Positions 1-64,000 of a stretch of 64,000 nucleotides of DNA are shown in pieces. The stretch's first letter is position 1. The number at the start of each line of letters is the position of its first letter. The notes under the pieces were generated by a model. That model did no database searches, was not told the DNA's origin, and saw only the letters and a list, made by a program, of their open reading frames with translations. This stretch comes from Terriglobia bacterium (GTDB taxonomy: Bacteria; Acidobacteriota; Terriglobia; 20CM-2-55-15), in contig CBDAOY010000008.1 in assembly GCA_965198225.1 (NCBI GenBank), positions 960,001-1,024,000 on the forward strand, given 5' to 3'. The position numbers and the translations under genes were made by a program.

Positions 1-459
1 GTCGGTTCCGTACTCCATCTCGATTCGGCGGCCCGGCTGCATCAACACACCGTTGGTGCCCGTCTGGTCCCGGGAGGGCATCAGGGCCAGCCCGTCGAAG
101 TCGGCATCGAGCACGCCGTCGATCTCGTCCGCCCTGAGGGTCGGCAGGTCGGAGGCGATGGAGAGCAGGCGCGACGCCCCGGTTCCCAACTCCAGCGTCA
201 TTCGATTCACAGCAGCGCTGTGGCCGGCCACGGTGTTTTCGTCGACGACCTCGAACCCGAACCCCAGGCTCAGGTCACGGACTTCGCTGCTGGCGGTGAT
301 GACGATCGCCCGCTCGGTGGAACGGGATCCCGCTACGGCGGCAAGGACGTCCTTAAGCATGGCGCGGGCCAATGCCGACCTTTCGGTCGGGTTCAACACT
401 GGGGCGAGTCTCTGCTTGGCTTCGCTAAACCCCTTTACGGGCAACAGGACGGTCTTCAT
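1..459 (-). CDS. cofC: 2-phospho-L-lactate/PEP guanylyltransferase (F420 biosynthesis), 3' end outside the window
   Basis: Manual translation from ATG 459 gives MKTVLLPVKGFSEAKQRLAPVLNPTERSALARAMLKDVL...ASDLP...GTNG, the CofC motifs. It overlaps the cofD end and is not in the ORF track. Confidence 0.9.
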   Translation of the reverse strand, partial: MKTVLLPVKGFSEAKQRLAPVLNPTERSALARAMLKDVLAAVAGSRSTERAIVITASSEVRDLSLGFGFEVVDENTVAGHSAAVNRMTLELGTGASRLLSIASDLPTLRADEIDGVLDADFDGLALMPSRDQTGTNGVLMQPGRRIEMEYGTD

Positions 460-1375
460 TGGTCACGCGTCGCGCCAACCGGCTCGCGTCGTCGGGGCTG
501 TTGATCAAGATGTTTTCGACCCAGACTCCGACGCCGAGGGCTCGTATTTCGTCGAGACGAGTCAGGTCGGTAGTGTGGATGACGATGTGATCGAGAAAGT
601 CCCCATATCTTTCGGCGACGGCCTTCGCAGATACCTCCGAGCCCGTCGCCTTCATCAGCTTTCCAGCCGGCCCGCTCACGGGTTGGGAGCCCACGATGGG
701 ACTGACGGCAACGACCCCCGCTTCGGTCGCCCTGAGGGCTTCGCGTATTCCTGGAACCGCAAGGATCGCTCCGATGCTGGTAACGGGGTTGGACGGCGCC
801 AAGACAACCCGCGACGCCTTCATGATCGAATTGACGACTCCCTCGGGTGCCCGGGCGACCTCGGCCCCCTCGTAGCTCACGCCGGTGACCTGAGGCTTGC
901 ACTCTTCCCGGACGAAGTACTCCTGGAAGGCCAGTGTTTCGTGCTCCGTCCGGATTCGCGTCCGAATGGGGCTGTTGGTCGCAGGCATGACGAGCGCGCC
1001 GATGCCGAAACGGTCCGCAAGCTGCTCGGTCGCCTCTTCGAGCGTGGAACCCTGTCGCAGGAGGCTGGACCGAACGAGGTGTGTTGCCAGATCCCGATCG
1101 CCGAGCCTGAACCAGGTCGGCATGCCGAGCTTCTTGATGGTGTCCAGACAACGGAACGATTCATCGCGACGGCCCCAGCCGCGGCTTGGATCGAGTTCAT
1201 CGGCCAGCGCGTAGAGGATGCTGTCGATGTCGGGGCTGACGTAGAGACCCCAGACTTCGTGATCGTCGCCCACGTTGACGATGATGTGGACCTGCTCTTC
1301 AGGCACCACGCCGACCAAGCCCTGCAGGAACTTCGCCGCTCCCGTACCTCCAGCTAACACGGTGACGTGGCTCAT
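425..1375 (-). CDS. cofD: 2-phospho-L-lactate transferase (F420 biosynthesis)
   Basis: LAGGTGAAKF, NVGDD, SPDIDS, LGDRDLATH, FQEYFV, APSNPVTSI and VSGPAGKLM motifs; adjacent to cofC. Confidence 0.93.
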   Translation of the reverse strand: MSHVTVLAGGTGAAKFLQGLVGVVPEEQVHIIVNVGDDHEVWGLYVSPDIDSILYALADELDPSRGWGRRDESFRCLDTIKKLGMPTWFRLGDRDLATHLVRSSLLRQGSTLEEATEQLADRFGIGALVMPATNSPIRTRIRTEHETLAFQEYFVREECKPQVTGVSYEGAEVARAPEGVVNSIMKASRVVLAPSNPVTSIGAILAVPGIREALRATEAGVVAVSPIVGSQPVSGPAGKLMKATGSEVSAKAVAERYGDFLDHIVIHTTDLTRLDEIRALGVGVWVENILINSPDDASRLARRVTNEDRPVARKGV

Positions 1376-1579
1376 GCGAGGTACCCGTTCGGTCCTAGAT
1401 CTCTAACTATCTTGCTCATCTGCTCCGATCAGTCATGGCTCTACAACCTGCTTTGTCCCACAACGCCGGCGAGCGGCGGTGAGTGTCGGGGTTCCCTCTG
1501 TCTCGAGCGCGGAGTGGAGGGTTCCGGCTGTTGAACAGAGCCTGTGCCAGCCGGAACGCCATACAGTATACCTGCAGTG

Positions 1580-2533
1580 TCACCCAGTCGGCGGTAACAA
1601 GGTCGGAGCATCCGGTTCGGCCGGGCCGCCCCCACCCGCCAGGTCAAGTACTTCGAGAAAGTCGAAGACTGTGTTCAAGTACCGGTCCCTGTCGATTTGG
1701 AAAGCCCTGCCGTGTCGGGCCCCTTTAACGATCAGCAGTTTCCGATGCGGATTCGCCGAGGCCTCGTGGAGGCGGCGGGCAAGCTCGGGCGGCATCCGAC
1801 GGTCTTCGTCGCCCGCGATGAAGAGAATCGGCAGGTCCGGACTCTCCCGAACCGCCGACTCCACATCTCCCTCGACCAGGGCGAACCGCATCCGCAACCG
1901 AGTCAGTCCAGTCATCATGTTGGCGATAGGGAAGGAGGGCAGTCCGAATATGAGTCGGAAGTGATGCGCAACCGTTTCCTCGAGCGAAAGAAAAGAGCTG
2001 TCGGCGACTGCGGCTTCGAAGCCGGGACAGCGGCGGGCCGCGAGCAAAGCCGTCGAGGCTCCGAGCGACACCCCCCAGAGCACAACCGGGCGGGCCGGGG
2101 AACGCGCTTCGACCAGAGCTTTCGCGGCGCACACATCCCGGCTTTCGTGAACCCCGAGCGTCGTGTAGGCCTCACCGCTCTCTCCGTGGTTCCGCAGGTC
2201 GAACAGCAGGACCCCGTAGCCTCGTCGAACGCTCTCAACCCCACGTTCGAGCAGTTCCAGACGGGAGCGATTCAGACCGTGCACGAAGATCAGGACCGGA
2301 CGATCCTCCTGGCCCGGGTTCCACCATCCCCTCAGGGGTATACCGTCCGGAGAGGTAAACTCGACTGCTTCAACCGTCAGGCCGAGAGCCTCAGGATCAG
2401 TGGGCCCTGGTTCCGGAAAGCGGAAACGGCTGCTCGTGATCAGGTATGATCCGCCCACCGGAAGGAAGACCAGGAAGAAGAAGAGGACGGCGGCCAGCCC
2501 CGCCACCAGGAAGCGTTTGAGCCATTTCTTCAT
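1580..2533 (-). CDS. Membrane-anchored alpha/beta hydrolase
   Basis: Likely start MKKWLKRFL at 2533 followed by a TM helix; HGLN, DLRNHGES, GVSLG nucleophile elbow, C-terminal GARH. Confidence 0.85.
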   Translation of the reverse strand: MKKWLKRFLVAGLAAVLFFFLVFLPVGGSYLITSSRFRFPEPGPTDPEALGLTVEAVEFTSPDGIPLRGWWNPGQEDRPVLIFVHGLNRSRLELLERGVESVRRGYGVLLFDLRNHGESGEAYTTLGVHESRDVCAAKALVEARSPARPVVLWGVSLGASTALLAARRCPGFEAAVADSSFLSLEETVAHHFRLIFGLPSFPIANMMTGLTRLRMRFALVEGDVESAVRESPDLPILFIAGDEDRRMPPELARRLHEASANPHRKLLIVKGARHGRAFQIDRDRYLNTVFDFLEVLDLAGGGGPAEPDAPTLLPPTG

Positions 2534-2550
2534 AGGGCGTGGATTCGGCG

Positions 2551-3189
2551 TCAGCGGAGCCGGGCGATGGGACCGCTTGGGGTCCCACCTTCGGCCGGCC
2601 GTTCGATCTCGGCACTCAGGGCGGCGAGCACCTGCCCCGTGTCTTCGACGAGGACCTCGTAGGTCACGCCGGCAGGAGGGGTCGTCGTCACGATGCCGTC
2701 GATGGCGTAGCGCCGCTTCTCCCCGCCGGCCACCTCGTCGCTGAGTATCACGATCAGCGGCATGGATTCGCCATTCTGCAGGATAACCAACTGCCGTCCC
2801 AGGAAATCGGATACGACCTCGGCCGGCTGGTCCGGCTCCACACGGGCGCGAATCTCCACCGGGATCTCGCTCACGGGTTCCGTTCCGATGTTTTCGACGA
2901 TCAGGCTCAGGTGATGTCGGTAGATGTTCTCGTCCGGGTAGCCCGACTCGCCTCTCAATTCCAGCTCCAACCTGATCTGCGAATAGTCCGTCTGGGTCTC
3001 CAGTGGACCGATCGTCCACAAGGCGAAGCCTAAAAACAACAGCGCCGCGTAGGGATAAGGAGTGTTCAGACGCAGTTTCGCGAACAGGCTCGTCCGCTCG
3101 ACGACGGGGGGCGGATCGAGCGACTTGCCGCAGCTCGAGCAGAAACGGCTGTCAGCGAGAACATCTGCGCCGCAATGCCGGCAGAACAT
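2551..3189 (-). CDS. Zinc-ribbon domain membrane protein
   Basis: N-terminal CRHC...CSSC followed by a TM segment; abuts hemF. Confidence 0.7.
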   Translation of the reverse strand: MFCRHCGADVLADSRFCSSCGKSLDPPPVVERTSLFAKLRLNTPYPYAALLFLGFALWTIGPLETQTDYSQIRLELELRGESGYPDENIYRHHLSLIVENIGTEPVSEIPVEIRARVEPDQPAEVVSDFLGRQLVILQNGESMPLIVILSDEVAGGEKRRYAIDGIVTTTPPAGVTYEVLVEDTGQVLAALSAEIERPAEGGTPSGPIARLR

Positions 3190-4064
3190 CAGACCCAGTC
3201 CCTCGGCTGGAAGAAGGCCGCAGCGTCGGCCTCGGGCGTCCCCGGCTCGGGCTTGAAGTCGTAGACCCAGCGTGCCACCGGAGGAAGGCTCATCAAGATG
3301 GATTCGGCGCGCCCGCGAGTCTTGAGGCCGAATACGGTGCCGCGATCATACACGAGATTGAATTCGGCGTAGCGGCCCCGCCGAATCATCTGAAACTCGC
3401 GTTCTCGATCGCCAAACGATTCGTCCTTCCTGCGCTCGACGATCGGAAGGTAGGCCGGTAGCAAACAATCACCGACAGTCCGAACGAACTCGAACACGCG
3501 GTCGAGGTCTTCCTGAAGGTAGTCGAAGAATATGCCTCCGATGCCCCGCATCTCACCCCGGTGCTGGATCGTGAAGTATTCGTCGCACCAGCGCTTGAAA
3601 CGCGGATAGTAACCCGGATCATGGGCGTCACATGCGGCTTTCAGGGTGGCGTGAAAGTGGACCCCGTCGTCCGCGTACGGGTAGGAGGGCGTCAGGTCGG
3701 CACCGCCCCCGAACCATGAACCATCTCCCTTTTCCAGGTACCTGAAGTTCGCATGGACGACGGGAACCTTCGGGTTCAATGGGTGAATCACAAGGGATAT
3801 GCCCGTGGCGAAGAACTCGGTTCCGGATCCTACGGGAATCTCGTCGGCGAATTCCTCCGGAAGGCGGCCCTGGACTTCCGAGAAGTTCACGCCGCCTTTC
3901 TCGAACACTGGGCCGCCCTCCAAAACGCGGGTCCTCCCGCCGCCGCCTCCTTCGCGTTCCCATAAATCCTCCCGGAAGGCGGTCCCGTCCATCTCCGAGA
4001 GCGCTGCGGTGATCCGGTCCTGCAAATCCTTGAAATAATTCCCTGCTTCGTCTCGCACGTTCAT
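3189..4064 (-). CDS. hemF: Oxygen-dependent coproporphyrinogen III oxidase
   Basis: FEKGGVNFS, HANFRY, WFGGGADLTP, RGIGGIFFD and RRGRYAEFNLVYDRGTVFGL motifs. Confidence 0.97.
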   Translation of the reverse strand: MNVRDEAGNYFKDLQDRITAALSEMDGTAFREDLWEREGGGGGRTRVLEGGPVFEKGGVNFSEVQGRLPEEFADEIPVGSGTEFFATGISLVIHPLNPKVPVVHANFRYLEKGDGSWFGGGADLTPSYPYADDGVHFHATLKAACDAHDPGYYPRFKRWCDEYFTIQHRGEMRGIGGIFFDYLQEDLDRVFEFVRTVGDCLLPAYLPIVERRKDESFGDREREFQMIRRGRYAEFNLVYDRGTVFGLKTRGRAESILMSLPPVARWVYDFKPEPGTPEADAAAFFQPRDWV

Positions 4065-4127
4065 TTCTGAATGATAACTGCCGGAGTTGCCAGTAGTCAG
4101 TAGTCAGTTTGTCTTCAACGTGAGGGA

Positions 4128-4253
4128 CTCGTGGCCTGTAACAGTTGTCGGAAGCCGTCACCGATGAAAGAGTATCGCTTTCCGTCTCCCTCCTCGACCT
4201 CGCCCGCAAGACCCATCGGCGATGGTGCCGATAGCACTGTTACAGGCCACTAG
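4128..4253. mobile_element. MITE-like element, CTAGTGGCCTGTAA family, copy 1
   Basis: Terminal inverted repeats GTGGCCTGTAACAGT / ACTGTTACAGGCCAC(TAG); non-coding; related to 34572-34688. Confidence 0.7.
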
Positions 4254-4317
4254 CGCTGCCACCGCGGGTCGCAACGTTGGAAGTGAGGTATGATTGGCTT
4301 CGTTCATCGAAAGCGGA

Positions 4318-4851
4318 ATGATCATGCACAGATTCACTTTCCTGTTGCTCTTCCTGCTCTTGAGCCCGTCTTCGGTCCCGGCGCAAGCCCGGTTGCTTTT
4401 CCAGGCTGCCGAAGGGTGGCGGGTCGAGACGCCGGGGTCGGAGATGCGCGTCGGACAGTTCGTCCTACCGCGCTCGAAACCGGAGGGCGAGGACGCCGAA
4501 CTCGTCGTTTACTTCTTTGGTGGTGCCGGCGGCAGCGTTGATGCCAACCTGACTCGTTGGGCCGGACAGATGGAACAGCCCGACGGGGGAGACTCCCGCC
4601 GAGTCGCGACGACTGAAGAGTTCTCTTCACACGGCCTGGATCTGACTACGCTGGACCTGTCCGGCACCTATGTTGCCGAGGTCCGGCCGGGAAGCGCCGA
4701 ATACCACAACAAGCCGGGGTACCGCCTGATAGCGGCCGTCGTCGAGACGCCCGGAGGTCCATACTTCGTGAAACTCACCGGTCCGGCCGAGACCGTGGAA
4801 CGCTGGGAGGAGAGCATAGGCGAGTTCCTCCGATCGTTTGCCTACCGCTGA
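4318..4851 (+). CDS. Conserved secreted hypothetical protein
   Basis: Signal peptide (MHRFTFLLLFLLL...AQA); YFFGGAGGSVDANLTRWAGQ and FVKLTGP motifs. Confidence 0.75.
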   Translation: MIMHRFTFLLLFLLLSPSSVPAQARLLFQAAEGWRVETPGSEMRVGQFVLPRSKPEGEDAELVVYFFGGAGGSVDANLTRWAGQMEQPDGGDSRRVATTEEFSSHGLDLTTLDLSGTYVAEVRPGSAEYHNKPGYRLIAAVVETPGGPYFVKLTGPAETVERWEESIGEFLRSFAYR

Positions 4852-4876
4852 CACGAACCGCTGGACCGGAGTTCCG

Positions 4877-5560
4877 ATGGCTTTGCTCTCCAGCCCGGAT
4901 CGCGCGGAGATCCGGAAGATGTTCCAGGGGCTTGAACGTGACGTCAAGCTGGTCTGTTTCACCGAGAGGGAATCACCGATCGTGATTCCCGGACGGGGCT
5001 GTGCCAGCTGCAAGGAAACCCAGGTACTGCTGGAAGAGGTCGTCGCTCTGTCGGAGCGGCTCTCCCTCGACGTGCACGAGCACGACCCCACTGCCGAGCC
5101 GGCTGGAGAATACCGCATCGACAAGATCCCCGCGATCGTGATCGAGGCCGAGGGGGTGCAGGGACGGGTCCGCTACTTCGGAATGCCTTCCGGTTACGAG
5201 TTCTCGGTCCTCGTGGGCGCGATCATCGACGCCGGCGGTCTTTCCACCGGGCTGGCGGAGGAGACCCTCGGGTTGCTCGAGGAGATCTCGGAAGATGCCC
5301 ACATCCAGGTTTTTGTCACGCCTACATGACCGCACTGTCCCGGCCTGGGCAGGCTGGCCCACAAAATGGCGATCGACAACCCGCACATCACCGCAGACGT
5401 GATCGAGGTGACCGAGTTCCTGCCTCTGGCAGAACGCTACGCGGTACGGGGCGTGCCAAAGACCGTCATCAATGAAGGCAACGAATTCGTGGGTGCGCTC
5501 ACCGAAGCCGAATTCGTCCGCGTGGTAGTCGACGCAGTGTCTCCGCGGGCCGAGTCATGA
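4877..5560 (+). CDS. Double thioredoxin-fold protein disulfide oxidoreductase (PDO / AhpF N-terminal-like), probable selenoprotein
   Basis: ORFs 4838-5329 and 5366-5560 are in one frame and joined by TGA at 5327-5329. N-terminal CASC, GMPSGYEF, then VFVTPT-(TGA)-PHC and VRGVPKTVIN; 227 aa on readthrough. Confidence 0.88.
5330..5363 (+). promoter_or_regulatory. Putative bacterial SECIS hairpin
   Basis: Stem CCGGCCT (5340-5346) / AGGCTGG (5351-5357) with a G-led loop GGGC, 17 nt after the in-frame TGA. Confidence 0.6.
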
Positions 5561-6915
5561 CTCGCGGACTCGACGACTATATCGAGAAGGTCCGGCCGGA
5601 GTTCGAGACGAAACTCCGGGAATGGGTCGAGATCCCGACGATCAGCGCACTGCCCGAAAAGCGGGCCGACATCGAACGCGGAGCGGACGAGGCCCTCGCC
5701 TATCTGAGAGCCCTCGGAGGACATGCCGAGAAGATTCCAACCGATGGTAACCCTGTGGTCCTGGGGCGATTCGAAAGCCACGAGTCCCATCCCACCGTAA
5801 CCGTGTACAACCACCTGGACGTGCAGCCGGCGAACGAACCCGAGTGGAGAAGCGAACCCTTTCGGATGCTCACCGAAAACGGGACCTACATCGGGCGAGG
5901 CACTACCGACGACAAGGGACCGGCTTTGACCGCCCTGCTGGCAGCGCGCTACGCGCGAGATGCCGGAACACCCCTGAACATTCAGTTTTTCTGGGAGTTG
6001 GAGGAGGAAATCGGCAGTCCGAATTTCGAATCATTCATCCGGAGCAATGTTGGGCGGATCGCCACCGATTCTGTTGTGGTCTCCGACACGATCTGGGTCT
6101 CCCGACAGTGCCCCGCGATTCCGTACGGCCTGCGGGGGCTTCTCTCGCTCCGCCTTCTTCTGGAGACGGGAACGAGGGACGTCCATTCCGGTCTGACCGG
6201 TGGGGCCGCCCGGAATCCGATCTCCGAACTTTGCGAGGTGCTCACGGCCTGCGCGGATGCAGGCACAGGGATGGTTCGAGTCCCGAATTTCTACGACGAT
6301 GTCGTCCCTGCGACCCAACAGGAAGTCGAAGATTTTCTGGCGTCCGGCTTCAACGCCGAGGGTTTCCGCGACGCGCATGAGTTGAAGTTGCTCCGGTCCA
6401 CGGATCCGGCGGACCTGGCCCAGCGGATCTGGACGCGACCCACTTTCGAGGTTCACGGCATCGTCGGCGGGTACACCGGCCCCGGCGTCAAGACGGCAGT
6501 ACCTGCCAGGGCCGAGGCCAAGGTCAGCATGCGCCTTGTACCGAAGCAGTCGCCGCAGAAGATCTTCGAGTTGGCAAGTGAATTCATCAAGGAGCGGAAT
6601 CCCGACGTCGAGGTGGTCCTGGATTCCACACTGGCACCCTACATCGGACCTCGCGAAGGCATTCATGCCCGTGCGGGCCGGAATGCGATGGCCGAGGCGT
6701 TCGGGATCGAACCGGCCATGGTGCGGGAGGGCGGCTCCATCGGAGCGGTCGTCACGATGGAACAGTACCTCAAGACGCCGATCATATTCCTGGGTTTGAG
6801 CCTGCCCGAGCACGGCTATCACGCCCCAAACGAAAACTTCGACTGGAACCAGGCGTCCGGGGGGATCCGGATGTTTGCCCGCTACTTCGAAAGCCTCGCC
6901 AAGCTGGATAAGTGA
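5557..6915 (+). CDS. M20 family dipeptidase (CNDP2/Dug1-like)
   Basis: YNHLDVQP, GRGTTDDKG, EEEIGS, DVHSG, REGGSI and HAPNE motifs; ATGA overlap with the upstream gene. Confidence 0.9.
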   Translation: MTRGLDDYIEKVRPEFETKLREWVEIPTISALPEKRADIERGADEALAYLRALGGHAEKIPTDGNPVVLGRFESHESHPTVTVYNHLDVQPANEPEWRSEPFRMLTENGTYIGRGTTDDKGPALTALLAARYARDAGTPLNIQFFWELEEEIGSPNFESFIRSNVGRIATDSVVVSDTIWVSRQCPAIPYGLRGLLSLRLLLETGTRDVHSGLTGGAARNPISELCEVLTACADAGTGMVRVPNFYDDVVPATQQEVEDFLASGFNAEGFRDAHELKLLRSTDPADLAQRIWTRPTFEVHGIVGGYTGPGVKTAVPARAEAKVSMRLVPKQSPQKIFELASEFIKERNPDVEVVLDSTLAPYIGPREGIHARAGRNAMAEAFGIEPAMVREGGSIGAVVTMEQYLKTPIIFLGLSLPEHGYHAPNENFDWNQASGGIRMFARYFESLAKLDK

Positions 6916-8120
6916 AATACGACTTCGACGCTGAAGTAGATCGAAAGAATACGAGTTCGATCAAGTGGGAGTTCATCGAAAGGGCAGGGGACCTGCACCT
7001 GGAGAGGACGCATCGATTCTTCGGAGACGACCGGGTTCTGCCCATGTGGGTGGCGGACATGGACTTTCAGGTTCCGATCGCCGTCGCAGAAGCCCTCGTT
7101 GCCCGGGCGAAGCACGCAATCTACGGATATACCGCGCCAGGGGACTCCTACTATCAGTCGGTAACCGGTTGGATGAAGAGACGGCACGGGTGGGACGTCT
7201 CTGCGGACTGGATCTCGATCACTCCCGGCGTCGTCCCGGCCCTGAACCTTTTGATCCGAGCCTTCGTTCCTTCAGGTGGGGGAGTGCTCGTCCAGCCGCC
7301 GGTCTACTACCCCTTCTTCAGAGCGATCGAGAACAACAGCGCGCGACTCATCTGCAATCCCCTGATTCTCGGGAACGGTCGCTACACCATGGATTTCGAT
7401 GACCTTGACCGAAAGACGAGAGATCCTCAGGTCGGAATGACCATCCTGTCGAGTCCCCACAACCCGGTCGGGCGGGTCTGGGCCGAGGAGGAGTTGGTTC
7501 GCTTCGGGGAGATCTGTCTGAAGAACGACGTGCTGATCGTAGCCGATGAAGTACATGGCGATTTGATCTACAGGGGACACCGGTTCATCCCATTTTCCGG
7601 TCTCCGCCCCGACTTCGCCCGGAACGCGATCGTGTGCACCTCGGCGAGCAAGACATTCAACCTGGCAGGTCTGCAGACATCGAACATCGTGATCTCGGAT
7701 GAACAACTGCGCTCCGAGTTTAGAAATACCCTGAATGCGACCGGATTGTTCGGGGCGGCAACGTTCGGCGTCGTCGCGACCGAGGCCGCCTATGACCACG
7801 GTGAAGACTGGCTCGAGCAGCTACTCGTGTATCTGGAAGGCAACCTCCTGTTCCTTGAACAATATGTAAGAACACATCTCGACGGAATTCGCGTCGTCCG
7901 ACCGGAAGGCACGTTTCTGGTCTGGCTCGACTGTCGCGGGCTGGGACTCGATCGGGAGCGGTTGAGGAACCTGATGTTCGAGGGGGCCAGAATCTACCTC
8001 GACGACGGTTTCCTGTTCGGCGACGAAGGCGACGGATTCCAGCGGATCAACATTGCGTGTGCCCGATCGGTACTGACCGACGCGCTGGAGCGAATCAGGA
8101 AAGCTGTCGCCGGACTGTGA
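6912..8120 (+). CDS. MalY/PatB family PLP-dependent C-S lyase (cystathionine beta-lyase)
   Basis: SIKW, PMWVADMDF, SPHNPVGRVW, DEVHGD and SKTFNLAGL motifs; GTGA overlap. Confidence 0.92.
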   Translation: MKYDFDAEVDRKNTSSIKWEFIERAGDLHLERTHRFFGDDRVLPMWVADMDFQVPIAVAEALVARAKHAIYGYTAPGDSYYQSVTGWMKRRHGWDVSADWISITPGVVPALNLLIRAFVPSGGGVLVQPPVYYPFFRAIENNSARLICNPLILGNGRYTMDFDDLDRKTRDPQVGMTILSSPHNPVGRVWAEEELVRFGEICLKNDVLIVADEVHGDLIYRGHRFIPFSGLRPDFARNAIVCTSASKTFNLAGLQTSNIVISDEQLRSEFRNTLNATGLFGAATFGVVATEAAYDHGEDWLEQLLVYLEGNLLFLEQYVRTHLDGIRVVRPEGTFLVWLDCRGLGLDRERLRNLMFEGARIYLDDGFLFGDEGDGFQRINIACARSVLTDALERIRKAVAGL

Positions 8121-9278
8121 TCAGCGCAGATGTCGCGTGACCAGATCCCAGTAGCTGCGGAGCCGCCCGGAAGCTGCATCCTCCAGAAACCCGGCCATCG
8201 TTTGAATCAAACTCGTCGGTCGATGGCCACGAACGTTCCGAGGGTGACGGCCCCCGAAAGTGGGGAAGTAGGCGCGGACGAACACGGCATCCTCGGTGAT
8301 CGGAAAGGACCGAACATTGTCGACGTAATCGTTCCACTCCGGCCGGTTGAAAAGGTAGAACTCGACGTTGGAAGCGTAGAACACCGACACGGCCAGGCCG
8401 CGCCCGTCCAGGAAGGCCGCAGCAGCCCTCAAAGCTTTCGCTCCGGCAAAGTCGCCGACGATCGGGATGAGACGGTTCTCCCGATGTATGGATTGCAGGC
8501 GGTCGAATAACTCGTCGCTGGCCAGGTAGTTTTGATGCCGACCCTCCAGATCCGTCTCCAGAATCAGGTGTTCGAAGGTGGGATACCCGATGGGAGATCG
8601 CCCGAAACTCGAGAAACGAAGATCGAGGTTCTCCCGCGAGAACGTCTCGTAAATGTAGCGGATCCGATCCAGGTCGAATGCGCTCAGCTTGAGTTCGTAT
8701 TCTTCGAGCAGCATCCGTTCGACCTCTGCCAGACGAGGTTCGAACTCACCGCTTGGCGCTCTGCGCACCGCGCGGAGCATGTCGGGCAGGGCCAGGTCGA
8801 TGTTCCTTCGAGGACACTGCTTCGAGAACAGAAGACAAAGGAAGTCGTGGCGGTCTTCGGCCTCTTCGATCAGCACCTTGAACAACAGATGCTGCAGCAT
8901 GTTCTGCCGACGGATGTCTGCGATGATCGCCAGCGCCGGCTGCACGTGGACGATGTAGCTGAAATTCTGGTCGGGGCCGACACCGAAGTAGACGCCGCCC
9001 GGTTCGACTTGATTCCGCAGCGTGTCGATAACGTGCAGGTACGATGTCTCGTTCGAGATGAAGTTGTCGGTGTCGAAGTAGCCCTCAGCTTCAGAGAGCG
9101 CTTCGATGATCGCTCCGAAATCGGCGCGCGAAATCTCGAGGCTCGCGGCATTGGCGGACGGTTCGCTCGGGCGGGGACTCCAGGGGATCAGGCTGACGGC
9201 AAGGGCGGCCGCGACGGCCCCTCCCACGAAGACAAGCCGCCGACTCTGGGAGCTTTTCTGGGGTCGGTTCTCGTTCAT
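8121..9278 (-). CDS. Uncharacterised membrane-anchored protein, paralog of 33399-34532
   Basis: N-terminal TM; DNFISNE, GGVYFGVGPDQNFSYI, DIRRQNMLQHL, GDFAG and FYASNVEFYLF are shared with the second copy. Confidence 0.8.
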   Translation of the reverse strand: MNENRPQKSSQSRRLVFVGGAVAAALAVSLIPWSPRPSEPSANAASLEISRADFGAIIEALSEAEGYFDTDNFISNETSYLHVIDTLRNQVEPGGVYFGVGPDQNFSYIVHVQPALAIIADIRRQNMLQHLLFKVLIEEAEDRHDFLCLLFSKQCPRRNIDLALPDMLRAVRRAPSGEFEPRLAEVERMLLEEYELKLSAFDLDRIRYIYETFSRENLDLRFSSFGRSPIGYPTFEHLILETDLEGRHQNYLASDELFDRLQSIHRENRLIPIVGDFAGAKALRAAAAFLDGRGLAVSVFYASNVEFYLFNRPEWNDYVDNVRSFPITEDAVFVRAYFPTFGGRHPRNVRGHRPTSLIQTMAGFLEDAASGRLRSYWDLVTRHLR

Positions 9279-9605
9279 GACACCGACTAATCAGGTTTCT
9301 TGGCCGCGGCGCCTATCATGTCTCAGTTTGGCGGTGTGTTTCAAGCCAATCGACCTGTCTCGTCGACCTCTCGGAGTTCGAGCCTGTTGGGTGGAGTTCC
9401 CGGTTGCAGAAACCGAAGCGCCGGGGTGAAAGGGCGGTTCTACCCCGGCCAGCCGGCCTGACGAGTGCATCTTCTGTTCTCGTTAAGGAATGCTCGGGAC
9501 ATCGGAGTGCCTGGAGGTCGAATTCATACTGAAGTGAATGTGGAATCGGCCAGGTGGTCGACCGACGCACGGTAGGAGATGAGTGGGGACCGGACTCTTG
9601 AGATG

Positions 9606-9917
9606 TCAGTGCCGGCTCACTAGGCTGGCGCGCTTTCCAAGGTGAAGATCGTTGATTCTGCCGACACGGCAGTTCCACCGACGGCCATCGTTCAGCCGAA
9701 GCGTCAGCTGAGCGTTCCCCTGCATCAGCGACCACAAGTCGATGTCTACACCCACCTTGATGTCAGCCCGGGCCTCCTCGGACCGGATGTACTCGGATCC
9801 GTAGTCGGACCCTTCGACGGAGCCAAATCCGTAGACGACCTCTCCCAGGCACACATTACCGTGCAGGAGCTCGCCTTCACCCAAGACGGATTGGACCATG
9901 CGCAAACTTTTCGCCAT
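9606..9917 (-). CDS. Hypothetical protein, 103 aa
   Basis: Strong RBS (AAGGAGG) before the ATG; globular composition; fills an intergenic gap. Confidence 0.6.
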   Translation of the reverse strand: MAKSLRMVQSVLGEGELLHGNVCLGEVVYGFGSVEGSDYGSEYIRSEEARADIKVGVDIDLWSLMQGNAQLTLRLNDGRRWNCRVGRINDLHLGKRASLVSRH

Positions 9918-10033
9918 CGCAGGGACCTCCTTACCTCTGACTGTATCGTGAGTCGTTGACAGGACAATTCAGGTCCCAGCAAGGCAAAAAGTGGGCTATG
10001 CCCCCCCGGTTCGCTATGATGTCTGGACCTCCG

Positions 10034-10672
10034 ATGAAACACGCGCTCACATTCGAGGGCACCAGCGTCATCGTCGAAGAACCGGATGGATGGGACCGAT
10101 CTCTGGCTTTCATTCTCGGCCACGGTGCCGGACAGAGCATGGATTCACGCTTCATGTCGTTCTTCCACGATGGCCTCGCCGAGCTCGGATTCCTGTCGGT
10201 CAAATTCAATTTCCAATACATGGAACAAGGTCGGCGGGCACCTGACCATCAGAACAAGCTGCGCGCGACCTACCGGGGCGTCATCGATCTGATCACGGCA
10301 CGCCACGATCCGAGAGAGCTCATCATCGGGGGTAAATCCATGGGGGGACGCGTCGCATCCTACATCGCAGGCGAAATTCCTGCGGTGCGGGGCCTGGTCT
10401 TCCTGGGATACCCCCTGCACCCTCCTGGACGGACCGACAAGCTACGAGACGAACATCTTTATGATCTGGACCGCGACATGTTGTTCATCAGCGGTACTCG
10501 GGATTCGCTGGCGAGGCCGGAACTTCTGGACCGCGTTGTCGCCAAGATCGGCGCTCGCGCTCGACTCGTCCGGATCGAGGGCGGCGATCACTCGCTCCGC
10601 GTGAAGAAATCCGACGAGGAGTCCCTGGCCAACGCCCTCCAATCGATCGGAGATTGGTCCAGGCGCTTCTGA
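10034..10672 (+). CDS. Alpha/beta hydrolase (KANSL3/Tex30-like)
   Basis: GHGAG, GGKSMGGR, LGYPLHPPG and GGDHS motifs; start uncertain (10016-10034). Confidence 0.88.
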   Translation: MKHALTFEGTSVIVEEPDGWDRSLAFILGHGAGQSMDSRFMSFFHDGLAELGFLSVKFNFQYMEQGRRAPDHQNKLRATYRGVIDLITARHDPRELIIGGKSMGGRVASYIAGEIPAVRGLVFLGYPLHPPGRTDKLRDEHLYDLDRDMLFISGTRDSLARPELLDRVVAKIGARARLVRIEGGDHSLRVKKSDEESLANALQSIGDWSRRF

Positions 10673-10752
10673 CAAGGAGAGAGCATGGGTCGACGTGATG
10701 AGTTTAAGGAATGCCGGCCGGAGACTGCTCCCGGAACCGGGTGGGACGTTTC

Positions 10753-11466
10753 GTGACCGAACTGATCTACACCGAGGATGCCTACGTGAAGGAATTTGAG
10801 GCCGTGGTCGTTGGCGTCGAAGGCGATGCGGTCTCGCTGTCCCGCACCGCTTTCTATCCTGGCGGGGGCGGTCAGCCGAGCGACCAGGGAACGATCCGCT
10901 GGGACAGGGGAGAGGTCCGGGTGGCATCAGCCGGCAAACGAGGCGGCAACGTCCTCCACACCCTTGAGGGAGAGTCCCCGTCCCTCGGTGCGCCTGTCGC
11001 TGGGGTTCTGGACTGGGAACGCCGCTATGCCCTGATGCGGACGCACACCGCGTTGCACATCCTTTGCGCAGTCGTTTACCGCGATTTCGGTACCTGGGTG
11101 ACCGGAAGCAACATGAAACCGAATGAGGCTCGTATGGATTTCGAGCTGGATCGGCTCTCGGTCCAATTCACCGAAGATGTCGAAAGACGGATCAACGTCG
11201 AGGTCGAAGAAGCGCGTCCTATCCGCGTGCGTATCCTTCCCCGTGAAGAGGCTTTCCAGATCCCGGAACTGATCCGTACCAAGATCAATCTGCTACCGGA
11301 AGGAATCGCCGAGGTCCGAACCGTCGAGATCGAAGGCCTGGACCTCCAGGCCGACGGCGGAACCCACGTCGCGAACACCCGCGAGGTGGGCCCTATTCGC
11401 GTCGTGGGTCACGAGAGCAAGGGAAAGATCAACAAGCGGCTGAGAATCGCGCTGAGTCCCACATGA
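10753..11466 (+). CDS. AlaX family alanyl-tRNA editing protein
   Basis: TAFYPGGGGQPSD, MRTHTALH and DLQADGGTHV motifs. Confidence 0.92.
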   Translation: MTELIYTEDAYVKEFEAVVVGVEGDAVSLSRTAFYPGGGGQPSDQGTIRWDRGEVRVASAGKRGGNVLHTLEGESPSLGAPVAGVLDWERRYALMRTHTALHILCAVVYRDFGTWVTGSNMKPNEARMDFELDRLSVQFTEDVERRINVEVEEARPIRVRILPREEAFQIPELIRTKINLLPEGIAEVRTVEIEGLDLQADGGTHVANTREVGPIRVVGHESKGKINKRLRIALSPT

Positions 11467-11672
11467 GACGAGACCGGCGAAAGATCGGGGGAGACCCTCC
11501 GCCTGGCCCGAACCTCTCATGAATGTTCGCACGCGCGCTTTTCTCACCGGACGACCCGGACTATCAAACCGGTGTGTTTCGGTTCCCGGGAGTTCAGTTT
11601 CCGTCCCCGAATTCAACCGAATTCAAGCGCCTTGATCGTTGTCCTCGGGCATTCCGATGGCGCCTTGGCCGA

Positions 11673-13820
11673 TCATTTCAAGGTGTTGGCTCGTTTCCGC
11701 AGGCCGGCTTCGAGAGCCGGCGCGTAGCTCCGGCGGACGTACTCCTTCATCATCCGACGGGCACTGAACCGCGGTACGATGGTTGCGATTGACTTCTTGG
11801 CCATGGCGATCCACCGCCGTGGCAACCCGCGGTCCCGCTCGTAAAAGAGAGGGATGACTTCTTTCTCCAGGATTTCATACAGAAGGGCTGCGTCTGAGGG
11901 ATCGTCCCGGCGGGTTTCCAGATCTTCGGCCGTGGAACCGACCGACCAGCCGTTCCCTTCTTCAAAGCCTTCAAACCACCAACCGTCCGGCACGCTCAGG
12001 TTCAGCACCCCGTTCATGCCGGCCTTCTGCCCGCTCGTGCCGCAGGCTTCCAAGTGTGGCCTGGGAGTGTTCAGCCAGACATCGGCTCCCTGCACGAAAA
12101 AGCGTGCGGCATGCATTTCGTAGTTCTCCACAAAGGCGACGTGTCCGGCCAGGCCGTGATCCGTGGCCAGCGAGTAGATTTGCTGGATCAGCTGCTTTCC
12201 GGTCTCGTCGGCCGGGTGAGCCTTGCCGCCGAACACGAGTTGCAGCGGCCTCCAACGGTCGGTAATCAGGTTCCGCATTCGATCGAGATCCTCGAAAATC
12301 AGCGCCGCGCGCTTGTATCCGGTAAAACGCCGTGCAAAGCCGATCGTCAGGGCGTCGGGGTCAAGAAGGCTACCCATTCCCAACACCTGCTTGGGGTCGA
12401 CCTCCCCCGATGACCACCGGCCTCGCGCCCTTTCACGGACGAAGGCAAGCAGCTTGCGCTTGAGGCGGAGGTGGACATTCCAGAACTCTTCATCGGGAAT
12501 CTCAAAGATCCCCTGCCACAGGTCCTCGTCGTCGTGCCGGTCGACCCAGTCCTCGCCGAGACACCTGTCGAGCAGCAGGCCCAGCTCGGTCGAAATCCAG
12601 GTCGGCGCGTGGACACCGTTGGTGATCGATCCGATCGGCACACTCTCCTCGGCAGTGTCGGGCCAGAGCCCCCGCCACATTCGTCGCGAGACCCGACCGT
12701 GGAGTCTACTGACGCCATTCCTGCGTCCGCTCGTCCTCAGCGCCAACGCCGTCATGTTGAATTCTCCGTCATGCGCACCGAGATCCATAAACTGTCGGAG
12801 CGCCAGGCCAAGATCGTTGGAGTAGTCACCGAAATACTTCTCGACCATGTGGAAGGGAAACGAATCGTGTCCGGCCCGCACCGGAGTGTGTGTCGTGAAT
12901 ATCGAACTTTCCCGGACTGCTTCGGACGCCTGCTCGAAGGAATGCCCATCGAGAACGAGTTCCCGGATCCGCTCCACGAACATGAAGGACGTATGGCCCT
13001 CGTTCGCATGCCACACCTCTGGAGCAACACCCAAAGCCCGGAGAGTGCGCACGCCGCCGATACCGAGGACGATCTCCTGCCGGATGCGATGTTCTCGGTC
13101 GCCTCCGTAAAGCCGTGCGGACAGATCCCGATTCTGCGGTTCATTCTCCTCCACGTCGGTATCCATCAGGTAGAGCGATACCCCGCCGATCAGAACCTGC
13201 CAGACACCAAAATGGATCGTTTCCTCGTTCAATTGAAGCTGGACCAGAAACCTTCGATCATCGACCGCGCGCTGGATCGGCGATGCGTCTCGTTCGAGCC
13301 TCTGGTCCACGTTTTCCTGCCAGCCGTCAGAACGCAACCGCTGATGGAAGTATCCTTGGGGATAGACGAAACCGACTCCGAGGAGTGGGACCCCCAGGTC
13401 GCTTGATTCCTTGCACTTATCGCCAGCGAGAATCCCCAGACCGCCGGAATAGATCGGGAGTGAGCTGTGCAGACCGAATTCAGCGGAGAAGTACGCGACG
13501 GGCCGGTCTTTCAGGGAAGGGAATGCCTCGGCAAACCACTTTCCTTCGCCGAGGGCGGCGGCGGCCATCGTGGCGAGGACGGAATCGTACGCCCCGAGAA
13601 ACTCCTCATCGCTGGCCGCCTCCTCCAGCACCTGCGGAGGCAGTTCGCGCAGCAACCGGACGGGGTTGTGGTGGGTCAGCTTCCAAAGGCGCGGGTCCAG
13701 CGTCTTGAAGAGCTCCCGCGCGCCACGGTCCCAGCTCCACCAGAGGTTGTGGGCCAGGCTATCGAGTCTGGCAATTCGCGGCGGAATCGGGGGTGGAGCC
13801 AAGGCCATTGGAATAGGCAA
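11673..13820 (-). CDS. glgP: Alpha-glucan (glycogen/maltodextrin) phosphorylase
   Basis: [29 protein letters not shown] and EACGTSGQK (PLP site); start may be ATG 13808. Confidence 0.95.
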
Positions 13821-14181
13821 TGTGTCAGGCCGAGCGCGGCTTCATCTCTGCTTCCAGAACCTTCTCGAAGCTATCGATTTCGAACGGAATTCCTTGAAAC
13901 GGAATAACAGCGGTCGTCAGGCGGCCTCGGCGACACTGTCGGGCACCTGCATGGGCCCGGGCAAGAAAAGTAAGCGGACGCTTCACAGAAGAAATTCCTC
14001 CAACGCCAAATGATCCGGGGGCGGTCAATCGCACTCGGCAAAATCCGATCCCGTCCGGAAATGAACAGTATCCCACGAATCCCCACAGAGGAGGGTTCGC
14101 GAAGGGGAAGTTGGCCCCACGGAGTGCAAACGGCGGTCGGGTGGGCTTAGCCGGCCCCGCTTTAGGGTAGTATAGACACCG

Positions 14182-16920
14182 ATGTCTTCTGAACATCCTC
14201 AAATGCCCGAACTTCCGCCGGGCGCCGGGCTGGTCTACCGGCTGTTCGGAATCATCTTCTTCTTGCTCGTCGCGAACCAGGCGGTGGCGATCTACGTCGA
14301 AACATTGTGGTTCGAGAGCGTGGGCTACGAGTCCGTCTACTGGTACCGACTCACTATGCAGCTGGGGACCTTCGGCGTCTTCGCCCTGGCGACGAGCGCC
14401 TCGCTGTGGCTGTTATTCCGTTTGATAGCGCCACGGGCCGACGAGAGCCGCTCAGCGATCGAGTTTGGTGGCGAACGAATCGTGATCCCACCGGGAGAGT
14501 TCTTCCGACGAATCGCGGCCGTCGGGGCTATCCTTTTCGGGTTTCTGTTCGGCCTGGCCTACAGCATCGACTGGCCCCGGTACGCGCTGTTCTTCAACCG
14601 GCCGTCCGCCTCAGGAATAACGGACCCAATCCTGGGCCGGGACCTGAACTTCTATCTCTTCGTTCTGCCGATGCTCGACGCCGTCGTGTCCTGGTTCCTG
14701 TCGGTGGCTGTGATCATCGGTTTCGCGGGAGCGCTGCTGGCTCCGCTGGACCGAACGATGAAGTTTCGTGGTCTATCCCTGGCGGTGGTCATCGTTTCTG
14801 TGGCCCTGGCCGCAAGAGCCTACCTCTATCAGTTCCACCTGCTGTATGGGGAGCACCCTCTCTTTTCCGGGGTCACCTACGTCGACGAGAACGCAATCAT
14901 CCCCGGCCTATCGGTTATCGTCGTCACCCTGCTCGTCGCCGCCGCCATCAGCGCCTACAACCTTCACGCCTGTCGTCCCCGAAACCTGATGATAGCGGGA
15001 GGGATTCCGGCGCTGGCGTACTTGTTTGCATGGATCCTCGTGCCGGGATATGTCACGAACTTCGTCGTTCGGCCGAACGAACTGGTGAGGGAAACGCCCT
15101 ACATCCAGCGAAGCATCGAGCACACCAGAAAGGCTTTCGGGCTCGACGGCATCGAAGAGATTCCGTTCGAACCGGTCGTTACCGATGCGTTGTTCGACCC
15201 GTCCATGCACATACAGACGCTGGAGAACGTGCGGCTGTGGGACTGGCGGGCTCTGCAGGCGACTCTGGGCCAGGTGCAGGAAATTCGGACATACTACGAC
15301 TTTGCCGACGTCGATGTCGATCGTTATGAAATAGACGGCGAGAAGAGATCGATGATGCTCGCCACCAGAGAGCTGAACCTGGCGAACCTGCCGTCAGCGT
15401 CGAGCAACTGGATCAACGAACGTCTCATCTTCACCCATGGATACGGCGTGACGATGAACCCGGTCAACGGGTTCACGAGCGAAGGCCTTCCGGAGTTTGT
15501 CCTCCATGACATGCCGGTCGAGAGTACGATCCCGGAGATCGAGGTCCTTCGGCCCGAGGTTTACTTCGGGGAGCTGACGAACTGGCCGGTGTACGTGAAG
15601 ACACAGCAGCAGGAGTTCAACTACCCGGAAGGGGAGAGCAACAACTACAACACCTACGAGGGGGCCGGCGGGATACCGATCGGCGGACTCCTGCGCCGTC
15701 TTATCCTGGCCTACGAGACCGGCGAGCTGACGACCCTGCCGTTTGCCGATGACGTGACCCCGGAAAGCCAGCTTCTGATGCGCCGCAACATCCGGCAACG
15801 CGTCCAAACCATCGCACCGTTCCTGATCTACGATGACGATGCCTACATCGTAGTCGGTGACGACGGCGGGCTTTACTGGATCATCGACGCTTTCACGGTC
15901 GCGGACACCTATCCGTATTCGAGGCAGGTCGCGTTCGGCCGGGGTAGCGTCAACTACATCCGCAACAGCGTCAAGGTCGTCGTCAACGCCTATAACGGAA
16001 CGACACGGTTCTACGTGTTCGAGCCAGACGACCCCGTCATCCAGGCATACCGCAACACGTTCCCGGATCTGTTCGTCGACGCGGACGACATGCCTGGATG
16101 GTTACGGCCGCACACACGCTATCCGGAACTCCTGTTCCGGATACAGGCGCTCGTGTACGCCACCTACCATGTCGAGGACGAACAGGTCTTCTACAACCAG
16201 GAGGACCTCTGGACGGTCGCTCAGCAGGGACGATCCCAGGCCGGCTCCGATGAGATCGAGCCCTACTTCGTGCTGATGCGTTTCCCGGGCGAGGCCGACG
16301 TGGAGTTCGTGTCGATCCTCCCTTTCACGCCTTCGAACCGGAACAACCTCATCGGCTGGATGGCCGCCCGCAGCGATGGTGACGCCTATGGGAAGCTTCG
16401 CGCCTACCAGTTCCCGAAGACCCGTTTCATCGACGGCCCGCTCCAGATCGAGGCTCGCATCGATCAGGACCCCGAACTGTCGTCGCAGTTGAGCCTGTGG
16501 AACCAACAGGGGTCCAACGTGCTTCGCGGCAACCTGCTCGTGATCCCCCTGGAAGAGACGCTCCTTTTTGTGGCGCCGATTTACCTGCAGGCTGAACGCA
16601 GCCCGATGCCGGAACTGCGGATCGTCGTCCTGGCCACTCAGGATCGGATGGCCTACGGCGCGAGTTTCGAGGAAGCCCTCGAGGGGCTACTCGAAGGAAC
16701 CCCCTCGAGGGCGCCGAGGGAGGAACTCACGGAGGCGGAGCCCGGCGCCCGTCCGGTCTCCACGACAGGTGGAGAGAGCCGGGATAGCCTCATCGCCCAG
16801 GCCAGCCAGGCGCTTGAAGCGTACCAGCGCTTGACCGCGGAGGGTAAGCTCGCTGACGCCGGGCAGGCGCTCGAAGAACTGAAGGCAACGCTTGACGCAT
16901 TGGCCGGCCCGGGCCGGTGA
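14182..16920 (+). CDS. UPF0182 family membrane protein
   Basis: Multiple N-terminal TMs; NVRLWD, QEIRTYY, DVDRY, FTHGYG, YIRNSVK and RGNLLVIP motifs. Confidence 0.93.
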   Translation: MSSEHPQMPELPPGAGLVYRLFGIIFFLLVANQAVAIYVETLWFESVGYESVYWYRLTMQLGTFGVFALATSASLWLLFRLIAPRADESRSAIEFGGERIVIPPGEFFRRIAAVGAILFGFLFGLAYSIDWPRYALFFNRPSASGITDPILGRDLNFYLFVLPMLDAVVSWFLSVAVIIGFAGALLAPLDRTMKFRGLSLAVVIVSVALAARAYLYQFHLLYGEHPLFSGVTYVDENAIIPGLSVIVVTLLVAAAISAYNLHACRPRNLMIAGGIPALAYLFAWILVPGYVTNFVVRPNELVRETPYIQRSIEHTRKAFGLDGIEEIPFEPVVTDALFDPSMHIQTLENVRLWDWRALQATLGQVQEIRTYYDFADVDVDRYEIDGEKRSMMLATRELNLANLPSASSNWINERLIFTHGYGVTMNPVNGFTSEGLPEFVLHDMPVESTIPEIEVLRPEVYFGELTNWPVYVKTQQQEFNYPEGESNNYNTYEGAGGIPIGGLLRRLILAYETGELTTLPFADDVTPESQLLMRRNIRQRVQTIAPFLIYDDDAYIVVGDDGGLYWIIDAFTVADTYPYSRQVAFGRGSVNYIRNSVKVVVNAYNGTTRFYVFEPDDPVIQAYRNTFPDLFVDADDMPGWLRPHTRYPELLFRIQALVYATYHVEDEQVFYNQEDLWTVAQQGRSQAGSDEIEPYFVLMRFPGEADVEFVSILPFTPSNRNNLIGWMAARSDGDAYGKLRAYQFPKTRFIDGPLQIEARIDQDPELSSQLSLWNQQGSNVLRGNLLVIPLEETLLFVAPIYLQAERSPMPELRIVVLATQDRMAYGASFEEALEGLLEGTPSRAPREELTEAEPGARPVSTTGGESRDSLIAQASQALEAYQRLTAEGKLADAGQALEELKATLDALAGPGR

Positions 16921-16995
16921 CTTGCGATTCGGGACCGTGAGCCATTGAGTCAGGTTTCGGGGCGGCCTGGCTGACCCTCCCTCGATCACCGACCC

Positions 16996-17844
16996 ATGCC
17001 TGGAGCCAAACCAGCCGTGCGCCTTCTAGCCGTCGACCTGGACGGGACCCTCCTCGATTCGAACTGGGAGTTGAGCGATCGGAACCGGCGGGCTCTCACT
17101 AGGGCCAGAACGCAGGGAGTCGAGATCGCGATCGTTACCGGGCGGCGCAACTCTGCCGCACGAACTTTGGTTCAGTCGCTCGACTTCGACCACTACCTGA
17201 TCACGAGCGCCGGCGCGCTGGTTTCATCCAAGACTGCGGGTCCGCTACTGTCCCACCAATGGGATGAAGGTCTTCTGGAACAGTTTCTATCGCATGTCCA
17301 ACGATTCCGGGGGGCGACGTTCCTGATCACGGACTCCGAAGGGCCCGGGGAAATTCAGTGTCAGGATCCCGATCTCGAGGATCCGCACGTCGGGCGTTAC
17401 GTCCGCTTGAACGAGGGCTTCATCGCCCGGAACTCAAACCTTGCCGCCCACCGCGGTGCCGGCGTCCTTCAGGTCGCTTTCATGGGCAGCCTTATCCGAA
17501 TGGACGAGTTGCGCGGCGTCATCGATGGCTTCGGATCTCTTGACAACATATCCGTTTCGCACACCCGGTACCCCGAGCGGAACTTCGAATTGATCGATGC
17601 GGTCCGCTGCGACGCCGACAAGGGCCATGCTGTCCGTAAACTAGCCGAAATGCTGGGCATCGCAGCCGGGCGGACGATGGCGATCGGGGACAATCACGCG
17701 GACGAGGCGATGCTCGAGTTCGCGGGCCATCCTTTCGTCGTGGCGAACGCTCAAGACGAGCTCAAGCGGAGATGGCCGGTGATCCCGAGCAACGACGAAG
17801 ACGGCGTCGCCCTTGCGATCGATGCCCGCCTGCCACCCTCCTGA
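16996..17844 (+). CDS. Cof-type HAD-IIB phosphatase
   Basis: DLDGTLL, TGR, K and GDNHAD motifs. Confidence 0.92.
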   Translation: MPGAKPAVRLLAVDLDGTLLDSNWELSDRNRRALTRARTQGVEIAIVTGRRNSAARTLVQSLDFDHYLITSAGALVSSKTAGPLLSHQWDEGLLEQFLSHVQRFRGATFLITDSEGPGEIQCQDPDLEDPHVGRYVRLNEGFIARNSNLAAHRGAGVLQVAFMGSLIRMDELRGVIDGFGSLDNISVSHTRYPERNFELIDAVRCDADKGHAVRKLAEMLGIAAGRTMAIGDNHADEAMLEFAGHPFVVANAQDELKRRWPVIPSNDEDGVALAIDARLPPS

Positions 17845-18480
17845 TCAGTTACCTTCCTCCACTTTGCACGATTCAGCTTCCCGCCTAGGAATTTCGTAAC
17901 GGCTACATGACTGAACCAGAAATTCATTTATTCAAGGAGTAATTGAGACTATTCCAGATGTCAGAGCCGCGTCCCGGACGGTATTCGAACCTGCGGCAGC
18001 GGAGCCGGGCAAGGCAGCTCCTAGGTCAAACGCAGAATTCTGATTCGAAAGTATTTATCGCCACGGGTGGATGATCTGCCGTTTAGAAGGAGTCGAAGGG
18101 AATGGCGTGCAGGAAGCAAGCCACACGGCACCTGGAAGGTGCCGCTAACAGACAGGATGCTGGGGGTCCGGGGGGACCCGAAAGAGTCAATCTCCCACCA
18201 CCCGCGACGATTCTCCAATCCGATAGCATCTGGTTCCGAACTGCGTTTCGACCCGGGCCGCACGCAGTCTTTGCTTCAGACCATCCGCAGCCGTCTCTTC
18301 GGAAAAAAACCATTTTGGACCTAAAGAAATCCTACGGAGTGCCGATGAGGGGGAGGACAGCCGGAACCCTCGGCCCCGGCCGCCTGCGGGTGGTTGGGCA
18401 CTCCGTCTAGTCGTGCAACCGAGAGGGTAGCCGCAACGCGGCACGGCAACAGGTACTACGGATACTCAAGGAGATCCTAC

Positions 18481-21063
18481 ATGTTCATATGCAGACGCAC
18501 CATGATTCTAACCCTTGTAATCACGCTGTTGATAGCGGGTCCGGCGACCCTCGAGACGTTCGGCCAGAACGAATCGCCAATCAGCGTGCTGATCCGTACA
18601 GACTCGAACGAGGAGGCCATCCGGGCCGCCATCCAGGCGGTCGGCGGGCACATCACCGGAGAGTACAAGTACCTGGAAGTCATCGCCGCTCAGCCGGAGG
18701 GTTTTGGCGAGGTGGAGTCCCTTGCCGGCCATGGAGCCCTGAAGGTAGACAGCCCGATCACGATGCCGGACACGGTACAGCCCTTCAGCGGGCGCCAGCA
18801 GTTAGCGTCATCGACTGCGGACTTCACGCCTGCCGGAACAGGCCTGGAGGACAACATCCCCGCGACGTTCATGGGAAATATCGGGAAAAAGAGCTCCGTC
18901 AAGAATTTCGCCGAGGACCACGAAGGGTCCTATCTCCTGAATCATGCCAAGAGCAACGTTCGGGAGCTGCACGAGGAGGGCTATACCGGGAAGAATGTCA
19001 TCGTCGCGGTCATCGACAGCGGTCTCCGCCCGGGTTTTGAGCATCTGCTCGAAGACGCGGTGATCGGCTGTGAGGACATGTTGAACCCCAGCGGCATCCC
19101 GGAACCACACTTCGACGATGCCTGTTTGGCTGACGCAAACGCCGGCCACGGAACCTTCGTGGCGGGGCTGATCGCTGGAAACGCGATCTTCCAGTTTGAT
19201 CCCGCCGGCATGTTCCTGCAGTCGGTCGGCATTCACGCGCCGGCGGCGATTTTCTCCGACGACCACTCCGATAAGTCAGAAAAGTCCGGCAAGTCCGGCA
19301 AGTCCTCCAAGTCGAAGAAGTCCGGCAAAGACAATCTCGTGGCGATGATCGGCAGCGCACCGAACGCCAAGATCTACGCCCTGCGCATCTTCGACAACGA
19401 GGCCCTTCGAGGCACCACGGAGGACATAGTCGCCGCGATCGAACGCGTGCTCGAACTCAAGAACGAACAGGGTGTCGACATCGATGTTGTCAACATGAGC
19501 TTTGGCCGGCGGACCTTCAACGCCGGAGGGACCTTTGTCCAGTTGCTGGTCGACACGCTGCTCGATAACGACATCCTACCGGTCGTCGCGGCCGGTAACT
19601 CCGGCCCGTCAGCTGCGACAACAGCCAGTCCGGCAAGCTCGCTCGAAAGTTTGGCGGTTGCGGCCGGCAGCGTCCCTCACCAGGAACGGATCTTTGCGGA
19701 CGTGTTCTTCGGTGATCTTCCGTTTGCCTTTCCGGGCCTGGGGAGTCTATTTCGTCCATTCGACGGGGTTCAGACAGCCAACTTCAGCTCCCGTGGACCG
19801 AACGCGGACGGGCGGCCGGGGCCGGACGTAATCACGGCCGGTTTCGGGCTCTTTGGCCAGGGTCTCTCGGATCCGCTTCAGGATCCGGCAAACGATTGGG
19901 TCAGCCTCGCATTCGGAACCAGCTTCAGCACACCTCTGACCGCAGGTATCGCCGCGGTCCTGCGCGGCAAGTTCAACGGGCGATCGGCACGTCAGGTTCG
20001 CAACGCCATCATCGAGTCCGCCAACGCGGACATCCTCGAAGACGGCTCCACGGCCATGGATCGCGGTCGCGGCTGGGTCGATGCCGAGGAGGCGTTCGAA
20101 CTGCTCGAGGACAACGAGGTTTCCGACCTGACGCCGGTTCCAGCGACGCCAAGCATCTTCGTCAACGACAACCTGGAAACCGCGACGGGTCTCATCGTCC
20201 AGACAGGTGTGGTCACCGAGAGCACTGGATTCCTGCTGCCGGCCCAGCGCCACGAGATTTTCTACGAGATTCCGCCGAACACCGCCGAGGTGACGGTCCG
20301 TATCCACAACGTGGCTGCAGAAAATCCGCCGCCAGGGCAGAATCCGTTCTTCGGCGACAACATCAGGCTGTCGACCCACAGTGCGAAAACGTCGTCGATC
20401 GTCACCGGAGATTACTTCGATCTGAACGCCGCTGCCGGTAGCGTCGCGGCCTTCCTAGGCGCAGGTAGTGACCGGGCCTTCGTTTTGGCGGACAATGATT
20501 TCAGCACGACGTCGGTTCTTTGTACCACCCCACCTCCGGGGCCGCCACCTATCGAGTGTGTGGCATTTGACAATCTTGAACCGGGCGTCCTGCGTATCAC
20601 CGTGAGCGGGGATACCTTGAACCTGGGCAGGATGAGCGCAGACGTGACGATTTCGAGTTCACCGATTGGTCGGCCCGGTCTGACAGCCGACGGAACGGTG
20701 GAACAAGGACCGGCAATCGTAGACTTGAGCGGTTTCCCGGGGCAGGTGTTGGACCTCGGAAACTCCGTCGTCGTCCCGGTCGTGATCCCGGCCGGCCCAG
20801 CGCCGTTTTCACCGTTGGAGATTCGCCTCGAGTGGGACCACGATTGGTCCCGCTACCCGAGCAACGACCTGGATATGTTCGTGGAGGTTCCGGGTTTTGG
20901 AGTGGTTCTGGTCGCTTTTTCGCTCGATTCACCCGAAGTCATCGTTACATTTGCGCCCCCAGGTCCACTTAACATCATCATCTCTGGATTTGAAGTGAAC
21001 ACTCCGGACGATAACTGGCGACTCAGAGTGACCGTGGATGGAGTAGTGATTTCCGGGCCATAG
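18481..21063 (+). CDS. Secreted S8 subtilisin-like serine peptidase with C-terminal extension
   Basis: RBS AAGGAG and signal peptide; catalytic D (VIDSG), H (HGTFVAG), oxyanion N (AAGNSG) and S (GTSFSTP). Confidence 0.92.
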   Translation: MFICRRTMILTLVITLLIAGPATLETFGQNESPISVLIRTDSNEEAIRAAIQAVGGHITGEYKYLEVIAAQPEGFGEVESLAGHGALKVDSPITMPDTVQPFSGRQQLASSTADFTPAGTGLEDNIPATFMGNIGKKSSVKNFAEDHEGSYLLNHAKSNVRELHEEGYTGKNVIVAVIDSGLRPGFEHLLEDAVIGCEDMLNPSGIPEPHFDDACLADANAGHGTFVAGLIAGNAIFQFDPAGMFLQSVGIHAPAAIFSDDHSDKSEKSGKSGKSSKSKKSGKDNLVAMIGSAPNAKIYALRIFDNEALRGTTEDIVAAIERVLELKNEQGVDIDVVNMSFGRRTFNAGGTFVQLLVDTLLDNDILPVVAAGNSGPSAATTASPASSLESLAVAAGSVPHQERIFADVFFGDLPFAFPGLGSLFRPFDGVQTANFSSRGPNADGRPGPDVITAGFGLFGQGLSDPLQDPANDWVSLAFGTSFSTPLTAGIAAVLRGKFNGRSARQVRNAIIESANADILEDGSTAMDRGRGWVDAEEAFELLEDNEVSDLTPVPATPSIFVNDNLETATGLIVQTGVVTESTGFLLPAQRHEIFYEIPPNTAEVTVRIHNVAAENPPPGQNPFFGDNIRLSTHSAKTSSIVTGDYFDLNAAAGSVAAFLGAGSDRAFVLADNDFSTTSVLCTTPPPGPPPIECVAFDNLEPGVLRITVSGDTLNLGRMSADVTISSSPIGRPGLTADGTVEQGPAIVDLSGFPGQVLDLGNSVVVPVVIPAGPAPFSPLEIRLEWDHDWSRYPSNDLDMFVEVPGFGVVLVAFSLDSPEVIVTFAPPGPLNIIISGFEVNTPDDNWRLRVTVDGVVISGP

Positions 21064-21109
21064 AAAGCTACGACGAAACATTTTTTTGACTGCAGAAAAG
21101 CTCACTTCG

Positions 21110-21139
21110 GGTGGTTCTTCGGGACCACCTATTTTTTTT
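21110..21139 (+). terminator. Intrinsic terminator after the subtilase
   Basis: GGTGGTTC-TTCG-GGACCACC stem-loop followed by a T-tract. Confidence 0.8.
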
Positions 21140-21142
21140 GCG

Positions 21143-21844
21143 CTACAGTCCGGTGGCGAAGTCCAGGGCGATCCGGGGAGCATCCGGGTTGTCTTCGTGC
21201 TTGATGAAGGCGTAGACATCGATTCCGTCCGACACCCAACCCCGCAGCCGCTCCTGCCATTCTTCTCGCTCCGCTTCGGAGTAATTCGACTTCCGCAAGC
21301 GCACGTAGGTCTTGTTCGAGGTGAGGCGCAGGGGCGTCGTGTGTTCGTCGGCGTCGTGGATGCACAGGGCCGCCTTGTACCGCTCGAGCAGGGAATAGAC
21401 GTCGTCGGTGAACCAGGACTCGTTCCGAAACTCAAACGCACAAGCCATACTCGAAGGCAGTCCGGAGAGAAACATCTCCAGCCGCTCGAGGTCGCACTTG
21501 AAATTGGGTGGAAGCTGGTAGAGCAGGATGCCGAACCGATCCTCCAGCTGGGGAAGGGTATCGAGCAGGTAATCGAGAGCCTCCGACGGCACCCGCAGGC
21601 GCTCCCAGTGCGTAATCTTCCGTGACGCTTTCATCGCGAAGCGAAAATCCGGATGGGTCTTCTCCTTCCAGCCATCCAGGGTCTTCCGGGTCGGCATGCG
21701 GTAGAAGGTGTAGTCGATTTCAACCGCATCGAACTTCGAGGCGTAATAGTTCAGGAAGTTCTTCTGCGGGATATCTTTCGGGTAGAAAGACGGTTTCCAT
21801 TCTTTGTAACTGAAGCCCGATGTTCCCAGCCAGACCTTCGCCAT
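21143..21844 (-). CDS. DUF72 family protein
   Basis: GTSGFSYKEW...FYP, VEIDYTFY, QLPP and EFRNESW motifs; start MAKVW at 21844. Confidence 0.92.
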   Translation of the reverse strand: MAKVWLGTSGFSYKEWKPSFYPKDIPQKNFLNYYASKFDAVEIDYTFYRMPTRKTLDGWKEKTHPDFRFAMKASRKITHWERLRVPSEALDYLLDTLPQLEDRFGILLYQLPPNFKCDLERLEMFLSGLPSSMACAFEFRNESWFTDDVYSLLERYKAALCIHDADEHTTPLRLTSNKTYVRLRKSNYSEAEREEWQERLRGWVSDGIDVYAFIKHEDNPDAPRIALDFATGL

Positions 21845-21921
21845 CGCGTGCTCGTGACCCCCTTTTCTTGCAACCGGCGATTTCTTTGGGGGATGATACG
21901 CGATCAGCGAAGGGGGACACA

Positions 21922-23511
21922 ATGAAGCGCTTCTGTCTGGTTCTGGTCGTGATCTCGGTTCTGAGTCTGAATGCGGGGGCGCAGGAGGACTTCGACATCG
22001 TCATCCGCGGCGGCCGCGTCGTCGACGGTTCCGGTAACCCGTGGATCCGAGCCGATGTCGGAATTCGCGACGATCGTATCGTGCGCATCGGCGATTTGCG
22101 GCAAGCCACCGCGGAACGATTCATCGAGGCCGACGGCCTGGTCGTCGCTCCGGGCTTCATCGATCCTCACACCCATGCCGTCCGCGGGATCTTCGATGTT
22201 CCCACTGCCGACAGCGCGCTCCTGCAGGGTGTGACAACGTTGATCGAGGGTAACGACGGCAGCTCGCCATACCCGATCGCGGATCATCTCGAGCGCATAC
22301 AGACGGGCGGAATCAGCACGAACTGGGCGCTGTTCGTCGGGCAGGGAACCGTTCGATCTCAGGTCATCGGCGCGGAGGACCGTGCGGCCACGCCTGAGGA
22401 AATGGATCAGATGAAACGGCTGGTTGCCGACGCGATGGAGCAAGGGGCCCTCGGCATCTCGACCGGTCTTTTCTACGTTCCCGGAAGCTTCACGTCCACA
22501 GAAGAAGTCATCGCGCTCTCGAAGGAGGCCGCCCGCTACAAGGGTATGTACATCTCCCACATGCGCGACGAGGTGTCCGGACTGCTCGACTCGGTTCGGG
22601 AAACGATCCGAATCGGGGAAGAGGCCGGTCTACCCGTCCAGATGACCCACCACAAGGTCGTCGGCAAGGATATGTGGGGCGCCAGCGTCGATTCGCTCAG
22701 ACTGGTGGACGAAGCCCGGGCGCGCGGCGTCGACATCACGATGGATCAATACCCGTACACAGCCTCACAGACTGGAATCACGGCGCTCGTGCCGCAGTGG
22801 GCGCAGGAGGGCGGAACCGAGAGGCTGATCGAACGGCTGCAGGATCCGACGACGCGTGAGGATGTTCGTTCCGGGATCGTCGATCGCATTCTCCACGACC
22901 GGGGCGGTGGTGACCCGAAGAATGTCTTCATCTCCTCCTGCACCTGGGACAGATCGTTGGAAGGGAAGAACCTGGCCGAGATCACCACCGCGCGCGGTAT
23001 GGAACCCACACCCGACAATGCCGCTGTAGTCGTGATGGACCTCATAACCGGCGGGGGCGCACGCGCTGTCTACCACGCCATGTCGGAAGAGGACGTCGAG
23101 CGCATCATGCAGCACCCCGCCACGGCCATTGGGTCCGACGGCCCCCTGTCGGTTTTCGGCGAGGGCACTCCACATCCGCGCCAGTACGGAACGTTTGCAC
23201 GGGTGCTCGGTTACTACGTCCGGGAACGGGGCATACTGAGACTCGAAGAAGCGGTCCGGAAGATGACCAGCGCCACGGCTCAACGGCTGGGGATTCGAGA
23301 TCGTGGTCTGCTGCGCGAGGGATACCTCGCCGACGTGACTATCTTCGATGCCGAGGAGATCCGCGACACGGCGACTTTCGAGGAACCCCACCAGTACGCC
23401 GTTGGCGTTCGTTTCGTTATCGTCAATGGGGAAGTCGTCGTAGCGGGGGGGCAGCACACCGGCCTTCGTCCCGGCCGGGTTATTCACGGCCCCGGCTTCT
23501 CGGGAAACTGA
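21922..23511 (+). CDS. N-acyl-D-amino-acid deacylase (D-aminoacylase family amidohydrolase), signal peptide
   Basis: PGFIDPHTH, GISTGLFY, SHMRDE, DQYPY and HPRQYGTF motifs. Confidence 0.9.
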   Translation: MKRFCLVLVVISVLSLNAGAQEDFDIVIRGGRVVDGSGNPWIRADVGIRDDRIVRIGDLRQATAERFIEADGLVVAPGFIDPHTHAVRGIFDVPTADSALLQGVTTLIEGNDGSSPYPIADHLERIQTGGISTNWALFVGQGTVRSQVIGAEDRAATPEEMDQMKRLVADAMEQGALGISTGLFYVPGSFTSTEEVIALSKEAARYKGMYISHMRDEVSGLLDSVRETIRIGEEAGLPVQMTHHKVVGKDMWGASVDSLRLVDEARARGVDITMDQYPYTASQTGITALVPQWAQEGGTERLIERLQDPTTREDVRSGIVDRILHDRGGGDPKNVFISSCTWDRSLEGKNLAEITTARGMEPTPDNAAVVVMDLITGGGARAVYHAMSEEDVERIMQHPATAIGSDGPLSVFGEGTPHPRQYGTFARVLGYYVRERGILRLEEAVRKMTSATAQRLGIRDRGLLREGYLADVTIFDAEEIRDTATFEEPHQYAVGVRFVIVNGEVVVAGGQHTGLRPGRVIHGPGFSGN

Positions 23512-24264
23512 CGCCTCAGAACCTTAACTTCTAGTTCGTAATACAACATATAACTCAAAGTATTAAAGTTACTTACTGGCTTAGAAACAGGCTGCACCGA
23601 TCATTCCTGCCGCAGAATTCTGACCTCGCCGCCAACACACCCTTCGCGCTGAGCTCGGCGTTTTCGTCCGGACCGCCTGAAACCTCGTCTGCACGGCGTT
23701 TCCGGGCCGGGACCCCTACGAAAGGCCCACCCAACGGCACAGTAGGCGCGGCACCTCGCTCTGGAAGCCTATGCTCAAGGGTTTCTGCCGGCAGATCAGC
23801 TGAACCTCAATAAAGACGGGTTTCGGAACGTCTACAACACACGAAACCGGCTTTAATATTGGCCGAAAACACCCCCGACTTTTCAACAAGACACCAACCG
23901 ACCGCATTCGGCGCAAAACGCTACGAACGAGCGTTTTATTGCCACTTAGCCTTGAAAGTCAGACCTTTTCCACACCCTTTTCCACAAGTGCTGTGGAGAG
24001 AACCCTTTTCCAGCACCGCCACCACTGATGTCCGCTTCACACCGAGCCGCTTTTTCCTCCATCCTGGCGTCCGCTTGGGCCACACCTGACACCGAGAAAC
24101 CAAGCCATCGGTCGAAGTTTCCGCCAAAAGCCTAGAGAAAAAGCCCGCCCGTTACTGCCGGGCCTCCCTGACACATAGATCCAATCCACGGTCATGAAGT
24201 ATCACGATCGAGGGGTATTACGGAGAACCAAGCTTTCGGTGAAGTTCCCGCGCCAACGAAGAAG

Positions 24265-24375
24265 AATATTATGTCAAGTAAAGCCCGCCCGTTACGTCTG
24301 GGCGAGCGTGACCGTGGATCAAGCTCTCGCTGATAGAGTAGCGCATTGTCCAGGGGCTTTACTTGACATAATATT
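24265..24375. repeat. 22-bp perfect inverted repeat containing XerD-arm sequence
   Basis: AATATTATGTCAAGTAAAGCCC (24265-24286) and its exact reverse complement (24354-24375), with a 67-nt spacer. Confidence 0.9.
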
Positions 24376-24388
24376 TCTTATCCGACGT
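24361..24388 (-). other. Putative chromosomal dif site (XerC/XerD recombination site)
   Basis: Minus strand reads ACGTCGGATAA-GAAATA-TTATGTCAAGT: 11-6-11 architecture with ATAA/TTAT inner palindrome and a conserved XerD arm, in an AT-rich intergenic region. Confidence 0.82.
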
Positions 24389-24444
24389 TCTTTCCTAACT
24401 CCACCGCCTTGAACAACCTCCTCCCCCGCGAGATAATGCCCGTG

Positions 24445-25473
24445 ATGACAACGCTCTCCCCCAGCTCCGCCGCTACGGACAGGCTAGGCCGCCTGATACG
24501 TGACCTCCGTATATCGGTCACTGATCGCTGCAACTACCGCTGTAACTACTGCATGCCCTATGACGAGTACGTCTGGATCGAGCGCGAGGCGGTTCTCTCT
24601 TTCGAGGAGATCACCCGCCTGGCACGAGTCTTCATCGACCTGGGAGTCGAGAAGATTCGGCTCACCGGAGGCGAACCACTCGTTCGGAACGGTCTCGAGA
24701 CGCTGATCGCGCAACTGAGGAATCTCCCGGGGTTGAAGGATCTGGCCCTGACGACGAACGGGTCGCTGCTCGCCGAAAAGGCGGAATCGCTGAAGTCTGC
24801 GGGCCTGGGGCGGATCAACGTCAGTCTGGATACACTCCGGGAGGATCGATTTCGAGAGCTGACTCAGCGCGGCGAGTTGAATCATGTCCTCGACGGCGTC
24901 CGGGTCGCGAAGGAGGCCGGTCTGGGGCCTATCAAGATCAACGCCGTGGTCATGAAGGGGTTCAACGACGACGAGATCCTGGACCTCGTGGACTACGGTC
25001 GGGACAACGGCCTGGAGATGCGGTTCATCGAGTTCCTGGATGTCGGTAACGCCAACACCTGGAGCCTGGATCGAACCGTACCCAAAGAACGCATCGTCGA
25101 GATCATCCACTCCCGGCATCCGCTCGAGGAGGTCGGACGGGGCGACGACCGCGCTCCGAGTGTCGATTACCGGTACCTCGACGGCAGCGGCAGGGTCGGC
25201 ATCATCGGCTCGCTGACCGAGCCCTTCTGCGCGCGCTGTACCCGCGCCCGCCTCACCGCCGACGGTCGGCTCGTCACCTGTCTCTTTTCAGAGAGTGGCT
25301 TCGATCTGAAGACGCCGCTCCGGGCCGGCAAGGGCGATGCGGAAATCGGCGAGACGATCCGCTCGCTGTGGGCAGAACGAACCGATCGCTATTCCGATCA
25401 ACGCTGGGAAGCAATCCAGTCGGGGACCTACAAGGCCGGTAAGAAGATCGAGATGATCACGCTGGGCGGTTAG
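24445..25473 (+). CDS. moaA: GTP 3',8-cyclase (molybdenum cofactor biosynthesis)
   Basis: LRISVTDRCNYRCNYC, LTGGEP, CARCTRARLTADG...CL and C-terminal GG; start uncertain. Confidence 0.96.
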   Translation: MTTLSPSSAATDRLGRLIRDLRISVTDRCNYRCNYCMPYDEYVWIEREAVLSFEEITRLARVFIDLGVEKIRLTGGEPLVRNGLETLIAQLRNLPGLKDLALTTNGSLLAEKAESLKSAGLGRINVSLDTLREDRFRELTQRGELNHVLDGVRVAKEAGLGPIKINAVVMKGFNDDEILDLVDYGRDNGLEMRFIEFLDVGNANTWSLDRTVPKERIVEIIHSRHPLEEVGRGDDRAPSVDYRYLDGSGRVGIIGSLTEPFCARCTRARLTADGRLVTCLFSESGFDLKTPLRAGKGDAEIGETIRSLWAERTDRYSDQRWEAIQSGTYKAGKKIEMITLGG

Positions 25474-25549
25474 CGGTCCGTGGCTCTCAATTGACCTCCA
25501 ATTCCCCCCAGGAGTATCCTGACTGAAACCAAGAACAGGAGAGGTTCCG

Positions 25550-27544
25550 ATGCGCTTTACGCTTTGCTTGTGCGCGCTGATGCTGTGTTGCGCGATTCCC
25601 GTCGATGCCCAGGACGAAGCTCCGACACCTCCAGGGCCAAAGCCCGAGCGTGTCGACGTCTCTCCACGCCGGACTGAAATCGAGGCCGGAGAGAAGTTGC
25701 AATTCACCGCGACAGGCTTCGACGACGAGGGCGAGGCCATGGACGCGAAACCGACGGCATGGTTCGCCATCCCATTCGATCAGGCCGCTGCCGACATGGA
25801 AGGCAACGTGACGTTCTTCCTCCCCGGGAGCGTACGTGTTGGCGCGCTGATCAACGGTCAGACCGGGTTTGCGACTATCACGGTCTCGCCCCAGGCCGTG
25901 TCGCAGCTCGAGATCTCTTCAACCGAAGGCCCGATAGCAGCCGGAACAGGAATTCTCCTGACGGCGACGGCCCGGACCTCCAACGGAGATCCCCGCACCG
26001 ATGTTCAGATCGAATGGACCTCCGAGTCTCCGGAGATCGCTCGCGTCGATGCCGCCGGGTTCGTCGTCGGCATCGCGCCGGGTCGGGCCGTGCTTCGGGC
26101 CAGCGCGGGAACCGCCAACACGTCCCTCAGCGTCGATGTGATCCCGAACCCGGTCGACGTCCTCAGCGTGACGCCGGCGACGGCCGGGGCCAGGACCGGC
26201 GACGTCATCCGTTTCAGCGCTGCTGCGTTGGACTCCGATGGTCAAACCCTGGAGGCGCCCGTGGTGCGCTGGGCTGTTACGGGCATCGGGGCGATGATCG
26301 AATCCGACGGCGGATTCGTAGCCGAGCGGCCCGGCTCCTATGTCGTCAATGCGACCAGCGGCAACAGGACCGCGGTGGCCACCGTCACGGTGTCTCCCCG
26401 CTTCGCGGAGCGCGAACTGGAGATCGTCGGCCAGACCGAACAGGAGGAATTCCAGAGCGCGGAGCAATGGATCATCGGGAACCACGCGTACCTGTCGTCG
26501 ATGATGGCGGGCAAGTTGTGGGTCTACGACGTTTCGAATCCCGGAAACCCGCTCAAAGTCGATTCCGTTTCCTTCGACGCCCGTGTCATCAACGATGTCA
26601 GTACGACACCCGACGGCAAGATCGGCGTGATCACGCGCGAGGGCGCTTCGGACCGCAAGAACGGAATAGTGTTTCTGGACCTGGATGAACCGGCGCACCC
26701 GGAGGTGCTGTCGGAATACACGGAGACGGTGACGGGTGGGGTTCACAGCGCCTACATCGACGATCACTACGTCTACCTGACCGACGATGCGACCGGTTCC
26801 CTCCGCGTCATCGATTTCGGGGATGCCGGGAATCCGAAGGAAGTAGCACGGTGGGAAGTCGAGAACCCGCTGGTGACGACGATCGAAACGCCGGTCGGCG
26901 AGATGATGGGCGGTCGCATGCTGCACGACGTCCAGGTCGTCGACGGCCTGATATACATGGGCTACTGGCGCGACGGTCTGGTCATCCTCGATGTAGGCGC
27001 AGGCATCGCGGGCGGCAGCCCGGAGAAACCTGAATTCGTGAGCCAGCTCCGTTTCAACTACAACGAGCTCTACGGTCCGGATTGGCTCGCTGGTGCACAC
27101 TCGGTGTTTCGTTACAACGACTATGTCTTCCTCGGTGACGAGGTGTTCCCCGCCCAGTTCAGCCTCAGCTCGAAAGACCGTATTCCGGTCAAAGGCGTGG
27201 TTCACGTCGTCGACGTGTCCGACATCCGAAACCCGCGGAAGGTTGCCGAGTACGCCGTTCCGGAAGCGGGAGCCCACAACATGTGGGTCGAGAACGACGT
27301 GATGTACATGGGTTACTACAACGGAGGCGGAAGAGTCGTGGATGTGTCGGGCGAACTGCGTGGAAACCTCTACCGCCAGGGCCGGGAGATGGCACGTCTG
27401 TGGACGGGTAGCCCGGACGGGTATCGGCCGAACCTGCCTTTCGCCTGGGGCGCCCAGCCTCACAACGGACTGATCTACTTCAACGACACCAACACGGGGA
27501 TCTGGGTCACACGGATCGTCGACCCGCGCGACCGGGAGCCGTAG
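25550..27544 (+). CDS. Secreted Ig-like (Big_2) plus LVIVD-repeat protein
   Basis: Signal peptide, three Ig-like repeats (WTSESPEIARVD), then LVIVD-type repeats (LVILDV, VVDVSD). Confidence 0.82.
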   Translation: MRFTLCLCALMLCCAIPVDAQDEAPTPPGPKPERVDVSPRRTEIEAGEKLQFTATGFDDEGEAMDAKPTAWFAIPFDQAAADMEGNVTFFLPGSVRVGALINGQTGFATITVSPQAVSQLEISSTEGPIAAGTGILLTATARTSNGDPRTDVQIEWTSESPEIARVDAAGFVVGIAPGRAVLRASAGTANTSLSVDVIPNPVDVLSVTPATAGARTGDVIRFSAAALDSDGQTLEAPVVRWAVTGIGAMIESDGGFVAERPGSYVVNATSGNRTAVATVTVSPRFAERELEIVGQTEQEEFQSAEQWIIGNHAYLSSMMAGKLWVYDVSNPGNPLKVDSVSFDARVINDVSTTPDGKIGVITREGASDRKNGIVFLDLDEPAHPEVLSEYTETVTGGVHSAYIDDHYVYLTDDATGSLRVIDFGDAGNPKEVARWEVENPLVTTIETPVGEMMGGRMLHDVQVVDGLIYMGYWRDGLVILDVGAGIAGGSPEKPEFVSQLRFNYNELYGPDWLAGAHSVFRYNDYVFLGDEVFPAQFSLSSKDRIPVKGVVHVVDVSDIRNPRKVAEYAVPEAGAHNMWVENDVMYMGYYNGGGRVVDVSGELRGNLYRQGREMARLWTGSPDGYRPNLPFAWGAQPHNGLIYFNDTNTGIWVTRIVDPRDREP

Positions 27545-27579
27545 CGCTTGAACGCTGATGGCTGATTGCCTACCCGGGC

Positions 27580-28719
27580 TCAGCGCCTCCGGTTGGCGCC
27601 TCTGCTGCTGCGGATGTCGATGCCCCCCGCCTGTTGGCCGACATCGGCGCTGGCCACGATCTCCAGTCTCTTCAGGTCGAGCACTTCTACCGAGCCCGGC
27701 TCGGAGCTGACTCCTTCGACCGACACGAAAGCATAGTGTTCGTCTTCTGAAATCGCGACGCCGTGGACAACGCGCCGCCCGGTTGCGATGCGAGCGACTT
27801 CCGTTCCCGACTCGATCTCGTAGACAGAGATCGATTGATCCCTCTTGTTTGTGGCAACAAGCAGCTCATCGGTCACGGCCAGGTTGTAGACACCGGCACG
27901 CGCTTCCAGACGACGACTCAATTCCCAGGTCTCCACGTCGACTTCGACGATCTCGTCCGATGCGTTGCATGCGACGAAAACAAAGCGCCCGTCCTTAGAT
28001 GGCTCGGCTCACGTGGGCGAGCATCGTTCCGACGATGCGGAGGCGTTCGGCATCTCCGGAGACATGCGTCCCATCATTTCTGCGCTCTCGACGGGTCCTC
28101 TAAATCCTTTTTCGCCGCCTCTCGTCAACATGAAGTTTCTCGACACACGAAGCGTGCTGGTGTCGATCTCTACGAGCCTGTCGTCCATCATGCATGTGGA
28201 GTAGTGCAGCGTGCCCTGCGGGTTGATCCTCGAGCCGTGTGGCATCTTGCAGGTCGTGATCCGAACGATCTCCAGCATCTCGTCGGTCATCACGACCGAC
28301 ACCGACGAGGGAACCATGTCTCCGTGAAGGTTGAAGTTCACGACGTAGAGAAACGTTCCATCCGGAGTCAGGTCGATCGTCGCCGGGAACATTCCCACGG
28401 TGACCCTTCCAACCGCGGTGTCGTCGGTCGCCGAATACTTCCAGACAGTCCCGTACGGCTGGCCGTGCGCGATCGAAACGTAGTAGAAGCGTCCATCTGG
28501 AGACAGGCGTAGCCCGTGCGGGCCGTCGATGTCGAGCGGCATGATTCCGACCGTCACTTCACGATCGACGGCGACGGCATTCCCCTCAAAGCTGAGGACC
28601 GCAATCCGGTCCGCCGCCTCGGCGGCGACGTAGATCTCGTGGACGTTGATCCGAGGCTCTCTTTGCGCAGCCGCGACGTTCGCGAAGAGCAGCAGGCTCA
28701 GGATCAGGCGGGGTAACAT
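27580..28719 (-). pseudogene. YncE/YVTN beta-propeller secreted protein interrupted by an in-frame TGA
   Basis: ORFs 28009-28719 and 27580-27936 share a frame and read CSPT*AEPSKDGRFVFVACN across the TGA at 28009-28011. Confidence 0.75.
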
Positions 28720-28761
28720 GGGGCCATTATATACAGCGATCGGCCCTCAGCGGTTCGCCAA

Positions 28762-28800
28762 GCAAAGAAGGGGCTCGCGGTCGAAACCGCGAGCCCCTTC
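28762..28800 (-). terminator. Strong intrinsic terminator
   Basis: Perfect 15-bp stem GAAGGGGCTCGCGGT with a UUCG loop on the minus strand, followed by TTTGC. Confidence 0.8.
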
Positions 28801-29112
28801 CTGATTCATCCCGAACATCCTCGTGTGAGGCGTGGCGCTGGTTGTTGGCGCAGCAGCATCCGGTGTCGCGGGGCGATCACCCAGCGCTGGAGTCAGGATT
28901 CAGATTGCATCCTGAAAGCGATCGCCGAAAACCACAGTGAGCTCGAACTTGAAGATGACCGAACGCCGATCACACGTCGTGCACCGCAACAGCTCAGAAA
29001 CGAAGTACCAGAGGAAAGGCCGAAACAGGCTCGTCGGGAAGACGTCGCCTCACCTGCCTTTCCATCAGTGTCCCTGAGCGGATATCCGTTCGGGTGCATG
29101 CGAGAGCCGCAA

Positions 29113-29304
29113 TTACTTCTTTTTCTTCTTGGCGGCCTTCTTCTTCGTAGCTTTCTTCTTAGCTGCTTTTTTCTTAGTTGCTTTCTTCTTAGTTGCTTTC
29201 TTCTTGGTCGCTTTCTTCTTGGTTGCTTTCTTCTTAGCAGCCTTCTTCTTGGTTGCTTTCTTCTTAGCAGCCTTCTTCTTGGGCGCTTTCTTCTTGGTTG
29301 CCAT
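29113..29304 (-). CDS. Histone H1-like basic nucleoid protein (KKKAT/KKKAA repeats)
   Basis: AGGAG RBS, then MATKKKAPKKKAAKKKATKKK...; 15-bp tandem repeats; 63 aa. Confidence 0.85.
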   Translation of the reverse strand: MATKKKAPKKKAAKKKATKKKAAKKKATKKKATKKKATKKKATKKKAAKKKATKKKAAKKKKK

Positions 29305-29522
29305 AAGTGAAGTTTCTCCTTTTTCTCTTGTTGATTCATGCACGCTTCAAAACAACAAGCGTGCGTGAACAGTACTTAACTACAATCGCGAGGTGTTTTT
29401 CCAGTCTAGATTTCAACCAACACCCAACACGACAGCTTATTATTCTTGTCGGATTTCCCAGATCAGGTCCCTCCACCGCCGTATTAATTGCGTTAATTCG
29501 GACGCTGACGTAAGTTCTTCTC

Positions 29523-29984
29523 GTGCGATTGAGAGCTTGTTTGCCAGTTATCCTCTTGGTCCTTGCGGGATGCTCGGGTCTGGATACGTTGACCGAGGCC
29601 GTGCTCGTCGATGCCGAACAGCGATGGCGGAAGGAAGAGCCGGGGCTCTATCGTCTTGTCGTCGAGATGAGCGGCGAACGTGTCGAGACCGGTTTGTTCG
29701 AAGCTCTGGTGCGCGACGGAGCGGTGGTCAGTCTGAAACGCAACGGTCAGGTAGTCCTGCCCGACAGAGGTCAGGACTACTCGATGGAAGGCCTGTTCGG
29801 AATGCTGCGACAGGAGCTGGCACTGTCGGAGCGGCCCGCCCTGATGGGCGCACCGCCCGGCTTTGCTGCACATCTGCTCGTACGTTTTAACGACGAGACC
29901 GGAAGGTTGGAGCGCTACCGCCGGACGGTGGGAGGGGCGAACAACAACATCGAGATAACGGTCGTCGAGTACACCCCGCAGTGA
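29523..29984 (+). CDS. Lipoprotein, hypothetical
   Basis: Lipobox LAGC after a hydrophobic signal. Confidence 0.75.
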   Translation: MRLRACLPVILLVLAGCSGLDTLTEAVLVDAEQRWRKEEPGLYRLVVEMSGERVETGLFEALVRDGAVVSLKRNGQVVLPDRGQDYSMEGLFGMLRQELALSERPALMGAPPGFAAHLLVRFNDETGRLERYRRTVGGANNNIEITVVEYTPQ

Positions 29985-30109
29985 TCCAGTTACCCGAACT
30001 TCTCACGAATGTTCGGGCATCCACATTTTCTCATCGGCGCCGCGCCCAGTCGTCCCCGAATTCGAACGCTTCGATCGTTGTCCCGACGTAATCCGGTGAG
30101 AAGCGCCGG

Positions 30110-31069
30110 CTAGCCAGCGACGTTGACCGGCTTGCCTTCCAGGAACGCAAATACATTCTCGATCGTCATCGCCAGACCAGCTTCCGTCGTTTCCGGGGAG
30201 ATGCCTCCCGAGTGCGGCGTGAGGACCACGTTGGGAAGATCGAAGAAGGCACTTCCCTCCTCCAGGGGCTCATCGGCAAAAACGTCGAGGCCGGCACCCC
30301 CGATAGTTCCGCTTCGGAGAGCGTCGATCAAGGCAGGTTCATCGACCACGCCTCCACGCGCGGTGTTGATGAACAGGGCCGATGTCTTCATCAGCTCGAA
30401 GTGCTGACGCTCGATGAAACGATCTGTGTCGGGAGAGTGGCGAACATGCACGCTGACGACGTCGGACTCGCCGAACACTTCGTCGAATTCCACCCAGCGG
30501 AGAGGAATTTCCTTTTCCAATGCGGCCGTCGGGTGGAATGTCCACGCGATCACGTTCATCCCGATTCCGACTCCCAGGCGTGCAACCTGAGTCCCGATGG
30601 CTCCGGTCCCGATCAGCCCGAGCGTTTTCCCGTAGAGTTCGGTGATCATCGCGCGGGGCCACTCGCCCAGCCGTACCCGCCGGTCGACTTCGACGATTCG
30701 CCGACCCGCTGCAAGCATCAGCATCAGAGTGTGCTCACCGAGCGTGTACCTGGACACCGCAGGGGTGTTCGTCACACACACGCCCCGCTCGCGGGCCGCG
30801 ACGAGATCGACATTGTCCGTGCCGGTGCCCCAGATCGATATCATTCCGAGCGATGGGCACCGGTCGAACACTTCCCTGTCGAATCGACAGCTCGAGCGGA
30901 TGTTGATCACGACATCCGCATCGCCGATTCGCTCAGCGAGTTCGTCACGGCTCGCAGGGCGGGTGTCAAAGGAACGGACATCGTATCCGTCCAGTTTTTG
31001 GAAAGCCGCGCTGGGAACCATCACGGCCGGCTCGTCATCGGGTATGACGATTCGAGGGTGGGGGCTCAT
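30110..31069 (-). CDS. D-isomer-specific 2-hydroxyacid dehydrogenase (SerA-like)
   Basis: GTGTDNVD, GTGAIG, INTARG, GLDVF and TPHSG motifs. Confidence 0.92.
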   Translation of the reverse strand: MSPHPRIVIPDDEPAVMVPSAAFQKLDGYDVRSFDTRPASRDELAERIGDADVVINIRSSCRFDREVFDRCPSLGMISIWGTGTDNVDLVAARERGVCVTNTPAVSRYTLGEHTLMLMLAAGRRIVEVDRRVRLGEWPRAMITELYGKTLGLIGTGAIGTQVARLGVGIGMNVIAWTFHPTAALEKEIPLRWVEFDEVFGESDVVSVHVRHSPDTDRFIERQHFELMKTSALFINTARGGVVDEPALIDALRSGTIGGAGLDVFADEPLEEGSAFFDLPNVVLTPHSGGISPETTEAGLAMTIENVFAFLEGKPVNVAG

Positions 31070-32616
31070 TCAAGGCCGTACCGCTTCAACTTGTTGATCA
31101 ACCCCTGGTGGCTCAATCCCAACAGTTTTGCCGCACGGCGCCTTTCGCCGTCGGTCTGCGACATCGCAGCACGGATCATCCGAATCTCGAGAGCGGTGAC
31201 ACGTTCCTTCAGCGGCTTGCTCTCCTCCTCACCGGCTGCGGGCGGAACCCCGGCAAGCTCCGTCGAGAGTTTCTCGTCGCGGATCGGGTCGGAGAAGTCA
31301 TCCCTCTGAATGAGATCGCCGGAGGAGAGTACGAGGGCCCGTTTGATCTCGTTCTCGAGCTCACGCACGTTTCCGGGCCATTCATACGAAGAAAGGGCCT
31401 GCATCGCTTCAGGCGCAAACCCTCTGGCGGAACTGCCGAGCTCCGGCCCGTACAACCGGAGAAAATGTGTGGCCAGCAGTGGGATGTCGCCGCGCATCTC
31501 CTTGAGCGAGGGCATCTCGAGACGGACAACGTTGAGCCGGAAGTAGAGGTCCTGTCGGAAGCGGCCGGCTTCGATCTCCTCCTTCAGGTCTTTGTTGGTT
31601 GCAGCGACGAGTCGGATGTCCACCGGAACCGGCGTTCGGCCTCCCACCCACTCGACTTCCTTTTCCTGTAGAGCGCGAAGAAGCTTGGCCTGCGCGGTCA
31701 GGCTCAGGTCGCCGATCTCGTCGAGAAAAAGCGTCCCTCCCGATGCCGATTCGATGCGGCCGACACGGCGCTCCACTCCAGTCGCTACTCCCTTCTCGAT
31801 ACCGAACAGCTCGGACTCGACCAACGCCTCGGGCAAAGCGGCGCAGTTGACGGCCACGAAAGGCTTTGGTCCTCGCGGGCCGCCGTAGTGGATGGCACGT
31901 GCCGTCAGCTCCTTGCCGGTTCCGTTTTCGCCTGTGATCAGCACCGACACCGTGGTTGCCGCCACCTTGTCGATCAGCTGGCGTATTTCATCGATGCGGC
32001 GGGCACTCCCCAGAATGTTGCGCGTCGAAAAACGCTCTTCGACTTCCTTGCGGAGCGTCTGATTCTCCTCGATCAGTTCCTTCTGCTTTTCACGGAGATC
32101 CATGAGGTGGCGCGCATTCTCCAGGGCGACGGCAGCCTGTGAGGCCAGTGCTTCGGCAAACTGCTCGTCTTCGGACAAGAACCGATCGTCCCTCTTGTTC
32201 AGCACCTGGAAAACGCCGATCGTTTCCGAGCGATAGTTTCGAATCGGAACGCAGAGTATGTTCCGCGTCCGAAAGCCCGTCATGCTGTCGATCGCAGGGT
32301 AGAAGAGAGGAGAATTGTAGGCATCTTCGACGATCATCGTCTTGCCGGTCTTCATCACCGCGCCGGCAATCCCGAGTCGTGAGTCAAAGCGGATCACCTC
32401 GGAGGTGCCCAAGGCCACCTTCGCCCAGAGCTCGCCTTTCCGGGGATCGAACAGGAATATCGTCGCGCGTTCGGCGTCGATGAGCTTCGCGGCCTCGATC
32501 GCCATGATGTTGAGCAGCTCGTCGAAGTTCTTCTCGGAGTTGATGCGCTGACAGATGTCCAGCAAGGTCACGAATCGATCGATGATTACGTGCGGAGCGT
32601 GGAAGTCAGCTTTCAT
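31066..32616 (-). CDS. GAF-domain sigma-54-dependent Fis-family transcriptional activator
   Basis: GAF N-terminus, GENGTGKE, ESELFGIEKGVATG (variant GAFTGA), WPGNVREL and a C-terminal HTH. Confidence 0.93.
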   Translation of the reverse strand: MKADFHAPHVIIDRFVTLLDICQRINSEKNFDELLNIMAIEAAKLIDAERATIFLFDPRKGELWAKVALGTSEVIRFDSRLGIAGAVMKTGKTMIVEDAYNSPLFYPAIDSMTGFRTRNILCVPIRNYRSETIGVFQVLNKRDDRFLSEDEQFAEALASQAAVALENARHLMDLREKQKELIEENQTLRKEVEERFSTRNILGSARRIDEIRQLIDKVAATTVSVLITGENGTGKELTARAIHYGGPRGPKPFVAVNCAALPEALVESELFGIEKGVATGVERRVGRIESASGGTLFLDEIGDLSLTAQAKLLRALQEKEVEWVGGRTPVPVDIRLVAATNKDLKEEIEAGRFRQDLYFRLNVVRLEMPSLKEMRGDIPLLATHFLRLYGPELGSSARGFAPEAMQALSSYEWPGNVRELENEIKRALVLSSGDLIQRDDFSDPIRDEKLSTELAGVPPAAGEEESKPLKERVTALEIRMIRAAMSQTDGERRRAAKLLGLSHQGLINKLKRYGLE

Positions 32617-32664
32617 TCCGTTGTAAAGGTAGACATCCGAATTCGGAATGTCAATAATGCGCCG

Positions 32665-33384
32665 ATGAAACAGACCACTTTCGATGGTTTTCCAGAAACC
32701 GGTATTCGTTTCCTTCGTTCACTGAAGCGTAACAACAGGCGGGAGTGGTTCCAGGAACGCAAGGGCACCTACCTCGACCAGGTGAAGGCTCCGATGGAAG
32801 AGTTCATACTGGCCGTCGCCGATGCGTTCCGTCGTTTCGCGCCGGAGATGGTTGCCAACCCCAAAGTTTCTGCTTACCGCATCTACAGGGACACCCGCTT
32901 TTCGAGAGACAAGTCACCTTACAAGACCCACGTGGCAGCGGTCTTTCCCCGCAGAGGGCTCGCCAAGCATGAGGGCGCCGGCTTTTACGTGCACATCGCC
33001 GCGGACGAAGTCTTTGTGGGCGGCGGTCTTTACCTGCCCGACAAGCAGGGTCTGCAGGCGCTGCACGAGCATCTGGCCCTCAACCACCGCCAGTTTCGAT
33101 CCAAGGTCGGTTCGGCGCGGTTTCGCCGCCTGTTTGGTGAGATCTCCGGAGAGCAGCTGAGTCGGGTACCCCGGGGCTTTCGGGCCGACCATCCGGCAGG
33201 CGATCTTCTGCGGTACAAGCAATTCCTCGCCTCCAGGCAGTTCGAGCCCGACTTCGCGACGAGCCCCGCCTTCTTCCCGGAAGTCATCCAGAGTTTCAAA
33301 GCGCTGCTGCCGATGATCCGTTTCTTGAACGAACCCATCGTCGGTCGACACAGTTCCAGCCTCGACCTCACCTCTCAACGATGA
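32665..33384 (+). CDS. DUF2461 family protein
   Basis: NNRREWF and RIYRDTRFSRDKSPYKTH motifs. Confidence 0.92.
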   Translation: MKQTTFDGFPETGIRFLRSLKRNNRREWFQERKGTYLDQVKAPMEEFILAVADAFRRFAPEMVANPKVSAYRIYRDTRFSRDKSPYKTHVAAVFPRRGLAKHEGAGFYVHIAADEVFVGGGLYLPDKQGLQALHEHLALNHRQFRSKVGSARFRRLFGEISGEQLSRVPRGFRADHPAGDLLRYKQFLASRQFEPDFATSPAFFPEVIQSFKALLPMIRFLNEPIVGRHSSSLDLTSQR

Positions 33385-33398
33385 TCTGCGTTCGGACT

Positions 33399-34532
33399 TC
33401 AACGCGATCGTGCGATCAGGTCGTAGTAGCTTCGCAGATCGTCGGTTTGGTAGGCAGCCAGCAGACTGGCCATGCTGTCGAGCAGAGTGACGGAAAAATA
33501 ACGGGATCTCTGTGCGGGATGGCGGTACCCGAAGTTGTTGAAGTAGGAGCGTACGAACATGCCTTCATCTTCTAGCGGAAGTGTCGCAACGTTGTCGAAA
33601 AACTGTTTCCAGGCCCGATTCTGAAATAGATAGTACTCGACGTTGGACGTGTAGAACGTCGAAACCTTCAAGCCCCGGCGCATCAGGTATCGGCCGAGGC
33701 CGAGCAGGCATTTCTCACCGGCAAAATCACCGACGAGCGGCACGATTCGGTTCTCGGCATGGAGTCTCCGGATGAACCGGAAGTTCTCTTCCGTGGCCAG
33801 GTAGTTGTGGTTTTCGCCCTCACCATCGGTTTCGAGCAGGAGATCTCCGTACGTCGGAAATCTCCGGGAACCGAGGCGCCGTCCCGAGGAGTATCTCAAT
33901 TCGGGGCCGGCAAGATAGAAGGCCTTGTAAACGTATTCGATGATCGTCGGATCGTCACCGTGGAGCCGGAACCCGTGACCAGACTGGAGCAAGCTGAGAA
34001 CCTCGGACAGATTCTCGGCGAACTGGTCGTGGGTCGGTGCGACGTAGCGAAACTTCGCGATTATTTCGCCGATACCGTCCGCGGGCCTGACGTCGTCGGG
34101 AACACGCCGCGAGAACAGGCGCGACAAGAAATCGACACGACTCTCCGAAAGCTCGAACAGCGCCTTGTACAACAGGTGCTGCAACATGTTCTGGCGTCGA
34201 ATATCTACGATGAAGGCCAGGTGCGGTTTCGTGGCGGCAATGTAGGTGTAGTTCTGGTCCGGTCCGACCCCGAGGTAGACGCCACCTGTTCCGACCTTCG
34301 CCTGCAACTCCGGGATGACGTGCTGATAGGGTACTTCGTTCGAAACGAAATTGTCCGACCGGAAGAAACCTCCGGGCTCGGACAGACCTCCGATCAACGC
34401 CCAGAACTCCCTGTCCGTTAGATCAGTCGCACCGGCCGGAAGTGAATCCGGACCGGACTCCACCAGCAGGAACAGCCCAGACAGGACCGCCAGTAGCAGG
34501 GTCGCCAGTACTATGCTCTTGAACGGTTTCAT
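33399..34532 (-). CDS. Uncharacterised exported protein, paralog of 8121-9278
   Basis: Signal/TM; SDNFVSNE, GGVYLGVGPDQNYTYI, DIRRQNMLQHL, GDFAG and FYTSNVEYYLF motifs. Confidence 0.8.
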   Translation of the reverse strand: MKPFKSIVLATLLLAVLSGLFLLVESGPDSLPAGATDLTDREFWALIGGLSEPGGFFRSDNFVSNEVPYQHVIPELQAKVGTGGVYLGVGPDQNYTYIAATKPHLAFIVDIRRQNMLQHLLYKALFELSESRVDFLSRLFSRRVPDDVRPADGIGEIIAKFRYVAPTHDQFAENLSEVLSLLQSGHGFRLHGDDPTIIEYVYKAFYLAGPELRYSSGRRLGSRRFPTYGDLLLETDGEGENHNYLATEENFRFIRRLHAENRIVPLVGDFAGEKCLLGLGRYLMRRGLKVSTFYTSNVEYYLFQNRAWKQFFDNVATLPLEDEGMFVRSYFNNFGYRHPAQRSRYFSVTLLDSMASLLAAYQTDDLRSYYDLIARSR

Positions 34533-34571
34533 CGTAATTTGCCTCTCCGGTGAGGTCGAACCTATTGTGAG

Positions 34572-34688
34572 CTAGTGACCTGTAAAAGTGCTATCGGTAC
34601 CGGCGTTCGGCGGAACGGCGTCGGATTCTAGGAGTGACGCTCGAGCCAATGCTGTTTCATTGCGAGGGCGTTATTTACAGGCCACTAG
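34572..34688. mobile_element. MITE-like element, CTAGTGGCCTGTAA family, copy 2
   Basis: CTAGTGACCTGTAAA ... TTTACAGGCCACTAG ends; the first 30 bp match the reverse complement of the right end of copy 1. Confidence 0.7.
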
Positions 34689-34931
34689 ACCTTCGCGCGA
34701 GAAAACGAATTGTCTGATTCGTCGGTCTCCGCGACAGCGCACAGCCCCATCCGATGAATTTTCCAAGCTGGTTCAACGTTTTTCCGCTTCCGAATGTGCT
34801 GTCGTTTCGGGTATCAATGAGCTTGGAGGAGTTACCTGGCCCGTGGCAGAAGTCTTTAAACCCGCCCGCCTGAAATCGTTCTAAGTGGGGTAGCGTCAGG
34901 AACTCGAGCCGGAAAGGAGGCTGCAGATAAG

Positions 34932-36874
34932 ATGGTGATCCGGGCTAACCTAGTTCAGGTCTCAGTGGCGGCTGTGCTGCTGACGTCAACGTTGTCGACG
35001 CTGGCGGAGAAGGAAGAGGGTTTTGCGGGCGAGAGAACGAACCCGGCCGCGCCAACCATCGAGAGTTGCGTTTACGTCAACGATCCCTCCCTGTATGTTT
35101 TCTCCTCCGAACAGAATCAGGCCGCCCTCTCCACGCTCACCGATTCGGTCGTTTCCTACGTCAAACCGGTCATCACCCGGAGTGGACCGCTCCTGCCGGT
35201 CCAGAGGAACAATTTTATCGACGAACACATCTTCGGTCAGATCGAAGCGGTCGGAATCGAGGCCGCGTCGCTCAGCTCCGATACGGAGTTTCTGCGGCGG
35301 GTCATGCTCGATCTGACGGGCCGGATTCCCTCGCGGGACCAGGTCCTCAACTTCGTCAACGATCCCAATTCCGGAAAGCGAAACGCGCTGATTGACAGCC
35401 TCGTGACCAGCCCGGAGTACGCCGACAAGTGGACGATGTTCTTCGGCGACCTGCTTAAGCTGAACGGAGCTGCGTCGAACGTCAACCGGTACACCCAGGG
35501 GCGCGACGCGTTCTATCTCTACCTGAAGGATTCGATCAGCTTGAACAAGCCGTACGACCAGCTGGTCCGGGAGATGCTCACCGCCGACGGAGACAACCAC
35601 ACCAACGGTGCGGTCAACTATCTGGTCGGCGGACGCATCCCCATGGGTCCAGTCCAGGACACCTACGATGGCCAGGCGGCGCAGGTGGCTTCGATGTTTC
35701 TCGGAGTCCAGGTCGTCGATTGCCTGCTTTGCCATGACGGGCAGGCCGGCTGGAATCGGTGAATCTCTGGGGGGCCACTCAGACCCGGATGGAGATGTGG
35801 GCCCTCTCGGCCTTCTTCGCCCAGACCCGGATCCAGGGCGAGCGTATCAGCAATCAGCCGCGGTTGATCCGCTACTCGCTCGTTCCACAGCGTCGCCGGC
35901 CGGGCTACCATCTCAACACGGACGACGGCAACCGGAGCACGCGTGAACCCCAGGGCGGTGTCACCGAAGTCGAGCCCTTCTACCCCTTCACCCTGGGGAG
36001 CGACGCATTCGGCGGCGTGGTTGAAGGCCAATCGCGTCGTGAGGCTCTGGCGAACCATGTCGTCAACGACATCCAGTTCGCACGCGCGGCAGTCAACTAC
36101 GTCTGGGAAGAACTGATGGTCCAGGCTTTTGTCACGCCGTCGAATGCTTTTGATCCAGCGCGCCTCGACGCCGATAATCCACCGGCTGCACCGTGGACGC
36201 TTGAGCCGACGAACCCCCGTCTCCTGGACGCTATGGCGACGTGGTTCCAGCAGAACAGGTTCGACTTGCGTCAGTTGATTGCGCTGATCGCGAAATCCCG
36301 GGCCTATCAGCTCTCAGCCGCTTACCCGATGGAGTGGCGCACCGAGTATGTCCCCTACTATGCGCGTCGCTTCGCCCGCCGAATGGACGCCGAAGAGATC
36401 CATGACGCAGTCGTGAAAGCGACAGGCGTGCCGGCCAATTACGAGTTCCGGTCCCGCACCGGTACGCTACTCGATCCCGTTCAGTGGGCGATGCAATTCC
36501 CTGACACTCGCGAGCCACGGAGCAACCGCCGAGTCCGCGACTTTCTGAATTCCTTCGGGAGAGGTGACCGGGACCTGACCGACCGCGGGTCGGACGGGTC
36601 GCCGCTGCAGGCCCTGAACCTGCTGAACCATCAATTCATCATGAGTCGCATCAACGCGAACAACCCAACGTCGACGATCGGAGTGGTCCTGGCCGAAACG
36701 AATGACCCGACCGAGATCATCCAGGGGCTCTACCTCTCCACGCTGTCACGGTTCCCTACTCCACAAGAGACGGCTCTCCTGATGCCCATGATGGTCCAAT
36801 TGGGCAACGCGGATGGCGCGGAATCGCTCCAATGGATCCTCATGAACAAGCTGGACTTCGTATTCAACTACTGA
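34932..36874 (+). pseudogene. DUF1549/DUF1553 (PSCyt2/PSD1) protein, frameshifted near 35740
   Basis: NFIDEHIF, EFLRRVMLDLTGRIP and CLLCH in frame 1; NPRLLD, SRAYQLS, RRMDAE and QALNL in frame 2. One extra G restores CHDGAGRLESVNLW. Confidence 0.8.
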
Positions 36875-36889
36875 GGGAACCTCGAAACA

Positions 36890-38236
36890 ATGTCGGCAAT
36901 GATCAACAGACGGGCTTTCTTCCAGACCTCGATGGCGGGGGTAGCCGGATACTTCATGTCTCCGCTCCACCTCCTCGCCCAGTCGTCGGTCGTCACGCAG
37001 CCGGACGCATCCCTGCAGGGCAAGGCAAAACACGTCATTTTCATCCTCCTGGCAGGAGCCCCGAGCCAGGTCGACACCTTCGATCTCAAGATCGGAGGGT
37101 GGACCCCGGATGACTTCGACCCGACCACGATCGACGGGATCGATTTTCCGCAGGGCCTGCTGCCGGGCATGGCGCAGCAGCTGAACCGGGTTTCGGTCGT
37201 CCGCAGCATGCAGACGCTTGCGCTCGTCCATCCCCTGCTCCAGAACTGGACGCAGATCGCACGGAACCCGACCAGCGCAACGGGGGGAATCGCACCGAAC
37301 ATGGGCTCGATCGTCGCCCTGGAGACCGAGGCCCAGCGGCGAAGCGACCAGCCACTTCCCGGGTTCGTTTCACTCAATACGGGTGGCCGGGTTTCCAAGC
37401 AGGGCTATCTGGAAGGGCGCTACTCGCCATTCGATCTCGTCGCCGACCCGGAGGGGCTCACCAACACGAGCAACGCCGCGGGCGAGCAGCTGTTCAGCGC
37501 ACGCTACGAAATGCTGCAATTGCTCGATTCGGTCAATCGCGAACAGTCGCAATACGGTCCGATCATGGACGAGATGCATGACTTCTACACGAGCGCCCGC
37601 CGGATGATGTATGAGCCCCGCGTGAACGAGGCTTTCCAATTCTCCTCGGAAGACGCCGAACGGTACGGAGGCTCCGGTCTGGGCAACTCGTGCGTCGTGG
37701 CCCGGAATCTCATCGCCGGGGATCTTGGAACGCGTTACATCCAGATCAACTCGCGTGGGTGGGACCATCACGAGGACATCTATTTGGAGGATGCCGGTCT
37801 CTACGCACGCTGCGCCGAACTGGATCCCGCGCTGTCGAGCTTGCTCACCGATCTGTCAAGCACCGCGGGCTCGTCCGGAAACACGCTGCTGGACGAGACG
37901 TTGATCGTCGTCAAGGGGGAATTCGGAAGGACGGTCGGCGAGCTCACCAGCCGGAACGGTCGCGATCACTATTTCGTCCACTTTGCGCTCTTCGCGGGTG
38001 GAGGCACGGTCGGGGGTCGAATCATCGGAGAGACAACCTCCGACGGGCGGTTCGTCCAGGATCCCGGATGGTCTGCCGGGCGACCAGCCACGGCGGAAGA
38101 CATTGCCGCGACGATCTATTCCGCCATGGGGATCAACTACACAACCGTACGCCAGGACGATCCGCTGGGTCGGGGCTTCCCTTACGTCCCCTCCACTCCC
38201 TGGCAGGCCTACCCGATCGACGAGCTATTCGAGTAG
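36890..38236 (+). CDS. DUF1501 family Tat-exported protein
   Basis: RRAFF Tat motif; GAPSQVDTFD, GWDHH, GEFGRT and GRDH motifs. Confidence 0.92.
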   Translation: MSAMINRRAFFQTSMAGVAGYFMSPLHLLAQSSVVTQPDASLQGKAKHVIFILLAGAPSQVDTFDLKIGGWTPDDFDPTTIDGIDFPQGLLPGMAQQLNRVSVVRSMQTLALVHPLLQNWTQIARNPTSATGGIAPNMGSIVALETEAQRRSDQPLPGFVSLNTGGRVSKQGYLEGRYSPFDLVADPEGLTNTSNAAGEQLFSARYEMLQLLDSVNREQSQYGPIMDEMHDFYTSARRMMYEPRVNEAFQFSSEDAERYGGSGLGNSCVVARNLIAGDLGTRYIQINSRGWDHHEDIYLEDAGLYARCAELDPALSSLLTDLSSTAGSSGNTLLDETLIVVKGEFGRTVGELTSRNGRDHYFVHFALFAGGGTVGGRIIGETTSDGRFVQDPGWSAGRPATAEDIAATIYSAMGINYTTVRQDDPLGRGFPYVPSTPWQAYPIDELFE

Positions 38237-38467
38237 AACGTCTTCGTCGTCGTAGGGAGTGTCGTCGAAAAAACACACGGCGCTTCCCTTCTGCATCGCA
38301 CAAAGAGGGCAATCGTCATCAAAGTAATCGTCCGGATCGAAGCGTTCGGTCCGGACACGGATCAGGTTCTCGTCGGGGCAGTCCAGGTGCACGAGGACGA
38401 AACCGTCCTTGCGAGAGATCGACACGTCGTCGCCGTAACGTGCACGCACTTCTTCGTCTGAGATCAT
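38225..38467 (-). CDS. Small acidic hypothetical protein with CPLC motif
   Basis: 80 aa, Asp-rich, DDDCPLC. Confidence 0.65.
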   Translation of the reverse strand: MISDEEVRARYGDDVSISRKDGFVLVHLDCPDENLIRVRTERFDPDDYFDDDCPLCAMQKGSAVCFFDDTPYDDEDVLLE

Positions 38468-38913
38468 GTCGTTTGTCTTCTGGGTAGGCGGCGGGCGTGA
38501 ATATTATACCTGCATGGCTATATACCGTGAGCGATCACGTTGAAGCTAGAACTTTGGCGAAGCGTTAAGACCGGGGCGCAGGGGCCGGCTGCCTGGTATT
38601 GTTGGCTCGATTCATTCGACTGTCCACGCCCAGTTCGACCGATAAATGAAATCATTCATCGCTGGCCAGAGCCAGGCTTCCTACACGGGCTGGCCGTCTG
38701 CCGTCTTTGAGCTGTCGTGGAGCACGTTGTATCGTAGGGTGATGGTGCCGACGCTTGTAACTACCGGCCGGGAGATCATCTCATCGCATCCCTGGTGTGT
38801 CATTGGCATCGACTGGGCGCACTTCTGCGCCTGAGATCATGCCGTTTCGTTTTCTGGGTAAAAGGAGGGCGTGATTGGTATACCGCTGCGGGCGACCGAC
38901 AACGGACTACGGC

Positions 38914-39279
38914 CTACGTCTCATCCACCCGACCGTAGTCGTCTTCGAGACGCTCGATGTCGTCTTCCCCAAGATAGGTGCCACGCTGAATCTCGATGAA
39001 GACGAGTTTGCCGCCACCCGGATTCTCGACGCGATGGGCGGAGCCGATCCCGACGTCGATCGTGTCGCCAGCCTCGAGTCGGACGTCCCGGCCGTCCAGT
39101 GTGACCCGGGCCCGGCCTTCGACTACCATCCAGTGCTCCGTCCGCCGCGTGTGACGTTGATAGCTGAGGCGGTGACCCGGCAACACTTCGATCCGTTTCA
39201 CTTTGTATCCGTCGGCTGCATCCAGGATCGTGAAGCTCCCCCACGGTCGTTCGTCGTGTTCTCGGGTGGAATCCACCAT
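38914..39279 (-). CDS. Cupin, mannose-6-phosphate isomerase type II C-terminal domain
   Basis: RPWG, VKRIEV, LSYQRH..R.EHW and GEDDIERLEDDYGR motifs. Confidence 0.92.
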   Translation of the reverse strand: MVDSTREHDERPWGSFTILDAADGYKVKRIEVLPGHRLSYQRHTRRTEHWMVVEGRARVTLDGRDVRLEAGDTIDVGIGSAHRVENPGGGKLVFIEIQRGTYLGEDDIERLEDDYGRVDET

Positions 39280-39420
39280 CGAGTAATACTATTACACGGC
39301 ATTCAGGAATTGCAGACAATGCCCTCACCAGACGCCGATAAGTGTCTTGACTCGCTGCTGTCATGCGGTTATTTATGTGGGAGCTAGCGAAGGAACAACA
39401 CCTTTGAGGAAAGGACACTC

Positions 39421-41685
39421 ATGATCGTTCGCTTCTGGGGAACCCGCGGATCGATACCGACCCCGGGCGCGGGGACCGCGCGTTATGGGGGGAACACCTC
39501 CTGTGTCGAAGTTCGGAGTGATGACGGTAACCTGTTCATCTTCGACTGTGGCACTGGAATCCGCCAGCTCGGTCTCTCGTTGCTGGGCGCTTCGCCCAAG
39601 CCTCCCAGAATTCATATTCTGATAGGTCACACTCACTGGGACCACATCCAGGGGTTTCCTTTTTTCACGCCGGTCTTTCTCCCCGGGACCGAAATCAACA
39701 TCTACGCCCCGCTCGGCTTCCAGCGCAGCCTGGAAGACGCCATGTCGGGTCAGATGCAGTACTCCTATTTCCCGGTCAAACTGACGGATCTGTCCAGCCG
39801 GATCCACTACACGGAGCTCGACGAAGGTTTTTTCCGCATCGGCAAGTGCCTCGTCGAAACGCAGTACCTCAACCATACGGCACCGACGATCGCCTACCGG
39901 GTCACCGAGGGGGCAACGAGTGTCGCCTACGTCACCGATCACGAACCGTTCTGGAAGTCGTCCGGCACCCAGTTCCAGCACCCCGGCGATCAAAGGCACG
40001 TCGAGTTCATCCGGGACGCCGATCTCGTGATTCACGACGCACAGTACTCCGAGGAGGAGTACCAGACCAAGATCGGCTGGGGTCACAGTCCGATCGGGTA
40101 CGTAATGGATGTGGCGGTCGCTGCCGGCGTCCGAAGACTGGCACTCTTCCATCACGATCCGACCCACGACGACGAATGGGTGGAGGGAATGGAAGAGGGC
40201 TTCCGCGAACAGCTGGCTCGACGAGGCAGTTCGATGGAAGCCTTCGCGGCTGCCGAGGGCATGGAGCTCGAGATCCAGGGGGAAGGATCACGCACCGCGC
40301 TTGAGGGAGACTCGGCCCTGAAACAGCGCGCGATAATGGGAGGACGTGTTCTGATCATCAGCCCGAATGAAGGCGACTTTGCCACGATCGAGCACATGCT
40401 GGTCGAGGATGGCCTCATTCTCATGCCGGTTTCCGAGGCCGATACCGCCCTGAAGCGCGCCGCGGAATTCAACCCGAACCTGGTGATCCTGGATTCGACT
40501 TCCCTCGAAGGCACCGCTGCTGCACTCACCGAGAGGCTCCGGACCACGACCGGCCAGGACAACCTGCCCGTAGTGATGTTGACCGATTCAGTGCACGCGA
40601 TCGGTGACGACGTGTCCATGGAAACGACCGACTATCTGGAACGGCCGTTCAGCCCGCCGATGCTGCGTTCACGCGTCAGGGCATGGTTGGCGCGGACTCG
40701 TGCCGAGTCTTCGACGCCTGCGTTTGAACCGGGCGTGGCAGAGGTGGACGAGCGGCCCGAACCACCGCGAACCGAACACGCCTACGTCGAGGCGCTGTCG
40801 AAGACGAATCTCTTCCGACACCTGGACGAGACGCAGCTCCAGAACCTGGTGTCGAGCGCGAGCGAACAGGTGTTTCCCTCGGGCTACGAGGTCCTGCGCG
40901 AAGGCGAACCGGGGACCAATGTCTTCATCATTCTTTCGGGAGCGGTTCGTGTCGTCGAAGCCGTGCCCGAGGGTCCCGAAAGTATGTTCCTGACCGAGAT
41001 GGGAGCCGGCGACTTGTTCGGCGAAATCGGTTTCCTTCGCAACGCCCCACGCTCGGCAACGGTCGTCACGCTGGAGAGGACTCGTTGCCTTGTTCTGGCG
41101 CAGAAGGAGTTTCTCGAAACCCTCGAAGGTTCATCGGCTCTCTCAATCGCGCTGCTCCGTGTCCTGGCCGGACGCCTCGCAGATGCGGACCGCCTGCTGG
41201 CTCGGTATGCTCCCGATCCACTCACCGACCTGCCGAGACGACGGGCTTTCAGTGAGCTCTACCAGAGGCTGGCAGCCGGAGCACGACGACGCGACAGCAG
41301 CGTTCTTCTACTACTGACGGACGTCCAGAATCTGCGCGGCATCAATGACGAATACGGCTACAGCGTTGGCGATGAAGTCCTGAAGGGGATGGCGGAGGCC
41401 CTGATGGAATCCTCACGGACCACCGACCTGATTGCCCGGTATGGCAGCGATGAGTTTGTCGTCTTATTAATCGACGCTCAGGCCTCTGATTGCGACATCA
41501 TCATCGAACGGCTGAACGAGAAGCTGGCGCAGCTCGTGGCCCGCAAGACTCTGCCGGTTCCCGTGCGGTACGACGTCGGCATCGCGGTAAGCGACGAGGC
41601 ACCCGAGAAGGTCGAACCCTTGCTTCGAATGGCGGACGACGAGATCCAGAAAAAGAAAAACGAGAAATCTCAGGCGCCGGGCTAG
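39421..41685 (+). CDS. Multidomain MBL-fold hydrolase - receiver - cNMP-binding - GGDEF-like protein
   Basis: GTRGS...YGGNTSC, HTHWDHIQG and FHHDP; REC-like segment; FGEIG...PRSATV; DPLT...INDEYG...GDEVL...RYGSDEF. Confidence 0.88.
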   Translation: MIVRFWGTRGSIPTPGAGTARYGGNTSCVEVRSDDGNLFIFDCGTGIRQLGLSLLGASPKPPRIHILIGHTHWDHIQGFPFFTPVFLPGTEINIYAPLGFQRSLEDAMSGQMQYSYFPVKLTDLSSRIHYTELDEGFFRIGKCLVETQYLNHTAPTIAYRVTEGATSVAYVTDHEPFWKSSGTQFQHPGDQRHVEFIRDADLVIHDAQYSEEEYQTKIGWGHSPIGYVMDVAVAAGVRRLALFHHDPTHDDEWVEGMEEGFREQLARRGSSMEAFAAAEGMELEIQGEGSRTALEGDSALKQRAIMGGRVLIISPNEGDFATIEHMLVEDGLILMPVSEADTALKRAAEFNPNLVILDSTSLEGTAAALTERLRTTTGQDNLPVVMLTDSVHAIGDDVSMETTDYLERPFSPPMLRSRVRAWLARTRAESSTPAFEPGVAEVDERPEPPRTEHAYVEALSKTNLFRHLDETQLQNLVSSASEQVFPSGYEVLREGEPGTNVFIILSGAVRVVEAVPEGPESMFLTEMGAGDLFGEIGFLRNAPRSATVVTLERTRCLVLAQKEFLETLEGSSALSIALLRVLAGRLADADRLLARYAPDPLTDLPRRRAFSELYQRLAAGARRRDSSVLLLLTDVQNLRGINDEYGYSVGDEVLKGMAEALMESSRTTDLIARYGSDEFVVLLIDAQASDCDIIIERLNEKLAQLVARKTLPVPVRYDVGIAVSDEAPEKVEPLLRMADDEIQKKKNEKSQAPG

Positions 41686-41818
41686 ACGATTTGATCCTTA
41701 GGCTAAAGGATTTGCTCTCAGATTGTCGGGATCAAAGCGTGCTGTCAGCCCTCAGCGTTCAGCTGTTTCGAAAACGGGACGATAGTCCCATCCGATTGAG
41801 CTGATAGCTGATTGCCCA

Positions 41819-42853
41819 CTAATCCAGGGTCAACACCGCGGCTCCCTGAACCCGGCTCTCCTTCAGTCTCACCAGGGCCCGGTTGGCCTCCTCCAGGCGG
41901 AAAGCTTCCACTTCGGTTTGAATCGGGATCTCACCTGCCAGGGCCAGGAGTTCCCGAGCGTCCTGACGCGTGCTGTTGGCCACGCTTCGCACGGTTCGTT
42001 CCGAGTAGAGAAGGTCATAGGACACGCTCGGGATCGGCGACATGTAGATTCCGGCCAGCGCGAGGGTTCCACCTTTCTCGAGGACCCGCAGCACGTCGAG
42101 CACGAGGCCGCCCGACGGAGCAAAGACCACGGCCGCGTCGAGCCGCCCGGGCGGCTCGTCCTCGGATCCGCCCACCCAGGCCGCGCCCAGCTCGGTTGCG
42201 TGGGGCCGGTGCTCTTCGCTTCGCGTAAAGACGTACACCTCGCACTGCCAGTGGCGCGCGATCTGGATCGTGATGTGGGCGGAGGCGCCGAAGCCGTAGA
42301 GTCCGAGACGACCCCCGGGCCGGATTTCACTCAGACGCAATGCGCGATATCCGATGATGCCGGCGCAAAGCAGCGGCGCCACTTCGATGTCGGAAAACCG
42401 AGCGGGCAACTCGTAAGCATAGTCCTCTCCGACAATCATCCATTCGGCGTATCCACCGTTGACATCCAGACCCGTAAAGCGGGCCCGATCGCACAGGTTC
42501 TCCCGGTCGCTCGCACAGAATCCACATTGTCCGCAAGTCTGGAACAGCCAGGGGACGCCCACGCGCCCTGCCGGAACTTTGAAGCGCCGGGGCCTGCCCC
42601 ATCGACGAGACCGACAACCTGGATGGCCGGGAAGCGCCGGGGCCTGCCCCAGCGGACAACCTGGTGGCCGTGTGGGGGGCACGAGGTCGCCCTCGATGGT
42701 GTGGAGGTCCGTGTGACATACACCGCAGCATTTCACTCGAAGACGGACTTCTCCTGGCCCTGGCTCGGGGACCGGCCAATCGCGCATGCGCAGCGGAAGC
42801 TTGTCGACACCCATCTGTTCTTCCAACGTCATCGCTCGCATCGTTTCCGGCAT
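41819..42853 (-). CDS. Zinc-dependent alcohol dehydrogenase family protein (garbled at 42570-42680)
   Basis: CGVCHTD, CGQCGFC...ENLC, LCAGIIGYR and GFGASAH motifs; the GHQVV segment is out of frame and duplicated. Confidence 0.8.
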   Translation of the reverse strand: MPETMRAMTLEEQMGVDKLPLRMRDWPVPEPGPGEVRLRVKCCGVCHTDLHTIEGDLVPPTRPPGCPLGQAPALPGHPGCRSRRWGRPRRFKVPAGRVGVPWLFQTCGQCGFCASDRENLCDRARFTGLDVNGGYAEWMIVGEDYAYELPARFSDIEVAPLLCAGIIGYRALRLSEIRPGGRLGLYGFGASAHITIQIARHWQCEVYVFTRSEEHRPHATELGAAWVGGSEDEPPGRLDAAVVFAPSGGLVLDVLRVLEKGGTLALAGIYMSPIPSVSYDLLYSERTVRSVANSTRQDARELLALAGEIPIQTEVEAFRLEEANRALVRLKESRVQGAAVLTLD

Positions 42854-42885
42854 TTTCTCGCTAGTCCACAGTCTATACTGAGAGT

Positions 42886-43853
42886 ATGAGTACGATTTCC
42901 CATCTATTCAGCGCTTACGAAAGCGAAGTGATTCGGGAGATCGCCCAACACCGCATCCGTCCGACAGCCGTGGAGAAGTTGCTCGAAGGAATCGGCCGAC
43001 CCTTCAGCCGGCTCTTTGAGGCCGGTCGGGAATCCGACAACGGGATGATCCGATCACTGTCCGGACAGGTGCAGGGCGTCATCGAGGAGGGTCTGATTCG
43101 GACGATCAAGATCGGCCGGCGACTGACTGCGGATGCGGACATCGTCGGCGAATTCCAGCGGAGCGGACTCCCCCTCGACGACATTGCCGACGCGCGTCGG
43201 CTGCCGCTCGAGGAACTCGACCGTATCGCAGACAGATTTCACATCGGGAGCAGCCTCGTTCTAGGAACCGAGGGGGCGGCCCTGGGCGCACTGACCACGC
43301 TGGCATATGCCGTGCCGGGAGCGGGCCTGCTCATACCTTCGCTCGTCCTCACCGACGTGACCTCGTCGATGGCGCTGCTCTCGCGGCATGCCTGCCGCGT
43401 GGCCGGAGTGTACGGGTTTTCCTCAGGCGCGCCGGAGACGCTGCCACATGTTCTTGCCGCGATGGCTCCGCAGACCGGCACGAGCGATGAAGGGTACCTT
43501 GCGCTGAAAGCGGCCGTCGTGACTTCGGTCCGCGAGGCCAGCCAATTCATGTCACGGACGGCGACACGTGTCATCGACCGGCAACTTCTGGAACGGGAAG
43601 CTCCGCAGCTGGTGCGATTGATCGCATTTGTCGCCGAGCGACTCTCGTCGTCGTCACGCAAAAGAACCTGAGCATTCTGGTGCCCGTCGCGGGTGCCGCG
43701 CTGAACTCCTCCGTCAACGTTGCCTTCCAGCAGGTCGGCCACCACGGCGCGAAAGATTACTTCCGACGCTTGACCCTCCACGGGCGCTACGGCGAAGGAC
43801 TGGTCGAAGAGGCTATCTCGCGGGAAACCGAACACCTCCGGTCCGAGTCCTGA
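42886..43853 (+). pseudogene. EcsC family protein, frameshifted near 43645
   Basis: The track ORF ends at 43671. The shifted frame continues VVVTQKNLSILVPVAGAALNSSVN...YFRRL to TGA 43851-43853, an EcsC-like C-terminus. Confidence 0.72.
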
Positions 43854-43982
43854 GTCAGAAATAGGATCAATATCGCTGAGGGCCAACTAGCTGCCCGCCC
43901 TGTAACTTTCTCCGTGTGTTTCTTGCAGTTTCGACTATCCTAGGCTTCTTCGACTCACAACGGGAAAAGAGCAAGGAGTGCC

Positions 43983-45875
43983 ATGTCGAAACAGGCCCCA
44001 CACGAGCCCTACATCCCCGCGACAACGAACCTGGCCGAGATCACGGTCAAATCGATCATCCTGAGCATTCTTCTAGCGATCGTTCTGGGCGCGGCGAACG
44101 CCTATCTCGGTCTCTTTGCCGGCATGACCGTGTCAGCGTCGATACCGGCAGCCGTCATCTCGATGGCGATACTGCGGATGTTCCGCAACTCCAACATTCT
44201 CGAGAACAACATCGTCCAGACAGCCGCGTCCGCCGGCGAAAGCGTTTCCGCAGGAGTCATCTTCACGATTCCCGCTCTCGTGATCCTCGGAACCTGGAGC
44301 GGGTTCAATTACTGGGAGACGACGATGATCGCGGGCTTCGGGGGAATCCTGGGCGTGCTTTTCACGATTCCCCTCCGGCGCGCGTTGATCATCGAGAATC
44401 CCCTGCAGTTTCCCGAAGGTGTCGCGACCGCGGAGGTCTTGAAGGTCGGCGAATCTGGAGGCGCCGGAATCCGCCACATCGCAATATCTGGGATGATCGG
44501 CGCGGTGTTCAAACTCGGCGAGACGGGATTCCGGCTGTGGGGCGGCGTGGTAGAAATGGCGACATACGCCGGAGGAACCATTGTCTACATCGGCACCAAC
44601 CTGTCGCCGGCCCTGATCGGCGTCGGTTACATCGTCGGGCTGAATATCGCGGCTCTCGTCTTCATCGGTGGTGCGATCAACTGGTTCGTCGCGATACCCA
44701 TCCTGGCGTCTCTCCAGGGCATATCCACGGACCAGTCCGCTGTCTCGGCGGCCGGGACCCTCTGGTCCGCCCAGACCCGCTATCTCGGGGTGGGTGCGAT
44801 GGTAATCGGCGGACTCTGGGCCCTGGTGCGGTTGCGATCTAGCCTGGTCCAGGGCATCCGAGCAGGCGCCGAAGCGTACCGCAAGGTTCGCGAAGGCGGT
44901 ATCTCCGCGACGCTGAGAACAGAGCGCGACGCGCCGATGCAGTGGGTCGGCGTCGTACTGGTTCTCGCGGTCATACCCCTCTATTTCATCTTCAACCACA
45001 TCACGGGCCAACCGGGTACATCCCTCATCATGGCCGTGATAATGCTCATCGCGGGATTCCTGTTTTCGGCCGTGGCGGCGTACATGGCCGGTCTGGTCGG
45101 TTCGTCCAACAATCCGATCTCTGGAGTGACGATCGCGACGATACTCAGCTCTGCCCTGCTCCTGCTCTTGTTCATGGGGGCGGACAGCCCCATCGGACCT
45201 GCTTCCGCGATCCTCATCGGTTCGGTGGTCTGCTGCGCGGCAGCCATGGCGGGAGACAACCTTCAGGACCTCAAGGCCGGACATCTCGTTGGCGCAACGC
45301 CGTACAAGCAACAGATCGTCCAGGGCGTTGGCGTGATATCGGCGGCACTGGTGATCGCCCCGACGCTCAGCCTCCTGCTCGAAGCCTACGGAATCGGCAT
45401 CCCGACCGAGACCCATCCGGAGCCCCTGGCGGCGCCGCAGGCGACCCTGATGGCTTCCGTCGCCCAGGGGGTCTTTCGGGGAGGCCTCCCTCTGCCGATG
45501 GTCGGGATCGGAATGGCCATCGCCGTTGCAGTCATCGCATTCGATCTTTACCTGGAAAAACGGCGAAGCCAGTTCCGCACGCCGGTGCTCGCGCTCGCGG
45601 TGGGCATTTACCTGCCGCTGGAGTTATCGGTGCCGATCCTGATCGGTGGCTTGATCGCCCATTCCGTCGGAGCGGGGCTGGGGAACAACGGAGTGCTCTT
45701 CGCTGCAGGCCTGATCACCGGTGAGGCGCTGATAGGGATCGCAATGGCTGTTCCTATCGTCATCTATCGCCGGGCCGACATCATGGCGTTCTGGGGAGTC
45801 CACGAAGGGAACCTTCCAGGGATAGTACTCCTGGCCCTGGTCGCATTTCTCCTCTACCGGGCGGGAAAAAGCTGA
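43983..45875 (+). CDS. OPT family oligopeptide transporter
   Basis: NAYLGL.AG.TVSASIP, ENNIVQT, FPEG, GSSNNPISG, LQDLKAG and APQATLM motifs. Confidence 0.95.
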   Translation: MSKQAPHEPYIPATTNLAEITVKSIILSILLAIVLGAANAYLGLFAGMTVSASIPAAVISMAILRMFRNSNILENNIVQTAASAGESVSAGVIFTIPALVILGTWSGFNYWETTMIAGFGGILGVLFTIPLRRALIIENPLQFPEGVATAEVLKVGESGGAGIRHIAISGMIGAVFKLGETGFRLWGGVVEMATYAGGTIVYIGTNLSPALIGVGYIVGLNIAALVFIGGAINWFVAIPILASLQGISTDQSAVSAAGTLWSAQTRYLGVGAMVIGGLWALVRLRSSLVQGIRAGAEAYRKVREGGISATLRTERDAPMQWVGVVLVLAVIPLYFIFNHITGQPGTSLIMAVIMLIAGFLFSAVAAYMAGLVGSSNNPISGVTIATILSSALLLLLFMGADSPIGPASAILIGSVVCCAAAMAGDNLQDLKAGHLVGATPYKQQIVQGVGVISAALVIAPTLSLLLEAYGIGIPTETHPEPLAAPQATLMASVAQGVFRGGLPLPMVGIGMAIAVAVIAFDLYLEKRRSQFRTPVLALAVGIYLPLELSVPILIGGLIAHSVGAGLGNNGVLFAAGLITGEALIGIAMAVPIVIYRRADIMAFWGVHEGNLPGIVLLALVAFLLYRAGKS

Positions 45876-45899
45876 GCGAAATGTGGGCTTCAGGCGAGT

Positions 45900-46004
45900 G
45901 TAGGTGCGGTCTATGACCGCACATTGCTCGAACCGGAGCGATGTGCGCTACGTCCGCACATTCTTCGTCTTGAGACATCTTGTGCGCTCATAGGGCGCAC
46001 CTAC
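45900..46004. repeat. REPIN-like doublet of GTAG-type REP hairpins
   Basis: GTAG-GTGCGGTC-TAT-GACCGCAC and inverted GTGCGCTC-ATA-GGGCGCAC-CTAC, between convergent genes. Confidence 0.75.
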
Positions 46005-46006
46005 AC

Positions 46007-46828
46007 CTACCTCAGAATGTCTTCCAGCGACGTCGACGCATCGGTCTTCTCGTCCCGGTACTTGACGATCACCGGAGCGTAGAGCGAGAGGCCGTGTTCT
46101 CTGGCGAACTCTCCGCCTGCCGGGCGTGCGCCGGGAACCACCACCGCCCCGGCGGGAATCGTCAGCGGCGCGGCATCCGTCCGGCGATAGACCGCCCCTT
46201 TGACGGTGTCGTAGACGGAAACCCCGCCGGTCAGCACGACGCCGGACGCGAGCACGGCCCGCTCACCGACGATCACACCCTCATACACTCCACAGTTTCC
46301 GCCGATGAACGCGTCGTCTTCGATGATGACGGGTAACGCTCCCGGGGGCTCAAGCACTCCACCGACCTGTGCCGCGGCCGAAAGGTGCACGCGACGACCT
46401 ACCTGCGCACAGGAACCCACGAGCGCGTGGGAATCGATCATCGTGTCGTCACCGACCCAGGCTCCGATGTTGATAAACATCGGCGGCATGCAGATAACAT
46501 TCCGACCGATGAAAGCACCGTCCCGGATGCTTGAACCACCAGGTACGACCCGCAGGTTGGACTCTGGCTTCTGCCTCAACGGAAGCGTGTCTTTGTCGCA
46601 GAAATAGAACTCGTCCGACAGCGGACGATCCGTACTCTGGCCGAGACGGAACGCGAGCAGGACCCCCTGCTTGACCCACGCGTTCGCCTGCCAGGCACCG
46701 TCGATCTTTTGGGCGGAGCGGAACTCGCCGCGGTTGAGGCCGTCACGGAATCGAGCAAGCAGATCGACCCCTTCACGACGGGCCTCGTCGAGGGGCAGCG
46801 TCAGGAGACGCCCGATCTCATTCTCCAT
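46007..46828 (-). CDS. dapD: Tetrahydrodipicolinate N-succinyltransferase
   Basis: WVKQGVLL, RVVPGG, VGSCAQVG, GGVLEP and IIEDDAFIG hexapeptide motifs. Confidence 0.95.
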   Translation of the reverse strand: MENEIGRLLTLPLDEARREGVDLLARFRDGLNRGEFRSAQKIDGAWQANAWVKQGVLLAFRLGQSTDRPLSDEFYFCDKDTLPLRQKPESNLRVVPGGSSIRDGAFIGRNVICMPPMFINIGAWVGDDTMIDSHALVGSCAQVGRRVHLSAAAQVGGVLEPPGALPVIIEDDAFIGGNCGVYEGVIVGERAVLASGVVLTGGVSVYDTVKGAVYRRTDAAPLTIPAGAVVVPGARPAGGEFAREHGLSLYAPVIVKYRDEKTDASTSLEDILR

Positions 46829-47738
46829 GTCTTTGGCCGACCTCGGAGCCTTCGAACAGACCCAGGTCTTCGACCACGCTTCTCAGCCTCGCCTTGTTTT
46901 CGGGCGCCATCGGGACGAGGGGCAGACGGTACCTCTCGTCAATCATGCCCATCATCGCGAGCGCGGCTTTGACCGGAATGGGATTGGTTTCGATGAAGTT
47001 CGCTCTCATCAACGGCAGGAGCCGGTAGTGCAGGGCCCTGGCCCTATCCAGATCGCCGGCGAGGGCGGCATCCACCATATCGTGGATCATGGTCGGCGCT
47101 TCATTTGCGGCGACGGAGACCACGCCGTCGCCTCCTAGAGCCACCATCGGCAGCGTCGCCCAATCGTCCCCGGACAGCACGCTGAAGCCGTCGGGACGAT
47201 TCCGGATGATCTCCATCACCTGATCGAAGTCTCCGGAGGATTCCTTCACCGCGACGATGCCCGGCAAGTCGGCCAACCGCAGCATCGTTTCAGCCGAGAT
47301 GTTACTGCTCGTACGGCTCGGCACGTTATAGACGACAACGGGAATGTCGTCGGCTTCAGCGATCGCCTTGAAATGCTCGTAGAACCCGGCCTGTGTGGGT
47401 TTGTTGTAGTAAGGCCCGACCGATAGAACCCCGTCGGCGCCCAGCCTCCGGGCAGTGCGGGTCAACTTGACGGCTCGCTCGGTCGAATTGCAGCCGGCCC
47501 CGGCGATCACAGGGACCCGGCCCGCGACGCGCTCCACGATCGACCCGATCACGCGTTCGTATTCGTCGCCCTCCATTGTGGCGCCTTCACCGGTCGTCCC
47601 GCAGGGCACGATCATGTCGATTCCAGCGTCAATCTGGAAGTCAACAAGGTGCGCCAGAGAGGCTTCATCGATGGATCCTCCGGGCGCGAAAGGCGTGACA
47701 AGGGCGGTGCCCGTCCCTCGAAATCTCTGCTTTGTCAT
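46818..47738 (-). CDS. dapA: 4-hydroxy-tetrahydrodipicolinate synthase
   Basis: ALVTPF, GTTGE, PYYNKP, YNVPSRT, VKESSG and ETNPIPVK motifs. Confidence 0.97.
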   Translation of the reverse strand: MTKQRFRGTGTALVTPFAPGGSIDEASLAHLVDFQIDAGIDMIVPCGTTGEGATMEGDEYERVIGSIVERVAGRVPVIAGAGCNSTERAVKLTRTARRLGADGVLSVGPYYNKPTQAGFYEHFKAIAEADDIPVVVYNVPSRTSSNISAETMLRLADLPGIVAVKESSGDFDQVMEIIRNRPDGFSVLSGDDWATLPMVALGGDGVVSVAANEAPTMIHDMVDAALAGDLDRARALHYRLLPLMRANFIETNPIPVKAALAMMGMIDERYRLPLVPMAPENKARLRSVVEDLGLFEGSEVGQRHGE

Positions 47739-47780
47739 CCTCTTAGACCTTTTCCATGCATTGTCGACGAAGCCGGGCCA

Positions 47781-48488
47781 TTACAGGTCCACATCGTCCA
47801 TGGTGAACACACCCGTGCGGCCCCGTACCCAGTGTGCCGCTTTGAGCGCACCCAGAGCGAACCCTGTCCGGTTTCTCGAAACGTGGCGGAGCTCTATGGT
47901 GTCCGCTTCCGACTCAAAACCCACGGTGTGCGATGCCGGCACACTGCCGGCGCGGATCGAGGCGATGTGGAGGTTTTCAGGCGCCACGCCACCGGTGGGA
48001 TCGGTTTGGATTCGCACCTTCCTTCCGATGGCATCGAGGAGGATTCCTCCGATGCGCAGGGCTGTTCCGCTGGGGTTGTCTACCTTGTCACGGTTGTGCT
48101 GCTCCATTATGTAGGGATCGTAATCGGAGTCACCGTCTGCCAACTCGGCCGCCTTCCTCACGATCCTGTAGAACATGTTCATACCCACGGAGAAGTTTTG
48201 CGCGTAAAGCAGCGCCGAGCCAGAAAACCACTTCTTCACCTCGTCGAGATCGTCGTACCACCCCGTGGTGCCCTGAACGATGTCGACTCCGCACTCCGAG
48301 GCCAGGCGCATGTTGTCGACGGCCGATTCAGGAACCGAGAAATCGATACAAACATCGGCACCCTCCAGGCCACCGCGCTCGAGCGGTCGGTCCACGTCGA
48401 AAACCTCGGATATCTCATCACCGAAGTCTCCCGCGACTCGTTCGACCTCGAGTCCCATTTTGCCGTGACCGATGAGCACTAGTTTCAT
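47781..48488 (-). CDS. dapB: 4-hydroxy-tetrahydrodipicolinate reductase
   Basis: GHGKMG, DFS, GTTG, NFSVG, H..KVDNPSGTA and GFALGA motifs. Confidence 0.95.
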   Translation of the reverse strand: MKLVLIGHGKMGLEVERVAGDFGDEISEVFDVDRPLERGGLEGADVCIDFSVPESAVDNMRLASECGVDIVQGTTGWYDDLDEVKKWFSGSALLYAQNFSVGMNMFYRIVRKAAELADGDSDYDPYIMEQHNRDKVDNPSGTALRIGGILLDAIGRKVRIQTDPTGGVAPENLHIASIRAGSVPASHTVGFESEADTIELRHVSRNRTGFALGALKAAHWVRGRTGVFTMDDVDL

Positions 48489-48494
48489 GGAGTG

Positions 48495-49484
48495 TCAGGA
48501 TGCCAGTTGCCGTGCGAGGTTGTGGTAGAGATCAACGCCCTGGAGCAGGTCCTTCTTGAGTATTTTCTCGTTCGCCGTGTGCGCATCGAGAATCGATCCG
48601 GGACCGACGAGCAAGGCCTTCCCCAGGTTGCCGAGATAGGGAACATCGCTGCCGAACGACACGACGGTGTGGGGGAACCCGTCCACGACGTGCATGTACT
48701 GCGGCGATGCTCCACTGCGGACATGGATTTCGGCCCGCTCGCCGACGACCCCCCGCAGCCGCTCTTCGGCAGCGGGAACCTCTTCGACCGTTCGCACCAT
48801 CACCGAAGCCAGCGCATTCGGCGCAACGATATTCGCCCGCTCCCCTGCCTCCAGTACGCCGACGTTGAAGGTTCCCGACCCTAGGACCGCATCCGCACCC
48901 CAATCGGCATGGATGCAATCGTGGAGAACCTCGATCAGCGGATCCAAGGCGGAAACGCCCATCTCCGGGTAGCCGGAATGCGCAGCTTTGCCCCGAACCC
49001 TCAAGTCTGCGAGCAGAGTGCCCTTCTGCGCTCGCGCGAGTTTGTTTTCCGTCGGTTCGCCGACGATGACGTATTCCGACTCCCAGTTCAACGTGTTGGC
49101 GGCCTTGGCTCCGTCTCCACCGGTTTCCTCACCCACGACGAGCAGGAACGCAAAATTCGAAAATCCGTCCTGGCGCAATCGGCGCGCCGCCTCCACCATG
49201 GCGGCTATTATGCCCTTCGTGTCGCAGGCGCCTCTGCCGTAGAGAAACGAGTCGTCTTCCGACACGGGCAGGTGAGGTGGAACCGTGTCGATGTGGGTGC
49301 AGAACACGAGCTTCGGATCACCCGCGTAGGCCATCACGTTGAACCGACCGTCGGTGACCGGCTGTGTGTCGATCCGGTACTCCTGGCCCTCAAGAAACGA
49401 GGCGAGGAACCGACCGACCTCGCCTTCGGTTCCCGTAACCGACGGGATCGACATCAGTTGTTTGGTCAGCTCGAAAGGATCCAT
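48495..49484 (-). CDS. M20 metallohydrolase, probable DapE-type desuccinylase
   Basis: HIDTVP, GRGACDTKG, GEE, GEPT and AHT.NE motifs; first gene of the dapB-dapA-dapD run. Confidence 0.8.
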   Translation of the reverse strand: MDPFELTKQLMSIPSVTGTEGEVGRFLASFLEGQEYRIDTQPVTDGRFNVMAYAGDPKLVFCTHIDTVPPHLPVSEDDSFLYGRGACDTKGIIAAMVEAARRLRQDGFSNFAFLLVVGEETGGDGAKAANTLNWESEYVIVGEPTENKLARAQKGTLLADLRVRGKAAHSGYPEMGVSALDPLIEVLHDCIHADWGADAVLGSGTFNVGVLEAGERANIVAPNALASVMVRTVEEVPAAEERLRGVVGERAEIHVRSGASPQYMHVVDGFPHTVVSFGSDVPYLGNLGKALLVGPGSILDAHTANEKILKKDLLQGVDLYHNLARQLAS

Positions 49485-49574
49485 GACTCAATGATATCAG
49501 CGGCGGAAACAGTTCCGCGCACGTCGTGCATCATTATAGATCGGCAGATCGGCACGGCTGCTACAATCTCTTTC

Positions 49575-49910
49575 ATGCTCAACGACGACGATTTCGCCAA
49601 GCAGAGCGCCGAAGCCCTGGAAGCTCTCAATAGAGGCCTGGACCGGGTAGCCGACGAACACGAAGTCGAGATTCTGTACCAGTCCGGAGTCCTGACCCTC
49701 GAGATCGAGGAACCCACGATTTCAAAGATCGTGATCAGCCCGAACAGCCCGGCTCGCCAGGTTTGGATATCGGCCCAGTCCACCAGCTTCAAACTGGACT
49801 GGTCGGCCGGAAAAGAAGCGTTCGTGCTCCCATCGACGGGCGAAACCCTGAACCAGCTCGTCGGACGGCTCGCCGGCGAGGAAGTCGGCGTGGAGCCTTT
49901 CGCTCTCTAG
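49575..49910 (+). CDS. cyaY: Frataxin-like iron donor protein
   Basis: Acidic N-terminal helix, GVLTLE, IVISPNSPARQVWIS; real start inside track ORF 48909-49910. Confidence 0.85.
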   Translation: MLNDDDFAKQSAEALEALNRGLDRVADEHEVEILYQSGVLTLEIEEPTISKIVISPNSPARQVWISAQSTSFKLDWSAGKEAFVLPSTGETLNQLVGRLAGEEVGVEPFAL

Positions 49911-49927
49911 TAGCCTGTAACGAAGAC

Positions 49928-50302
49928 ATGAGAATCAATCACGTTACCCACAACATCTCAAGGGACAACGTCGAAGCGGCACGCCGTTTCTACTCCGAGA
50001 GCCTGGGCCTCGTGGAGGTTCCCGCGACCCTCGATCCGACCGGTAAACGCTTGATCTGGTACCGTCTCGGATCCCACCTCCTGCATCTATCGATTCGCGA
50101 TCAGGCCGACGCTCGATCGACGCGACATGTCGCGGTGGTGATCAATGATTTCGAGGAGTGTCTGTCCCGTTTGGAGGAGAATGACGTCCCCTGCGATCGA
50201 TGGGATGCCGGCAGCCTTTGGAGAGTTCTTCCGAATGGAACCCGTTCCGCATTCTGCTACGACCCGGACGGGAATCGAATAGAATTGCTGGACACGGAAT
50301 GA
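49928..50302 (+). CDS. VOC/glyoxalase family protein
   Basis: INHVT, RFYSESLGL, HVA and DPDGNRIEL motifs. Confidence 0.88.
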   Translation: MRINHVTHNISRDNVEAARRFYSESLGLVEVPATLDPTGKRLIWYRLGSHLLHLSIRDQADARSTRHVAVVINDFEECLSRLEENDVPCDRWDAGSLWRVLPNGTRSAFCYDPDGNRIELLDTE

Positions 50303-50371
50303 AGCCGCACGCCGGCGTGCGGCAGTGGCCAGTAGTTGTTGAGGGTCGCTCTACCAACGTATTTTTGCTCG

Positions 50372-50635
50372 TCACCATCCACCGCTCAGGGCGCAGATTA
50401 TCTGGATTTCATCCGAGGAATTGATCGTGCCCGCCAGGTCCCGCTGCTGTTCTTCGTTTACGAAGATCTTAATGTGCTCGCGGACCTGGTCCTGCTCGTC
50501 GATGATCCGAAAACGGAAGCCGGGATAATCCGAATCCAGGTGCCGGAGTAGTTCGCCGACGGTTCTACCCTCGGCATGAACCACGTTGGACTGGTTCGTG
50601 TAAGATCTCAGCGGGCCCGGGATGAAGACCTTCAT
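50372..50635 (-). CDS. MoaD/ThiS family ubiquitin-like protein
   Basis: IPGPLRSYT...IFVN...ALSGGW beta-grasp signature. Confidence 0.88.
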   Translation of the reverse strand: MKVFIPGPLRSYTNQSNVVHAEGRTVGELLRHLDSDYPGFRFRIIDEQDQVREHIKIFVNEEQQRDLAGTINSSDEIQIICALSGGW

Positions 50636-51804
50636 CAGGTCACGCCGACCGACTCGATGGAATAGATTTCCGGAAGGTGCTCGGCCAGCCGCCTCCAGCT
50701 CCCCCCCTCATTCCGACTGGCCCAGACCTCACCGCTCGTTGTGCCGAAGTAGAGACCCAGAGGGTCGCGACCGTCGTGGGACATTGCCTGACGCTTGACG
50801 GTGAACCAGGCATCCGACGTCGGCAGCCCCTGGTCCAGTCGCTTCCAGCTGCGCCCCGCATTGCGGGACACGTAAGCGGCCGGCTTCCCTCCCGGGCTCG
50901 TACGTGGCCAGACCATCGTTCCATCCATCGGGAAAACCCACACCGTGTCCGGGTCCCGAGGGTCGAGGACGATCGGAAAACCAATGTCTCCGATGGTCTT
51001 GGGCATGTTGCTGCCGATTCGAATCCAGTGTCCGTCGGCACGATCCATCCGGTAGATGCCGCAGTGGTTCTGCTGGTACAGCCGGTCCGGGTTCAACGGA
51101 TGCAACTGCAGGTTGTGCGGGTCATGGCCGTATTCGGCTTCGGCGACAGGCAGGAAGTCCGCCGCGCAGCCCTTGTTCAATGGCTTCCAATCCTCGCCCT
51201 GGTCCACCGACTCGAAGACTCCTCCCATCGACATACCGATGTACATGTGTTTTCGATCTCTCGGGTCCACCAGGATCGAATGCATCTTGGGTCCGTCAGG
51301 CGTCCCATCCTGACCTCCGCCAACCCAATCGAAACGCTTCCGGTTTTCGTTAAACCCCTTGACTCCCTCCCAGGTGCGGCCTCGATCTTCAGAACGAAAG
51401 AGTCCCTGAGGCGACGAGCCCGCATACCAGACGTCCGGTTCGGAGGCGTGACCGGACGCCAACCAGAAGACGTGGTTGACGACCAGCGGCTTGCGGCCCC
51501 GACCCGCTTTCTCGAATGCCGGTGGGCGTTCCGCCTCCTTCCAAGACCGGCCCGCGTTCGTGGATCTAAACACCGTCGGACCAAGGTGTCCGGTACGCGC
51601 GGCGACAAGCATCGTCTTTCGGTCCCGAGGGTCGAGAACGATGTGATAGACAATGTGCCCCAGAAACATGGGCTTCGACAGCTTCCAACTGCGGCGCGAC
51701 CTGTCGCCCTGCAGGAAGAAACCGCCTTTTCGTGTCCCTATCAACAGTCTCGGACCGTCGTTTCGAACCCGGCCTCTGACGGATTTTGATCCCGTAGGTT
51801 TCAC
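50635..51804 (-). CDS. BNR/Asp-box beta-propeller protein (sialidase-like fold)
   Basis: IGTRKG, repeated S-x-D/N-x-G-x-S/T-W boxes, QQNHCG and YFGTTSG. Confidence 0.88.
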   Translation of the reverse strand: MKPTGSKSVRGRVRNDGPRLLIGTRKGGFFLQGDRSRRSWKLSKPMFLGHIVYHIVLDPRDRKTMLVAARTGHLGPTVFRSTNAGRSWKEAERPPAFEKAGRGRKPLVVNHVFWLASGHASEPDVWYAGSSPQGLFRSEDRGRTWEGVKGFNENRKRFDWVGGGQDGTPDGPKMHSILVDPRDRKHMYIGMSMGGVFESVDQGEDWKPLNKGCAADFLPVAEAEYGHDPHNLQLHPLNPDRLYQQNHCGIYRMDRADGHWIRIGSNMPKTIGDIGFPIVLDPRDPDTVWVFPMDGTMVWPRTSPGGKPAAYVSRNAGRSWKRLDQGLPTSDAWFTVKRQAMSHDGRDPLGLYFGTTSGEVWASRNEGGSWRRLAEHLPEIYSIESVGVT

Positions 51805-51805
51805 T

Positions 51806-52858
51806 TCACCACTCCCCTTCGTCTTTGGTGTAGGTTCCTCCGACGCGACGGAAGAGCTCCTGGATTTCGTCGACCCCGACCTCGGCGCCCAGAGCCAGCA
51901 TGAGGACGATGCGTGCTTTCAGCCCGTCCAGGTCTTCACCTTCGATCACGCCCGCCTCCACCAGCCGCGAGGACAACGCTACACGGCCTTCGACCGTCCG
52001 CGACACCACCACGACTACCTGGCCCGCCGCCAACGCCGCAGTCAACGCCTCCATCACAGGACGCGGCATGTTGCCCCGTCCGAAGGCTTCGATCACGATA
52101 CCCCGTGCGCCTGTGTCGGTCGAATGCCGGATAAATTTCCCCGTGTCGCCGACAACCAGGCGCACAAGATCGACTCCAGGTTCGACTCGGGAGGCAGAAA
52201 TCCTGACGCGGTTCAACGGCTTCGAATAGAAGATGACTTTCCCCTGATCGATCGTCCCGAGTATTCCCTTCTTCCCCGACTCGAACGATTCGACCGCCAC
52301 CGAGTGATGCTTCGTCACATATCGAGCGGCATGCAGATCGTCATTCAGGGCAACCAGGACCCCCATGTCCCGAGCATTCGGGGACATCGCGGTCCGAATC
52401 GCGGCTTCGAGGTTCCGAGGCCCGTCGGAATCGGAGACACGCGGCGCCCGTTGCGCGGCGGCAAAAACCACCGGACGCGAATCGTCGTGGAGCAGATCCA
52501 CGAAGAAAGCCGTCTCCTCGAGTGAGTCGGTCCCGTGAGTGATCACGATACCCGCCAGGTCCTCCCGGCTCTCGAAGAGCTCTCCAACGCGACTGGCGAG
52601 ACGAAACTGGATCTCGGGGGTCATCGACGAACTGCCGATCCTCGAAAAGTCCTCCTCCTCGATCTGAACGTTGTCCTTGAGCGAAGGAACCAGAGCGACG
52701 AGATCCGACGCACTCAGGCTGCGGGGTCGACCGGTTTCCGCATCGACTCCCCCTGATATCGTTCCGCCGGTTCCGATCACGAAGACCTTCGGGACCGGGA
52801 GGGTTTGGGAAGGAGCCGGGATGGACACCGCGAGGACAAAAATCAGCGACCTGAGCAT
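51806..52858 (-). CDS. L-asparaginase with signal peptide
   Basis: TGGTI, THGTDSLEET and SDGPRNL motifs; start MLRSL at 52858. Confidence 0.92.
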   Translation of the reverse strand: MLRSLIFVLAVSIPAPSQTLPVPKVFVIGTGGTISGGVDAETGRPRSLSASDLVALVPSLKDNVQIEEEDFSRIGSSSMTPEIQFRLASRVGELFESREDLAGIVITHGTDSLEETAFFVDLLHDDSRPVVFAAAQRAPRVSDSDGPRNLEAAIRTAMSPNARDMGVLVALNDDLHAARYVTKHHSVAVESFESGKKGILGTIDQGKVIFYSKPLNRVRISASRVEPGVDLVRLVVGDTGKFIRHSTDTGARGIVIEAFGRGNMPRPVMEALTAALAAGQVVVVVSRTVEGRVALSSRLVEAGVIEGEDLDGLKARIVLMLALGAEVGVDEIQELFRRVGGTYTKDEGEW

Positions 52859-52948
52859 CGTGTCAGAGATCTTACTCGCTGCCAAAAGCAATGCCAAGTC
52901 GGTGGGCGGAGGTCGATCTCACTTACACTTGCACGGAAGGAAGAAGCC

Positions 52949-53035
52949 GCCACGGATTACACAGATTACACGGATAGGAAGGGGCCTGCTGCGGGAAGAC
53001 CACCCTCAATCCGGTAAATCCGTGCAATCCGTGGC
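52949..53035. repeat. Palindromic repeat with 9-bp periodicity (CCACGGATT family), copy 1
   Basis: GCCACGGATTACACAGATTACACGGAT ... ATCCGGTAAATCCGTGCAATCCGTGGC; reverse complement of the copies at 61532 and 63104. Confidence 0.85.
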
Positions 53036-53085
53036 TGGATTTGTCCCTCCGTCGGGTGCGCTACCATTTTCAGAGCTGAAGACGA

Positions 53086-53607
53086 TCAGGCAGCAGGCGA
53101 GCTCCGATGCAGCCAGAAAGCCACGACGCCCGCCAGTGTCAGCTTCGCGAAATCGATGACTGTGTATGCCGCGTGCAGCAACCCGAACGTCGCCAATTCC
53201 GGCGGCGCCGGATCTCTCCCTACGAAATCCAGCGCCCGGCCGATCGACAGGATCCCGGGTGTGAGACCGATCGCGAGGATCACGACCAGAAGCAGCATCA
53301 CCGCCACACCCCGGCGAATGCGGCGGGGCTCGATCGAGTAGACGAGCCAGAGAGAGACGCCCGCGATCCCGAGTTGCGCGAAGTTCCATAGCTGGAAGAA
53401 GAGGCGATTCAGCTCCGAGGAAAGGTACCGCATGAAGTCGCGCGCCTGCGCCCGGCCGAGCTCGGCAACCACGCCGCCGAACGTCTCGTTCGGACTCTGG
53501 TCGAGCAGGCGATCGATTGTGTAGAAGTTCTCGGTCGCAACGAGAGCCATGAACAGGCTCCCCGCGAGCCACACGCCCATCAGAAAGATCCCCGCGTCAC
53601 GTCTCAT
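53086..53607 (-). CDS. Four-TM membrane protein (DUF4149-like)
   Basis: Four hydrophobic helices; FGLLHAAY motif. Confidence 0.7.
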   Translation of the reverse strand: MRRDAGIFLMGVWLAGSLFMALVATENFYTIDRLLDQSPNETFGGVVAELGRAQARDFMRYLSSELNRLFFQLWNFAQLGIAGVSLWLVYSIEPRRIRRGVAVMLLLVVILAIGLTPGILSIGRALDFVGRDPAPPELATFGLLHAAYTVIDFAKLTLAGVVAFWLHRSSPAA

Positions 53608-53620
53608 ATATCTGCTTGCA

Positions 53621-54337
53621 CTAGCGGCGCCGGATGACGCCCTTGGCGTTCAGAGCGAACCCTTCGGGGAGAGTCTCCTCTATCTTGGGACGGAAACCCT
53701 TCACCGCCCAGTCGCGTTCGGCGAAGAGGTCGGCGATTTTCAACCGGATCCGGGGACGATCTTCGGCATCGAGAAAGGCTTGGAGCAGGGTTTCCCTCTC
53801 CGAAGAACCGATCTCGACGAGGCCTTCGATCGCGGCTATCCGGACGTCGTCATCGGAGTCTCCCAGAAATCCCCGCAGCAACCCCGCCATTTCAGCCGAA
53901 ACGTGTCCCCCAACGGCGCGAAGCAGGCTCACGCGGTGTTCGGGCGCGGCAAATTCGCTTAGCGCGACGGTCTCTATCGTCTCGACGAGATGTCGGACGA
54001 GTTCCTCTTGAGGAACAATCCGTGCCAGGGCCCGGACCGGCCAGTCGACCTGGTGGTTTGTCTTCATGAACCGGAGCAGAGGCTCGACCGAAGCATCGGC
54101 GAGCCCCACGAGCATGTCGACGACAATCCGTTTCTCTTCGATGTCCTGCGTGATCACGCGTGAAGACACCGTGAAACGTTTCACGAGACCGAAGATGGCC
54201 TCAGGTGTGCCCCAGCCTGCCAGCCTCTCGGCCGCCTCGATTCGGGGACCCTGTTCGCCGTGAGGTTCGGTAAGCCTCTTGACTGTCTTTTGGATCTGCT
54301 TTGGCGAAGGTTGGCCTCGCCGGAAAAGGTCAAACAT
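53621..54337 (-). CDS. HEAT-repeat protein
   Basis: Helical repeats such as LGDSDDDVRIAAIEGL. Confidence 0.75.
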   Translation of the reverse strand: MFDLFRRGQPSPKQIQKTVKRLTEPHGEQGPRIEAAERLAGWGTPEAIFGLVKRFTVSSRVITQDIEEKRIVVDMLVGLADASVEPLLRFMKTNHQVDWPVRALARIVPQEELVRHLVETIETVALSEFAAPEHRVSLLRAVGGHVSAEMAGLLRGFLGDSDDDVRIAAIEGLVEIGSSERETLLQAFLDAEDRPRIRLKIADLFAERDWAVKGFRPKIEETLPEGFALNAKGVIRRR

Positions 54338-54350
54338 CGTTGTGGGTCGG

Positions 54351-55148
54351 CTAGTCGGGAAGCCGCGTCAGGGAGAATGGATCGACGCGGGCATTCTGAA
54401 TCCGGAACCCCCAGTGAAGATGTGGTCCTGTCACCCGCCCCGTGGCACCGACCAAACCCACCGTCGCTCCCTTGTCGGCGATGTCGCCCTCTGCAACGTC
54501 AATCCTCGAAAGATGGAGGTACATGGAGTAGATTCCCAGCCCGTGATCGAGTATGACCGTGTTGCCGTTGAAGAAGAAATCACCCGTCACGATTACACGG
54601 CCCCGGTTCGCCGCTGACACGGGTGTCCCGGTCGTGGCGGAGATGTCCGCACCGGAATGCGGATTCCTCGGTTGATCGTTGAACACACGACGATGCCCGA
54701 AGTTGCTGCCTTCGCCCTCCGGAATCGGCACGTCGAAGGGTTCCCTCCAGAGAATTTCTGGTGTGACGGTGCGGAATACCGCGCCGAGTCGCCGGCTTTC
54801 GCGGTTGGCACGCGCCAGATTTTCCGGGCTCAGTTCGACGAACCGGGGTTCGACTGTGAGTCGGGTGATCGGAAAAGACTTGTCGGTGACGCGCACGATC
54901 TCTCGGCGCTCCTCATTCCGGCCGTCGGCGAAGTGGAAGGACACGGTGGCGGGGTGATCCCCCGGACTCATGTCCAGGTCGGCTCCGATGATCGTGATCC
55001 ATCGATCGTCGACCCGAGCGAGTGGCACGTCCCGGTTCCGCCACTGGATCTCGACCTGCGTCAACCCTTCTTCATGAGGGTAGTCGACACGCAACGCGTC
55101 TCCCTGAACGACCGAGAAGACGATCAGCATCAATGTCAGTATCGACAT
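54351..55148 (-). CDS. M23 family metallopeptidase
   Basis: HSGAD, YLHL and TGPHLH motifs; signal peptide. Confidence 0.93.
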   Translation of the reverse strand: MSILTLMLIVFSVVQGDALRVDYPHEEGLTQVEIQWRNRDVPLARVDDRWITIIGADLDMSPGDHPATVSFHFADGRNEERREIVRVTDKSFPITRLTVEPRFVELSPENLARANRESRRLGAVFRTVTPEILWREPFDVPIPEGEGSNFGHRRVFNDQPRNPHSGADISATTGTPVSAANRGRVIVTGDFFFNGNTVILDHGLGIYSMYLHLSRIDVAEGDIADKGATVGLVGATGRVTGPHLHWGFRIQNARVDPFSLTRLPD

Positions 55149-55213
55149 CTCACCTCCGGTAGGGACAAAGAACCACTTTAATTATTTTACGACAGGAAGG
55201 GACTGATTAGGGT

Positions 55214-55228
55214 CTAGTGGCCTGTAAC
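55214..55228 (+). repeat. Solo end of the CTAGTGGCCTGTAAC MITE family
   Basis: Exact CTAGTGGCCTGTAAC with no partner end nearby. Confidence 0.55.
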
Positions 55229-55256
55229 GGCAGTCTGGTGGCCCGCGAAAGCACCT

Positions 55257-57422
55257 GTGATACTTTCTTCTCTCGTGTCCACAGAACCGCCTGAGAAGAA
55301 AACGCTCTCGCTCGACGACATCTACCACCCGGACAGCAAAATCGACTTTGACGGGAAACCGCCCGAGAAACTGCGCTGGTTCGATTCCGACCACTATCTA
55401 CAGCCAGGAAAGGACGAAGACGTTCCGGTCTTGAAGGTGCATGCCCCGACCGGCCGCTCCGAACCCTTCTACGACTCCTCCCTCATGCGTAAGTCCCTGG
55501 AAGGACTCCCGGGCCTGACCCCGGAAGACGCGCGGCGTCTAGCCGCACGCAAAGGCCACGCTCCGGACGAAAACATGACGGCATTCCTGATTCACCACGA
55601 ATCCGACTTGCTGTACTATCGGCTCGCCGACGCGTCAGCCTTCGTCCTGGCCGAAGGACGAGACGCGAAAGTCGCGGCGGAATTCAGTCCCGATGGCCGC
55701 CTTGTCTGCTACATCAAAGACAACAACATTCATGTGGTCGAGGTCGAAACCCGCATCGACCTTGCACTCACGAAGGAAGGGACCAACACGACTCTCGCCG
55801 GACGCCTGGACTGGGTCTACCAGGAGGAGCTTTACGGCCGGGACAATTTCAAGGGCTACTGGTGGAGTCCGGATTCGACCAGGATCGCTTTCCTCCTACT
55901 CGACACCTCATCTGTCCGGCCCTTCACTTTGATCGACCACGTCCCGACCACCCCGGCACTCGAGATATCGCACTACCCGAAGGCCGGTCAGGCGAACCCC
56001 ACCGTGCGGCTGGGGGTCGTGTCGGCTGCCGGAGGGCCGGTCCAATGGATCGACACCTCGGCGTATGATCAGGTCGAACACCTCGTCGTTCGCGTCGCCT
56101 GGACGCCCGAGGGCCGCTCGATCGCCTATCAGGTTCAGGACCGCGAACAGACCTGGCTCGACCTCAACCTGGCGAGCGCGGCTTCCGGCGCCTCAGAGAC
56201 CCTGTTTCGCGAGACGTCGGGGGCGTGGGTCAGAGCCCTGGACGACCCCCGATGGTTGAAGGACGAGTCCTTCCTCTGGCTCAGCGAACGGTCCGGCTGG
56301 AAACACCTCTACCACTACGGCAGGGAGCATGATCTCGCCAGGCAGGTAACCGGGGGCGAGTGGGAGGTGCGGGAACTTCACGGTTTGGACGAAGGCCGCG
56401 GACTCGTTTACTTCACCGGGACCGAGCACAGCCACATCGCAAACCACGTCTACCGGATCGGGCTGGACGGTGTGGGACTGACTCGCCTGAGCCAGCAGGA
56501 CGGAACGCACCAGGCCGAGTTCTCTCCCGCCTTCGACTACTTCATCGATTACAGCAGCGACACCACACGGCCGACTCAGGCTCGCTTGCGCGATGCGTCT
56601 GGTGAACAGATCCGGGCGATCGACGAGAACAGACGTCCGGAACTCGACCGGTACCTGTGGGGTGAAACGGAGTTTCTGCAGGTCTCCGCTCGGGACGGCT
56701 TCATCATGGAAGCGATGATGATCCGGCCACCGGACTTCGATCCGTCGAAGAAATACCCCGTCCTTGTGCACACCTACGGCGGACCATCCGCCCCCAAGGT
56801 GGTCGATGCATGGGGTGGCGCCACCTCCCTTTGGCACCAGATGCTGGCTCAGCGGGGCTACATCATCTGGATCTGCGACAACCGATCGGCAAGCGGGAAG
56901 GGGGCCGGATCCGCCTGGCCAGTCTACCGTAACCTGGGAGAGTTGGAGCTCCAGGACCTGGAAGACGGTCTCGCCTGGCTGAAGTCCATGCCGTACACGA
57001 ACGGATCGCGGATCGGGATCTGGGGTTGGAGTTTTGGGGGCACCTTAACCGTTAATGCGCTGACTCGCAGCCAGGCTTTCAAGGTCGGGATAGCCGGCGC
57101 GCCTGTAACGGACTGGCGCCTGTACGACACGATCTACACCGAACGGTACATGGGCACGCCGGACAAGAACCCGGAAGGCTATGAGAAGAGTTCCCTGTTG
57201 AAGGGAGCTGAACACCTCCACGGAAAACTCCTGCTCATACACGGAACGATGGATGACAACGTCCACATGCAGAACTCCATCCAGTTGATCCTCGAGCTAC
57301 AGAAAGCGGGCAAGCAGTTCGACTTCATGCTCTACCCCGGCACCCGTCACGGCATCGAAGACCCCCACCAGCTTTACCACCTGCGAACGCTGATGACCGA
57401 TTTCATCCTGGAAAACCTTTGA
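55257..57422 (+). CDS. S9B dipeptidyl-peptidase IV family protein
   Basis: DWVYQEE, WWSPD, YPKAG, GWSFGG, DDNVH and YPG.RH motifs. Confidence 0.95.
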   Translation: MILSSLVSTEPPEKKTLSLDDIYHPDSKIDFDGKPPEKLRWFDSDHYLQPGKDEDVPVLKVHAPTGRSEPFYDSSLMRKSLEGLPGLTPEDARRLAARKGHAPDENMTAFLIHHESDLLYYRLADASAFVLAEGRDAKVAAEFSPDGRLVCYIKDNNIHVVEVETRIDLALTKEGTNTTLAGRLDWVYQEELYGRDNFKGYWWSPDSTRIAFLLLDTSSVRPFTLIDHVPTTPALEISHYPKAGQANPTVRLGVVSAAGGPVQWIDTSAYDQVEHLVVRVAWTPEGRSIAYQVQDREQTWLDLNLASAASGASETLFRETSGAWVRALDDPRWLKDESFLWLSERSGWKHLYHYGREHDLARQVTGGEWEVRELHGLDEGRGLVYFTGTEHSHIANHVYRIGLDGVGLTRLSQQDGTHQAEFSPAFDYFIDYSSDTTRPTQARLRDASGEQIRAIDENRRPELDRYLWGETEFLQVSARDGFIMEAMMIRPPDFDPSKKYPVLVHTYGGPSAPKVVDAWGGATSLWHQMLAQRGYIIWICDNRSASGKGAGSAWPVYRNLGELELQDLEDGLAWLKSMPYTNGSRIGIWGWSFGGTLTVNALTRSQAFKVGIAGAPVTDWRLYDTIYTERYMGTPDKNPEGYEKSSLLKGAEHLHGKLLLIHGTMDDNVHMQNSIQLILELQKAGKQFDFMLYPGTRHGIEDPHQLYHLRTLMTDFILENL

Positions 57423-57433
57423 AGGGAGGTTTT

Positions 57434-57516
57434 AACCACGGAGGTGCGAAGGCACTGAGGTTCGATAACGGGTAGATCGAACACAAGTTCCTCTGTGCCT
57501 TCGCGTCTCCGTGATT
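57434..57516. repeat. Long imperfect inverted repeat (AACCACGGAG type) between convergent genes
   Basis: AACCACGGAGGTGCGAAGGCACTGAGG / CCTCTGTGCCTTCGCGTCTCCGTGATT. Confidence 0.7.
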
Positions 57517-57528
57517 ATGGATCTTCCC

Positions 57529-58674
57529 TCACGAGCAGAAGTCGTCGACCAGGGCGACCAGCGCAGCCTGACAGGCCAGGACGTCGTCGGCCACGACATA
57601 CTCTTCGATGCTGTGGAGGCCTTTGCCGGTCGGACCGAAGATGACGGAAGGGATCCCGGCCTGTCCCAGTACGGCCGCGTCGGTCCAGAACGTCATGCTG
57701 GATCGGTCCGTCTTCCTGCCGATGCCCTCCACGGCTTTCACGAGGTCCTCGGCGATCGGGTGGTCGGTGGGTGTCTCGTAGGGCGGTTGCCCGAACACGT
57801 AACGGGCGGTTGCATGGAACTCGGAGTCCTCGGCACGCAGGTCCCTGATGATCGACTCCACCTCGGTAAGGGATATCTCGCCCGACTCTCCCGCGACCGT
57901 GCGGCGCTCCATCTTCAGCGTGCAGCGGTCCGGGTACGTGCTCCACTCCTTGCCGCCGTCGATCAATGAAGCATGGAGCGATGCCGTCCCCATCAGCGGA
58001 TGAGGCTCCCGCGACGCCAGTTCGCGATCCAGACGCTCCAGGCGCGACAAAACCCGCCCCATCCGCAGGATCGCATCCAATCCATCGAGCGGCCGACTAC
58101 CGTGGGCGGCGCGACCTTCTACATCGATCTCGACCCACTCAAAACCCTTGTGACCCACCGCCACGGACATGTCGGTCGGCTCGCCCACGACGGCCGCGTC
58201 GGCCGTCCATTCCTTGACGAGTTCCCGCGCGCCGATACTGGAGTACTCCTCGTCAATGACGCCGGCGATGATCAATCGGCCGGTTTTCGGTCCACCGTTG
58301 TCTGCGATGACCCGAGCGGCTCCCATCATCGAGACCAGTCCGCCTTTCATATCCTGGGATCCGCGCCCGTAGACCTTTCCATCCGTGTAGGTCGGATCAA
58401 ACGGCCCCTCCATTCCAGCCACCCCCACCGTGTCGGTGTGACCGCAGAACATCATCGAGGGACCGGTCTTGCCGCTGTCGAGAACCCCGATGACGTTGGG
58501 CCGGCCGGGCGCAGCCTCCTGGAACTCGACGTCGAGGCCCATCTTCCCGAGTTCGTCCGCCACGGCCTGGGCGATATCGCCTTCCCCGGTATGCCCGGAC
58601 GCCAGTGACGGATTCACGGAATCGATTGCGACCATGTTGCGAAGCAGCTGAATCGTGTCTCTCGCCATCGTCAA
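57529..58674 (-). CDS. ArgE/DapE family deacylase (M20)
   Basis: IDSVNP, GHTDTV, GRGSQDMKG, DEE, GEPT, FWTDA and LHSIEE motifs. Confidence 0.9.
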   Translation of the reverse strand: MTMARDTIQLLRNMVAIDSVNPSLASGHTGEGDIAQAVADELGKMGLDVEFQEAAPGRPNVIGVLDSGKTGPSMMFCGHTDTVGVAGMEGPFDPTYTDGKVYGRGSQDMKGGLVSMMGAARVIADNGGPKTGRLIIAGVIDEEYSSIGARELVKEWTADAAVVGEPTDMSVAVGHKGFEWVEIDVEGRAAHGSRPLDGLDAILRMGRVLSRLERLDRELASREPHPLMGTASLHASLIDGGKEWSTYPDRCTLKMERRTVAGESGEISLTEVESIIRDLRAEDSEFHATARYVFGQPPYETPTDHPIAEDLVKAVEGIGRKTDRSSMTFWTDAAVLGQAGIPSVIFGPTGKGLHSIEEYVVADDVLACQAALVALVDDFCS

Positions 58675-58677
58675 ACC

Positions 58678-59214
58678 TCAGAAGAGACCGGGATAGGTGA
58701 TCCGATCGCCATCCACCCGCGCAAAGCCGGTCATCTTGTGCGGGTCGCAGCGTGTGGCGCTGACTATATGACCGATCCGGAAACTGTTCAAGGCGAGCGC
58801 GTCCGACACCAGGGCACGATGGCAGCGGTGAAAGGCATTTTCGGTACAGACATAGACGGTCCGGGCGCTTCGGATCGACTCGATCAGCCGTTTCAACGCC
58901 TGCGCGAATCGATCGGTCTGCATGTAGTCGGCATAGCCTCGGAAGCTGGCATCCTGCCATCCCGCGTTCTGGAGGCTGTCGGGATCCGGTTTTCGGAAGC
59001 CTCCCAGGTCTTTCAGGTGGACGTACTCGATGCCCAGCTCAGGGAGCCTGGTTTCGACGTTCTCACGGTTGAACTGCGGGGTGTGGCGCGAACGGGGCGA
59101 AACGCGGATGTCGATGAGCCGACGAACGTCGTAGGACGACAGCAAATCGGCGGTCTCCTCCCATGTCCGGTTGGAGAAACCCAGCGTGAAGACGTCAAAC
59201 TCCTCGATCGACAC
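58678..59214 (-). CDS. DUF488 family protein
   Basis: TLGFSNR, DIR..P.S, LGGFR, FRGYADYM and C.E...RCHR motifs; GTG start inferred. Confidence 0.88.
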   Translation of the reverse strand: MSIEEFDVFTLGFSNRTWEETADLLSSYDVRRLIDIRVSPRSRHTPQFNRENVETRLPELGIEYVHLKDLGGFRKPDPDSLQNAGWQDASFRGYADYMQTDRFAQALKRLIESIRSARTVYVCTENAFHRCHRALVSDALALNSFRIGHIVSATRCDPHKMTGFARVDGDRITYPGLF

Positions 59215-59301
59215 AGCCTGCACGATCGCACAAAAACCCGCCTCTCTCGATTTTTTTCGACTTGCGGGAATAATCTCCTCTTTCCGTGGAATTATTACTA
59301 T

Positions 59302-59865
59302 ATGGGGCTCTTCCGGCAGCCGACACGGCGGGCCGATTTCGAGGCGGCCGCCCTTCCGTTCCTGGAAGACATCTTTCGCGCCGCCCGCCGAATGGCCGCC
59401 GATCAGTCCCACGCGGAAGATCTGGTACAGCAGGTGTACCTAACGGCCTGGAAGGTTTTCGACCGGTTCCAGCCGGGAACGAACTGCAAAGCCTGGTTGT
59501 TCAAGATTCTCTTCAACGAGATTCTTCATCATCGCCGCCGGCTGGCCACCGACCCGACGGTGCGCGGCAATTCCGAACTGGAGCAGACCTATGAGCCGCC
59601 GGTGCCGGAGGAGTTGAGAGATGAAGACATGCTGCGGGCCATCGACGACGTTTCCGAGGACTTCCGGAAGGCTGTTTTGCTCGCCGACGTTCACGAGTTC
59701 TCTTACAAGGAGATCGCCGAGATCCTGGGGATTCCGGTTGGCACGGTGATGTCCCGCCTGAACCGGGGACGAAAACTGTTCAGGAGCAAGCTGGCCCGGT
59801 TCGCCGGGCTCGACAACGGGGACCAGGGCGGTCGGACCCGCAGCGGCTCAGGACAACCGGGTTGA
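59302..59865 (+). CDS. ECF sigma-70 family RNA polymerase sigma factor
   Basis: AEDLVQ, GTNCKAWLFKIL and SYKEIAEIL.IPVGTVMSRL motifs. Confidence 0.93.
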   Translation: MGLFRQPTRRADFEAAALPFLEDIFRAARRMAADQSHAEDLVQQVYLTAWKVFDRFQPGTNCKAWLFKILFNEILHHRRRLATDPTVRGNSELEQTYEPPVPEELRDEDMLRAIDDVSEDFRKAVLLADVHEFSYKEIAEILGIPVGTVMSRLNRGRKLFRSKLARFAGLDNGDQGGRTRSGSGQPG

Positions 59866-59872
59866 CAGAACG

Positions 59873-60751
59873 ATGAAACTGATCAACTTCAAAGACGGCG
59901 TCTGCAGGAAGATTCAGGCTCATTTCGACGCATACATGGACAACGAGCTGCTCGTGGAAACGAACAGGGAGGTGCTCGAACACCTCGAGTCATGTCCGGG
60001 CTGCTCCACCGTGCTGGAAGACCGCATCCGTTTGCGCTCAGCTCTGCACCGAGCCGGCTCCCGGGTTGCGGTCCCGGGAGCGCTTGGCGACTCTGTTCGT
60101 GCTTCGCTCAGCAAAGCGTCAACAGCGCCGGCCTGGCCCCGGTGGGCAGCGGCGGCAGCCGCCGCAGCCGTCGTGCTGGCCCTCGGGCTGACGTCGACGG
60201 GCCTGCTCCGGCAACCGGCCGTGCCCGCCGCCGGGTCGACACGGCCTCAAGCACTCCTCGTCGACGAGTTGCAGAGAGCGCTCGCTCCCGGTGTGGACAA
60301 TCACCTCTACTGCACGATCGAGCACGGTTTCGACGAGAGGAGCTTCACGTCGGATGAAATGAAGACTGCCATCGGTGCGGGATACACCGAACTCGTCTCG
60401 CTGGTCGAAGCCGATGCCCCACCCGAGTACACGCTCACAGTCGCGCATCACTGCTCGACGGACGGACGCCGCTTCATCCACCTGGTTCTCCAGGGGAATG
60501 GGACCGCCGTGTCGCTTGCAGTCACGACCAAGGGCGGAACGGCGTTTCCGCGTCGGGAGCTGGCGGAGGTTCTCGACGAGTTTGAATTCCCGCTGTATGC
60601 CAACCAGGTACGGGGCTATGAAGTCGCGGGCTTTGAAAGCCGAAATCACTACACCTTTGTGGTCTCTGATCTGACGCGAAGTGAGAACGTCCGAATCGCT
60701 ACGGCCCTGGCTTCATCCGTACGTGAATTTCTTTCCCAAATCGAGATATAG
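59873..60751 (+). CDS. Zinc-finger (HxxxCxxC) transmembrane anti-sigma factor
   Basis: HLESCPGC, a TM helix and a periplasmic domain; directly follows the ECF sigma. Confidence 0.85.
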   Translation: MKLINFKDGVCRKIQAHFDAYMDNELLVETNREVLEHLESCPGCSTVLEDRIRLRSALHRAGSRVAVPGALGDSVRASLSKASTAPAWPRWAAAAAAAAVVLALGLTSTGLLRQPAVPAAGSTRPQALLVDELQRALAPGVDNHLYCTIEHGFDERSFTSDEMKTAIGAGYTELVSLVEADAPPEYTLTVAHHCSTDGRRFIHLVLQGNGTAVSLAVTTKGGTAFPRRELAEVLDEFEFPLYANQVRGYEVAGFESRNHYTFVVSDLTRSENVRIATALASSVREFLSQIEI

Positions 60752-60805
60752 TATTTAGTTGAACTCATTCCATGTTTGAACTCATTCCAGAGGTCGACCT
60801 CCATT

Positions 60806-61531
60806 ATGGATAACGTTTCAGTCCTGGCGGCGTTCGCGGCGGGTGTCGTATCGTTCCTGTCGCCTTGCGTGCTTCCGCTGGTACCCGGCTACATATCGAT
60901 CGTCTCGGGCATCTCCCTGGAGCAACTGCAGTCCGAATCGAAGAACAAGGGCCTGATGAAGGTCGTTCTCACCAATTCGGTGTTCTTCATCTTGGGTTTC
61001 TCCGTCATCTTCATCTCGCTCGGCGCATCGGCAACGTTCCTGGGCCAGTTGCTCATGTCGAGAATGTCGGTCCTGTACCGAATCGCCGGCATCGTCATCA
61101 TCATTTTCGGTCTGCATTTGACCGGTATCCTCAAGATCCCGTTCCTCTACCAGGACAAGCGATTCCACAACGTCGCCAAGCCGCGGGGTATGTTCGGCGC
61201 GTTCGTCCTGGGTCTGGCCTTCGCTTTCGGATGGACTCCCTGTATCGGCCCGATCCTGGCCGGGATCCTGACGTTTGCGAGCACGAAGGAGACAGTGACG
61301 CAGGGTGTATTCCTCCTGGCCGTGTATTCGGCGGGACTCGGTCTGCCGTTCCTCCTGACGAGCCTGGGTCTCAACAAGTTCCTGTCTTTCTACGGACGGT
61401 TCAAACACCACTTCAAGACGGTCGAGGTGGTCAGCGGTGTGCTGGTCGTGACGGTCGGTCTGCTGATTCTGACCAACAACTTCACGCGTCTCGCCGGTTA
61501 CCTGTCGTTCCTGAACCGTTTCGCGCTCTGA
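60806..61531 (+). CDS. ccdA: CcdA family thiol-disulfide transporter / cytochrome c biogenesis protein
   Basis: SFLSPCVLPLVP and GWTPCIGPIL motifs; six TMs. Confidence 0.93.
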   Translation: MDNVSVLAAFAAGVVSFLSPCVLPLVPGYISIVSGISLEQLQSESKNKGLMKVVLTNSVFFILGFSVIFISLGASATFLGQLLMSRMSVLYRIAGIVIIIFGLHLTGILKIPFLYQDKRFHNVAKPRGMFGAFVLGLAFAFGWTPCIGPILAGILTFASTKETVTQGVFLLAVYSAGLGLPFLLTSLGLNKFLSFYGRFKHHFKTVEVVSGVLVVTVGLLILTNNFTRLAGYLSFLNRFAL

Positions 61532-61656
61532 AACTCAGCCACAGATTGCACGGACGAACTCAGCCACGGATTGCACGGATTGAGCGGATTAGGAGTGATT
61601 TTCCCGGAGCAAACCACTAGCTTCTTCCGATCGGTGTAATCTGTGTAATCCGTGGC
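61532..61656. repeat. CCACGGATT-family palindromic repeat, copy 2
   Basis: AACTCAGCCACAGATTGCACGGACGAACTCAGCCACGGATTGCACGGAT...GTGTAATCTGTGTAATCCGTGGC. Confidence 0.85.
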
Positions 61657-61814
61657 CTTCTTCCCCAGACCTGCTGTGGATGAGATTCTCCAGTCGCTGA
61701 CCTCGCTCGCCACCGAAAACTTCGGTGCGTCCCGCGCGAAAGCCCTCCATCCCTTCCTCCAGGAACTCGCAGCAGACCTTGCCACACTGAGGGAGGTCGC
61801 AATGGATCCGCACG

Positions 61815-63161
61815 ATGGGCCTTGAGAACCTCAGCGTCGTCGAACTCGCGGACCGTATCCGCTCTCGCGAAGTCTCCCCGGTCGATGTCGCTCGGGCCTG
61901 CCTCGTTCGGATCGAACGGATCGATCCCGCGATAAAAGCCTGGCAGAAGATCGATTCCGCCACCCTCATGGCTGCGGCCCGGCGACGGGAAGCCGAACTC
62001 GACGCCGCGGCTGACGTAGGGCCCCTGCACGGTGTGCCCGTTGGCATCAAAGACATCTTCAACACCGGCGGCCTCGCGACCACCATGGGATCCCCGATCT
62101 TCAGGGACTTCGTGCCCGACCGGGATGCGGAGGTCGTGGCGCGGCTGAAACGGGCGGGAGCTGTCGTGATCGGCAAGACGGTCACAACCGAATTTGCCAC
62201 GTTCGATCCAGCAGAAACACGCAATCCCTGGAATGTGGCACACACTCCGGGCGGTTCGAGCAGCGGGTCGGCCGCCGCCGTAGCGGCGCGCATGTGTCCG
62301 GCCGCCGTCGGATCTCAGACCGTGGCATCCATCGGTCGGCCTGCCGCCTTCTGCGGCATCGTCGGACTCATGCCCACGGCGACACGCACCGCCGGCGACG
62401 GGATTTTCCCGGTGGCCTGGTCCCTGGATCATGCCGGAATGTTCGCCCGATGGGTCGATGACGTCGCGTTGATGCTGGATGCGATGGCCGAAACACCGAT
62501 CGAGCGGCCCGACCTCGGCGCAGGCTTCTCGGTGGGTGTCGTCCGGGAGTTCTTCGAAGAGCAAACCTCTCCTGAAGCATGGCGCCTCCACACCGAGTTG
62601 GTCGACCGGGTCTCCCACGCGGGAATACGAACGATCGAATTGTCGCTGCCAGGCATCTTCGACCGGCAGGCTGCCCTGCTGCGGACGATCCTTCGCGCGG
62701 AAGTCGCCGCCATTCATCAACAGCTGCACGGCGAGCATGCCGAGCAGTACGGCCCGAAGATCCGGGGTCTGATCGAGACCGGAAAGCTGATCTCATCCAC
62801 GGACTATCTCGGCGCGCGACGAGTGCGGAAGCGTTACCAGAGGGAGATGGCAGCGCTGTTCGGTGAATGCGACGTCCTGATCTCGCCGGGCGCGCGAGGC
62901 GCTGCCCCGCGAGGCCTGGACTACACGGGAGACCCGATCGTCTCGGCACCATGGACGCTGGCAGACTTTCCTACCTTGTCGCTGCCCCTCAAACTGGACT
63001 CTAATGGAATGCCGGTCGGGATTCAGCTGACAGCACCCCCGCGTTCGGAGGGCCTCTTGCTGGAGATCGGTCGATGGTTCGAGGATTTTATTGGATTCGA
63101 TCATCAGCCACGGATTGCGCGGACGAACTCAGCCACGGATTGCACGGATTTAGCGGATTAG
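61815..63161 (+). CDS. Amidase signature family protein
   Basis: GVPVGIKD, GGSSSGSAAAV and GSQTVASIGRPA motifs; the last ~18 aa derive from the downstream repeat. Confidence 0.92.
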   Translation: MGLENLSVVELADRIRSREVSPVDVARACLVRIERIDPAIKAWQKIDSATLMAAARRREAELDAAADVGPLHGVPVGIKDIFNTGGLATTMGSPIFRDFVPDRDAEVVARLKRAGAVVIGKTVTTEFATFDPAETRNPWNVAHTPGGSSSGSAAAVAARMCPAAVGSQTVASIGRPAAFCGIVGLMPTATRTAGDGIFPVAWSLDHAGMFARWVDDVALMLDAMAETPIERPDLGAGFSVGVVREFFEEQTSPEAWRLHTELVDRVSHAGIRTIELSLPGIFDRQAALLRTILRAEVAAIHQQLHGEHAEQYGPKIRGLIETGKLISSTDYLGARRVRKRYQREMAALFGECDVLISPGARGAAPRGLDYTGDPIVSAPWTLADFPTLSLPLKLDSNGMPVGIQLTAPPRSEGLLLEIGRWFEDFIGFDHQPRIARTNSATDCTDLAD

Positions 63162-63246
63162 CAGTGATCTTTCAGACGGCAGACCACTAGCTTCTATCCG
63201 TGTAATCTGTGTAATCCGTGGCCTGCAGTTCTGTGTAATCTGTGGC
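63104..63246. repeat. CCACGGATT-family palindromic repeat, copy 3
   Basis: Near-duplicate of 61532-61656 in the same orientation; overlaps the amidase stop. Confidence 0.85.
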
Positions 63247-63266
63247 TTTCGTGCTGCGACAGCCTG

Positions 63267-63956
63267 TCAGTCCGGGCTCTCCCCTTCCGGCAGCATCACG
63301 CCTTTGTCGAGATGACGGATGGTTGTCGCATGATGGGCCGCTCGCGGGTCATGGGTAACCATAACGATCGTCTTGTCGAATTCCCGGTTCAATTTTTCCA
63401 GGATCGCGAGCACCTCTTCGGCCGACCGGGCATCGAGGTCGCCGGTCGGTTCGTCGGCAAGCACGAGCGTCGGGTCGGTCACGATGGCCTGTGCGATCGC
63501 GACCCTCTGCTCCTCGCCACCAGAAAGCTGCCTCGGGTAATGCGTCATCCGGTCGTCGAGCCCGACAAGCCGCAACGCCGTCCTGACATGTTCGCGACGT
63601 TCCGACTTCGACAACTTCGTCAGCAGCAGAGGCAGTTCGACGTTCTCGTGCGCCGTCAGGACCGGTATCAGGTTGAATGTCTGGAAGACGAAGCCGATGT
63701 GGTCGTTCCGCCACACCGCCAGACGACTCTCGCCCATTTCGGCGATGTCATCGCCCAGGACCACGACCCGCCCTGAGGACGGTTTGTCGATTCCGGCAAT
63801 CAGGTTCAACAAGGTCGACTTACCGGAACCGGACGGTCCCATCAGGCACAAGAACGTGCCCGCATCGATATCGAGCGTGACGTTCTCCAGCGCGACAACC
63901 TCCGACGCGTCTTTCCGGAATACCTTGCCGGCTTCCTGAATCTGTACGGCCGACAT
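63267..63956 (-). CDS. LolD/MacB-type ABC transporter ATP-binding protein
   Basis: [24 protein letters not shown] and VTHD motifs. Confidence 0.94.
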
Positions 63957-64000
63957 CTACTCCGGTTGCCCTTCTGCCCGGTCGCCCGACTTCAGCGCTT
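63957..64000 (-). CDS. C-terminal fragment of an upstream gene, possibly an efflux membrane-fusion protein
   Basis: Reads ...ALKSGDRAEGQPE-TAG abutting the ABC ATPase start; the product is inferred from context only. Confidence 0.35.
   Translation of the reverse strand, partial: ALKSGDRAEGQPE

Follow-up and report, generated by a model that had tools for sequence, protein, structure and literature searches.

The window analyzed here is a stretch of 64,000 nucleotides on contig C8 (C8:960001-1024000) of a soil Terriglobia genome (G000) of 6.4 Mb and 60% G+C, which is assembled in 9 contigs and is 97% complete. Within it, a gap of about 900 bp extends from an amidohydrolase gene (21820-23511, plus strand), a left neighbor conserved within the genus, to moaA (24409-25473, plus strand), which encodes radical SAM and Mob_synth_C domains. 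The gap contains a dif site close to moaA and, 81 nt away, an inverted copy of the XerD half of that site, with which it can form a hairpin. Further to the left, a pair of DnaA-box-like 9-mers was observed (23964-23998), in which TTTTCCACA occurs twice, 12 nt apart, together with an inverted third copy. Between this pair and dif lies DNA specific to G000 (24098-24312, plus strand), composed of the direct repeats A (24098-24172) and B (24226-24312), the second of which holds the inverted half-site; a repeat search also returned an 11-nt inverted pair in this region (24184-24194 and 24309-24319). Inside repeat A, a terminator-like hairpin with a T-run was found on the minus strand (24147-24163), a number within chance (1 found against a shuffle mean of 1.3), and a weaker terminator-like copy is present in repeat B, beside the inverted arm. 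To the right of moaA, a second G000-specific block of about 4 kb (25.5-29.5 kb) matched only Ig-domain and beta-propeller families.

The dif site occupies positions 24361-24388 on the minus strand and consists of the XerC arm ACGTCGGATAA (24378-24388), the central region GAAATA (24372-24377) and the XerD arm TTATGTCAAGT (24361-24371). This 11-6-11 architecture, in which 11-bp arms enclose a 6-bp spacer, fits the lineage consensus obtained from aligned family sites. Seventeen such sites in relatives, found with an XerD-half pattern, share the layout A[CT]GTCGCATAA / TGnnTA / TTATGTCAA[CG]T, and the matrix built from them scored the site in the window at 39.6 bits, against 19.4 bits for the runner-up genome-wide. 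Across the 9 contigs of this 97% complete genome, the 28-mer has no further match at up to 7 mismatches, and a search for it in exact form among JGI metagenome contigs returned 0 occurrences. Along C8, cumulative GC skew forms a plateau between 880 and 980 kb and declines after about 985 kb, which places dif, at 984.4 kb, on the right edge of the plateau (the maximum). The separation of dnaA from dif amounts to 3.33 of 6.41 Mb in one complete congener and 3.31 of 6.24 Mb in the other, or 0.52 and 0.53 of the chromosome. A scan for KOPS-like 8-mers returned no clearly skewed word, the best |z| being 5.3 among tens of thousands of words.

The genome encodes XerD (C8:1043192-1044037), whose TIGR02225 match of 372 bits exceeds the curated cut-off. 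A further Xer-like gene on contig C6 (TIGR02225, 309.8 bits) is presumed to be XerC. The site resembles described chromosomal dif/XerCD systems in its 11-6-11 layout, its conserved inner ATAA...TTAT, the stronger conservation of the XerD arm relative to the XerC arm, its single-copy and intergenic nature, its position at the skew switch and opposite dnaA, and the presence of both recombinase genes. The full dif-like 28-mer of the original prediction, for which uniqueness in the genome and a switch in cumulative GC skew had been named as checks, is borne out by these results: positions 24361-24388 are the genuine and sole dif of the genome, at the terminus. Since dif was predicted earlier in 3 of 3 Acidobacteria (PMC3025954, Table 1), the site itself is of a known kind. 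Its difference from known chromosomal dif sites is the additional inverted XerD half-site at a distance of 81 nt.

A second difference concerns the surroundings. In three congeners (G001-G003), dif is enclosed by the same pair of genes, immediately upstream of moaA and with its orientation unchanged; in G000 it is 20-50 nt upstream of moaA. The gene moaA, the conserved neighbor on the XerC side, adjoins dif in 7 of the 8 other family loci tested as well as in the three congeners, and it is not adjacent to dif in genus g13. The DnaA-box-like pair is kept in 17 of 20 family dif loci and marks the ancestral neighbor on the XerD side. The family's dif thus has a fixed environment, with moaA on one side and the pair on the other, whereas excerpts from PMC2731167 describe the dif of Proteobacteria as being without a specific genetic environment. 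A module made up of moaA, dif and the DnaA-box-like pair is unexpected for a terminus site. The distance between dif and the pair is 374 nt in G000 and 91-112 nt in the congeners, and the extra DNA, about 280 nt, is a mosaic of local repeats in direct and inverted orientation. The spacer on the XerD side is not alignable with the congeners, and not even between G002 and G001, which leaves the insertion point without a definable position.

The inverted copy was delimited by a repeat search and by folding. The left arm (24265-24286, AATATTATGTCAAGTAAAGCCC) and the right arm (24354-24375) are 22 nt long, 100% complementary and separated by a loop of 67 nt (24287-24353). The right arm lies over the XerD side of dif, and the repeat is thus composed of three parts: 4 spacer nt from the central region, all 11 nt of the XerD arm, and 7 nt of outer flank (AAAGCCC). 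When the copy is read as a complete site in the plus-strand frame 24252-24279, agreement with dif is confined to the XerD arm (24269-24279) and to AATA, the final four spacer bases. At the position of the XerC arm (24252-24262), GCCAACGAAGA does not match: ungapped, it shares 4 of 11 positions with the genuine XerC arm, which is chance level, and 6 of 11 by hand count when a 1-nt gap is allowed in the A-run of the spacer. The whole 28-nt frame scores 5.6 bits, entirely derived from the XerD arm, against 39.6 bits for dif. The copying of the XerD arm and part of the spacer proposed in the original prediction is exact, the arm plus 4 nt, whereas the degenerate XerC arm proposed with it dissolves into chance similarity. 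On sequence grounds the inverted partner is an XerD half-site only, not a second dif, and because it has no XerC arm it would have no capacity as a recombination site on its own.

The sequence of the repeat arms occurs at one other place in the genome, namely in the partner arm, while the 495 perfect inverted repeats with arms of at least 14 bp in this genome belong mostly to multi-copy families. As single-stranded DNA, the 137-nt stretch folds at -32.4 kcal/mol, compared with -14.8 +/- 2.7 for 200 shuffles (z -6.4, 0/200 as stable), and the proposed perfect 22-bp stem is therefore thermodynamically real. The three small hairpins described in the loop are part of the minimum-energy structure obtained for the loop by itself, but this structure, at -10.6, is no stabler than shuffled sequence (-8.65 +/- 2.1, z -0.92, 41/200 as good).

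The layout recurs in other genomes. Facing XerD arms 10-120 nt apart were identified in 5 of 400 genomes of the class, including G000, with 0 matches for a reversed-pattern control, and a rescan anchored on ATAA-N6 with gaps of 0-200 returned the same five. The sample of 400 other genomes of the phylum gave 0 cases, with 1 match for the control. The four further genomes of the class are G020, from another genus of the same family, and three species of genus g13, which belongs to another family. G020 shares 4 spacer nt, the arm and 9-10 nt of flank, with one mismatch. Genus g13 displays the layout in 3 of 14 species, with the arm plus 5 nt and a 33-nt loop; in these three, two further inverted arms follow the repeat in tandem units of 85-91 nt, and the repeat DNA is confined to the dif locus in each genome. 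A sixth genome is G012, a congener of G020, where the half-site lies 545 nt from dif because a degenerate IS200/IS605-like element splits the loop. Outside the class, single contigs of like build were observed: L307 (4+11+10), L277 (4+11+7, a 22-bp inverted repeat accompanied by six direct dif-like sites in 750 nt), L304 (3+11+4) and L289, together with L284, in which inverted arms form a tandem array.

The copies are one-sided. A scan of 32 dif loci, covering about 1.4 kb on each side and allowing up to 1 mismatch, found an inverted XerD arm on the XerD side in 6 of 32, a count that includes g13 loci chosen for having matches, while the remaining seven ways of combining arm, orientation and side were each represented in 0 of 32. 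Of the 21 home-family loci, for whose retrieval only the dif pattern had been used, 3 carry the copy. The shared part of the spacer measures 4 nt in G000, G020, L277, L307 and L289 and 3 nt in L304, and never exceeds 4 nt. In g13, the spacer base adjacent to the arm is A in dif and G in the copies, so a 4-nt rule is not universal. Identity extends 7-10 nt into the non-dif flank in G000, G020, L307 and L277.

In two lineages, the half-site differs in conservation from the DNA around it. Between G012 and G020, the arm plus 4 nt is identical at 15 of 15 positions, against 26/52 and 19/32 in the adjacent DNA. In the three g13 species the 16-nt arms are identical, with loops that agree at 20/34 to 24/35 positions. 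As read from these alignments, the half-site has outlasted the divergence of its surroundings in g10 and g13. These observations point to an inverted half-site that either is made repeatedly by a directional process or is kept by selection. The situation within the home genus is different: G001-G003 have no inverted copy and G000 alone carries it, so there is no evidence of conservation for G000 itself, and the perfect identity of its arms may reflect youth.

We favor, at a probability of roughly 0.4, the reading that the inverted copy is an accessory XerD-only binding site, because the half-site has outlasted its diverging surroundings in g10 and g13. The 28-mer would be the working dif, at which XerC and XerD resolve chromosome dimers at the terminus. 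Its 22-bp partner, made up of the arm, four spacer bases and flank, would supply an extra XerD half-site immediately beyond dif, at the end where XerD is addressed. The potential to form a hairpin would then be a by-product of copying or gene conversion between the arms and not the functional form. The sequences establish which site is dif, how far the copy extends, that it recurs and that other lineages conserve it; binding by XerD, and any influence on SMC, FtsK or recombination, would be predictions of this reading. Several observations count against the accessory site. Within the home genus G000 alone has the copy, the layout is rare (5/400 in the class and 0/400 in the rest of the phylum sample), the g13 copies depart from dif at the spacer base beside the arm, and the g13 loci entered the scan on account of their matches. 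The 7-10 nt of flank identity would not be needed for protein binding and fits copying or selection on the stem.

The closest functional parallel may be the XDS (XerD-specific dif-like sites) of Bacillus subtilis. By definition, an XDS sequence has an intact XerD half and no functional XerC half, a description that the G000 copy would fit as a dif-like sequence at the terminus. In the accounts given in parts of PMC11840125 and PMC11894783, the XDS are XerD-only dif-like sites at the terminus with a non-recombination role. The accessory site would have a role comparable to that of the XDS, which act on SMC complexes at the terminus. The G000 copy differs from the XDS in that it abuts dif, is inverted and shares flank with dif.

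The strongest rival is a young and neutral structural mutation, in which the XerD end of dif and its flank were duplicated locally in inverted orientation by template switching or repair at the terminus; it would be without function, the arms being identical through recency or conversion. Because the G000 copy is specific to the species and identical through the flank, with 7 nt of non-dif sequence included, this rival stays strong, although we consider it somewhat unlikely. The absence of the copy from the three congeners, the patchwork of repeats in the surrounding ~280 nt and the overall rarity of the layout agree with it. AAAGCCC also begins repeat A, where no XerD arm follows, and may have offered microhomology for a template switch. 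The other lineages speak against it: the copies in g10 and g13 persist across species while the neighboring DNA stands at 50-69% identity, all six loci show one side and one orientation with seven alternatives absent, and in independent cases identity ends after the same 4 nt of spacer. A random process should yield other sides, orientations and end points.

The accessory XerD-only site has also to be weighed against a mobile origin, the reading put forward in the original prediction, which took the structure for the footprint of a CTXphi-class filamentous phage or IMEX. The resemblance to CTXphi attP(+) is real in outline, with two inverted dif-related sequences tens of nt apart, a stem formed by one strand and one-sided spacer homology. 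As described in portions of PMC3442271, the attP of the CTX type is built from a pair of inverted sites, both of which provide binding arms for XerC and for XerD and which are paired in the stem, and exchange is carried out by XerC. In contrast, the stem in G000 contains the XerD half only, with no XerC arms to pair, the shared spacer bases are those on the XerD side, and there is no phage genome. Zot (PF05707) gave 0 matches in the genome. A second dif-like site in direct orientation, such as would flank an IMEX of the VGJ, TLC or GGI type, was not found either, the best intergenic score being at most 2.2 bits with the matrix. Two decayed direct copies of dif suspected by eye at 24083 and 24166 were rejected: in a local alignment, dif with its flank scored 18 against 24061-24260, compared with 18.6 +/- 3.2 for shuffles, of which 295/500 were as good. 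The neighboring genes are syntenic housekeeping genes: the order amidohydrolase-dif-moaA is the same in the three congeners, which leaves room for non-coding DNA only, and the ~4-kb block beyond moaA has no phage families except Ig domains. An insert of the CTX-type phage or IMEX kind was accordingly discarded, while the looser alternative in the same prediction, an Xer-related structure at the terminus, is the part that the evidence favors, an exact copy of the XerD half-site lying beside dif.

A foreign origin of the loop or of the extra DNA found no support. Neither gave a match in phage, plasmid and viral-contig collections; the 22-mer occurs in 0 viral contigs, and blastn with 24040-24400 returned no phage or plasmid match. 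Full family-type dif-like sites were nevertheless found in 70 viral contigs, at 17-47 bits and in many cases at contig ends, which suggests that mobile elements using a dif of this type probably exist. When the extra DNA was compared with these 70 viral loci, only dif aligned, over 24-33 nt, and 0 of 73 viral dif-like sites had the XerD arm in inverted orientation at a distance of up to 250 nt, with 1 mismatch allowed. Viral contigs selected for inverted XerD-like arms (39 + 28 loci, 70 instances) are mostly AT-rich and without a full dif. L267 is the only viral locus in which both sites reach at least 20 bits; it is a tailed-phage fragment with terminase genes. In a metagenome scan with at least 119 matches, the 80 loci (86 instances) examined were mainly ends of recombinase-in-trio elements and not chromosomal dif.

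A more modest version of the mobile origin is the scar of a small Xer-dependent module, an IMEX or a miniature D module with inverse dif-like sites, that was inserted at dif and whose outer site has since lost its XerC arm. We regard this as unlikely. The ~280 nt of extra DNA in G000 do lie exactly between dif and the conserved box pair, and the geometry of inverse sites with internal XerD sides is that of the D modules of Acinetobacter, in which inward XerD sites surround a short segment, including some without ORFs (according to sections of PMC13141974). The 70 viral contigs with full sites, L277 with its six direct sites and like-built inverted repeat, and the gapped 6/11 agreement of the outer XerC arm can be cited in its support. 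D modules differ, however, in having two complete XerC/XerD sites as their bounds and in residing on plasmids, whereas here the outer site has no XerC arm, the "module" measures 81 bp and the location is the chromosomal terminus. The lack of a second direct site, the absence of mobile-element genes as judged by Zot and by the families of the ~4-kb block, the unmatched extra DNA and the 0/73 viral sites also argue against it, and a run of 22 perfect positions next to an 11-nt arm with no more than chance agreement is unlike the uniform decay of a formerly complete site.

A regulatory function, as a promoter or sRNA element, appears still less probable than such a scar. The structure could act as a 5' hairpin or terminator for moaA, or as a duplicated promoter whose inverted copy fires leftward into a unit of about 110 nt ending at the terminator-like hairpin (24163-24147). 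The XerD arm with the next base, TGACATAAT, can be read by eye as an extended -10-like motif, dif adjoins moaA in G000 and in most of the family loci, and the minus-strand hairpin does lie downstream of the inverted arm. A consensus scan found no promoter at either arm, however, its sole promoter-like matches being at 24409-24437, and the terminator-like site is no more than chance would provide. No Rfam family matched, the g13 copies read CATAAC without the key final T and are not adjacent to moaA, and the element is not conserved in the congeners.

An assembly artefact, by fold-back or a chimeric join, is very improbable: assemblers can create inverted repeats and one run with the repeat may be the source of the assembly, but contigs from the runs of three studies (X1/X4/X7/X9) cross the repeat collinearly and unbroken with 0-1 differences, which disposes of the fold-back that the original prediction had named as a refutation. 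These contigs, in which rare variants are omitted, contain no joints that would indicate inversion of the loop. None of the runs listed as carrying the sequence is an RNA run. In runs X7 and X9, a relative of about 90% identity was observed with the same dif and 8 nt of flank.

Returning to the accessory XerD-only site, a broader proposal is more tentative than the local one, and we hold it to be doubtful. Some Terriglobia may possess an undescribed Xer accessory element consisting of one or several inverted XerD half-sites, each comprising the arm and at most four spacer bases, placed on the XerD side only and kept amid divergence. Such an element would either hold XerD beside dif, as an XDS-like brake on SMC or FtsK at the very point of dimer resolution, or act as a partner in XerD-only strand exchange. 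The single metagenomic and viral contigs of like build suggest that the same element possibly occurs in other bacteria. In the openly accessible main texts searched, no description of inverted XerD half-sites beside a chromosomal dif was found. The list of predicted dif sites by Kono et al. (PMC3025954, supplement) might hold other cases.

If XerD-only strand exchange does take place, it would mirror the XerC-only reaction of CTXphi. Few sites of bacterial chromosomes are understood as well as dif, which is commonly regarded as a bare 28-mer without accessory DNA. Should the copy be merely a short-lived duplication, its interest would lie in how inverted repeats arise at dif. If it is conserved, a recurring XerD half-site with one side and one orientation would imply a local role for XerD beside dif, possibly in chromosome organization, in the handling of FtsK or in the control of strand exchange.

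In G000, an A+T-rich segment of 62 nt (window 23520-23582) is located immediately 3' of the amidohydrolase stop codon; it was not present in any of the three congeners compared. Within the intergenic region, this segment encloses the sole other frame with a weak likeness to dif (2.2 bits on a matrix built from 17 family dif sites). A block of about 4 kb (window 25550-29500), which separates moaA from the syntenic gene beyond it, was found in G000 and was missing from the congeners; a Big_2/LVIVD protein of 664 aa is encoded there, together with beta-propeller fragments.

Elsewhere in G000, the only further exact copy of the XerD arm was located at 61653-61669 of contig C9. This copy scores 14.5 bits, lacks an XerC arm and is surrounded by a run of GTTAAC-containing repeats. 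Several multi-copy inverted-repeat families were also observed across the whole genome, with perfect arms of 24-30 bp and loops of 16-260 nt, and these look like MITEs or REP elements. In another member of the family, G019, identical dif-like 21-mers occur in direct orientation at positions 83687 and 108044 of contig C6, with 24 kb between them, an arrangement that has the classic signature of a putative dif-integrated element.

In G012, which belongs to another genus of the family, the loop between dif and the inverted XerD half-site is split by a degenerate element, 28-570 nt past the XerD arm of dif (locus L015), labelled IS200/IS605-like from a translated motif judged by eye. Its TnpA-like N-terminus is interrupted by a stop, and G+C-rich hairpins lie on its flanks. 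In three species of g13, a genus of another family (G190, G051 and G185; loci L124, L127 and L134), dif is adjoined at its XerD arm by tandem arrays of 85-91-nt units, every one of which has an inverted XerD arm; on the far side of the arrays lies a non-coding element conserved in the genus.

On the viral-collection contig L267 (5920-6060), two dif-like sites that score 23.6 and 29.2 bits stand in inverted orientation, 81 nt apart, and one of them is close in sequence to the g13 dif. The pair lies a short way upstream of the gene for the small terminase subunit, on a tailed-phage fragment that also encodes the large subunit, ArdA and a methylase. Two other "viral" contigs carry full dif-like sites packed in dense arrays. 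L277 (9598-10350 and 11591-12380) contains six direct sites inside 750 nt and two inverted sites, with hairpin loops of 55 nt and 5 nt, while L154 (6079-7045) contains three direct sites spaced 447-491 nt. These arrays resemble tiny Xer-bounded modules stacked together, here in a setting other than Acinetobacter.

The metagenome scan yielded many loci, among them L280, L299 and L305, with elements of about 3.5 kb, of the recombinase-in-trio type, in which three tyrosine-recombinase genes follow one another. These elements terminate in a palindromic dif-like site, present in inverted copies, with a third arm exactly 60 nt from it. A similar recombinase trio is carried by G000 itself (contig C6, 410926-413614), and a tyrosine-recombinase gene is present in this genome in seven identical copies.

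Across the home family, dif is part of a fixed module. Its XerC side is adjoined by moaA in the three congeners and in 7 of the 8 other family loci tested. On the other side, 17 of 20 loci have one or two DnaA-box-like 9-mers (TGTGGA[AT]AA), often paired with 12 nt between the two, at a distance of 28-125 nt from the XerD arm; in 9 of the 20, a motif resembling TTGTTGAAAAGTCG, which is also conserved, comes next. In G000, the pair occupies window 23964-23998, and this region gave zero family matches in Rfam. The occurrence of DnaA-type boxes next to a terminus site is unexpected.
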